Below are positions 1 through 43,948 of a stretch of DNA of 43,948 bases, in pieces (position 1 is the first letter of the stretch; each line of letters starts with the position of its first letter). The position numbers and the translations under genes were made by a program. Under the pieces are notes generated by a model. That model saw only the letters and a list, made by a program, of their open reading frames with translations. It was not told the DNA's origin and ran no database searches. The stretch is taken from the sequence record SRR2962707_3714, one strand, 5' to 3'.

Positions 1-777
1 CATGTGGGTTTCCAGCACATCCTTGACCAGTTCGTTTGATGGCGCGTGGCCAATCGCAACAAAAACACCCTTACAAGGGATTTCAGAAATGTCGCCGGTT
101 TGGACATTCTTGACCCGCACACCTTCGACGCCCAAAGGCGCTTCGGTCCCGGTCACTTCTTCAAGCTGGTGATGCCAAAGAGTTTCGATCTTGGGGTTTT
201 TGAACAAACGATCCTGTAAGATCTTTTCGGCCCGCAATGTATCGCGACGGTGAATCAATGTAACCTTCGAGGCAAAATTTGTCAGGAACAGCGCTTCTTC
301 AACGGCCGTGTTGCCGCCACCGATGACAACGATTTCCTGGCCACGGTAAAAGAAGCCGTCACATGTGGCACAAGCTGAAACACCAAAGCCTTTGAACTTT
401 TCCTCAGACGGCATGCCCAGCCATTTGGCGCGAGCGCCTGTCGCCAGAATAACCGCATCCGAGGTGTAAACTGTTCCGCTGTCACCGGTCGCGGTGAACG
501 GGCGCTTGCTCAGATCGAGATCGGTGATGATATCGCCGATAATTTCTGTGCCCATCGCGCGGGCGTGGGCTTCCATGTTGACCATCAGGTCAGGGCCCTG
601 GATTTCCGTCGCGCCGGGCCAGTTTTCAACTTCGGTTGTGGTGGTCAGCTGTCCGCCGGGCTCAATTCCTTGAACAAGGATCGGCTCCAACATCGCGCGG
701 CTTGCATAAACGCCTGCGGTGTATCCCGCAGGGCCTGAGCCGATGATCAAAACTTTGGTGTGACGTGTCTCGGACAT
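1..777 (-). CDS. trxB: Thioredoxin-disulfide reductase (3' end beyond window)
   Basis: Manual translation from ATG 777: [21 protein letters not shown] (FAD motif), [13 protein letters not shown] (CxxC), [23 protein letters not shown]. Not in the ORF track because it is truncated. Confidence 0.97.
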
Positions 778-891
778 AATGGGCCTCGTCCTTGAGTTGG
801 CATTTGCGTTTGAATGCATATAAACCTCTGCGACGTTGTCGGAAACCCCAGAGCGTTCACAGAAATGACACTCTTAAAAATCTGACAAAAT

Positions 892-927
892 GTTAAGATT
901 GTTGCGCAGATGTGAAATATTATTGCG
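892..927. promoter_or_regulatory. Two 15-bp imperfect palindromes 21 bp apart (GTTAAGATTGTTGCG, TGAAATATTATTGCG); candidate Lrp autoregulatory sites
   Basis: In the trxB/lrp divergent spacer; AT-rich centre resembles Lrp-family operators. Confidence 0.4.
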
Positions 928-978
928 TGATCTGGGCGCTATGCTATAATAATCAAGAAAAAATTAGGAGTATTAGCA

Positions 979-1479
979 ATGTCCGGACATCGGCTTGACC
1001 CGATTGATCGAAAGATTTTGTCCGAGTTGCAAGCGGACGGCCGTATGACGAATGTCGAACTTGCAAAGCGAGTTGGTATTTCGGCGCCGCCGTGCTTGCG
1101 CCGTGTGCGCACGCTGGAAGAACAGGGCTTCATTCGCGGATACCATGCGGACATAAACGCCCGAGAACTGGGTTTTGAAGTTCAGGTTTTTGCGATGGTT
1201 GGGCTGCAGAGCCAGGCTGAGTCGGATCTAAGTTCTTTCGAAGAAAAATGCCGCGCGTGGCCCTTGGTTCGGGAATGTCACATGTTGAACGGAGAGGTCG
1301 ATTTCATTCTGAAATGCGTGGCTCCTGATCTCAGCACATTTCAAACGTTTTTGACGTCCGAATTACTTACCGCCGACAATGTGGGCAGCGTGAAAACGTC
1401 CCTAGTTATTCGTGGTGCAAAGGATGAACCGGGTGTTCCCTTTGACGTTTTGGAAGAACGGTTGAACCGCTCTGCCTGA
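979..1479 (+). CDS. Lrp/AsnC family transcriptional regulator
   Basis: LDPIDRKILSELQADGRMTNVELAKRVGISAPPCLRRVRTLEEQGFI HTH; ECHMLNGEVDFILK ligand domain; AGGAG RBS. Confidence 0.95.
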   Translation: MSGHRLDPIDRKILSELQADGRMTNVELAKRVGISAPPCLRRVRTLEEQGFIRGYHADINARELGFEVQVFAMVGLQSQAESDLSSFEEKCRAWPLVRECHMLNGEVDFILKCVAPDLSTFQTFLTSELLTADNVGSVKTSLVIRGAKDEPGVPFDVLEERLNRSA

Positions 1480-1487
1480 TCGTGTTT

Positions 1488-1508
1488 TCCGAGGGCTTAG
1501 CCCTCGGA
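1488..1508. terminator. Hairpin between convergent lrp and Hint genes
   Basis: TCCGAGGGC-TTA-GCCCTCGGA perfect 9-bp stem. Confidence 0.7.
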
Positions 1509-1517
1509 TTCATTTCG

Positions 1518-2309
1518 TTATCTTGAAATCAGATTGTCCACGACCTCGCGGCTCGTCCGCGTAAAGGTCAGGTCACCGAAATCATCAAGCGATGTCAGAT
1601 GCGGGAACATGGACATGAACAAAGTGCGTTTGCTTTGCTCCAGCTCCGACGACATGTTGCGCCCCGGATGGTAGCTTTCAAATTCCATACCACTGACATT
1701 GATGACACCGTGGCGTGCCAAAGCGATGTGGTACATTTGAACCGAGCTTGGTGGCGTCACGTTAAAAACCTGATCGCCATCGCAGAATTCAGACACCGAC
1801 ATCAAAACCGCGCTCTGACCAATCAGAGCTTCCAGGGGCGGTCTGCGCACCACCATACGCGCGGCGGGGCCCAAAAGAATATCGCCCATGGGTTTGCTCA
1901 GGCCAAAGGAATCGTTCGTGAGACGGGTAAGATGCGTCAGGCTGGAGTTTGAAGCGGCAACACTGGGCACAAAAATCGTCGATCCGATCCAGGCAATCGG
2001 CTCAAAACCGCGACCGGTTTCAACAAGGTCGCCCGGAAAAAGGTCTTCGACGGATATCGGACCGTTCTGAGTGGTGATGACTGTGCCACGTGCAAATGCG
2101 CTGGCCGTTGCCTCAAACACATTTGTGGCCGGAGCAATCACGTGTTTAGAGACAATCGTCTCATCAGGCATCAAAGCAGACACCTCGTATTTTCGCATAA
2201 GTCTGACGGGACGGGCCGTATGAGGCTCGGGCCGTGCATTACGCAAGGTGTTAACGGTGGTTGTGTTCGGTGCTCGTACATCAAGTGCACGCATTTGGGG
2301 TTTAGCCAA
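1518..2309 (-). CDS. Hint (Hint_2/BIL-like) domain protein; probable TTG start
   Basis: AFARGTVITTQNGPISVEDLFPGDLVET...IAWIG and YHIALARHGVINVSGMEFESYHPG are typical Hint_2 blocks; AAAGGG precedes TTG 2309 (start uncertain; ORF open to 2360). Confidence 0.85.
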   Translation of the reverse strand: MAKPQMRALDVRAPNTTTVNTLRNARPEPHTARPVRLMRKYEVSALMPDETIVSKHVIAPATNVFEATASAFARGTVITTQNGPISVEDLFPGDLVETGRGFEPIAWIGSTIFVPSVAASNSSLTHLTRLTNDSFGLSKPMGDILLGPAARMVVRRPPLEALIGQSAVLMSVSEFCDGDQVFNVTPPSSVQMYHIALARHGVINVSGMEFESYHPGRNMSSELEQSKRTLFMSMFPHLTSLDDFGDLTFTRTSREVVDNLISR

Positions 2310-2540
2310 GTGAACACCCTTTCTTTGGGCAGCCACATCTGCGTTGGCCCCCACCAACAACAGCAGAAGGACGGGTTACGACATTCTGTGTGGTTACAGA
2401 TTCACACCAAAAGGCGCTAACTGTTAAATAAGATTTGGGTCTGGAGCCATGGGCGCGGGCGCCTTTGGCTTGGCGTGCTTGTACCAGAGCCGTTTCGCCA
2501 CACTCATCGTGGCGGCCTACAGTTCTGGATGATGCAAGTC

Positions 2541-2633
2541 TTAGGCTTTACGGGTCCACGGAAAGGTCGGTTTGGAACCTTTCGACGTTTTAACGACTGA
2601 TTTGGTAAAGCGGGTGTTTTTACGGTTTTTCAT
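2541..2633 (-). CDS. 30-aa basic microprotein MKNRKNTRFTKSVVKTSKGSKPTFPWTRKA (paralogue of 3000-3140)
   Basis: ATG 2633, TAA 2541-2543, AGGA RBS; 12/21 identical ungapped core with the neighbouring small protein; shares its upstream block. Confidence 0.75.
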   Translation of the reverse strand: MKNRKNTRFTKSVVKTSKGSKPTFPWTRKA

Positions 2634-2686
2634 TTGTCTATTCCTACACTCATTACACCCAGTATTTCGGGCTGGCTCCTTTTGGG

Positions 2687-2730
2687 GAACATGATCAATA
2701 TGGTTAAGAAATAAGGCGGAGATTGGGCAG
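2687..2730 (-). promoter_or_regulatory. Duplicated promoter-like block, copy B
   Basis: ctgcccaatctccgccttatttcttaaccatattgatcatgttc; 32/44 ungapped identity to 3182-3225. Confidence 0.7.
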
Positions 2731-2794
2731 CTTCGCGACGATTTTACGCTGACGCCCGATGGGGAACCTAAAGAGGATTGGGGGAGACGCCGGC

Positions 2795-2823
2795 AAAAGA
2801 AAACCCCGCGTTTGACGGCGGGG
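2795..2823 (-). terminator. Rho-independent terminator closing the 46-aa microprotein transcript
   Basis: Minus strand CCCCGC-cgtcaaac-GCGGGG followed by TTTTCTTTT. Confidence 0.75.
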
Positions 2824-2999
2824 CGACATATCGGATGAGATTTCTTGCACGAATGAGCGGCGCTATGAAATCCTGGAACAAAAATAGATCAATCTGGGTA
2901 AATCCGCCTTGCTGATGAATGGTTTGGTCATCACTCAGGGACTAAGGCTTATTCGCGCGGCGCCTGCGGAATCAGGCGCACGCGATGTGCTTATAAAGC

Positions 3000-3140
3000 T
3001 TAGGCGCTCTTCAACTGAAGCGGCTTAGTTGTGCGTTTTGCAACGAATTCTTCACGACGCGAACCGCGTGCCCAAGGCATCGAAACTTCTTGTGTTTTTG
3101 AAGTCTTCAGAACTGATTTGATGAACCGGCGAGTCTTCAT
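3000..3140 (-). CDS. 46-aa basic small protein MKTRRFIKSVLKTSKTQEVSMPWARGSRREEFVAKRTTKPLQLKSA
   Basis: AGGAG RBS before ATG 3140 (true start lies inside ORF 3000..3236); resembles the '..KSV...PWARG.RR' small hypothetical proteins I recall from Rhodobacteraceae. Confidence 0.85.
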   Translation of the reverse strand: MKTRRFIKSVLKTSKTQEVSMPWARGSRREEFVAKRTTKPLQLKSA

Positions 3141-3181
3141 TTTCTTGCTCCTAAATGTGACGTCCACGCTTTGAACTGCTC

Positions 3182-3236
3182 GGACAGGATCAATATCGCA
3201 ATAGAATAAGGCGGGTCTTGGGCGGATCGTGGGCAA
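3182..3236 (-). promoter_or_regulatory. Duplicated promoter-like block, copy A, with three GCC repeats in 11-bp phase
   Basis: ttGCCcacgat ccGCCcaagac ccGCCttattc tattgcgatattgatcctgtcc. Confidence 0.7.
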
Positions 3237-3387
3237 TTTTTGAAAATTCTCGCCTTAATTCAATTTGTTGTCGGTATCGATGTAACTAATTGTTTTAAAT
3301 TAGAAAATACTCCGGTCTCCGAAACACTTTTCGCCTCTTGGCGTGATTGTGCTGAAGCCTTCAACAGTTTGACAGGGAAATGTGGCG

Positions 3388-4143
3388 CTACAGGCGAATT
3401 ACAGAGATCAGCCTGCCATAATCCGCTTCTTTTTCGTGAGTCGTGCGACGGAAAGAATAGAATCTATCAGCATCAGAATAGGTGCAATGACGAGTCCATT
3501 CTGCATCAACGCCGGCCTCTCGTAGGCGGTGCAAACCAAAGGCAGGAAGGTCGAACAAATACCTGTCGCCCTCGCCGTTTATGAAGAAGCGGGCATTGTT
3601 TCGTTCTTCGTCGAAAAAGCGTTCAAAGAACTCTGGACCGACCTCGTAGGCACGCTGGCTGATTGAGGGGCCAACCACAGCTTTGATATTGTCACGCTGC
3701 GCGCCAAGCTTAATCATGGCATCAATGGTGTTTTCTAAAACGCCACTAATCGCGCCTCTCCATCCTGCATGCGCCGCGCCGATAACACTGTTTTCCCGGT
3801 CAGAGAACAAGACAGGTTGGCAATCTGCCGTGAGGATCGCCAAAGCAACGCCAGGTGTGGCAGTAACCATACCATCTGCTTCGGGTCGGGGGCCGGATAA
3901 GGGGCCGTCAATGACGGAAACATCCGAGGAATGAGTCTGGTTAATTGTAACGAGTCGCTCTGGTGTGACCTGCATCGCCTCCGCAACACGGCCGCGGTTG
4001 ATTTCTACGATCTCTGTTTGGTCGCTGGAACCAATGCCGCAGTTCAGGCCTGAAAAAACACCCGAAGACGCCCCTCCGCGACGGGTGAAAAAACCGTGTC
4101 GGAAAGGGGACAACGACTCGGCTGTGATGATTTCCAGCGTCAT
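3388..4143 (-). CDS. pgeF: Peptidoglycan editing factor PgeF / YfiH purine nucleoside phosphorylase
   Basis: HGFFTRRGG, QTHS, ADGMVT, TADCQPVL, HAGWRG, FYSFRR motifs; start MTLEIIT overlaps the upstream stop. Confidence 0.95.
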   Translation of the reverse strand: MTLEIITAESLSPFRHGFFTRRGGASSGVFSGLNCGIGSSDQTEIVEINRGRVAEAMQVTPERLVTINQTHSSDVSVIDGPLSGPRPEADGMVTATPGVALAILTADCQPVLFSDRENSVIGAAHAGWRGAISGVLENTIDAMIKLGAQRDNIKAVVGPSISQRAYEVGPEFFERFFDEERNNARFFINGEGDRYLFDLPAFGLHRLREAGVDAEWTRHCTYSDADRFYSFRRTTHEKEADYGRLISVIRL

Positions 4144-5201
4144 GTCTCTACTCCGGGAGGGGGCTGTTGGCCGTTTGGAAAGAATCCGATGATTTTGAAC
4201 AATTTCCCCATTTCGTCGGGATGGGTCAACCTTCGATGTGCCGCGATATGAGCCTGCAGGGCGTCGCCGGTTAAACCAGCGGCGAGAGATTGCGCGCGTT
4301 GCGTGATCCCAAGGCGCTCTAGAAACACGCCTTGGGGAGTTAGACGGCTGTAGGCACAGCCACAGGCTTTGGTCAGAGTTTCGAAATCGACATGCGCCGT
4401 CAGATCTACCTGTCCAGGTGTTGCTAAAACGTCTTGAACCTGATGCCGTGCGACGGCCTGAAGCGTGTCTCCCAGCGAGCACCAGTCACCATAGTCAATC
4501 ACCAGAGCGGCCCCGCCAAACTTTGCGATCTTGTTTCCAAGCTCGGCCATGATTGTTTCGCCCTGAGTACAGGTCTCAACCAGATCTCCGTCACGGGTGT
4601 CTTCGATCCGGTGAGTGAGCGCGGCATTGTGGGCCGCTGTGGTCAAGCCAAAGGCCAAGTCCCCGTCAACGACGTTGATAACTCTTTCGCGCCAACCAGT
4701 GCCGTCCCGCAAAAACTGGCGGATGGGCAGGGCGTCAAAAAACTCGTTGGCGACAAGAAATAGCGGGAGCTCGGGCAGGGTGCTCACATCATCGTGCCAT
4801 ATTGGCGAATACTGGTTCAGTCGGTTTTTTTGCTCATTGCGCAGAATCGGCGACGCCTCAACCAGATGAACGGATAGGGCATCGTGAAAACCCGGAACGC
4901 GCGATGTCGCCCTTAAGATGTCTGCCATCAATGTCCCGCGTCCGGGTCCAAGCTCAGCCAAGGCAATGGGGGCGGGTGCCCCTTGATCCAGCCAGCATTG
5001 CGCCAAAGACAGGCCAATCAGCTCTCCGAACATTTGGCTTATTTCTGGGGAAGTTGTGAAATCACCCTCTGCGCCCAACGGATCCCGGTTAGTGTAATAG
5101 CCGTATTTCGGATGCAAAAGACAGGTCGCCATATATTGCGCGACGTTCAAGGGGCCACTTGTGGCGATTTGTGCTTTCAGAATGTCTTGCAGCGCTGTCA
5201 T
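4140..5201 (-). CDS. SAM-dependent methyltransferase, MidA/NDUFAF7 family
   Basis: [52 protein letters not shown] overlap with lgt. Confidence 0.95.
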
Positions 5202-6097
5202 GCTTGGCGTGCCTCCGTACGGCGACTCCAAATAATGGCGGCCAAGCCGATGAGAAACATCGGCAGTGACAAGAGTTGCCCCATGGTGAGACCGTAGCCG
5301 TTCAGATGAATGGCTAGGCCCAGTGGGTTGGCAAGTTCAACGAACTGGTGGTCGGGCTGGCGTACGAATTCTACCGCAAAACGGGCCAATCCGTAGCCCA
5401 TGAAGAACACGCCTGCGCAACGGCCCGGGTATTTGAGCGCGTTTTTGCGGAAGGCCAACCACAACAACACGGCACCCAACAATAAACCTTCGAGCAGGGC
5501 TTCATAAAGTTGTGAGGGGTGGCGGGCACATAATTCACCAACGGCCTGACCACAGTCCTGGGCATATGGTCCGGGAAAGATGACGCCCCAAGGCAGATCC
5601 GTTTGTCGGCCCCAAAGCTCCGCGTTCACAAAATTTGCGATTCGCCCCAAAAGCAGGCCTGGCGGAACTCCCAACGCCATCATGTCGGCGGCCGAAGCAA
5701 CGGGAATGCTGTATTTTCGGCAGAACAAAAATACCGCGATGACGACCCCTAACAAGCCGCCATGAAAGGCCATGCCGCCCTGCCAAACCATTGGAATTTC
5801 TAAGGGATTCTGAAGGTAGTAAATGGGCTGATAAAACAACACAAACCCCAACCGTCCACCAAGAATTACCCCCAGAATGACCCATGTCAGCAAGTCCTCG
5901 ACCTGTTGCTTTGTCATTGGTGGTTGATTGTCTGGCCATAGCTTTACGGCACGTACAGCCATGATGACGAGTCGCCAACCAATCAGGATGCCGACAATAT
6001 AAGCCAACGCGTACCACCGCAGGGCCAAGTCTAATCCGAACAAATTGATGGAAAAGACTTCGGGTTCGAAGGCGGGAAAGGGAATGGATGCTCGCAT
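5198..6097 (-). CDS. lgt: Prolipoprotein diacylglyceryl transferase
   Basis: [41 protein letters not shown]. Confidence 0.98.
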
Positions 6098-6135
6098 GTG
6101 CGTCTCTGTGCCTCTGAGCGTTGGGGGAAGTCAAC

Positions 6136-6164
6136 CTTGTGGTCGACCCGTTTGCGCCCCATAT
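6136..6164 (+). promoter_or_regulatory. Putative RpoH (sigma32-type) promoter of ubiK
   Basis: CTTG-N17-CCCCATAT. Confidence 0.55.
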
Positions 6165-6193
6165 AAGGGATATGTGTAACGCCGGAGACAATT

Positions 6194-6439
6194 ATGCAGA
6201 CGCGAAATAAGGTTTTTGACGATATTTCTCAGCTTCTTACGAACGCTATGGGCGTGGCCCAAGGCGCCAAAACCGAAGCCGAGACCGCGATGAAATCTAT
6301 GATGGACCGCTGGTTGGCGGATCGGGATTTTGTGACGCGTGAAGAGTTCGACGCGGTGCGCGTTATGGCGCAGAAGGCGCGCGAAGAAAATGCAGCCTTG
6401 TCCGCCCGTTTGGACGCACTTGAAGGTGGCAAAGACTAA
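6194..6439 (+). CDS. ubiK: Ubiquinone biosynthesis accessory factor UbiK (BMFP family)
   Basis: DFVTREEFDAVRVMAQKAREEN..L.ARL..LE signature; GGAG RBS. Confidence 0.9.
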   Translation: MQTRNKVFDDISQLLTNAMGVAQGAKTEAETAMKSMMDRWLADRDFVTREEFDAVRVMAQKAREENAALSARLDALEGGKD

Positions 6440-6472
6440 TTCCATCGGTTTTTGCCTCAATGTTTAAAATTA

Positions 6473-6503
6473 GAACAAAACGTGAAATTTAAACGGAATT
6501 TAA
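6473..6503. promoter_or_regulatory. LexA-like box (GAAC-N7-GAAA, 6473-6487) next to a perfect CtrA box (TTAA-N7-TTAA, 6489-6503)
   Basis: GAACaaaacgtGAAA t TTAAacggaatTTAA, about 40 bp upstream of the EAL start. Confidence 0.55.
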
Positions 6504-6544
6504 GAGCTGTGGCCTGATCGTGACCTAATAGTTTGGAGGGTCAC

Positions 6545-7378
6545 GTGAAGAAAGTTGAATTTCGCAAACCTCGGCCCGAAGGGTCGGACTTGATGATACG
6601 GGCAGCAATGCACCGGGATCATAGCATCATCAATATGGTAAAGGCGGCAGTGCGCCATCGAGAGGTCATGCTGGCCTTTCAACCTGTTGTTCAGGCACGG
6701 GATCCATCGCGTGTTGCCTTTTACGAAGGCCTGATCCGCGTGTTGGACGATACAGGTCGGATCATCCCGGCAAAGGACTTCATTTCTGAGGTGGAGGAGC
6801 TTGAAACCGGCAGAGAGCTGGATTGCCTCGCATTAGAAGAGGGGCTGAAAGAACTTTCTCAGAGTCCATCCCTGAGACTGTCTATTAACATGTCCGCCCG
6901 GTCGATCGGATATCGAAAGTGGTCAAAAATTCTGACGCGGGGGTTGGATCGAAACCCCACCGTCGGAGAACGGCTGATTTTGGAAATCACCGAATCCTCG
7001 GCCATTGTTGTTCCAGATCTGGTGGCAGGTTTCATGGCAGAGTTGCGGGAAAAGGGCATTGCCTTTGCGATTGACGATTTTGGGTCAGGGTACACGGCCT
7101 TTCGCCATTTTCGCGATTTTCAATTCGATATCCTGAAAATTGACGGGCTTTTTATTCGTGGTATCGCCACAGACCCCGATAATCAGGTGATCACCAAGGC
7201 AATGGTCGCCATTGCCCAGCAGTTTGATATGTTCTGTGTTGCAGAGCATGTTGAAGCTGCCGCGGATGCCGCGTATCTTTCTCGGATCGGCGTCGATTGT
7301 TTGCAGGGGTATTTCTTTGGTGCGCCCACGGTTTCACCACCTTGGAAGGCTCAAGCAGACGGGCGCAGGAGGGCCTGA
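6545..7378 (+). CDS. Stand-alone EAL-domain c-di-GMP phosphodiesterase
   Basis: FQPVV, YEGLIR (ExL), SINMS, LEITES, IDDFGSGY, KIDG, VAEHVE, LQGYFFG; GGAGG before GTG 6545. Confidence 0.93.
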   Translation: MKKVEFRKPRPEGSDLMIRAAMHRDHSIINMVKAAVRHREVMLAFQPVVQARDPSRVAFYEGLIRVLDDTGRIIPAKDFISEVEELETGRELDCLALEEGLKELSQSPSLRLSINMSARSIGYRKWSKILTRGLDRNPTVGERLILEITESSAIVVPDLVAGFMAELREKGIAFAIDDFGSGYTAFRHFRDFQFDILKIDGLFIRGIATDPDNQVITKAMVAIAQQFDMFCVAEHVEAAADAAYLSRIGVDCLQGYFFGAPTVSPPWKAQADGRRRA

Positions 7379-7397
7379 GACAGTGTGTCAGGTTTTG

Positions 7398-7408
7398 CTG
7401 CGCTGCAG
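7398..7408. promoter_or_regulatory. PhaR-type box CTGC-N3-GCAG upstream of phaA
   Basis: CTGCgctGCAG matches the CTGC-N3/4-GCAG motif described for Rhodobacter PhaR. Confidence 0.55.
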
Positions 7409-7500
7409 AATCAACTAGATGACGTCGCGGAACCGGAGGGGAACCGTGTGACACAAAACGGAACAGTTTCCTCTCGTCTGACATGTAGAGGAAGTACAAA

Positions 7501-8676
7501 ATGACCAACGTCGTTATTGCATCAGCCGCCCGCACCGCGGTTGGTAGTTTTGGGGGCTCATTTGCCAATACACCAGCGCATGATCTTGGCGCAGCCGTTT
7601 TACGCGCCTTAATCGAACGCGCTGGCGTCGATGGCAGCGAAGTCTCCGAGACCATTCTTGGTCAGGTACTGACAGCTGCTCAGGGGCAAAACCCGGCACG
7701 CCAAGCTCACATCAATGCGGGTCTTCCGAAAGAAGCGTCAGCTTGGGGATTGAACCAAGTCTGTGGTTCCGGTTTGCGTGCGGTTGCCCTAGGTGCTCAA
7801 TCTATCCAGCTTGGTGATGCAGATATCATCTGTGCCGGTGGACAAGAAAACATGACGCTGAGCCCACACGCTGCAAACCTGCGCGCAGGCCACAAAATGG
7901 GCGATATGAAATATATCGACACGATGATCCGCGATGGTCTGTGGGATGCCTTCAATGGGTATCACATGGGTCAAACCGCTGAGAACGTGGCTGCCCAGTG
8001 GCAGATCAGCCGTGAAATGCAGGACGAATTTGCCGTCGCATCTCAGAACAAGGCCGAAGCCGCACAGCTTGCCGGCAAGTTTGACGACGAAGTCATTCCT
8101 TTCACGATCAAAACCCGCAAGGGCGAAACGATTGTCGATAAAGACGAATACATCCGTCACGGCGCGACTCTTGCTGGTATGCAAAAGCTTCGCCCTGCCT
8201 TTACTAAGGAAGGCACGGTCACGGCGGCTAACGCTTCCGGCCTGAACGACGGCGCGGCCGGAGTCTTGTTGATGTCTGCTGATAATGCTGAAAAGCGTGG
8301 GATCAAGCCGATGGGGCGCATTGCCTCTTATGCAACTGCTGGCCTTGATCCGTCTATCATGGGCGTTGGCCCGATCTATGCAAGCCGCAAAGCTTTGGAA
8401 AAAGCGGGTTGGAAAGCTGAAGACCTGGATCTAGTGGAAGCCAACGAAGCTTTCGCTGCACAGGCTTGTGCCGTGAACAAGGACATGGGCTGGGATCCTG
8501 CCATTGTGAACGTCAACGGCGGCGCAATCGCTATTGGTCACCCAATCGGTGCCTCGGGCGCGCGCGTGTTGAACACGCTGCTGTTCGAAATGCAGCGCCG
8601 CGACGCCAAGAAGGGTCTCGCGACACTTTGTATTGGTGGTGGAATGGGCGTCGCGCTTTGCATTGAGCGCGATTGA
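7501..8676 (+). CDS. phaA: Acetyl-CoA C-acetyltransferase (beta-ketothiolase)
   Basis: [27 protein letters not shown]. Confidence 0.98.
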
Positions 8677-8687
8677 TTAGCTTAACA

Positions 8688-8714
8688 AAATGGGGCGCGT
8701 TTTGCGCCCCATTT
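8688..8714 (+). terminator. Hairpin between phaA and phaB
   Basis: AAATGGGGCGC-gtttt-GCGCCCCATTT. Confidence 0.7.
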
Positions 8715-8832
8715 ATGTTTGTCCATAGTGACGTGAAGGCTAAATTAAACCTTCCCTTCGCGCAATATTATTGCAAGAATGACCTTGTGTGGGTTTCATA
8801 ATTGCCCAAAGAGCATTGACTGGAGAAAGAAC

Positions 8833-9555
8833 ATGGCAAGAGTAGCACTCGTTACCGGGGGGAGCCGAGGTATCGGCGAAGCAATTTCAAAAGCGCTGCA
8901 AGCGCAGGGTTGTGCAGTTGCCGCGACATATGCTGGGAATGACGAGAAAGCCGCCGCCTTTACTGAGGCCACTGGTATCAAGACGTATAAATGGAACGTT
9001 GCAGATTACGAAGCCAGCCAAGCCGGCATTGCTCAGGTCGAGGCAGATCTCGGACCAATCGACATCGTCGTTGCCAACGCTGGAATCACCCGCGACGCGC
9101 CTTTTCACAAAATGACGCCACAGCAGTGGAATGAAGTTATCGATACAAACCTGACGGGCGTTTTCAATACAGTTCATCCGGTTTGGTCAGGCATGCGTGA
9201 GCGGAAATTCGGTCGCGTTGTGGTCATCAGCTCGATCAATGGCCAAAAAGGTCAATTTGCTCAGGCGAACTATGCCGCGACGAAAGCCGGTGATTTGGGA
9301 ATTATCAAATCTCTGGCCCAAGAGGGTGCACGCGCCGGCATTACGGCCAATGCGGTTTGCCCAGGCTACATTGCAACAGAAATGGTCATGGCTGTTCCTG
9401 AAAAGGTACGGGAATCCATTATCGGTCAGATTCCAGCAGGCCGTTTGGGTGAGCCAGAAGAAATCGCGCGCTGCGTTGCCTTCCTTGCGTCTGACGATGC
9501 TGGGTTTATCAACGGATCCACGATCTCTGCGAATGGTGCGCAGTTCTTCGTATAA
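8833..9555 (+). CDS. phaB: Acetoacetyl-CoA reductase
   Basis: TGGSRGIG, NAGITRD, SSINGQKGQFAQANYAATK; follows phaA; GGAG RBS. Confidence 0.97.
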   Translation: MARVALVTGGSRGIGEAISKALQAQGCAVAATYAGNDEKAAAFTEATGIKTYKWNVADYEASQAGIAQVEADLGPIDIVVANAGITRDAPFHKMTPQQWNEVIDTNLTGVFNTVHPVWSGMRERKFGRVVVISSINGQKGQFAQANYAATKAGDLGIIKSLAQEGARAGITANAVCPGYIATEMVMAVPEKVRESIIGQIPAGRLGEPEEIARCVAFLASDDAGFINGSTISANGAQFFV

Positions 9556-9576
9556 AAACGATCAAAATTTTGATCG

Positions 9577-9604
9577 AAAGGGCCAGTTTTTAACTGGCCT
9601 TTTT
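9577..9604 (+). terminator. Terminator after phaB (possibly bidirectional)
   Basis: GGCCAGTT-ttt-AACTGGCC followed by TTTTT. Confidence 0.75.
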
Positions 9605-9681
9605 GCGTTCTTAAAGATGCGTCGTATCAAGTGGGTGGTTATGCCGATCTATCGCACAACCACCAGATTTCATTCGATAGC

Positions 9682-9846
9682 CTAGGAAGACAGTCGTTCA
9701 ATTTCTTCTTTTAGTCGGAGTTTTTGTTTCTTAAGAGCGGCGATTTGAAGGGCATCAATAGCGGGTGCCCGCTGTGCGCTTTCCACTTCATCAGACAGAT
9801 TAGTGTGTTTCTTCTTCAGTTCCTGCAAGTGCGAACTCAAGCTCAT
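9682..9846 (-). CDS. YdcH/DUF465 family small protein (54 aa)
   Basis: Manual translation MSLSSHLQELKKKHTNLSDEV...LKKQKLRLKEEIERLSS; AGGAGG RBS; below ORF-track cutoff. Confidence 0.92.
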   Translation of the reverse strand: MSLSSHLQELKKKHTNLSDEVESAQRAPAIDALQIAALKKQKLRLKEEIERLSS

Positions 9847-9974
9847 TCAAATCCTCCTTTTTAATGTGTGGTAAAGATAGTCGACCATAAAAAATCGGAC
9901 CTGTCACGCTGCAGGCGCATCCTTGGGGGGAGAAAGTAGCTCGCAATGCGCTAAAAATTGCCGAAAAAAGTGGC

Positions 9975-10748
9975 CTACGACGGAAAATAAAGCGGTTTTC
10001 CCAGACGAAGGGCTTCAGAAACTATCGGTGTGTAGCTGTCACCATCTGTTTCATGTTTGTCGCCAATGTGCATGAGAACGGGGGAATGTAGCCGAAATGG
10101 CGCTTTCCCATTCTTTCGGGCCCTTACAAGAACAAGCCGCGCCGGGCGGCTTACACGGGGTGCAAGCGGCAAAACTTCTATGGACCCAAATCGGTGGTCG
10201 AAAGCCGACAGGAGATCTGGGAGACGTTCGGCCCCGTAGATGAAGGTCATAGTTCCGCCGACGCGAAGACGCGCAGATGCGACTTCGGCCCATGTTTGCA
10301 AGGGTGTGTCCTCTGCCATCCCTTGTTCACGGCCCTCATCTCGAGAGGCCGTGCGCGCCCTCGGATCAAAATAGGGTGGATTGGCGATAATGTGATGTGC
10401 CTGGATTTGGCGTAGCTCTGATGGCAACGCGTCGAGGTCAGCACAATAAACTTCGGCGGGGATCGCGTTCTCAGCGGCGTTGCGGCGTGCCAGATCGGCG
10501 TATCCCAGTTGTCGTTCTACACCGATCAGCCGAATCTCAGGAACGCGAGTCGCTAAGCAAAGCATTGCTGTGCCAACACCACAGCCTAAATCGATGACAA
10601 TTTCTTGTGACTTTGCCGGAACCGTCGCTGCCAAAAGAACTGGATCAATGCCAGCGCGATACCCGTTTTTGGGTTGAAAAAGGTGCAAGCGCCCACCTAA
10701 AAACGCGTCGCGCGTTAAATCGGCTACGTCAAACGGCTCATTTTGCAA
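9975..10748 (-). CDS. tRNA1(Val) A37 N6-methyltransferase-like protein (TrmN6/YfiC family); start uncertain
   Basis: QPKNGYRAGIDPVLLA, DLGCGVG, ANPPYF. Confidence 0.88.
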   Translation of the reverse strand: MQNEPFDVADLTRDAFLGGRLHLFQPKNGYRAGIDPVLLAATVPAKSQEIVIDLGCGVGTAMLCLATRVPEIRLIGVERQLGYADLARRNAAENAIPAEVYCADLDALPSELRQIQAHHIIANPPYFDPRARTASRDEGREQGMAEDTPLQTWAEVASARLRVGGTMTFIYGAERLPDLLSAFDHRFGSIEVLPLAPRVSRPARLVLVRARKNGKAPFRLHSPVLMHIGDKHETDGDSYTPIVSEALRLGKPLYFPS

Positions 10749-10953
10749 TGTCGACACCGAAATCCAGCAAAATTCGCTTCGCTTGGGCAAGCTCGTCTCG
10801 GCGCACCATCAATCGACGTGGCAATATGCCAATGGAGCCTTCTAGAACGCTCATATTTACGTCCATTTCAAAGCTGGCTATACCCTGATCCTCAAGTAGG
10901 GTCTGGGCTAACGGGATCAAGGTGATGTCGTTTGTGCGTAGTAGCTCTTCCAT
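10738..10953 (-). CDS. DUF2007 family protein
   Basis: MEELLRTND...DVNMSVLEGSIGILPRRLMV; usual position between ispB and the methyltransferase. Confidence 0.88.
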   Translation of the reverse strand: MEELLRTNDITLIPLAQTLLEDQGIASFEMDVNMSVLEGSIGILPRRLMVRRDELAQAKRILLDFGVDIAK

Positions 10954-11008
10954 GGTGAGGATGTAAGGACAAGGGGGGCGGTTTGTCGACCCTTGTTACA
11001 GGAGTGTG

Positions 11009-12010
11009 ATGAGCTTGGATAATTCTTCGATCAAGCCGCATGACAAGTTGGCGGCGGCGCTGGCTGACGATATGCGTTCTGTGAATGCTTTGATTCGTGA
11101 AAGAATGGCATCAAAGCATGCGCCCAGAATTCCAGAGGTGACTGCGCATTTGGTCGAAGCAGGCGGCAAGCGGCTTCGTCCCATGCTGACTCTGGCCTCT
11201 GCGCGGATGTGTGGATACGAGGGCGAGGATCATGTGAAACTTGCCGCAACTGTGGAGTTTATTCACACCGCGACGTTACTTCATGACGACGTGGTTGATG
11301 AAAGTAGCCAGCGGCGCGGGCGGCCAACCGCCAATTTATTGTGGGACAATACGTCGAGTATTCTGGTCGGGGATTACCTGTTCGCGCGTTCGTTCCAGTT
11401 GATGGTGGAAACGGGTGAGCTGCGGGTCTTGGATATTCTGGCCAATGCGTCGGCAACGATTGCTGAAGGCGAAGTGCTTCAGCTGACAGCGGCACAAGAT
11501 CTCAAGACGGACGAAAACATTTATCTTCAGGTCGTCCGCGGAAAAACAGCGGCTTTGTTTTCAGCGGCAACCCAGGTTGGCGGCGTAATCAGTGGCGCCC
11601 CAGAAGAACAGATCGCTGCTCTTTTTGACTATGGCGACTCGTTGGGCATTGCCTTCCAGATTGTGGATGACCTTCTGGATTATCAGGGAGATGCGAAATC
11701 TACAGGTAAAAATGTCGGCGATGATTTCCGTGAACGAAAGCTGACCTTGCCGGTGATCAAGGCAGTGGCCTTGGCAGAAGAGGATGAGCTGGCTTTCTGG
11801 AAGCGGACCATTGAAAAGGGTGACCAGAAAGACGGTGATCTGGATCACGCTCTGTTTCTCTTGAACAAACATGGCACGTTGGAAGCCACTCGTCAGGACG
11901 CTTTGGCTTGGACGGAAAAAGCTAAAACCTCGATCGCCACGCTTCCGGAAACAGCGTTTCGTGACATGTTGACGGATTTGGCGGATTACGTTGTCGCGCG
12001 CGTTAGCTAA
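11009..12010 (+). CDS. ispB: Long-chain polyprenyl (octa-/decaprenyl) diphosphate synthase
   Basis: GGKRLRP, LLHDDVVD..RRG (FARM), FQIVDDLLD (SARM). Confidence 0.95.
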   Translation: MSLDNSSIKPHDKLAAALADDMRSVNALIRERMASKHAPRIPEVTAHLVEAGGKRLRPMLTLASARMCGYEGEDHVKLAATVEFIHTATLLHDDVVDESSQRRGRPTANLLWDNTSSILVGDYLFARSFQLMVETGELRVLDILANASATIAEGEVLQLTAAQDLKTDENIYLQVVRGKTAALFSAATQVGGVISGAPEEQIAALFDYGDSLGIAFQIVDDLLDYQGDAKSTGKNVGDDFRERKLTLPVIKAVALAEEDELAFWKRTIEKGDQKDGDLDHALFLLNKHGTLEATRQDALAWTEKAKTSIATLPETAFRDMLTDLADYVVARVS

Positions 12011-12016
12011 CGTAGC

Positions 12017-12856
12017 TTAGACGGGATTTGCGCTGCCAAGAGTGCAGGCCTTGACCCACCAGTTGGGGTGGGCCTGCAAAATGCGGTCGGCGGCTAGAGC
12101 CGCAAGTTCCTGTGTGGCGTAAAGACCATAGCAGGTTGCGCCCGAGCCGGACATCCGGGCCAGCAGGCTGTCCGACAATTGCATCAAAACATCGTTGATT
12201 TCGGGGGCAAGCTGGCAAGCGGGGGTTTGAAGGTCATTGCGCCGTTCGGCCAGCCATTTTGCTGCGTCCTCAACGGTTTGCAGCAACGGGATGACGTTCG
12301 GCATCGGCGCGTTGGTTTTTTGGACCAGCTTCTTGAAAACCGGGGGTGTTTCGACAGAAACGCCCGGATTGACCAGAACGGCGGGCAGGCTGGGAAAACC
12401 GTCAACTGCTGTGACATATTCCCCAACGCCTTGCATGCGAACGGGCCGCGGATCCAAACAAACCGGCACATCTGCGCCCAGACTAACGGTGTTTTTCGGA
12501 ACCGGAAGCGACCAAAGCTGCGATAACGCTCGGATTGCTGCGGCCGCATCAGAGGACCCTCCGCCAATGCCCGCAGCAGCCGGTAGCCTTTTGGTTAAAC
12601 GGATTGCAGCAGACTTGTCTGGTGACAGAAGCCTCGCGGCTTGAATAACCAGATTTTTTGCATCTGTAGGAACCCCGAGGGAAAGGGGGCCATCGACGTC
12701 CAATGACAACGATGCGCTCGGCGCCGCAGACAGTGTGTCGCCAAAATCCGCAAAAACCACCAGTGAATCGAGCAGATGGTACCCATCTGCCCGTTGTCCT
12801 GTAACGTGGAGTGTTAGATTGATCTTTGCAGGAGCAAACGCCTTAATTGTTGTCAT
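12017..12856 (-). CDS. ispE: 4-diphosphocytidyl-2-C-methyl-D-erythritol kinase
   Basis: APAKINLTL, DGYHLLDS, KRLPAAAGIGGGSSDAAA, LGADVPVC, MSGSGATC. Confidence 0.97.
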   Translation of the reverse strand: MTTIKAFAPAKINLTLHVTGQRADGYHLLDSLVVFADFGDTLSAAPSASLSLDVDGPLSLGVPTDAKNLVIQAARLLSPDKSAAIRLTKRLPAAAGIGGGSSDAAAAIRALSQLWSLPVPKNTVSLGADVPVCLDPRPVRMQGVGEYVTAVDGFPSLPAVLVNPGVSVETPPVFKKLVQKTNAPMPNVIPLLQTVEDAAKWLAERRNDLQTPACQLAPEINDVLMQLSDSLLARMSGSGATCYGLYATQELAALAADRILQAHPNWWVKACTLGSANPV

Positions 12857-14579
12857 TTGCCATCGACAGGGGAGCCGCGCCTTCTTCTTCCAGAACTTTG
12901 TCTAAACCAACTTCGAGTTTCTTGCGAATGCGGGCGGCTTGCACTTCTTCTGCGGTGGATTGACGATCAGCAAAGGACAGGGCGCGCTTCCATTGAAACT
13001 GTGCTTCCAACGTACGACCAACGGCCCAATACACATCGCCCAAATGATCGTTCACAATTGGATCAATAGCCATCAACTCGGCGGCACGCTCCATATGGGG
13101 AACGGCTTCTTCGTAGCGGCCAAGCCGAAACAGGACCCAGCCGAGCGAGTCGACGATATAACCGCTGTTTGGACGGGCTGCGACAGCGCGCTCAATCATC
13201 TGCAAGGCTTCATCAAGATTGATTTGCTTTTCGACCATCGAATAGCCGAGATAGTTCAAGACCTGTGGCTGGTCGGGGCGCAGTTCCAACGCCCGGCGTA
13301 AATCGGCCTCTGCGTCGTTCCATTGGTCCAAGCGTTCGCGCGTGATTCCCCGGGCATAGTGGAGAAACCATTGCGATTGGTCTGGCTTGTCATAAAGCGC
13401 GATGGCCAGATCATAGGCTTCGGCGGCTTCTTCAAACCGTTCCAGCTGGCGTAAAGTGTCGGCGAGTGTTGAGTGAACAATCGGCATGTCTCCATGTGTT
13501 TCCGACAGCTGCTCTAATACGTCCACGGCATCTTCCACGCGTCCGCTGGCCCGTAATGCACCGGCGCGCCCCAACTCAGCCGCGTGAAAGGCGAAATCGT
13601 CCTGAGGAAGTGTCTGGTACACATCGACGGCAAGTTGAAACCGCCCGAGCTGCTCCAACAGCTCAGCCGTCATCAAGACCGCATCGGCGTGGTCGGGCCT
13701 AAGGTGCAGGGCAACTCTGGCGTAAAGGAGTGTAAAGTCGTCATCCGCATCATTGGAAATCGCCCCCGCAACAGAATAGAACACCTCGGCCAAGCCACTT
13801 CGAGGGCTTGGAATCATTGTGAAGGGCAAGGTTTCATCGGTTGTCAGCTGGCTGCGCATTGCTTTGAGGCCGGGGTCGAGCGGCGCGCCAAAAGATGTAT
13901 CAATTAGGGCGACGGCCTCGCTTGCACGATCCAGTTGGCTGAGAATCTCGGCGCGGGCCATGATGCCGCGGCGCGTGATCTGAAGGCCGCCCATTGTGTC
14001 GGCTGCGAATAATGTCTCAGACGCCTCGAAATCTCCGACCGAGGCGAGGGCAAGGGCCTTGTGATATTGCGCAAATCCCGCGAATCCGGGCTCTGTCCCC
14101 GCGTCGTCAAAGGCGTTTAAGGCGCCCTCCAGATCCCCTAGTCCCAATAGCACCCAGGCTTTGGACAGGCCGTTGACCAATGGGCCAACACCATCGGCAT
14201 TTGTGATTCTATCGAGCAGCCCCTGAAAATTCTCATCCGCCCCGAATTTGGCGGCATGAACCAACTGAGCGACTTGGCTTTTCTGACCTTGTTCTTCCAG
14301 GAGGACCGCTAGGGCAAAGGCTCTGTCAACGTCACCTATCGACAGGTAGGCGAGCGCCGCGCGCTCCAACAATTCGGCGCGGTCCGGGGCGTGGACCAGC
14401 GCGCGGTCAAAATACACAGCCGCTTTTTCAAAATGCTTGTCGGCGCCAGCCTGTCGGCCGGCAAGGTAAGAGCCGGACAAGCTATTTGCCGCGACAGGTC
14501 CGGACATGCCCAGAATTGCCGAAATCGCAAGAACAAGATATCTGCCGCGCACGCGCCTCTCCTTATTATATTTGGTCAA
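12843..14579 (-). CDS. Secreted TPR-repeat protein (start may be GTG 14552)
   Basis: Signal-peptide-like N-terminus; TPR repeats with LNYLGYS, DSLGWV, HLGDVYW; usual partner upstream of ispE. Confidence 0.9.
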   Translation of the reverse strand: MTKYNKERRVRGRYLVLAISAILGMSGPVAANSLSGSYLAGRQAGADKHFEKAAVYFDRALVHAPDRAELLERAALAYLSIGDVDRAFALAVLLEEQGQKSQVAQLVHAAKFGADENFQGLLDRITNADGVGPLVNGLSKAWVLLGLGDLEGALNAFDDAGTEPGFAGFAQYHKALALASVGDFEASETLFAADTMGGLQITRRGIMARAEILSQLDRASEAVALIDTSFGAPLDPGLKAMRSQLTTDETLPFTMIPSPRSGLAEVFYSVAGAISNDADDDFTLLYARVALHLRPDHADAVLMTAELLEQLGRFQLAVDVYQTLPQDDFAFHAAELGRAGALRASGRVEDAVDVLEQLSETHGDMPIVHSTLADTLRQLERFEEAAEAYDLAIALYDKPDQSQWFLHYARGITRERLDQWNDAEADLRRALELRPDQPQVLNYLGYSMVEKQINLDEALQMIERAVAARPNSGYIVDSLGWVLFRLGRYEEAVPHMERAAELMAIDPIVNDHLGDVYWAVGRTLEAQFQWKRALSFADRQSTAEEVQAARIRKKLEVGLDKVLEEEGAAPLSMANDNN

Positions 14580-14695
14580 AACCTAGACCGGGCCTCGTCT
14601 TGAAGCAATGCGATGACGGTAAATTCATAGTGTAGGCCAAAGTCCATGAATTTGGGCCAAAAGTCGAAGTATTTCAGAATATGTTGTTGGCTTGG

Positions 14696-14841
14696 TTGAC
14701 TCGGGGAGGAAAGCACATATAAGCGCCGCTTCATTGGTGTTGGTGGCTCCCGCAAGGGAATCCCTGTCATGCCGCAAGGCAAGAGGACAACGCCCTTCAT
14801 AGTGGCCCAGTTGGGCTTCGATCTAAAGAAGGAGATCAGCC
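14696..14841 (+). promoter_or_regulatory. sigma70 promoter (TTGACT-N16-TATAAG) and structured 5' leader of rpsD
   Basis: Two GCAA-tetraloop hairpins enclosed by GGTGTTG/CAACGCC, then GCCCA/TGGGC and a GATCT/AGATC hairpin around the RBS. Confidence 0.6.
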
Positions 14842-15462
14842 GTGACCAAACGCACGTCTGCCAAGTACAAAATTGACCGCCGGATGGGTGAAAACATCTG
14901 GGGTCGTCCGAAATCACCCGTAAACCGTCGTGAATATGGCCCCGGTCAGCACGGTCAGCGCCGTAAAGGCAAAATGTCTGACTTTGGTCTGCAGTTGCGC
15001 GCCAAGCAGAAGCTGAAAGGCTATTACGGCGATCTGACCGAAAAACAGTTCCGCCGCATCTTTACCGAAGCTGAGCGTGTTAAAGGCGACACAGGTGAAA
15101 ACCTGATCGGTTTGCTGGAGCGTCGTCTGGACGCCGTTGTTTACCGCGCCAAATTTGTTGCGACCGTTTTCGCAGCCCGCCAGTTTGTGAACCACGGTCA
15201 CGTTTTGGTTAACGGCAAGCGCGTCAACATCCCATCCTACCGCGTAAAAGAGGGTGATGTTGTAGAGGTTCGTGAGAAGTCGAAGCAAATCGCTGTTTTG
15301 CTTGAGGCCACTCAGCTGTCTGAGCGCGATGTTCCTGATTACATCGACGCAGATCACTCGAAAATGAAAGCGACGTTTGTTCGTCAGCCGGGCCTTGGCG
15401 ATGTGCCATATCCCGTTGTGATGGAACCAAACCTCGTGATCGAATATTACGCCCAGAACTAA
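14842..15462 (+). CDS. rpsD: 30S ribosomal protein S4
   Basis: [34 protein letters not shown]. Confidence 0.99.
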
Positions 15463-15483
15463 TCTGGTCGACAATCGTTTTGG

Positions 15484-15515
15484 AAAAGGCCGTGCCCGCT
15501 GGGTGCGGCCTTTTT
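15484..15515 (+). terminator. Terminator after rpsD (likely bidirectional)
   Basis: AAAAGGCCGTGCCC-gct-GGGTGCGGCCTTTTT. Confidence 0.85.
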
Positions 15516-15537
15516 CGTTATCGCGTTTTTTGAGACA

Positions 15538-15927
15538 TCAATCGCCGGATTTTACCAGTTTTTCTGCCGTTTTGATCGATGTGTGAAATTGCATGATGTC
15601 GGGAATATTCCCTTCAATCCAATCCAGAAGCCCGCGAACGTGAATTGTCGCATCTCGCCCAAGAGGTGTTAAGCGATAGTCCACATGAGGAGGCACTTCT
15701 TGGTAGTCAGTACGCAGCACCAATCCGTAGGCTTCAAGATTGTTCAACGTTTGCGCCAGCATACGCTCGCTGATGCCCTCAATTCGGCGACGAAGCTCAG
15801 AAAACCGAAGTACATCGGTTTCCAAGGCCATCATTATTAATAAACCCCAACGACTGGTCATGTGCCGCAACACGTCACGTGACGGACAGTTCTGAGACAT
15901 CACGTCCCCTGGGCGTTCATTGTTCAT
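15538..15927 (-). CDS. HxlR/QorR-type (DUF24) winged-helix redox regulator
   Basis: NCPSRDVL, RWGLLI, RFSELRRRIEGISERMLAQTL, VPPHVDYRLT; divergent from a QorB-like gene. Confidence 0.92.
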   Translation of the reverse strand: MNNERPGDVMSQNCPSRDVLRHMTSRWGLLIMMALETDVLRFSELRRRIEGISERMLAQTLNNLEAYGLVLRTDYQEVPPHVDYRLTPLGRDATIHVRGLLDWIEGNIPDIMQFHTSIKTAEKLVKSGD

Positions 15928-15974
15928 GCGACACCTCTTTCTAAAATTTATAAGGGCATTCGAAACTTTCTTAC

Positions 15975-16009
15975 ACTAACATAAATGTATGTACTTACAT
16001 TTTGCAAGT
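15975..16009. promoter_or_regulatory. Tandem inverted repeats; putative QorR operator
   Basis: ACTAACAtaaaTGTATGT and ACTTACAtttTGCAAGT between the divergent genes. Confidence 0.6.
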
Positions 16010-16059
16010 GCGGCGGACTATTTGAATGTCATCACAAGATTGAATGAGGAATTTTGAAC

Positions 16060-16902
16060 ATGACAATCGCAGTAACCGGAGCCACTGGCCAACTTGGCCG
16101 CCATATCATCGAAGGTCTGAAAGCCAGCACATCAGAGCCAATCGTTGCTTTGGTCCGATCCCCTGAAAAAGCCGCAGAGTTGGGTGTTGAATTGCGCGTT
16201 GCGGATTACACCAAGCCCGAAACGCTTGCGCCGGCTTTGGCAGGTGTCGACACGCTTATGTTCATCTCGGCAAGCGATATTGGCCAGCGGGTGCAACAGC
16301 ACCTGTCAGTGATTGAGGCTGTCAAAACAGCGGGCGTAGGACATGTCGTTTACACCAGCCTGTTGAATGCTGATAAAACCGGTATCCCGTTTGCCCCCGA
16401 ACACACCGCAACCGAAGCAGCCATCAAAGAGAGCCGCGCAACTTTCACTTTGCTGCGCAACGGTTGGTATAGCGAAAACTACGTCGGCTCCTCGACTGGC
16501 GCGGTTGCCAATGGTGCCTTTGTTGGAAGTGCTGGCGATGGTCGAGTGTCCGGAGCAACCCGTGCCGACTATGCTGCAGCTGCCGTCAAAGTCCTGACCA
16601 CCGAAGGACACGAGAATAAGACCTATGAATTGGCCGGCGACATCGCCTTTACACTGACCGATCTTGCGGCGGAAATTTCCGCGCAAACCGGAAAAACGAT
16701 TCCCTATACAAACCTACCGGTTCCTGAATATGCGGCCATTCTGAAGACCGTAGGTTTGCCAGAAGAGATGGCAGAAATGTTCGCGGGGCTCGAGCTCTAT
16801 ACCGCTGCAGACGATCTGTATTCTGAAAGCAAAGAGCTAAGTCAGCTGATCGGCCGACCAACCACGCCTTTGGCGGATGTTGTTAAGGCTGTTCTTGCCT
16901 GA
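16060..16902 (+). CDS. qorB: NAD(P)H:quinone oxidoreductase, QorB/YtfG (atypical SDR, NmrA-like)
   Basis: IAVTGATGQLG, YTSLL, EHTATE, LRNGWYSENY, TYELAG. Confidence 0.88.
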   Translation: MTIAVTGATGQLGRHIIEGLKASTSEPIVALVRSPEKAAELGVELRVADYTKPETLAPALAGVDTLMFISASDIGQRVQQHLSVIEAVKTAGVGHVVYTSLLNADKTGIPFAPEHTATEAAIKESRATFTLLRNGWYSENYVGSSTGAVANGAFVGSAGDGRVSGATRADYAAAAVKVLTTEGHENKTYELAGDIAFTLTDLAAEISAQTGKTIPYTNLPVPEYAAILKTVGLPEEMAEMFAGLELYTAADDLYSESKELSQLIGRPTTPLADVVKAVLA

Positions 16903-17029
16903 TCTCAGTTAAACTGAGCCTTTCCGCGCACAGTTTCGCGTGGGAAGGCCTTTGACACTGGCACGTGGCGATCTTGCCGCTTTTCCTTGGGGACATGTCC
17001 CGATAAGACAGGCTCAAGGAGAGCCTGCT

Positions 17030-18115
17030 ATGACGAAGATCACACCTCAACCCGGTATTATGGACATCACTTTGTACATGGGCGGAAAAGCACATGTGGA
17101 CGGTGTCTCAAACGTGGTCAAGCTTAGCTCGAACGAAAACCCGTTCGGCCCAAGCCCAGCTGCCCAAGAAGCGGTCAAGCGCTCGGTGCACGAGCTGCAT
17201 CGCTATCCGTCCACAGATCACGCGGAATTGCGTGCCGCCATCGCGGATGTTCACGGGGTCGACGCCGAGCGGATTATTTGCGGTGTCGGTAGTGATGAAG
17301 TGATCCACTTTCTTTGTCAGGCCTACGCGGGTCCGGGCGACGAAGTTGTGCACACGGAACACGGGTTCGGCATGTACAAAATCAGTGCCAAGGCTGCCGG
17401 AGCCACGCCAGTCGAAGTCAAAGAACATGAACGCGTGACAGATGTCGACGCGCTGCTGGCTGGCTGCACCGAACGCACCAAACTTGTGTTTATTGCAAAC
17501 CCGAACAACCCGACCGGTACCATGATCGGATTGGCCGAAATCGAACGGTTGGCAGAGGGCATACCAGAGCAAGCGATCCTTGTGCTTGATGGCGCCTATG
17601 CGGATTATGTCGAAGGGTACGACGGTGGCGCAAAGCTTGTTGAAGCCCGTGATAACGTTGTGATGACGCGGACATTCTCCAAGATGTACGGTTTGGGGGG
17701 AATGCGGGTTGGCTGGGGCTATGGCCCGAAACCCATCATTGATGTTCTGAATCGCATCCGCGGGCCGTTTAACCTTTCCAATACCGCATTGGCGGCGGCC
17801 GAAGCCGCAGTTCGCGACTTGGCCTATGTCGAAAAATGTCGGGCTGAAAACACGCGTCTTCGGACCCTGTTGGCAGAAATGCTTGCGGAGCATGGTGTAC
17901 CTTCCGACACGTCGACGGCGAATTTCGTTCTTGCCCGCTTTGCCTCGCAAGACGAAGCCGAGGCCTGCGACGAGTATTTGCAATCGCAAGGGCTCTTGGT
18001 ACGTCGGGTTGCCGGATACAAATTGCCAAACGCACTGCGGATTACAGTTGGGGATGAGCCTAGCTGTCGCCGGGTCGCGCACGCCATCGGGCAGTTCAAG
18101 GCAGGCAAAATATGA
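17030..18115 (+). CDS. hisC: Histidinol-phosphate aminotransferase
   Basis: [42 protein letters not shown]. Confidence 0.96.
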
Positions 18116-19032
18116 GTGTGATCTACGAAAAAGTCGCACTGATCGGTCTTGGGCTGATTGCCTCTTCCATGTTTTGGGCAACCAAGCGGGCAGGGCTTGT
18201 CAGCGAAGTCCGTGGCTACGCCCGATCTTCTGAAACGCGTGACACCGCCCGTCGGATCGGATTGTGCGATGTTGTTTGCGAGAGTGCGGTCGAAGCAGTC
18301 AAAGATGCGGATCTTGTTGTTTTGGCTGTGCCCGTCGGAGCAATGGGCGCCGTCGCCGCCGAGATTGGCAAGCATCTTAAACCGGGGTGCACCGTTACAG
18401 ATGTAGGCTCGGTCAAGCGGACTGTCATTGACGAGGTTCAGCCGCACCTGCCCGAAAACGTTCACTTTGTACCGGGGCATCCACTTGCTGGGACCGAACA
18501 TTCAGGTCCAGAGGCAGGGTTTGCTTCGCTCTTTGACAACCGCTGGTGCTTGCTCGTACCGGTAGAAGGCTCAAATCTGGAAGCCGTGCAAACCTTGCGC
18601 AGCTATTGGCAGGGGATGGGGGCGAATGTCGAAGAGATGGACGCCGAGCATCATGATCTTGTTTTGGCTGTGACCAGTCACACACCGCACCTTATTGCTT
18701 ATACCATGGTTGGTGTGGCGGATGATCTTCGTCGTGTGACCGATAGCGAAGTGATCAAATATTCCGCCGCGGGTTTCCGTGACTTTACTAGGATCGCAGC
18801 GTCAGACCCGACGATGTGGCGCGACGTGTTTCTGAACAACAAAGAGGCGACCCTGGAAATTCTGGGCCGCTTCACGGAAGAGCTATTTGCTTTGCAGCGC
18901 GCAATCCGTACCGGCGACGGCGATCATCTGCACGAATATTTTGATCGGACTCGCGCCATTCGACGTGGTATTATTGAAGCCGGACAGGACACGGACGCTC
19001 CGGATTTCGGGCGAGCCAAACTGGAGACGTAA
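18112..19032 (+). CDS. tyrC: Prephenate/arogenate (cyclohexadienyl) dehydrogenase
   Basis: [50 protein letters not shown]. Confidence 0.95.
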
Positions 19033-19904
19033 TGCGATTGATCCTCTCGGCGGTTGTCGCCATGAGCTTGGTAAGCCCCGCGCTGGCATTGCCGCCTGAA
19101 ACATCATTGCGCCCTGTTGTGCGCGCGAGTGTCGGTTTGGTTGCGACCCTTTCAACGCAATCGGCGGCGCGTGTCAGGCCTCAAATGCGACCAAGTGAGT
19201 TAGTTGAGGCGTTGCGAAGCTTTGACATACCTCAGGCCATCACGTCGGACGATCTCGCGGCGAATACATCTGGTGTCGCCGTTTCGGCGGCTTCGATGGG
19301 GCATACACGCTCTTTGCGCCCAATGATGCGCCCGAAGGCTGTTATCGAAAAAGCCATGGCCAAACGGCGGGCTAAGACCAAGGGGAAAGTTTGCGGAGAT
19401 CGCAAATTGCAGGGCGAAATCATTGGCTATGTCCCCGGAAAAATCTCGGGATGTGGTATCGAGAATGCTGTGTTGTTGAAGTCTGTTTCAGGTATTCCGC
19501 TCAGCCAGCCTGCTATGATTGATTGCCCGACTGCCAAGGCTCTGAAAACCTGGGTGAACAAGGGCATGTCCCCTGCTGTCGGAACGCGGGGCGGAGGTGT
19601 TAAAGAGATCAAGGTCGTGGCGCATTACGCTTGTCGGACACGCAACAACCAAGTGGGCGCCAAAATTTCTGAACATGGTCGCGGGCGTGCAATTGATATC
19701 GCCGGGTTTCGTCTGAAGGACGGATCAGAGATCACCGTTCTAAAAGACTGGGGAAGCGGCGCCTATGGTCGGGTGCTTAAGAAGATGCACAAAGCCGCCT
19801 GCGGGACGTTTGGCACGGTTCTTGGCCCCGAATCAGATCGGTTTCACAAAGACCATTTCCATTTTGACACGGCGCGATACCGCAGCGGATCTTATTGCAG
19901 GTAA
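19032..19904 (+). CDS. Extensin-like C-terminal domain protein (secreted)
   Basis: Signal peptide, SLRP repeats, HYACR, SEHGRGRAIDI, CGTFGTVLGP..D..H.DHFHFD. Confidence 0.9.
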   Translation: MRLILSAVVAMSLVSPALALPPETSLRPVVRASVGLVATLSTQSAARVRPQMRPSELVEALRSFDIPQAITSDDLAANTSGVAVSAASMGHTRSLRPMMRPKAVIEKAMAKRRAKTKGKVCGDRKLQGEIIGYVPGKISGCGIENAVLLKSVSGIPLSQPAMIDCPTAKALKTWVNKGMSPAVGTRGGGVKEIKVVAHYACRTRNNQVGAKISEHGRGRAIDIAGFRLKDGSEITVLKDWGSGAYGRVLKKMHKAACGTFGTVLGPESDRFHKDHFHFDTARYRSGSYCR

Positions 19905-19923
19905 GCGCCTTTGCGCTAACCTA

Positions 19924-21105
19924 TCACACCTGAGTGAGATAAGCGGCGGCGTGTTTGCCCGCCCAACGACCTGTCGCGAAACAGGCTGTCAGTAAATAAC
20001 CTCCTGTTGGGGCTTCCCAATCCAGCATTTCTCCGGCGCAGAACACTCCAGGACGCTCGATCAGCATGAATTCCTTGGTTAAGGCGTCAAGCGAAACACC
20101 GCCGGCGGTTGAAATGGCTTCGTCGATTGGCCGCAATCCCTGATGTGGCACAGGCAGGTGTTTGATGACATTCGCAAGAGCAGCGGGATCACGAGGCAAC
20201 GGGTGGGCGCACTCCATCAAAATGGCCAAAGCTTGTGGCGAGGCCTTTAGGGCCTTTCGCAAATAATTCGAGAGGCTTTGCTTTCCGCGTGGTTTTGCCA
20301 AGCGGGTCGTCAGAGTAGCCAGGTCCAGATTCGGGGCCAAATCCAGATGCAGTTCGCCGCCGTTACGCAATGCGGGACTAAGGCTATAGAGACCGCCGCC
20401 TTCAAGGCCACGTGCCGAAATCACCACTTCGCCACGGGATTCGATGGTTTTGCTGGTCAGGGAAATATTCTTCAGAGGTTTCCCGAAATGGCGCTCGATA
20501 TGAGCAGACCATGCGACGTTCAACCCGGCGTTCGCCGGGGCAAATGGGGTAAGCGAGATCTGATGTTCTTTGAAAATGTCGGCCCAAGCGCCGTCGGACC
20601 CAAGTCGTGACCAGCTTGCGCCGCCTAAGGCGAGTACCGTGACTTTTGGTGTCAGGGCGCGGGCCCCTTCAGGTGTGTCAAATGTTGCTGCGTTCCCGGC
20701 CCAACCAGTCCAGCGCCATCGGACATGGCGCTCTAGCCCCAATTGATCCAAGCGCGCCAACCACGCCCTTAACAATGGCGAGGCCTTCATAACTGTTGGA
20801 AACACACGGCCAGTCGATCCTGTGAAAGTTGTCTGCCCCAATTCTTCGCTCCACCGAACAACAGAATCAGCGTTAAACGATTGGAGAACCGGGTGGAGCG
20901 TCGAAGCAGCCTCGCCATACCGTGCCAGAAAGGATTCAAATTCTTCTGCTTTGGTCAAATTCAAACCGGATTTTCCGGCCATAAGGAATTTGCGGCCGAA
21001 AGAGGGTTTCGACTCGACCAAACAAACCGAGTGTCCTGCTTGCAGCAACATCTCTGCCGCCATGAGGCCAGCGGGTCCGCCGCCAATCACCAATGCATCA
21101 GCCAA
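19924..21105 (-). CDS. TIGR03862 / HI0933-like flavoprotein
   Basis: IGGGPAGLMAA, GRKFLMAGKSGLNLT, AISTAGGV, GEMLDWEAPTGGYLLT. Confidence 0.92.
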   Translation of the reverse strand: MADALVIGGGPAGLMAAEMLLQAGHSVCLVESKPSFGRKFLMAGKSGLNLTKAEEFESFLARYGEAASTLHPVLQSFNADSVVRWSEELGQTTFTGSTGRVFPTVMKASPLLRAWLARLDQLGLERHVRWRWTGWAGNAATFDTPEGARALTPKVTVLALGGASWSRLGSDGAWADIFKEHQISLTPFAPANAGLNVAWSAHIERHFGKPLKNISLTSKTIESRGEVVISARGLEGGGLYSLSPALRNGGELHLDLAPNLDLATLTTRLAKPRGKQSLSNYLRKALKASPQALAILMECAHPLPRDPAALANVIKHLPVPHQGLRPIDEAISTAGGVSLDALTKEFMLIERPGVFCAGEMLDWEAPTGGYLLTACFATGRWAGKHAAAYLTQV

Positions 21106-21316
21106 GTTTCAATTCCGTCTTATTTAAAGGAGAGCAGTGTTAGACACTCTTGAGTTCATATGGCGCGTTTGTCCCTCATGTCGAGAGGATGCAGGTGATG
21201 CAAGGGGCGTGTTGCAGTGACCAAAACTCGTTGCGGACTATTCATCGGTCAAAAACCAATTGGCCCGGCCCGAAAAGCAGGCTTATAAGTGGTCATATCA
21301 ACAAAATGTTTGCATC

Positions 21317-22576
21317 ATGAAAATCTTACTCATCCACCAGAATTTTCCAGGACAGTATAAGCACCTGGCCCCCGTACTTGCGCATCAAGGCCATGAGGTT
21401 GTTGCTTTGACTCCAAAAGTCAAAAAACAAGCGAAGTGGAATGGCGTGAATATTTTGCCCTACGTCATCCAAGGGCGGAGCTCGACGGATATTCATCCTT
21501 GGTTATTGGATTTTGAAACCAAGATTCTACGCGGTCAAAGCTGCTACAAGGCGGCAGTGGTGTTAAAGAAGCAGGGGTTTTCCCCTGACGTGATTTTGGC
21601 GCACCATGGTTGGGGCGAAAGCCTTTTCCTGAAAGACGTTTGGCCAGATGCCCGGATGGGCCTCTATTGCGAGTTGTACCACTTGACCAGCTATCCGTTT
21701 GCAGACTTCGACCCAGAGTTCCCATCCAATGCCCCGGAAGCCGACAGATTTCGGATCAGGATGAAGAACTTGAACAACAGGTTGCATGAAGAGGTTATGG
21801 ACTCCGGGATCAGTCCCACCCAATTTCAGGCGTCGACTTTTCCGGACAAGTACCAAGACCGTCTGACCGTTTCGCATGATGGAGTGAATACAAAATTGGT
21901 GGTGCCGAATCCTGATGCCACGCTAGAGGTGACAGACGGAAAGATCCTGTCACGGGACGATGAGGTCGTCACTTTTATCAATCGCAATCTAGAGCCGTAT
22001 CGCGGCTACCACATCTTTATGCGTGCTTTGCCGGAACTGCTGAAACGACGTCCAAATGCTCAGGTGGTTTTGCTTGGCGGCGACGAAGTCAGCTATGGTG
22101 CCAAGGCCCCGAAGGGCAAAACCTGGAAGCAAATCTATATAGATGAAGTGCGGTCTCAGATTTCTGACGAAGATTGGAAGCGTGTGCACTATCTGGGGCG
22201 CGTGCCCTACAACCGATTCTTGGCGCTGATGCAGGTCAGTCGGGTTCATGTCTATTTGACCTACCCGTTTGTGCTTTCCTGGTCTTTGCTAGAGGCCATG
22301 AGCGCAGAATGCGCGATTGTGGCCAGTGACACTGCCCCGGTGAAAGAAGCGTTGAAAGATCAGGAAACCGGTCTCTTGATCGACTTCTTTGATAAAGAGG
22401 CCATCGTCGAAAAGGTCTGTACCTTGCTTGATGATCCAGAATTGCGGAAAAAACTTGGACAAGCGGCGCGGAAATTTGTTCAGGAGCGGTATGATTTGCA
22501 GACCGTCTGCCTGCCAGCACAATTGAAATGGGTCAGCGATCTTTCGACCCTGACCCCCATACATCCAATTGATTGA
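21317..22576 (+). CDS. Glycosyltransferase family 4 (GT-B, Glyco_trans_4_3-type N-terminus)
   Basis: HQNFPGQY, HHGWGE, RNLEPYRG, YLTYPFVLSWSLLEAM. Confidence 0.92.
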   Translation: MKILLIHQNFPGQYKHLAPVLAHQGHEVVALTPKVKKQAKWNGVNILPYVIQGRSSTDIHPWLLDFETKILRGQSCYKAAVVLKKQGFSPDVILAHHGWGESLFLKDVWPDARMGLYCELYHLTSYPFADFDPEFPSNAPEADRFRIRMKNLNNRLHEEVMDSGISPTQFQASTFPDKYQDRLTVSHDGVNTKLVVPNPDATLEVTDGKILSRDDEVVTFINRNLEPYRGYHIFMRALPELLKRRPNAQVVLLGGDEVSYGAKAPKGKTWKQIYIDEVRSQISDEDWKRVHYLGRVPYNRFLALMQVSRVHVYLTYPFVLSWSLLEAMSAECAIVASDTAPVKEALKDQETGLLIDFFDKEAIVEKVCTLLDDPELRKKLGQAARKFVQERYDLQTVCLPAQLKWVSDLSTLTPIHPID

Positions 22577-22592
22577 TGCCGTTGCCGAGCTC

Positions 22593-23072
22593 TTAAAGGC
22601 GCTTGTCTTGGGCCCGTAGCTGGCGGGCCCTTGTCAGGATGGCATCTTCCAATGCGTGGGTCGTGGCGGCGCTGGTCGGGCCAGACCGGGTCAGAAGGGC
22701 GATATTAAGGGATCGCGCATCCAAAGCTGGGTCTGATACGTAAATGGTGGCGCGATAGGCCTTTCCACCGCCGGGAGGCGTGCCGTATCCGGTTGAAATA
22801 ACGCCCGTAAACGGATCCACGCTTTGGATGGGCAAAAAGTCCAACACTTCCAGCGAAGCATTCCATATGTATTTGTTCACGGCACCGAGTTGGCCGAAAT
22901 CTTTGCGGGGGACGAAAAGGTCACGCAAAGAGGAGCCTGATTTCCCTTCGAGCCGGAGCGCACGCTCGGCCTTTTCTTCTTCGGTTAAAGAATCGGATTG
23001 GCCACCACAGGACGCGACAATCAATGCGATTCCGCAAAACGATGCGATCTTGGTAATTTGCGAAAGCTTCAA
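22593..23072 (-). CDS. DUF3576 family lipoprotein
   Basis: Lipobox VASC; VNKYIWNASLEVLDFLP..SVDPFTGVI; LEDAILTRARQLR. Confidence 0.88.
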   Translation of the reverse strand: MKLSQITKIASFCGIALIVASCGGQSDSLTEEEKAERALRLEGKSGSSLRDLFVPRKDFGQLGAVNKYIWNASLEVLDFLPIQSVDPFTGVISTGYGTPPGGGKAYRATIYVSDPALDARSLNIALLTRSGPTSAATTHALEDAILTRARQLRAQDKRL

Positions 23073-23335
23073 TGTCGTCTCCTGCCATCTTTAAGACACT
23101 GTACAATTCAATAACTGGGGACAGCCTTAACGACAAGTCAGAGATTTAAGGGCAATGCCGCGATTCAAAGCCGCCAGGTGCTAAGGTCTTGTGGTAATTG
23201 CGCATCACTGATTGGCTTGTTGCATCACCGAATTGTCGTTTGCTTGCAATGGAGGGGGGCGAAGGAGCATAGAAGCTTACAGCTGACCCGGGGCATCCGG
23301 GCTGGTACGTGCCTTACGAACACATGAGGGAAACA

Positions 23336-24163
23336 ATGAAAAGCATTATTCTTGCAACCACTGCACTGGTCGCATCCGCTGGCATCGCAGCCGCTGGCGA
23401 AATCACTCTGAACGCTGGCGCCAACTTTGGTGTCAAATATATGGGTGGACCAGACACAACAACTGTACACAACGAGCTGGACTTCGGTATCTCCGCGACA
23501 GGCGAATCCGACGGTGGCGTTGCATTCGGTGCAAGCGTTGATCTGGACACAAACAGTGACGAGCAGGTTGTAACCAGCTCCTTCGGCGATCCAGAAGCGT
23601 TCATCGCTTTCGGTGGTCTGACATTGACTGTTGGTGCGGTTGACGCAGCAGACGATTTCGGCGGCTACGCAGACGTTGGTTATGACGGCATCGGCGTTGA
23701 CGGCGAAATGAAAGCCGGCGGTTCGCACAACGTGAACATCGCTTACTCCGTTTCTGACTACACCTTCTCGGCGTCGACAGGTTCGATGACTGACGACTTC
23801 GCACTTGGTTTCCAAGGCGCAGCTGGCCCAGTATCCTTCAAAATCGGTTACAACAGCAACAACACAACTTCGACAGACGTAACTCACCTGACTTTGGGTT
23901 ATTCTTCGGGTGACGTTTCTACACACGTCTATGTTGAATCTGTTGATGCCGCGACTGACGCGACAAACTACGGCTTGGACGTAATCTACAGCATGAACGC
24001 GATGACAATCACGTTCGCAGCTGCTGATGGCGACAGCTTCGCAGAAGCCAACTACGGTATCGGCGCTTCTTACGACCTTGGTGGCGGCCTGGCCGTTGCT
24101 GGTGGTGTTGGTAAAGTTGCCGGCAACACAAACGCCGACTTCGGTGTGACAATGAGCTTCTAA
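23336..24163 (+). CDS. Outer-membrane porin (Rhodobacter type)
   Basis: Signal peptide MKSIILATTALVASAGIAAA, GASYDLGGG, terminal ADFGVTMSF. Confidence 0.95.
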   Translation: MKSIILATTALVASAGIAAAGEITLNAGANFGVKYMGGPDTTTVHNELDFGISATGESDGGVAFGASVDLDTNSDEQVVTSSFGDPEAFIAFGGLTLTVGAVDAADDFGGYADVGYDGIGVDGEMKAGGSHNVNIAYSVSDYTFSASTGSMTDDFALGFQGAAGPVSFKIGYNSNNTTSTDVTHLTLGYSSGDVSTHVYVESVDAATDATNYGLDVIYSMNAMTITFAAADGDSFAEANYGIGASYDLGGGLAVAGGVGKVAGNTNADFGVTMSF

Positions 24164-24190
24164 TTAATCCCTACGGATTAATTGTTCTGG

Positions 24191-24222
24191 AGAGCGGGCC
24201 TTGTGCCCGCTCTTTTCTTTTT
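24191..24222 (+). terminator. Terminator after porin
   Basis: AGAGCGGGC-cttgt-GCCCGCTCT plus T-run. Confidence 0.88.
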
Positions 24223-24305
24223 TGCGGTTCGGTTTTTATTGCCTTGAACCCAACGGCCTGTCGGATACATCGTGATGCATCTGAAATCTTGCAAGAGGTG
24301 CTTTG

Positions 24306-24959
24306 ATGGGCCTGTCTGACATCACGCAACGTATTTCCAAGGCTTGCAGTGCCGCTGGCCGGGCGGAAAACACTGTCGCACTCATTGCGGTTTCAAAAGT
24401 GCAGCCAAATGAGCGAGTTGAAGCTGTGCTACAGCAAGGGCACCGGCTTTTCGGAGAAAACAAGGTGCAGGAATCGGCCGGTAAATGGCCGGATTTTCAG
24501 ACAAGCTATCCAGATGCCAAGGTTCATTTGATTGGACCGTTGCAAACCAACAAAGCACGGCAAGCGATGGGCTTGTTTGAGGCAATTCATTCCGTTGATC
24601 GCCCCAAGCTGGCCAACACTTTGGCGCGCCTGGCGCAGGAAATGGGCCAGTGCCCCGACCTGTTCTTGCAGGTTAACACAGGTGAGGAACCTCAAAAGGC
24701 GGGGGTTTTGCCGTCAGAGGCTGACGGTTTTATCGCTGAGTGCCGAGGTTTGGATCTTCCGGTCAAGGGGTTGATGTGTATCCCCCCGGTTGAAGAGACC
24801 CCCTCGCTTCATTTTGCGCTGCTTGCAAAGATCGCAGAGCGCAATGGCCTGGCTGGATTGTCTATGGGCATGAGCAGCGATTTCGAACAAGCCATCGCCT
24901 TTGGCGCGACGCATATTCGCGTAGGTTCCGCGATTTTTGGAGAGCGCGTTCCCGGATAA
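24306..24959 (+). CDS. yggS: PLP homeostasis protein YggS/PLPBP
   Basis: LIAVSK, FGENKVQE, HLIGPLQTNK, GLMCIPP, LSMGMSSDF, RVGSAIFG. Confidence 0.96.
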   Translation: MGLSDITQRISKACSAAGRAENTVALIAVSKVQPNERVEAVLQQGHRLFGENKVQESAGKWPDFQTSYPDAKVHLIGPLQTNKARQAMGLFEAIHSVDRPKLANTLARLAQEMGQCPDLFLQVNTGEEPQKAGVLPSEADGFIAECRGLDLPVKGLMCIPPVEETPSLHFALLAKIAERNGLAGLSMGMSSDFEQAIAFGATHIRVGSAIFGERVPG

Positions 24960-25028
24960 TCTACGTTGGATGTGTGAGTTTTCGGTGTTTTTGCGTATTT
25001 TGGAAGAGAAGATGACCGCTGAATTGCC

Positions 25029-25538
25029 TTAAAGGGCGAGGGCAGCCGGTATGATGAGCCGGGTATTGGGTCGGATGCACGCAGCAATGTGTTTCAAATG
25101 ATCTTGTCTAAACGCTACACAGCCCTCTGTCGGCGTGCCGGGGCTACGGCGTTGATGCAGGAATATGGCTGATCCTTTGCCGGGTACGGGGGTTGTCAGA
25201 TTCCAATCGGTGACGAGAATGATGTCATAGAGCGGATCGGATCGGCGTAGCACTTCGTGGCTGTGGGCATAGGGCGCTTTGACCTGTTGATTATAGGCCC
25301 AGTGGTTTTGGTCGTCGGACCAGAGGTCGCGTGGGCGAATTGGCGTCGCCCACGGCGAGGGTCGGGCCATTCTGTCAGGGCGGTAGAACATTTGAACAAT
25401 ACGGTGAATGCCGACGGGTGTTGCGCCATCGCCTTCGCGTTTGTTCGCCACTACACCACCGCGGCCAATCCGGCAGGGAAAATGCCATTGCTGAAATCGT
25501 ACCCCGTTTCTTGTCAGGACCAGATCGTTTGGGGTCAC
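25029..25538 (-). CDS. L,D-transpeptidase (YkuD-like) family protein
   Basis: KREGDGATP, GSAIFLH...TEGCVA; GTGA overlap with ribA. Confidence 0.88.
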   Translation of the reverse strand: MTPNDLVLTRNGVRFQQWHFPCRIGRGGVVANKREGDGATPVGIHRIVQMFYRPDRMARPSPWATPIRPRDLWSDDQNHWAYNQQVKAPYAHSHEVLRRSDPLYDIILVTDWNLTTPVPGKGSAIFLHQRRSPGTPTEGCVAFRQDHLKHIAACIRPNTRLIIPAALAL

Positions 25539-26626
25539 AAAAGATGTCCGGATTTTCGCGCTTTGGTCGCCAAATATTGCTCATTATGCGCATTAACGCC
25601 GACTTTGAGCGGGACACGCTCTGTCACTGTGATGCCGCATTTTTCCATCATGGCGATTTTGGCCGGATTGTTTGTGAGCAACCTCGTTGAAGAGAACCCC
25701 ATGCGGCGCAGGATTTCAGACCCGAGGCGAAAATCACGCTCATCGTCTTCGAAGCCCAGTCGATGGTTGGCCTCGACCGTGTCAAAGCCTTGATCCTGCA
25801 GGGAATAGGCGCGCATTTTATTGGCGAGACCGATCCCGCGCCCTTCCTGGTTAAGATAAAGCAGGACGCCTGCGCCTTCTTTGCCCATTTGCGCCAAGGC
25901 CGCATGCAGCTGTGGACCGCAATCGCATTTCAGACTGCCCATTAGATCACCGGTAAAGCAAGCGGAGTGCAGGCGAGCCAGAACGGGTTTCGTTCGGTCG
26001 GGGCGGCCAACTTCCATCGCATAGTGCTCTTCGCCGCCATCTTCGGGCCGAAAAATATGCAGTCTGGTGTTGTCGGCGCGGGTGATCGGCACCCGTGCAG
26101 CGATAATTTCGTTGAGTTGCGTCGCTGCGCTGAGCAATGGCTGTGTGAGCTCGGCATTTAGCTGTGTCAGCCCATGAGCGGCGGCAAATGCAACGCCGTT
26201 TTCAATTGGTGTTACCAGTGCTGCAGGCAGCAAACGGGCGCTCTTGCAGATTTTGATCGCCAAGCGGTGCACGTCTGCATTGCCCTCTCGGCGGGTTATC
26301 AAGGGGCCCTTCATGGGGGTGCGCAGATCGTCTTCGGGATCAGCGAGGCTCTTGAGGCACCGCAGTGTTTCCTGTGGAGAGATGGCAATGCGCGCAATGT
26401 CCCCATCATAGGCCCGTGCTTTTAGAGTCTTGGCGCGATGGTCTGTAACGGCAAGGTCCACATCCTGGTTAAGTGCCATGATATCCGCAAGGCGATCCGC
26501 ACTTAGCGTTTCCCCTGAAAGGATTATGGCGTCGCCGCTGTCGCCAAAAACAACCACGGGTAAGCCCATACGCAAATCAGCTTTTGCGCGGTTTAGAATC
26601 TCGGAGGGGGTTGGCATAAAAGACAT
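25535..26626 (-). CDS. ribA: GTP cyclohydrolase II with degenerate N-terminal DHBP-synthase-like domain
   Basis: RLHSACFTGDLMGSLKCDCG, QEGRGIGL.NK..AY..QD, LLTNNP; start at MSFMPT (approximate). Confidence 0.94.
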   Translation of the reverse strand: MSFMPTPSEILNRAKADLRMGLPVVVFGDSGDAIILSGETLSADRLADIMALNQDVDLAVTDHRAKTLKARAYDGDIARIAISPQETLRCLKSLADPEDDLRTPMKGPLITRREGNADVHRLAIKICKSARLLPAALVTPIENGVAFAAAHGLTQLNAELTQPLLSAATQLNEIIAARVPITRADNTRLHIFRPEDGGEEHYAMEVGRPDRTKPVLARLHSACFTGDLMGSLKCDCGPQLHAALAQMGKEGAGVLLYLNQEGRGIGLANKMRAYSLQDQGFDTVEANHRLGFEDDERDFRLGSEILRRMGFSSTRLLTNNPAKIAMMEKCGITVTERVPLKVGVNAHNEQYLATKARKSGHLL

Positions 26627-26778
26627 TAGGCCCTCATATAACGGCCGACACTGAAACAATTCCACCCTGAAATTGTAACATTTCCGCGTGGCAAACACGA
26701 CGGCGTGAGACTGTTGCAGCATTTCTTGTTCTTCGCGTGGTCAGCTTACATGTATCTCTAAAGCAAGGAGGCTCGAAC

Positions 26779-27465
26779 ATGGCTCAACTAAGAAATTTAC
26801 TACTTGTCGACGATGACGAGGATCTGCGGGAAGCGTTAGCTGAACAGCTCATCATGACCGAAGATTTTGAAGTATTCGAAGCGGACAGTGGGGCAACGGC
26901 CATGTCTCGGGTCAAAGAGCAAATCTATGATCTGGTGATTTTGGATGTCGGCTTGCCAGACACGGATGGGCGTGAGCTGTGTCGTTTGATGCGTAAGCAG
27001 GGTGTGAAATCGCCGATTCTCATGCTGACCGGTCATGACACAGATGCAGATACCATCCTTGGTCTGGATGCCGGGGCCAATGACTATGTCACGAAGCCCT
27101 TCAAATTCCCGGTATTGCTGGCACGGATCCGCGCCCAGCTTCGCCAGCATGAGCAGTCCGAAGATGCTGTGTTCACCTTGGGGCCATATACGTTCAAACC
27201 ATCAATGAAGTTGCTGACCACCGACGAGGATCGGAAGATCCGGCTCACAGAGAAAGAGACAAACATTCTTAAGTTCTTGTACCGATCAACCGACGGCGTG
27301 GTGCCCCGGGACACATTGCTCCACGAAGTTTGGGGATATAATGCTGGCGTCACAACGCACACATTGGAAACGCACATCTACAGGTTGCGCCAGAAAATTG
27401 AACCAGATCCGTCAAATGCGCGCCTTCTTGTGACCGAATCTGGCGGGTATCGTCTGGTATCGTGA
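26779..27465 (+). CDS. cenR: Orphan OmpR-family response regulator; CenR orthologue
   Basis: LLVDDDEDLREALAEQL, DVGLPD, KPF, LTEKETNILKFL, THTLETHIYRLRQKIE; ribA-RR-xth context as in R. sphaeroides; AGGAGG RBS; upstream CTTG...TACATGT RpoH-like promoter. Confidence 0.85.
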   Translation: MAQLRNLLLVDDDEDLREALAEQLIMTEDFEVFEADSGATAMSRVKEQIYDLVILDVGLPDTDGRELCRLMRKQGVKSPILMLTGHDTDADTILGLDAGANDYVTKPFKFPVLLARIRAQLRQHEQSEDAVFTLGPYTFKPSMKLLTTDEDRKIRLTEKETNILKFLYRSTDGVVPRDTLLHEVWGYNAGVTTHTLETHIYRLRQKIEPDPSNARLLVTESGGYRLVS

Positions 27466-27480
27466 GTAATTTCTTTGCGT

Positions 27481-27494
27481 TTGATCGAAATCAA
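27481..27494. promoter_or_regulatory. Perfect FNR/FnrL box TTGAT-N4-ATCAA
   Basis: TTGATcgaaATCAA, 15 bp after the cenR stop. Confidence 0.65.
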
Positions 27495-27529
27495 AGTAGC
27501 ATTGGGTTAACATCTTCAGTGTTCTGAGA

Positions 27530-27602
27530 CCCCGAGCATGTGCGGGTTATCACATGCACCTCCCTGTTGGACTGGCCCGGGCATGCCCCGGGTCTTTTTT
27601 TT
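27530..27602 (+). ncRNA. sorX: SorX-like sRNA in the cenR 3' UTR (5' end approximate)
   Basis: GCATGTG/CACATGC stem, single-stranded anti-SD CCTCCCTGTTGGACT, GC-rich terminator with T-run; same position as R. sphaeroides SorX (3' UTR of the ompR-1/cenR gene). Confidence 0.75.
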
Positions 27603-27783
27603 GCGGGGTGCCTAAAAAAACATCAAATACCCAAGTGACCGCTTAGTTTGTGTACGAATGTTTTCGTGGGCTTGGTTTTTATATGACTCTAACTTGTTCC
27701 TTAACCAATGCGCTGGTGCCTTCAAAACACAAGTCGAAAGGGTCTCAAATAGAGTACTCGACGTGAGAATTGTGAGGGCACAG

Positions 27784-28461
27784 GTGGAGCTTCGGTTCTT
27801 TGAACTATATAGAAACCCAGACTACATGTGGCTTTTGGCGCATGGCGTTGGTGTTAGCGCTGGAATAACGATTGCCGGGGCAATCTTAGGATTCATATTC
27901 GCACTTGCCTTGGCGGGTGCACGCTATGAGAGACTCCCGGTCCTGCGATGGGTCGCGGCTGGGTATGTTGATTTCATTCGCAACACGCCGCTGATCGTTC
28001 AGCTGTTTTTTGTAGCTTTTGGCCTTCCTCAGCTGTTGGGATATGTCTGGCCATTCTGGGCACACGCCGTTTTGGCTTTAACGCTGAATTTCTCGGCGTA
28101 TTTCGCAGAGATTTTGCGGGCAGGGTTTCAGACTGTAGACGAAGGGCAGCATGATGCGGCCAAGGCGCTTGCCTTGTCACGTACAGTGCGTTTCTTCAAA
28201 ATTGTGGTGCCGCAGTCGGTCGCGCAGATGTTTTCATCGCTGAATTCTCAATTCATCTTTCTGTTTCTGACAACTGGGGTCGTGTCTGAAATTGGCGTGA
28301 CAGACCTGACGCATGCTGGGTTGTTTATCGACAGCAGAACATTCCGGTCGTTCGAAGTCTTTATCACGCTCACGGTTCTTTATATTTTGTTGTCAATCGC
28401 CTTCAAGTTTTTGATGCAATTTGTCGAAAAACGCGCCTTTCGTTGGAAGGCTGCGCGATGA
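27784..28461 (+). CDS. Polar amino-acid ABC transporter permease (GTG start probable)
   Basis: YVDFIRNTPLIVQLFF, SAYFAEILRAG, EGQHDAAKALAL (EAA loop). Confidence 0.92.
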   Translation: MELRFFELYRNPDYMWLLAHGVGVSAGITIAGAILGFIFALALAGARYERLPVLRWVAAGYVDFIRNTPLIVQLFFVAFGLPQLLGYVWPFWAHAVLALTLNFSAYFAEILRAGFQTVDEGQHDAAKALALSRTVRFFKIVVPQSVAQMFSSLNSQFIFLFLTTGVVSEIGVTDLTHAGLFIDSRTFRSFEVFITLTVLYILLSIAFKFLMQFVEKRAFRWKAAR

Positions 28462-29165
28462 AGGACATGTTCATCTCTTTGCTTGGTAAGCCCGAAGGCA
28501 TCATCCTATTCCAGCTTATCGAAGCCACGCAATTCACGATCTATCTGTCACTGATCGCCTTCATCGGTGGCGGTATGATTGGCGCTGGCATCGCATTTTT
28601 ACGTATTTTGCCCAACCAAACAGCCCGGCGGTTTTCGATCAGCTACATCTGGTTCTTTCAATCGACTCCGCTGTTGATGCTGTTGTTTCTTACGGGCCTC
28701 GGCATTCCCGGATTGTATGGGGTTGATGTTAACCCTTGGGTTGCTGCCATTTTCTCTCTGACCTTCTACGCTTCCGCCTATTTGGCAGATGTCTGGCGTG
28801 GCGCAATTGAGAGTGTGCCGCAGGGCCAGTGGGAGGGATCCCGTTCCCTTGGCGTCGGTTTTTTCATCACGCTGCGAAAAGTCATTTTGCCACAAGCTTT
28901 ACGGGTCGCTCTGGCGCCAACGGTTGGCTTTATGGTCCAGATCATCAAGGGCACATCACTGGCCTACATCATCGGGTTTCATGACCTCATGTCGATCGGC
29001 AAACGTTGGGCCAATTCCCCCGTTCCCGGTTCTGAGCCCTACATCATCTTTCCGCTCATGGCGCTGATCTACTTTGCGCTGTGTTACCCCCTGTCACTTT
29101 GGTCCCGTCATTTGGAACGTCGACTGGGCACCTATTCGAAGAAAGTTGCGGTTACAGCAGCTTAA
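28458..29165 (+). CDS. Polar amino-acid ABC transporter permease
   Basis: FQSTPLLMLLF, SAYLADVWRGAIESVPQGQWE, IKGTSLA. Confidence 0.92.
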   Translation: MKDMFISLLGKPEGIILFQLIEATQFTIYLSLIAFIGGGMIGAGIAFLRILPNQTARRFSISYIWFFQSTPLLMLLFLTGLGIPGLYGVDVNPWVAAIFSLTFYASAYLADVWRGAIESVPQGQWEGSRSLGVGFFITLRKVILPQALRVALAPTVGFMVQIIKGTSLAYIIGFHDLMSIGKRWANSPVPGSEPYIIFPLMALIYFALCYPLSLWSRHLERRLGTYSKKVAVTAA

Positions 29166-29185
29166 ATACAACTGAGGAGATTCTA

Positions 29186-29974
29186 ATGTTCACAACTAAA
29201 ATCAAGGCCGTGGTGGCCGCAGCCGTATTGGCATTGCCATTTGCGGCGCCTGCACAGGCTGACCTGTCTGATATCTTAAGCGCTGGTGTGGTCAAAATCG
29301 CCGTTCCAGAAAGCTTTCCTCCTTTCGGCGCATTGGGCATGGAAGGCGAGCATGAAGGCTATGACGTCGACGTTGCCAAACTGATCGCGGATAATCTGGG
29401 TGTTGAGCTTGAATTGGTGCCCGTCGTCTCCAAGCAACGTATCCCTTTCCTTGAAACCGATCGCGTTGATTTGGTGATTTCGACCATGGGTGCCAACCCT
29501 GAACGTGCCAAGTCGATCTGGTTCTCAGCCGCTTATGCGCCATTCTATTCCGGTGCCTTTGCCGGCGCTGACAAAATGATTTCGAGCCCAGCCGATTTGG
29601 CGGGTATGAAAGTTGGTCTGACAGGCGGTACACTCGAAGATCTCGAAGTAACAAAAATGGCACCTGACGGCACTGAAATTATCCGCTTTGGTGATAACGC
29701 GGCGACGCAGTCTGCCTTTATCTCGGGTCAAGTTGACGTGTTGGTTGCCGGTAATACGCTGGCTGCCGCTGTTGCTGACAACAACCCAGATCTTAGCATT
29801 GAACGTAAGTTCATCATCAAGGATAGCCCTGCCTTTATCGGTGTGAAAAAAGGCAACTTTGATTTGCTGCAGTGGGTTAACGTTTTCATCCTGCATAAAA
29901 AGCTGGGTGGCGATCTGAACGAGATTTCGCTGAAATGGTTGGGTCAGCCTTTGCCACCTCTGCCAACATTCTAA
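29186..29974 (+). CDS. Polar amino-acid ABC substrate-binding protein (family 3)
   Basis: Signal peptide ending AQA; FPPFG, GYDVDVA, RIPFLETDRVDLVIS; GAGGAG RBS. Confidence 0.93.
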   Translation: MFTTKIKAVVAAAVLALPFAAPAQADLSDILSAGVVKIAVPESFPPFGALGMEGEHEGYDVDVAKLIADNLGVELELVPVVSKQRIPFLETDRVDLVISTMGANPERAKSIWFSAAYAPFYSGAFAGADKMISSPADLAGMKVGLTGGTLEDLEVTKMAPDGTEIIRFGDNAATQSAFISGQVDVLVAGNTLAAAVADNNPDLSIERKFIIKDSPAFIGVKKGNFDLLQWVNVFILHKKLGGDLNEISLKWLGQPLPPLPTF

Positions 29975-29996
29975 GTTTTTGTCTTTCGTGACGTTG

Positions 29997-30030
29997 CAGG
30001 CCCGGGGACTCCTCGGGCCTGTTCTTTTTT
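29997..30030 (+). terminator. Terminator after the ABC cluster
   Basis: CAGGCCCGGGG-act-CCTCGGGCCTG-TTCTTTTTT. Confidence 0.85.
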
Positions 30031-30094
30031 GGAAGGCGTCTGGCGCTTCATTCCGTGTGCGACTAGTCTGCGCGAAACCTGTTTGGAGATCGCC

Positions 30095-30883
30095 ATGTCC
30101 TTCACCCTTGCCACTTGGAACATCAATTCTGTCCGCTTGCGCGAACCTCTTGTGGTGAAGCTTTTGCAGGAAGAGGGCCCGGACGTCTTGTGTTTGCAAG
30201 AGTGCAAAAGCCCGGTCGAAAAAATACCCACCGAAGCCTTTGCTGAACTTGGCTACACCCACATGGTTGCGCGGGGCCAAAAGGGCTATAATGGTGTGGC
30301 GATCCTGTCCAAACTTCCAATCGTCGAAGCAGGAGCCGAGGATTTTGCCCAGCTGGGGCACGCGCGTCATGTGGCTGGAAAGCTCGAAAATGGGGTAACC
30401 ATCCACAATTTTTATGTGCCGGCTGGTGGCGATAAGCCTGATCGAGAAATCAACGAGAAGTTTGGTCAAAAGCTCGATTACCTCACGCAGATGCGTGATT
30501 GGTTTCATGCCGATGCGCCGCAAAAGTCTATCTTGGTCGGGGATCTAAATATAGCCCCGCGTGAGGACGATGTGTGGGGGCATAAGCAGTTGTTAAAGGT
30601 GGTGAGCCACACGCCCATCGAAGTTGAGCACTTGGCCGAGACACAGGATGCCGGCAAATGGGTCGATATCACACGTCAGGACATCCCGGACGGGCTCTTG
30701 TACAGCTGGTGGTCTTATCGGGCCAAAGATTGGAGTGCCGCAGATAAGGGCCGTCGTTTGGACCATGTTTGGGCGACCCAAGACATCTCGGCGGCGGGGC
30801 ACTCCAGCCGGATCCTGCGCGATGCGCGCGGCTGGGAAAAGCCCTCTGACCATGCCCCGGTCTTTGCAACCTTCGATTTGTAA
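30095..30883 (+). CDS. xth: Exodeoxyribonuclease III
   Basis: ATWNINSVRLR, LCLQECK, YNGVA, GDLNIAP, RLDHVW, PSDHAPV. Confidence 0.96.
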   Translation: MSFTLATWNINSVRLREPLVVKLLQEEGPDVLCLQECKSPVEKIPTEAFAELGYTHMVARGQKGYNGVAILSKLPIVEAGAEDFAQLGHARHVAGKLENGVTIHNFYVPAGGDKPDREINEKFGQKLDYLTQMRDWFHADAPQKSILVGDLNIAPREDDVWGHKQLLKVVSHTPIEVEHLAETQDAGKWVDITRQDIPDGLLYSWWSYRAKDWSAADKGRRLDHVWATQDISAAGHSSRILRDARGWEKPSDHAPVFATFDL

Positions 30884-30910
30884 CCTGCCAAAGACAGGGC
30901 ATATTGCTTA

Positions 30911-31417
30911 TTAACGCAGCCATGCGCCGTAGGGGGCATGGCGCTTAGACATATCATCATAGAGCCACGCCATTCGGTCCAGAAACCAGGTTTTTCCGAT
31001 CATACAGATCGTGAGGCCCAGTAAGGTCCAGGGTACAGACAGGCTCCATAAGCCCCAGATCATTGGCAGTAGGCCAAGCCCGCTTAGAATAGACAAGCCC
31101 ATTGCCCAGGCTGCGTGGTGAGCGGGGATTGGTATCGTTGTTCGGTTGAGCCACACTCTTTCGCCCATCACGCCGCGTGACGCCCAGCTTTTGGTTGAAG
31201 CGGGCGCCGGAAAGAGGTGAGGATTGAGCCGTGTCCAGACCATGATCAGAGCAACGGGTCCCAAAGAGGCCCATCCCAGCCAAACGCGGCTCCAGATGAC
31301 CAGGACCATCAGCGGCAATATGGAATAGCGTGTATAGACGGACCATGGATTGGCATGGCGTGCCCAGGCTGCCTCATTGAGGCCCATCGCCTTTTCCATA
31401 CCGCGAAAGAGATTCAT
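30911..31417 (-). CDS. DUF6653-like membrane protein
   Basis: WARHANPWS.YTR, NP..FP.P....WASRGV.GERVW, GKTWFLDRM; GGAGG before ATG 31417. Confidence 0.8.
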   Translation of the reverse strand: MNLFRGMEKAMGLNEAAWARHANPWSVYTRYSILPLMVLVIWSRVWLGWASLGPVALIMVWTRLNPHLFPAPASTKSWASRGVMGERVWLNRTTIPIPAHHAAWAMGLSILSGLGLLPMIWGLWSLSVPWTLLGLTICMIGKTWFLDRMAWLYDDMSKRHAPYGAWLR

Positions 31418-31432
31418 TGCTGTGTCCTCAAC

Positions 31433-31461
31433 CTTGGAATCTGATCGTGAAAGGTTCATAT
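31433..31461 (+). promoter_or_regulatory. Putative RpoH promoter of the cnoX operon
   Basis: CTTGGA...TTCATAT with sigma32-like spacing; cnoX/ybbN is a heat-shock gene. Confidence 0.5.
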
Positions 31462-31498
31462 AGGCTTCAATTGGATTTCATTAAGGCACGAGAATAAC

Positions 31499-32431
31499 AT
31501 GATTGAACTTGGTGGACAAAACGAAGCGGTTTCTGCGAGCGACCTGATCAAGGACGTGACTGAAGCAACTTTCATGGCTGACATCGTAGATGCCAGCATG
31601 ACCGTACCGGTGATCGTCGATTTCTGGGCCCCTTGGTGTGGCCCTTGCAAGACGCTTGGACCAGCTTTGGAAGAAGCTGTAATCGCGGCCAAAGGCGCGG
31701 TCAAAATGGCAAAAGTCGATGTAGATCAGAACCAGATGCTGGTTCAGGCGCTTTCGCAACAAGGGTTGCCATTGCAGTCTATTCCAACGGTTGTTGCTTT
31801 TGTTCAGGGGCGGCCCATTGATATGTTCCAAGGGGCGCTGCCGGGATCTGAGATCAAAGCGTTCATCGACAAAGCGATCGAAGCGGGTGGCGGTGATGCC
31901 TCTGGGGGCCTGGATGAAGCCATAACCGTTGCCGAAGAAATGCTCGAAGAAGGCGCTGCAGCGGATGCAGCACAAACCTTTGCGGCTATTCTGGGTGAAG
32001 ATCCCGTGAATGTTCTGGCCTATGCTGGTTTGGTGCGATCCCATATCGCGATGGAAGATCTGGAGCAGGCCGAGGCTGTCTTGAATGGCGCTCCGGCTGA
32101 GATTTCCGAAGCACCTGAGTTGGAGGCGGCATTTGCTCAGCTCGAGCTGGCCAAACAAGCCGCGGATGCAGGCCCGGTAGCCGACCTGACGGCGGCTGTT
32201 GACGCAAATCCAGATGATTTGCAGGCCCGTTTTGATTTGGCCCAAGCCTTGTACGCCAATGACGACGCAGAGGCGGCCGTTGCGCAATTGTTGGAGCTGT
32301 TTCGACGTGATCGGGAATGGAACGACGGGGCCGCCAAGCAGCAGCTCTTTACCATCTTTGAGGCGCTCAAACCCAATGATCCGGTTGTTTTGAATGGGCG
32401 TCGCAAGTTGAGCTCGATGATATTTGCTTAA
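31499..32431 (+). CDS. cnoX: Chaperedoxin (thioredoxin + TPR), CnoX/YbbN
   Basis: DFWAPWCGPCK thioredoxin domain, TPR C-terminus ending GRRKLSSMIFA. Confidence 0.93.
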   Translation: MIELGGQNEAVSASDLIKDVTEATFMADIVDASMTVPVIVDFWAPWCGPCKTLGPALEEAVIAAKGAVKMAKVDVDQNQMLVQALSQQGLPLQSIPTVVAFVQGRPIDMFQGALPGSEIKAFIDKAIEAGGGDASGGLDEAITVAEEMLEEGAAADAAQTFAAILGEDPVNVLAYAGLVRSHIAMEDLEQAEAVLNGAPAEISEAPELEAAFAQLELAKQAADAGPVADLTAAVDANPDDLQARFDLAQALYANDDAEAAVAQLLELFRRDREWNDGAAKQQLFTIFEALKPNDPVVLNGRRKLSSMIFA

Positions 32432-32458
32432 CCACGACTCCGGGCTAGGTCCTTTTGC

Positions 32459-33103
32459 ATGATACAATTATCTGATCTGCCAGACGTCATACCGGTTTTC
32501 CCTTTACCCGGGGCGATATTGTTGCCTCGGTCCCGGCTGCCTTTGCAGCTTTTTGAACCGCGGTATCTGGCGATGTTGGAAGACACGCTGAAATCGAACA
32601 CGCGTTTGATTGGTATGATTCAACCGAATGAGGTGCCGGGGCGCGAGGGGGATGGGCTGTATAGGATTGGCTGTGCAGGTCGGGTCAGTCAATTTTCTGA
32701 GACCGAAGATGGCCGTTATATGATCACCTTAAGTGGGGTGTCCCGGTTTCGAGTCTCAGCTGAGATTGACGGATTTACGCCCTACCGGCGCTGCAAGGTC
32801 GATTGGGAGGGGTTTGGTCGCGATCAGGGCCCGACGGAAACCGACCCGACGCTAAACCGCAAAGCGCTGATGGCGCTGCTGGAGCGGTATTTCACGGCTC
32901 AGGATCTGGATGTTGAATGGCAGACGCTGCGCGATGCTGAAGACGAGCTTTTGATCAATTCTCTTTCGATGCTTTTAGGGTTCGAACCAGAAGAAAAGCA
33001 GGCTTTGTTAGAAGCGCCATCCCTCAGCACCCGCCGTGAAACGCTAATCACGTTGATCGAATATGCCCTACGGGGCGGGGATGGTAAGGATTTCTTACAA
33101 TGA
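32459..33103 (+). CDS. LON peptidase substrate-binding (N-terminal) domain protein
   Basis: [31 protein letters not shown]. Confidence 0.92.
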
Positions 33104-33279
33104 ATGAAAAGATGTTTGACCGCAGGATGTTGGAAGCTTTGATCTGTCCGCAAACCCATGCGCGGCTTGACTATGATGCGCAGGCTCAGGAGTTGATCAG
33201 CAAGAACGCCGGTTTGGCCTTTCCGATAAGGGACGGCATTCCGGTTATGTTGATCGATGAAGCCCGCATTTTAGACTGA
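33100..33279 (+). CDS. Trm112/YcaR family protein (59 aa)
   Basis: Manual translation ...[10 protein letters not shown]...[22 protein letters not shown] overlap with the upstream gene. Confidence 0.93.
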
Positions 33280-33285
33280 CCAGAT

Positions 33286-33382
33286 GGAGCGCGCCCCAAG
33301 GGGCGCGCGCTTGATATCTCGGCTTTGGCCTGCGGCCGCCGCCTCGGGATTGCCTCTGGCAGGGATATTTGAGCCAAAAGAT
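33286..33382. repeat. REP-like intergenic palindromic element
   Basis: GCGCGCCCC-aa-GGGGCGCGC, TTGGCCTGCGGCC and CCTCTGGCAGGGATATTTGAGCCAAAAGA resemble short dispersed repeats I recall from roseobacter genomes; single copy in this window. Confidence 0.5.
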
Positions 33383-33389
33383 ATTGGTG

Positions 33390-34349
33390 TTACGCGTTCG
33401 CGATCATTTCGGACTGGCGCACGATGACTTCGGCCTGTTTGATCGACGCGATATCAACCAAGCGGCCTTTGTAGACTGTGGCACCTTCGCCCTTGGCTTT
33501 GGCTTCTTCCATGGCAGCCAGGATTTCACGGGCTTCGGCGACGGCTTTTTCAGATGGGGTGAAGACCTCGTTTGCCAAGCCGATTTGTTTGGGATGGATT
33601 GCCCATTTCCCGACCATACCAAGTGTTGCGGAGCGCAAGGCCTGAGCCCGGTAGCCTTCGTCATCTGAGAAGTCGCCAAAGGGGCCATCTACGGGGAGCA
33701 CTCCGTGGGTGCGGCAAGCGGCGACAATGGCGGCTTGAGCCCAATGCCAAGGGTCCGACCAGTGTTTTTGGCCTTCGTGCAGCATGTAGTAGTTTTCTTG
33801 CGTGCCGCCGATGCCGGTGGTTGCCATGCCCATGGAGGCCGCAAAATCAGCGGCCCCGAGGCTCATCGCTTCGAGGCGGGGGGAGGCGGCGGCGATCTCT
33901 TCGACATGAGCGATGCCAGCAGCACTTTCGATAATGACTTCGAAAGCAATCTTTTTCGTGCGGCCTTTGGCGGTTTCAATCGCTGTCACAAGGGCGTCGA
34001 CCGCGTAGATATCAGCCGCACAGCCGACTTTTGGGATCATGATTTGGTCAAGCCGTTCCGATGCATGCTCCATTAGATCCACGACGTCGCGATACCAGTA
34101 TGGCGTATCCAACCCGTTGATTCGCACCGAGAGCGTCTTGGTCCCCCAATCGACATCGCCGATGGCTTGAATGATGTTGGTGCGGGCGCTGTCTTTGTCA
34201 GAGGGGGCAACCGAGTCTTCGAGGTCCAGATTGATTACATCCGCTGCGCTGGCAGCCATTTTTTCAAAAAGTGCTGGGCGGGACCCTGGGCCAAACAGTT
34301 GGCACCGGTTGGGGCGGGCAGGGGCGGTGGGTTGAAGGCGGAAGGACAT
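33390..34349 (-). CDS. mcl1: L-malyl-CoA/beta-methylmalyl-CoA lyase
   Basis: MSFRLQP..PARPNRCQLFGPGS, DLEDSVAP, RINGLDT, DGPFGDFSD, GKWAIHP, VDIASIKQAE. Confidence 0.94.
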   Translation of the reverse strand: MSFRLQPTAPARPNRCQLFGPGSRPALFEKMAASAADVINLDLEDSVAPSDKDSARTNIIQAIGDVDWGTKTLSVRINGLDTPYWYRDVVDLMEHASERLDQIMIPKVGCAADIYAVDALVTAIETAKGRTKKIAFEVIIESAAGIAHVEEIAAASPRLEAMSLGAADFAASMGMATTGIGGTQENYYMLHEGQKHWSDPWHWAQAAIVAACRTHGVLPVDGPFGDFSDDEGYRAQALRSATLGMVGKWAIHPKQIGLANEVFTPSEKAVAEAREILAAMEEAKAKGEGATVYKGRLVDIASIKQAEVIVRQSEMIANA

Positions 34350-34414
34350 ATGGGCCTCTTGCGTAATGAAGTTGCTTATTTCTAATGTAATTCGTTATTA
34401 AATTACGCTGCAAT

Positions 34415-34535
34415 GCGCAAGTTTATTTTGCGCGTGCGGCATTTTCCCTGATCATTGTGGCGCAAGAATTTTGCGCAACGCAGGTCAAAAAGAAGAAAAT
34501 CTTGTTTCATTTGCTCTTCAGTGAAGGAATTTGCG
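34415..34535. promoter_or_regulatory. Cluster of GCGCAA...TTGCGC palindromes in the mcl1/dgcN divergent spacer
   Basis: GCGCAAgtttattTTGCGC (34415-34433), GCGCAAgaattTTGCGC (34460-34476), GTGAAggaatTTGCG (34521-34535). Confidence 0.5.
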
Positions 34536-34593
34536 ATCAATTTGCGCGGAGATGACGGCAAACTGCCTGCAACAAAAGACACAGGGGCCTGTC

Positions 34594-35595
34594 ATGATCA
34601 AAACACCGTATTTGTTATTCCTTGGCGATGCGCCAGATGCTTTGGCCGCCAAGGTCGCGCAGGGCATTCGCGACTGGCGACCCGAAAACGCCGTTGGCCA
34701 ATTTCGAATGGAAGGCTGCGGGGCAGATCTTGGTCTGGAAGACATGTCTTTGGCGCAAGCGCTGGAAGCTGGGGCGAAAACATTGGTGATCGGTGTTGCC
34801 AACCGTGGAGGCGTGATCTCGGCAGAATGGCGCGCTGTGTTGGTTGAGGCCCTGGAGGCCGGATTCGATTTGGCGTCGGGGCTTCACAATCTGCTGAAAG
34901 ATGAGCCTGAGCTTGTCGCGGCAGCGGCTGCAAATGGGCGCAGCTTGCACGACGTCCGGGTTCCTTCGGTGCAGTATCCCATCGCCAATGGTGTCAAGCG
35001 CAGCGGCAAGCGCTTGCTTGCGGTTGGGACAGATTGCTCGGTTGGTAAGATGTACACAGCGCTTTGTATCGACGCTGAGATGCAAAAACGCGGTTTGAAG
35101 TCAACCTTTCGCGCCACAGGGCAAACCGGGATTTTGATCACAGGCGACGGCGTGCCACTGGATGCGGTGATTGCTGATTTCATGGCGGGTTCCGTGGAAT
35201 GGCTGACCCCAGACAACGACGAAGATCATTGGGATATTATTGAGGGGCAAGGCAGCTTGTTTCATGTGTCCTATTCTGGAGTGACGATGGCCTTGATTCA
35301 TGGAGGTCAACCAGACGCCCTGATCGTATGTCATGAACCAACGCGCGAACACATGCGGGGCTTACCGGGCTATTCATTGCCCACAATGCAGCAGGTGATC
35401 GATGTAGCGTTGCCTTTGGCTCAGGTTGGCAATCCATCTTGCCTGGTTGTTGGCTTTGCGGTGAACACGCAGCATATGAGTGAAGATGAAGCGCTTGCCT
35501 ATTTGTCCAAAGTAGAAGCCGAGCTGGGTTTACCAGCGACGGATCCGTTCCGATTTGGTGCGGGTAAGCTGGTAGATGCGCTTGCCGCGTTATAA
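34594..35595 (+). CDS. dgcN: D-glutamate N-acetyltransferase (DUF1611)
   Basis: AAKVA.GI.DWRP, SGLH, VGTDCSVGKMYT, ATGQTG, EGQGSL; adjacent to a dgcA-like gene. Confidence 0.88.
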   Translation: MIKTPYLLFLGDAPDALAAKVAQGIRDWRPENAVGQFRMEGCGADLGLEDMSLAQALEAGAKTLVIGVANRGGVISAEWRAVLVEALEAGFDLASGLHNLLKDEPELVAAAAANGRSLHDVRVPSVQYPIANGVKRSGKRLLAVGTDCSVGKMYTALCIDAEMQKRGLKSTFRATGQTGILITGDGVPLDAVIADFMAGSVEWLTPDNDEDHWDIIEGQGSLFHVSYSGVTMALIHGGQPDALIVCHEPTREHMRGLPGYSLPTMQQVIDVALPLAQVGNPSCLVVGFAVNTQHMSEDEALAYLSKVEAELGLPATDPFRFGAGKLVDALAAL

Positions 35596-35682
35596 GAGAG
35601 ACGAAATTTATTGCGTCATTTCGGGGGTAAATATGCCAGCCGACGTGGCGCAATCACGACGTAAATCAAAGGGGAAAGACGC

Positions 35683-36648
35683 GTGGATATCCAGGTAACG
35701 CGGGACGTGTTCCGCTTGGCGCAGGTCTTTACCATCTCTCGTGGATCGCGCACCGAAGCCAAGGTTCTGACCGTGCGTATCAGCGATGGGGTGCATACGG
35801 GCGTCGGGGAATGCGTGCCGTACGCCCGCTATGCGGAGACCTTGGAGTCTGTGGAAGCTGAGATTGCGGGATTGCCCAGTGAATTCTCACGTGCTGCCTT
35901 GTACGATTTGTTGCCAGCAGGTGCGGCGCGCAATGCGGTTGATTGTGCTTTGTGGGATCTAGAGGCCAAACGAGCGGGCAAGCCGGTATGGGAATTGGCT
36001 GGGTTGCCTCAGCCTGGCCCAGAAATTACCGCGTATACTTTGTCGCTTGATACGCCGGACGCGATGCAGGCGCAGGCGGCCAAACATGCTTTTAGACCTA
36101 TCCTGAAGATCAAATTGGGGACGCCCGACGATATGCCCCGGCTTGAAGCCGTACGAGCAGGGGCGCCCAACTCAACAATTATCATTGATGCTAATGAAGG
36201 TTGGTCGGCTGAGGTTTACGCGGATTTGGCGCCGCATCTGGTCCGGCTGGGCGTGACATTGGTTGAGCAACCTTTGCCTGCGGGTGAGGATAACGCGTTG
36301 ATTGGTATGGACCGACCGGTACCGGTCTGTGCTGATGAATCCTGTCATGACCGATCCAGCCTGTCGAAGCTTACGGGTAAATATGATGTGGTGAACATCA
36401 AATTGGACAAGACTGGCGGCCTGACAGAAGCGCTCGCTTTGCGAAAGGCGGCCTTGGCGCAGGGCTATGATGTTATGGTCGGCTGCATGGTCGGATCCTC
36501 TTTGGCCATGGCGCCGGCTGTGCTTGTTGCGCAGGGGGCCTTGGTGACAGACCTTGACGGACCGCTGCTTCTGGCCGAAGACCGCAGCACGCCTTTGCGA
36601 TTTGATACGCAAGGTGTACATCCGTCAGACCCCGCGTTGTGGGGATGA
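35683..36648 (+). CDS. dgcA: N-acetyl-D-Glu racemase / dipeptide epimerase (enolase superfamily)
   Basis: FTISRGS, GECVPY, KIKLG, DANEGW, EQP, ADES, NIKLDKTGG, MVGCM, DLDG. Confidence 0.88.
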   Translation: MDIQVTRDVFRLAQVFTISRGSRTEAKVLTVRISDGVHTGVGECVPYARYAETLESVEAEIAGLPSEFSRAALYDLLPAGAARNAVDCALWDLEAKRAGKPVWELAGLPQPGPEITAYTLSLDTPDAMQAQAAKHAFRPILKIKLGTPDDMPRLEAVRAGAPNSTIIIDANEGWSAEVYADLAPHLVRLGVTLVEQPLPAGEDNALIGMDRPVPVCADESCHDRSSLSKLTGKYDVVNIKLDKTGGLTEALALRKAALAQGYDVMVGCMVGSSLAMAPAVLVAQGALVTDLDGPLLLAEDRSTPLRFDTQGVHPSDPALWG

Positions 36649-36709
36649 CAAGCGAAACGTGATCAGGACAGGCCGGGCTTCGCCCCGGACAAGAAAAGGA
36701 CTTAAGCCC

Positions 36710-37573
36710 ATGACCCGCACCGTTTACCTAAACGGAGAGTATCTGCCCGAAACAGAAGCCAAGGTTTCGATTTTTGACCGTGCGTTTTTGATGGCGGATG
36801 GTGTCTACGAAGTGACATCGGTTTTGGGTGGAAAGCTGATTGATTTTGAAGGCCATGCCGTGCGTCTGCAACGGTCGCTGGGCGAACTGGATATGCCGGT
36901 TCCCTGCACCATGGATGAACTTCTGGAAATTCACCGGGAATTGGTGCGCGTCAACGAGATCGATGAAGGTATGATTTATCTTCAGATCACGCGTGGTGCC
37001 CCAGATGATCGGGACTTCGTTTTCCCGGACCCGGAAACAACCAAACCAACCATTGTATTGTTTACGCAAAACAAGCCCGGTTTGGCAGACAGTCCTGCGT
37101 CGAAAAAAGGCATCAAAGTCATTAGCATCGAAGATGTCCGCTGGGGCCGGCGCGATATCAAAACCGTTCAGCTTCTGTACCCCTCGATGGGGAAGATGAT
37201 GGCGAAAAAGGCCGGCGCAGATGATGCTTGGATGGTCGAGGATGGCTTTGTCACCGAAGGCACATCCAACAACGCCTATATTATTAAGGGCAACAAGATC
37301 ATTACGCGGGCGCTGTCGAATGACATCTTGCATGGGATCACCCGTGCCGCCGTTCTGCGTTTTGCACGTGAAGCACAGATGGAAGTAGAAGAGCGGAATT
37401 TCACGATTGCCGAAGCACAGGACGCGGACGAAGCCTTTATCACTTCGGCATCGACTTTTGTGATGCCTGTGGTCGAGATTGACGGCGCGACTTTGGGAGA
37501 CGGGACACCCGGCGCCCGGTCGCTGCGGTTGCGCGAAATCTATCTGGACGAAAGCCGTAAGGCCGCCGTCTGA
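36710..37573 (+). CDS. dat: D-amino-acid aminotransferase (PLP fold type IV)
   Basis: DRAFLMADGVYEV, YLQITRG, RWGRRDIKTVQLL, TEGTSNN, LHGITR. Confidence 0.92.
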   Translation: MTRTVYLNGEYLPETEAKVSIFDRAFLMADGVYEVTSVLGGKLIDFEGHAVRLQRSLGELDMPVPCTMDELLEIHRELVRVNEIDEGMIYLQITRGAPDDRDFVFPDPETTKPTIVLFTQNKPGLADSPASKKGIKVISIEDVRWGRRDIKTVQLLYPSMGKMMAKKAGADDAWMVEDGFVTEGTSNNAYIIKGNKIITRALSNDILHGITRAAVLRFAREAQMEVEERNFTIAEAQDADEAFITSASTFVMPVVEIDGATLGDGTPGARSLRLREIYLDESRKAAV

Positions 37574-37576
37574 TGA

Positions 37577-37609
37577 AAACCGGGCGCTGTTTCACGCAGC
37601 GCCCGTTTG
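37577..37609. terminator. Hairpin between convergent dat and dioxygenase genes
   Basis: CGGGCGCTG-tttcacg-CAGCGCCCG. Confidence 0.7.
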
Positions 37610-37612
37610 CTT

Positions 37613-38410
37613 TTAGCCAAAGCGATAACTGGAGGCGGTGACACCGCCAAAGATATCGTCCTCGTGATAGGTCCGGGTGGCGATATCGCCTTCGGCCGCG
37701 CCGAGCGCGGCAAAAATGGGCACAAAGTGGTCTTCTTGGGCGTGGCAGTCACGTGCATGGGGCGCGCTTTCCCAATCCATCAAGGCGGCCGTCCGTTCTG
37801 CTGAAGGGAGGGCAAGCGTCTCGTTCAGCCAGCTGTCAAACGCCATCGAAGGGACTTTCGCGCCGGGGCCAAAGGCCCGCAAATTGTGGTACGACAGCCC
37901 CGATCCGATGATCAGCACGCCCTCATCGCGCAAAGGGGCCAAGGCCCGTCCGATGCGGAAATGCTCTTCTGGGTCATAGTTTTTGCGGATGGATACCTGA
38001 AATAGCGGAATATCGGCGTCTGGGTATAATATGGCCATAGGAACAAAGGTCCCGTGATCATAACCCTGTGTTTCGTTCAGCTCTACCGGCAGACCGGTTT
38101 CCTTTAGCAAGGCTGCGGTTCTTTCAGCCAGGTCAGGCGCACCCGGCGACGGGTAGGTGACTTCATAGGTATGCTGCGGAAAGTTGTAATAGTCGTAGAC
38201 CATGGGTGGGTGTGCGGCATGCATAACCGAAACGTTGTCCGTTTCCCAATGGCCAGAGATCATCAAGATTGCCTTGGGACGCTCAGGCAATTCGTCGGGC
38301 ATACGAAGAAAAGACTCTTCGAGCTTCGCAAAGACGCGGCGACGATCTTCCATCCAGGGCCAAGGGCCGCCACCGTGGGATATGTAATAGGTTGGCATGC
38401 GTCTTTTCAT
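37613..38410 (-). CDS. DODA-type (LigB family, class III) extradiol ring-cleavage dioxygenase
   Basis: ISHGGGP, ISGHWE, YDYYNFP, GYDHG, GSGLSYHNL, H..EDH. Confidence 0.92.
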   Translation of the reverse strand: MKRRMPTYYISHGGGPWPWMEDRRRVFAKLEESFLRMPDELPERPKAILMISGHWETDNVSVMHAAHPPMVYDYYNFPQHTYEVTYPSPGAPDLAERTAALLKETGLPVELNETQGYDHGTFVPMAILYPDADIPLFQVSIRKNYDPEEHFRIGRALAPLRDEGVLIIGSGLSYHNLRAFGPGAKVPSMAFDSWLNETLALPSAERTAALMDWESAPHARDCHAQEDHFVPIFAALGAAEGDIATRTYHEDDIFGGVTASSYRFG

Positions 38411-38463
38411 CAGTCCCGCTCCTTACAGTGAGGTCTTTCACTCCTGACCCAATCTAGAGAGTC

Positions 38464-38478
38464 TGAAACGCACTTTCA
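38464..38478. promoter_or_regulatory. Palindrome TGAAA-N5-TTTCA (LysR-type recognition site candidate)
   Basis: About 55 bp upstream of the dioxygenase ATG. Confidence 0.45.
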
Positions 38479-38667
38479 CCCGCTATAATTTTTCAGCGTC
38501 TGTGCATTTTCGCGCAGAAGTTTGCCCCATCTTAGTAAAGCTGCCGATCTGCGCAGTTGTCGCTTGAGTCTCAAGTGAGTGGGTGTGTACGGCGTCCGAG
38601 TGTCAGTTTTGGAGATTTCCGAAGTTTCGCTTAATCTGAACCCAGAAATCGTGCGGGAGGAATAGGA

Positions 38668-39228
38668 GTGAAACAGTATTCAGTCGAGAAATATGTTCGT
38701 GACATTCGCGAAATTGTGGCGGAAGAACGTGATATCGTGGCAATCACAGATCGAATTAAGCCACTCGCCCTCAGGCTGGCCTCAGATCCAAGCTGGTTCG
38801 AAGACCGGTATCGATTTACGGATCCGGAACAGGGTGTTGGACTGCATTTGTTGCACGAAGAAGAGAACCACGATCTTGCGGTTTTTGCTATCGCGTGGGC
38901 TCCGGGTAAAGGTGTCGCTGCGCATAATCACAAAACCTGGGCAGTTGTGTCAGGGATCGAGGGGCAAGAGCACGAAACCAATTACAAGCGCTTGGACGAT
39001 GGATCCAAACCGGGTTTTGCCGACCTCAAGGCCACACATGAGGAAACGCTCTATCCGGGAACAGCAGTTTGTTGCTTGCCAGATGACATTCACAGCGTAG
39101 TCAACAACGGTGAGATGGTGGCAGTTTCACTTCACACCTACGGACGGCATCTGAATTACACGGGGCGGTCAACGTTTGATGTGAAAGCAAAGACAGAAAT
39201 GCCGTTGATTCTTAAGGTCGAAGAATAA
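38668..39228 (+). CDS. Cysteine/thiol dioxygenase-like cupin protein
   Basis: WAPG....HNHKTWAVV.G..G.E, DIHSV.N, SLHTYG; AGGAG/GGAGG RBS before GTG. Confidence 0.82.
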   Translation: MKQYSVEKYVRDIREIVAEERDIVAITDRIKPLALRLASDPSWFEDRYRFTDPEQGVGLHLLHEEENHDLAVFAIAWAPGKGVAAHNHKTWAVVSGIEGQEHETNYKRLDDGSKPGFADLKATHEETLYPGTAVCCLPDDIHSVVNNGEMVAVSLHTYGRHLNYTGRSTFDVKAKTEMPLILKVEE

Positions 39229-39422
39229 CTCTTCATCTCCAATACTCGCTAACGGTCGTTGAACTGGGGTTCACAGAGGTCTGTTTTGGCACGCACATAA
39301 CGCATTGGTGAACCCGCTTTGACCGGCAAGAAACTGTGTCTCTTGCACGGTCTGGTTCAAATTACGTGGCACTCTGCTCTAGGGCGCTCTTTTCCTTGCC
39401 ATAGTTTTACGCATGCCGCCCA

Positions 39423-39740
39423 TCACTTCTTTTCGTTGAGGACATTCTCTTTGAACGCGACTTCAAAGGCGGCCTGTTTCTCTGGGCTGGCGTCTGTTTG
39501 GTTCTGAGCGCGCCATTCATCAAAGGGCATCCCATAAAAGGCTTCGCGTCCTTCGGCTTTTGTCATTTCGATGCCTTTTTCGTTGGCCGCTTCTTGGTAC
39601 CAGCGCGACAGGCAGTTGCGGCAGAACCCTGTGAGGTTCATCATGTCGATGTTTTGGACGTCAGGACGATCTTCCATCAAATGTTTCTGGAGCCGACGAA
39701 AAGCGGCGGCTTCGAGTTCGAGACGAGTCTGTGCGTCCAT
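39423..39740 (-). CDS. DUF1244 family protein
   Basis: EAAAFRRL..HL, DVQNIDMMNLTGFCRNCLSRWY, YGMPFDEW. Confidence 0.92.
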   Translation of the reverse strand: MDAQTRLELEAAAFRRLQKHLMEDRPDVQNIDMMNLTGFCRNCLSRWYQEAANEKGIEMTKAEGREAFYGMPFDEWRAQNQTDASPEKQAAFEVAFKENVLNEKK

Positions 39741-39761
39741 GATAAATGTCCTCTATTTCAT

Positions 39762-40499
39762 CTAGTCGGCAACCTGTGCCAATGATCTTACAAGTAGTGT
39801 CGCAAGCCGCTTACCCCAAGCGTCTTGCTGCCCAGGGTCTTCGATAAGATCGTTCCGAAGTTCAATCAATACATTCAAGCGCCCATGATGTAAGGCGTGT
39901 TTGTCGATTGCGTCGCCGGGCAGGTGGCCGTGATAGGGCTCGTTTCGACCCGTGCAAATGTCTGGTTCTTTGTTCAATTCTGCAATCACCGGGTCAGCCA
40001 GACGTGCATCATAGGCATGCAAAATGCCGACATGCCAAGGGCGGCTTGGGCGACCCCGCAATTGTGGTGTGAAACTGTGTACCGCTACGATGACCGTATC
40101 GTCCTGTCGGGCGGCAAGCGCGTCTAGCTCTCTGTGGTATGGGCGGTAATAGGCGTCCAGGCGACGTTGTTTTTCCGCATCGTCCGCATGTCTGTTTCCG
40201 GGAATAATCGTGCCGTCGTAAAGGCGCATCAGCAGCGTCGGATCCTGTTCTCCCCGATTGGGGTCAATGACCAAGCGCGAAAAATTGGACAAAATAGCCG
40301 GGCAATCCAAAGCATTGGCCAGCGCTCGGCTAACACCGGCAGCACCAATATCATAGGCGATGTGGCGGGCCATATCTGCCTCAGGTAAACCCAGCGTACC
40401 TCCGAGTTCCGGGGGAACTGTGTTGGCCGCATGATCGCAAGTGACCAGCCAACGGCTTTGCCGATCGTTGCCGAAAGTGTTAAATGGTGTGTATGTCAT
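39762..40499 (-). CDS. N-formylglutamate amidohydrolase family protein
   Basis: CDHA, HIAYDIG, FSRLVIDPNR, YYRPYH, HSFTP, NEPY, IELRNDLI. Confidence 0.92.
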   Translation of the reverse strand: MTYTPFNTFGNDRQSRWLVTCDHAANTVPPELGGTLGLPEADMARHIAYDIGAAGVSRALANALDCPAILSNFSRLVIDPNRGEQDPTLLMRLYDGTIIPGNRHADDAEKQRRLDAYYRPYHRELDALAARQDDTVIVAVHSFTPQLRGRPSRPWHVGILHAYDARLADPVIAELNKEPDICTGRNEPYHGHLPGDAIDKHALHHGRLNVLIELRNDLIEDPGQQDAWGKRLATLLVRSLAQVAD

Positions 40500-40641
40500 T
40501 GCTCTGTCATCTCTGTTGGTCACTAGATAGAGCAGTTGCGCAATGAAGTGAAATGAGCAATAAGGCATACAACCGTTAGCGATAACATTACGATGCACCG
40601 TGGTGGTAAAACCTATTTACCGCGCGAGAGGGGATGACAGC

Positions 40642-42087
40642 ATGAGACGTATGCGAAATGTAAAGATTGTGGCGACCTTGGGTCCGGCTTCCGATGACTA
40701 CGAGATGATTCGCAAGTTGCATGAAGCGGGCGCCGATGTGTTCCGGCTCAACATGAGCCATGGGACACATGACGAGTTGCGAGTGCGTCACGCCATCATT
40801 CGCCAAGTTGAAAAAGATCTCGACAGCACAATTGGCATCTTGGCTGACCTTCAGGGACCGAAATTGCGTGTCGGTGTATTTGCCAACGGATCAGAAGAAT
40901 TGGTCGAAGGTGCCGCGTTCCGTCTTGATTTGGATGATGCAGAAGGTGATCTGAACCGCGTACAGCTGCCGCATCCTGAGATTTTTGCCGCGCTGACAGC
41001 CGGGTCTCACCTGTTGGTGAACGACGGAAAAATCCGCCTGAAAGTGGAAGATTATGGCGCTGACTATGCAAATTGCTCGGTTATCACTGGCGGTACGATT
41101 TCGAACCGTAAGGGCGTAAACGTTCCGGACGTTGTTCTGCCGCTCGCAGCATTGTCGGAAAAAGACCGTAAAGATCTTGAATTCGCCTGTTCCCTTGGTG
41201 TGGACTGGTTGGCGCTGAGCTTTGTACAGCGCCCTGAGGATGTGACCGAAGCAAGAGAGCTTTGTGGTGGACGCGCGGCGATCCTGTCAAAAATTGAAAA
41301 GCCGTCGGCTGTTTCTGCTTTTGATTCGATTTTGGCGGTAAGTGATGGAATCATGGTGGCACGCGGCGATCTGGGTGTTGAATTGCCCGTTCAGAACGTA
41401 CCCCCGATTCAGAAACGACTGATCCGTAAGTGTCGTGCTGCCGCGAAGCCGGTAATCGTTGCGACACAGATGTTGGAATCGATGATCGAATCGCCGATGC
41501 CAACACGCGCCGAAGTTTCTGACGTTGCCAATGCCATTTATGAAGGTGCGGATGCGATTATGTTGTCTGCTGAATCGGCTGCTGGCGATTACCCTATCGA
41601 AGCCGTAACGACGATGGACAACGTGGCTGTCGAAGTCGAAAGCGACGAGACATACCGCTCGGTTATTGAAGCCTCTCGTTGGGCTAAGCGCGAAACTGTT
41701 GCAGACGGGATCGTTGCTGCAGCGCGTGAAATTGCGGAAACCACAAGCGTCAAGGCCATCTGCTGTTTCACTCAATCGGGGACTACGGCAGCGCTGGTCG
41801 CTCGCGAACGTCCTCGGGTGCCGATCATTGCGATGACCTCTCAGCGGGGTACAGCGCGTCGTCTTGCACTGACCTGGGGGACACAATGCGTCATGACCGG
41901 TCAAATGGAGCGATTTAAGCAAGCGGTTGTCAGTGCTGCTCGGGCGGCGCGCCAATTGGATTATGCTGACGAGACCGACCTGATCCTTGTAACCGCTGGT
42001 GTGCCTTTTAACACAACCGGGACAACAAACATTCTGCGGGTCGCCCCGTGTGATGAGAGTTTGATCTATAGCACCGACCCGGAGTAA
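40642..42087 (+). CDS. pyk: Pyruvate kinase
   Basis: KIVATLGPAS, RLNMSHG, DLQGPK, SKIEK, MVARGDLGVE, ATQMLESM. Confidence 0.98.
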   Translation: MRRMRNVKIVATLGPASDDYEMIRKLHEAGADVFRLNMSHGTHDELRVRHAIIRQVEKDLDSTIGILADLQGPKLRVGVFANGSEELVEGAAFRLDLDDAEGDLNRVQLPHPEIFAALTAGSHLLVNDGKIRLKVEDYGADYANCSVITGGTISNRKGVNVPDVVLPLAALSEKDRKDLEFACSLGVDWLALSFVQRPEDVTEARELCGGRAAILSKIEKPSAVSAFDSILAVSDGIMVARGDLGVELPVQNVPPIQKRLIRKCRAAAKPVIVATQMLESMIESPMPTRAEVSDVANAIYEGADAIMLSAESAAGDYPIEAVTTMDNVAVEVESDETYRSVIEASRWAKRETVADGIVAAAREIAETTSVKAICCFTQSGTTAALVARERPRVPIIAMTSQRGTARRLALTWGTQCVMTGQMERFKQAVVSAARAARQLDYADETDLILVTAGVPFNTTGTTNILRVAPCDESLIYSTDPE

Positions 42088-42117
42088 CGTGAGGCCACTT
42101 ACATAGTGGGTGGTTTT

Positions 42118-42351
42118 ATGGATCCTGATACAGCGTTGATTTTTGGGATGGGACTAATTGTCTTGTCCGTACCTTCCCTGATCGCCGCATGGAGTGATGG
42201 CCGCGCCCCGAGGGTTGCGGCCATTATATTATTGGCTGGTGCTGGCATTGGGTACTATGCACTGCGACAGAAAGAAGGTGGGTATACTTGGTCGGATATC
42301 CCCAACGTGCTCTACACTTTCATTGCTCAGGCCATGAACGCGGTTTTATAG
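42118..42351 (+). CDS. Small membrane protein (conserved hypothetical upstream of rpmI)
   Basis: MDPD.AL..G, SDGRAPR, GGY...DIP; two hydrophobic segments. Confidence 0.8.
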   Translation: MDPDTALIFGMGLIVLSVPSLIAAWSDGRAPRVAAIILLAGAGIGYYALRQKEGGYTWSDIPNVLYTFIAQAMNAVL

Positions 42352-42480
42352 GTGCCGAAAGCAGCTGAAAGCTATTGCTTATTCTTTTGCGTGTTCGTAT
42401 ACGACGCGCTCCAACTGCGCGGCCGGCCGAAGTGGCATGCCGAGTCGCGCTTCACCGTTGAGAACGTATAGGAGACGGAA

Positions 42481-42681
42481 ATGCCCAAGATGAAGACAAA
42501 ATCGAGCTGCAAAAAGCGGTTCAAAGTTACGGCGAATGGTCGTGTAAAAGCAGGTCAGGCTGGCAAACGCCACGGCATGATCAAGCGCACAACCAAGTTC
42601 ATCCGCGATGCGCGCGGTACAACCACACTGTCGGCTCCTGATGAGAAAATCATCAAGTCGATGATGCCCTACTCGCGCTAA
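42481..42681 (+). CDS. rpmI: 50S ribosomal protein L35
   Basis: [20 protein letters not shown]. Confidence 0.99.
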
Positions 42682-42694
42682 GGAGGACTGACAT

Positions 42695-43063
42695 ATGTCT
42701 CGCGTAAAAGGTGGTGTAACAACACACGCTCGTCACAAGAAGGTCATCAAGGCAGCGAAAGGCTATTACGGCCGTCGCAAGAATACCTTCAAAGTTGCCC
42801 GTCAAGCCGTCGACAAGGCAAACCAGTACGCAACCCGCGACCGGAAAGCCCGCAAGCGGAGCTTCCGCGCGCTGTGGATCCAGCGGATCAACGCGGCTGT
42901 TCGTTTGAACGACGAAGCACTGACATACTCGCGATTTATCAACGGCCTGAATCTTGCGGGCATTGAAGTTGATCGCAAGGTTCTGGCCGATCTGGCCGTT
43001 CACGAGCCTGCAGCCTTTGCTGCGATCGTGGACCAGGCCAAGGCAGCATTGCCTGCGGCTTAA
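42695..43063 (+). CDS. rplT: 50S ribosomal protein L20
   Basis: [35 protein letters not shown]. Confidence 0.99.
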
Positions 43064-43087
43064 ACCTTAGATCCGTTATTGGATTTG

Positions 43088-43119
43088 AACGCCGCAGGCC
43101 CCGGGTCTGCGGCGTTTTT
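43088..43119 (+). terminator. Terminator after rplT
   Basis: AACGCCGCAGGCC-ccg-GGTCTGCGGCGTT-TTT. Confidence 0.88.
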
Positions 43120-43265
43120 CTGTTTAAGACCCCTTGATCTAGCGGTGCGCGCCGGTGCCCGGCGCGCGCAGGAATAGCCCGGTTCCGCCTTCGGCAGAAT
43201 CCGGGCGGGTTGCGCCCCTTGACCGTGGTCGGTACTGAGGCGTTAAGCGAATTTCGGAGGATCAG

Positions 43266-43948
43266 ATGGACGATCTGCGCCAAAAGTATATCGAATTGAT
43301 CACCGCTGCCGGTGACGAAAGCGCGTTGGAAGATCTGCGCGTTCAAGCCGTTGGCAAAAAGGGTGAAATCAGTCTGCAAATGCGCGGTCTGGGTAAAATG
43401 ACACCAGAGGAACGGCAGATTGCCGGTCCCAAGCTGAACGCGCTGAAGGACGAGATTAACTCGGCTCTGGCGGCCAAGAAAGAAGCCCTGGCCGATGCCG
43501 CGCTGGATGAGCGTTTGCGCACAGAATGGCTGGACGTCACTTTGCCGGGACGGCAGCGCGGTGCGGGATCGATCCACCCGATCAGCCAAGTCACCGAAGA
43601 AGTCACCGCTATTCTGGCGGATATGGGATTTGCCGTGGCCGAAGGCCCGCAAATTGACAGCGACTGGTACAATTTCGACGCGCTGAACATTCCGGGGCAT
43701 CACCCAGCACGGGCCGAAATGGACACGTTCTACATGCACCGCGCAGAGGGCGATGACCGTCCGCCGCATGTGTTGCGCACGCACACAAGCCCGGTTCAGA
43801 TCCGCCATATGGAAAAGCACGGCGCGCCGTGTCGCATTATTGCGCCGGGTCGGGTGTATCGCGCGGATTACGACCAGACACACACGCCGATGTTCAACCA
43901 AGTAGAAGGGCTGGCGATCGACAAAGACATCTCGATGGCGAACCTGAA
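43266..43948 (+). CDS. pheS: Phenylalanine-tRNA ligase alpha subunit (3' end beyond window)
   Basis: Manual translation MDDLRQKY...[64 protein letters not shown]. Confidence 0.98.

Follow-up and report, generated by a model that had tools for sequence, protein, structure and literature searches.

Candidate genes of an unnamed family of basic small proteins downstream of pgeF in Rhodobacteraceae, with a rare tandem of a long and a short copy

Among the described small proteins of Alphaproteobacteria, those closest in character to the two small open reading frames (sORFs) analyzed here are the DUF1127 proteins, such as CcaF1 of Rhodobacter sphaeroides and the small DUFs of Agrobacterium. CcaF1 binds RNA. 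The Agrobacterium proteins are reported to act via protein-protein contact with PhoR (PMC12501420). Both DUF1127 proteins and the sORF family are shorter than about 50 aa, rich in Arg and Lys, and encoded by stand-alone genes that a genome may carry more than once, and the sORF products, like DUF1127 proteins, would act in trans. The two groups have no sequence relationship (no Pfam family, DUF1127 (PF06568) included, matches sORF A or sORF B at E ≤ 1), and the sORF family is set apart by the motif R-[FW]-I-x-S-V ... P-W-x-R-G, a fixed site 3' of pgeF and a predicted helical hairpin. Ribosome-bound proteins of the bL34 and Sra/bS22 types also resemble sORF A in being helical, about 45 aa long and extremely positively charged, with a Lys-rich start and a basic-basic-x-Ala C-terminus. 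However, no HMM of a ribosomal family (Pfam, NCBIfam) matches the sORF family, which is confined to one bacterial family and, being absent from 137/401 sampled genomes, cannot be a core ribosomal protein. Attenuator leader peptides and uORFs provide a third comparison: there too, a conserved gene is preceded on its own strand by a short ORF with a hairpin behind it. Unlike them, the sORFs are under purifying selection over their whole length, have their own upstream element and often their own terminator, and occur without the downstream gene.

The window, i.e., the whole stretch of DNA analyzed, comprises 43,948 nucleotides (sequence record SRR2962707_3714), and a six-frame profile search recovered exactly two copies of the family in it, A and B (Table 1). 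A first-pass annotation had described them as two minus-strand sORFs with ribosome binding sites, a shared peptide core, a common upstream block, identical ends and a long hairpin after the stop, and these features were found again in our analysis. AGGAG and AGGA precede the starts of A and B, respectively, the 21-residue cores align without gaps at 12/21 identical positions, and both coding sequences finish with GCC TAA followed by G. B contains 10 Lys/Arg and no Asp/Glu, as had been noted, and A contains 13 and 3. sORF A is the ATG-started portion of a 78-aa TTG frame (3000..3236), and its start lies 248 nt from the stop of pgeF. A hairpin stands directly 3' of each stop. The 76-nt stretch after A folds with −27.8 kcal/mol, with 2/200 shuffles equally good, compared with −29.9 kcal/mol and 8/200 shuffles after B; the hairpin after B is statistically weaker than that of A and only mildly better than shuffles. 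The 44-bp block was recovered when the 150 nt upstream of each sORF were compared without gaps: the best 44-mer has 32/44 identical positions, a value reached by 0/300 mononucleotide shuffles (maximum 27, mean 21.8). It ends 43 nt (A) and 55 nt (B) before the ATG. Outside the CDS cores and this block, the global alignment of the units is poor, in agreement with the divergence described before.

Table 1. Features of the tandem sORF locus and its neighbors, in the order of the minus strand.
Feature	Position	Strand	Evidence or remark
pgeF	3388..4143	minus	Pfam Cu-oxidase_4 3.4e-72; NCBIfam TIGR00726 PgeF 183 bits, cut-off 141; start 4143 inferred from overlap with the stop of the ORF upstream
Conserved upstream DNA element, copy A	3183..3237	minus	nhmmer E 2.8e-7; includes 44-bp block 3184..3227
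-10-like GATATT inside copy A element	3192..3197	minus	
Shine-Dalgarno-like AGGAG of sORF A	3148..3152	minus	
sORF A, 46 aa, full-length family member	3000..3140	minus	family HMM 1.8e-18, partly circular
GC-rich hairpin after A, without T tract	2953..2985	minus	z -3.0
Fast-diverging spacer, 3' region of A	2831..2943	minus	comparison with relative's contig (run X2)
Intrinsic-terminator-like site between A and B	2793..2824	minus	7-bp stem with 6 GC pairs, T-rich tail
Duplicated, more diverged upstream element before B	2691..2739	minus	nhmmer E 1.3e-3; block 2689..2732
-10-like CATATT inside copy B element	2697..2702	minus	
Shine-Dalgarno-like AGGA of sORF B	2642..2645	minus	
sORF B, 30 aa, short paralogue	2541..2633	minus	family HMM 6.6e-9, partly circular
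Hairpin after B, without T tract	2484..2528	minus	z -1.7
Ultra-conserved leader of downstream Hint_2 gene	2307..2372	minus	context; not claimed as part of the cassette
Hint_2-domain protein, usual downstream neighbor of the sORF	1518..2309	minus	Pfam Hint_2 1.6e-30

With A alone as query, a search that relied on shared exact words returned one near-identical protein (98%, Q17E) among 5.8 billion clusters. Its relatives became visible through synteny and profiles. In 67/80 pgeF loci from other species (PgeF identity 67-76%; Roseobacteraceae and Paracoccaceae by their titles), a six-frame search found an ORF that starts with ATG, spans about 35-70 codons and carries the A motif, directly 3' of pgeF on the same strand, linkage being defined as same strand and no more than about 1.2 kb downstream of pgeF, where sORF A also lies. 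The family was then defined by an alignment of 44 sequences (A1). Both window copies are among them, which introduces some circularity into the scores of A and B in Table 1, obtained in a six-frame search of the 80 loci and the window; for independent members from other genomes, the family profile gives 1e-9 to 1e-21. Six-frame searches of 401 Rhodobacteraceae genomes gave a match at E ≤ 1e-3 in 264, nearly always as one copy (259 of 264 carriers). The A1 profile retrieved 281 proteins from a word-indexed database, all called "hypothetical protein" where named, and an exhaustive profile search retrieved 703 representatives at 50% identity with E ≤ 1e-3, including 109 at E ≤ 1e-10. Among the best 150 of these 703, 149 are 39-136 aa long, and the exception, a sequence of 1808 aa in which profile positions 10-30 are partially matched 27 times, was taken to be a repetitive low-complexity sequence, not a fusion. 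In the ESM Atlas, the matches were likewise confined to nameless clusters of 45-50 aa labelled "hypothetical protein" (best score 0.91). No NCBIfam model matches the family and no Pfam family recurs among the 44 members, which gave scattered single matches to unrelated models. Metagenome contigs contained no stretch matching the degenerate back-translated RFxKSVxKTSK-x6-PW pattern. Literature searches by topic, the only kind open to a nameless family, found nothing on it. By sequence and position, sORF A is an ortholog of an unnamed small-protein family encoded downstream of pgeF, not an orphan. As a common syntenic ortholog that is annotated "hypothetical protein" in several genomes, it is not in itself unusual; only the tandem and the short form are. 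The absence of the family from 137/401 genomes and 13/80 pgeF loci, together with a locus (L020) where the sORF looks frameshifted, indicates that the family is dispensable.

Several coding signals were consistent among the members. Pooled over 19 phylogenetically independent ortholog pairs chosen by protein identity (≥65%), pS was 0.447 and pN 0.127, giving an omega of about 0.20 and hence the purifying selection expected of a protein-coding family. An alternative pairing by low pS gave a pooled ratio of 0.78 and was discarded, as it was dominated by saturated distant pairs. GGAG, GAGG or AGGA was present at -18..-4 in 95/110 non-redundant members compared with 175/2200 random positions (8%), and the start codon was ATG in 110/110. 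In the same 110 members, GC3 was 0.70 against 0.57 for GC1 and 0.56 for GC2, with a peak that shifts with the frame. From these signals, A is very likely to be a real translated gene.

The profile over 330 sequences gave the family core R-[FW]-[IML]-x-S-[VI]-x-x-[TA]-[AS]-x6/7-[LM]-P-[WFY]-x-R-G, in which P is invariant, R26 occurs in 98%, G27 in 89%, R6 in 87% (otherwise Lys), and S10 and R30 in 86% each, with F or W at position 7 and W, F or Y at position 24. The members end in [KR]-x-Ala and have a median net charge of +9. The minimal motif first proposed for the window, RFxKSVxKTSK-x6-PWxR, was therefore upheld as to the peptide core, which is conserved beyond the window, but its KTSK part is specific to the lineage. 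A has all the core residues (R6, F/W7, S10, [LM]22-P23-[WFY]24-x-R26-G27), and B has every one but G27, which is replaced by K. A also has the second basic helix (R29/R30 ... A35-[RK]36-R37) and the C-terminal [KR]-x-A, both of which are missing from B. Because B stops two residues after PWxR, it is best classed as a truncated subtype, not a standard member. In an AlphaFold2 model of A from 44 sequences (mean pLDDT 79, pTM 0.35), a variable loop connects helix 1 (3-15) to helix 2 (22-37), the N-terminus of which is capped by P-W, and A is thus predicted to be a strongly basic helix-loop-helix hairpin. B retains helix 1, the loop and PWxR, and without helix 2 it cannot form the predicted hairpin. 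Foldseek gave no PDB match at E ≤ 10, and in VIA-align the best of 48161 chains reached a Z of 3.0, a 46-residue hairpin being too small to discriminate in either comparison.

The upstream regions of the orthologs share a pattern of about 55 nt, ATTgTCC - N7 - G(T/C)CA(a/c)A - N5 - GCC(c)(c)A(t)T - N7/8 - cAnatT(GATC), in which the G.C and GCC positions are nearly invariant. Its profile matches 52/110 upstream regions, both window copies included, and when full loci were searched, 3183..3237 was the sole match in the window at E<1e-2; the pattern has no other site in the full loci. By this sequence comparison, the 44-bp block represents in the window a DNA element that is conserved upstream of the family's genes. 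These profile searches and the omega value agree with the earlier proposal of a selected microprotein family, as peptide core and upstream block are both conserved well outside the window. RNAalifold gave no consensus pairs for 29 upstream/leader sequences, suggesting a signal at the DNA level. In its 3' part the element shows A2/T6, the signature of -10 hexamers (GATATT, CATATT), there is no -35 at normal spacing from these hexamers, and three G-Y-C boxes recur with an 11-bp period. This arrangement suggests an activator-dependent or alternative-sigma promoter. The block had been called a promoter in the first-pass annotation, but a sigma-70 consensus scan found no promoter-like site in 2300..3450, so this role is one that we infer. 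We know of no sigma-32, sigma-28 or ECF promoter type (including ECF41), and of no PhoB-type direct repeat, CtrA, DnaA or FNR box, whose sequence and spacing both fit the element. The composite pattern TTRTC-N8..10-GTCANA-N4..6-GCCNNANT had one site each in genomes G001 and G003, at this locus only, and none in the other three genomes tried. A shorter form, GTCAMA-N5-GCCNNANT, gave 6 matches in G001 and none in the control, and was not enriched in the other four genomes; no convincing regulon emerged.

Same-strand tandems that pair a long with a short copy are rare: they were found in 3/401 sampled genomes (G117, G078 and G290) in addition to the window. All three stand downstream of pgeF, with start-to-start distances of 501, 489 and 377 nt, respectively, compared with 507 nt for A and B. 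The stop two residues after PWxR occurs in just 3/330 family sequences, the second copies of the window, G117 and G078, and these three keep R-F-x-x-x-V-x-x-[TS]-S...P-W-x-R. The gene order pgeF-A-B-Hint is common to the window and G117 despite a pS of 0.68 between their A copies, and G117 also carries the conserved leader of the Hint gene and has the upstream motif before its short copy. The B copies of these two share 12/28 residues (pS 0.77, pN 0.36), a comparison that is saturated and short. A contig of a relative (run X2) has no differences from the window over 2530..2696 (167 nt; B coding sequence and leader), compared with 10 differences in the 126 nt immediately downstream (2404..2529; Fisher p 1.8e-4). 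In the same contig, 2831..2943 has 30 substitutions and 2 one-base gaps, and there are at most 8 further differences, probably beyond 2943, of which some may fall in 2693..2830. Run X1, classed by guess as possible RNA, gave one 152-nt contig over 2533..2682 that ends at variable sites and does not demonstrate a transcript.

These observations bear on whether only A is functional, with B a decaying, truncated duplicate whose conservation reflects recent duplication or hitch-hiking. Decay would explain why helix 2 has been lost from B though R30, A35 and R37 are conserved in the family, why tandems are so rare, and why the short copy of G290 differs from the other short copies and lacks the Trp. 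The PgeF tree, which is quick and poorly resolved, also gives no single origin: the four tandem genomes do not group, and 4 changes are needed, at least 2 of them forced by supported branches, so that the short form may reflect shared ancestry or repeated duplication. However, the ORF, start codon and Shine-Dalgarno motif of B are intact, its upstream element is kept as well, and substitutions in the relative spare B while accumulating right beside it. Motif and stop position have also been retained in three second copies across the divergence seen between the A copies of the window and G117. B is therefore not obviously decaying, and we consider decay unlikely, though deserving of some weight; on sequence evidence, B is fairly likely to be functional. 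The total nucleotide identity of B in the relative fits RNA constraint, a short divergence time or protein constraint equally. Hence it could also be read as support for units acting mainly as small RNAs, non-coding or dual-function, with the reading frames secondary. In line with this, B, its leader and possibly the promoter region are nucleotide-invariant in the relative, and the units are short and bounded by the upstream element and a hairpin. Against it, omega, the frame-specific GC3 periodicity and the frequent Shine-Dalgarno motif all point to translation, the HMM still recognizes the peptide between genera too diverged for their DNA to align, Rfam gave no match at E ≤ 1 for positions 2000..3800 on both strands, and no consensus structure was found in the upstream/leader region. 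This makes an action mainly as RNA highly improbable.

The Hint_2 gene downstream, which probably starts at TTG 2309, aligning with the ATG of its orthologs, offers two further explanations. Among the 80 loci, a Hint ortholog follows the sORF in 57, the sORF stands alone in 10 (one locus truncated), Hint occurs without the sORF in 5, and both genes are missing from 8 (one locus truncated). Hint_2 was confirmed by Pfam in 37/59 first-downstream ORFs extracted; several of the remaining ones were artefacts on the opposite strand or other genes, such as Lrp and Hsp20. Of the linkages raised in the first-pass annotation, the Hint link is thus frequent but not obligatory and the pgeF link more constant. 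The sORFs could be cis-acting leader peptides, the translation of which, coupled to the hairpins, sets read-through into the Hint_2 gene. The Hint ortholog follows on the same strand, hairpins lie directly after both stops, and the terminator scan found no terminator-like site from B to the Hint gene and, in its strict form, none in 37/57 loci. However, a canonical terminator separates the sORF and Hint in 20/57 loci, either gene can occur without the other, dispersed extra copies in G290 and G078 adjoin unrelated genes, and the tandems of these two genomes have no Hint gene downstream. Purifying selection over all 46 residues would moreover be unneeded by simple leaders, and we regard this explanation as improbable. 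A somewhat different one makes the proteins specific regulators of the Hint_2 gene, binding its leader hairpin or the Hint protein. The gene order and the basic character of the peptide are compatible with it, as is the leader, a single-copy conserved element with a hairpin, which was present in 44/67 sORF-positive against 2/13 sORF-negative loci (Fisher p 0.0013, phylogeny uncorrected). But this association may be plain synteny: the sORF persists without Hint and leader in 9 or 10 loci as well as in the G078 and G290 tandems, and the leader is kept without a detectable sORF in loci L016 and L020. Such a dedicated regulator can be given little credit. Co-folding of Hint (226 aa) with A, predicted without alignments and without controls, gave scores of 0.01 and 0.00, which speak neither for nor against binding.

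Our preferred explanation, to which we assign a probability of roughly 0.6, is that A and B are real translated genes with their own upstream elements, that they arose by tandem duplication, that B has been kept, and that the products act in trans. B would derive from duplication of the whole unit of about 500 nt, and the upstream element would serve as promoter or operator, each unit being transcribed from its own copy. The terminator-like site between A and B argues for separate units: the A transcript would terminate at about 2795, and that of B may continue into the Hint gene. A and B are probably both real, separately promoted genes. In the predicted hairpin of A, a small hydrophobic core would be built from residues of helix 1 (F/W, I and V) and helix 2 (W, F/M and I), with Arg and Lys facing outward. 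That B has been kept in so minimal a form makes the N-terminal helix, together with the P-W-x-R turn, the likely working part, with helix 2 accessory, and because the short form keeps them, they may be the contact surface. To judge by charge and shape alone, the partner on which the peptides act would carry negative charge, with RNA or the ribosome as the likeliest candidates and an acidic protein surface next; nucleic-acid binding as the mode of action is accordingly put forward as a tentative idea. At the common partner, the short form would either reinforce the long one or compete with it. A more elaborate, quite improbable variant is a two-component microprotein switch, in which both forms would dock on one RNA target through the shared N-terminal helix and P-W-x-R turn and the short form would antagonize or tune the long one. 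The leader hairpin of the non-catalytic Hint_2 gene would be the best candidate target and a ribosomal site the alternative. If this were true, the recurrent truncation two residues after PWxR in three genomes would be selected and not accidental.

Taken together, the sORF family is a well-supported new entry among bacterial small proteins, with the rare long-plus-short tandem as its unusual feature. It is a large small-protein family, present in about two thirds of the sampled Rhodobacteraceae genomes, without a Pfam or NCBIfam model and with no studied member found. Its fixed genomic address and clean hallmarks of real genes should make it easy to test in tractable roseobacters, and the same locus also holds two unexplained conserved DNA or RNA elements. 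No current view is overturned; the value of the finding lies in a well-defined addition to the bacterial small proteome. The rare tandem marks which part of the peptide suffices to be kept, and so may provide a starting point for relating structure to function in this family.

The Hint_2 gene, the usual downstream neighbour of the small ORF, is directly preceded by a leader whose sequence is nearly constant from genus to genus, and an nhmmer search found it in 46 of 80 pgeF loci. The core, GTTGTTGGTGGGGGCCAAC, is followed by ACGGATGTGAC and then by a Shine-Dalgarno sequence of the AAGGG type. In four of the five genomes tried, the exact core occurred at a single site, which was this locus. The leader can form the hairpin GUUGG-UGGGGG-CCAAC, in which one pair covaries: of 37 sequences, 24 have UA and 12 have CG at this pair. 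No Rfam family was matched by the leader, which may represent either a regulatory element acting as RNA or an operator with a palindromic sequence. The coordinates of this and other features are listed in the table.

Coordinates of the leader, the spacer and additional family copies
Feature	Location	Strand	Remarks
Hint_2 leader	window 2307..2372	-	~70 nt, directly 5' of the Hint_2 start
Hint_2 leader, examples in other loci	L023:7304-7373; L025:7221-7293
Aberrant family ORF	L020:6928-7060		expected small-ORF position; one species
Variable spacer	window 2831..2943		between the hairpin of the 46-aa ORF and the terminator; comparison with a close relative
Family matches in genome G290	L117, L120, L125, L127, L129, L131
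Family matches listed for genome G078	L118, L123, L126, L130, L132

In the window, the Hint_2 gene occupies 1518..2309 on the minus strand, its start being probably TTG 2309 rather than that of the longer frame from TTG 2360. The syntenic Hint_2 proteins are about 260 aa in length. The first residue of Hint domains is usually Cys, whereas it was A, S, T, or G (xAFARGT) in all 31 syntenic proteins of alignment A2, and these domains are therefore probably non-cleaving.

At the L020 locus, the ORF has a family-like start (MKAQSRF...) and has lost the P-W-x-R-G part, which suggests frameshifting or degeneration of this copy. The Hint gene of the locus is intact, as is the leader. A subgroup of longer orthologs (54-70 aa; L052, L059, and L067), from Fuscovulum-like and Neotabrizicola-like genomes, has a Pro-rich tail that ends in ...PIAAH or ...AIAAH rather than in [KR]-x-A, and these loci lack a Hint gene after the ORF. 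In addition, the family profile had six matches each in G290 and G078, dispersed over separate contigs and adjoining unrelated genes, such as those for an RTX-repeat protein, a histidine kinase, and a LacI-type regulator. These copies may reflect lineage-specific expansion or mixed assemblies.

Compared with a close relative, the spacer was changed at 30 of 113 positions and had two 1-nt gaps, whereas the flanking region 2530..2696 showed zero differences, which points to a locally hypervariable or replaced segment.

Two more sites resembling the two central boxes of the conserved element upstream of the small ORFs were found in genome G001 (L140 and L144), with the pattern GTCAAAA-N4-GCCC[AC]A[AT]T. 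At one of them, an RNase D-like gene follows after about 125 nt; the other is located about 60 nt 5' of a 42-aa hydrophobic small ORF that is followed by a large outer-membrane-type gene. These sites may share a common regulator.
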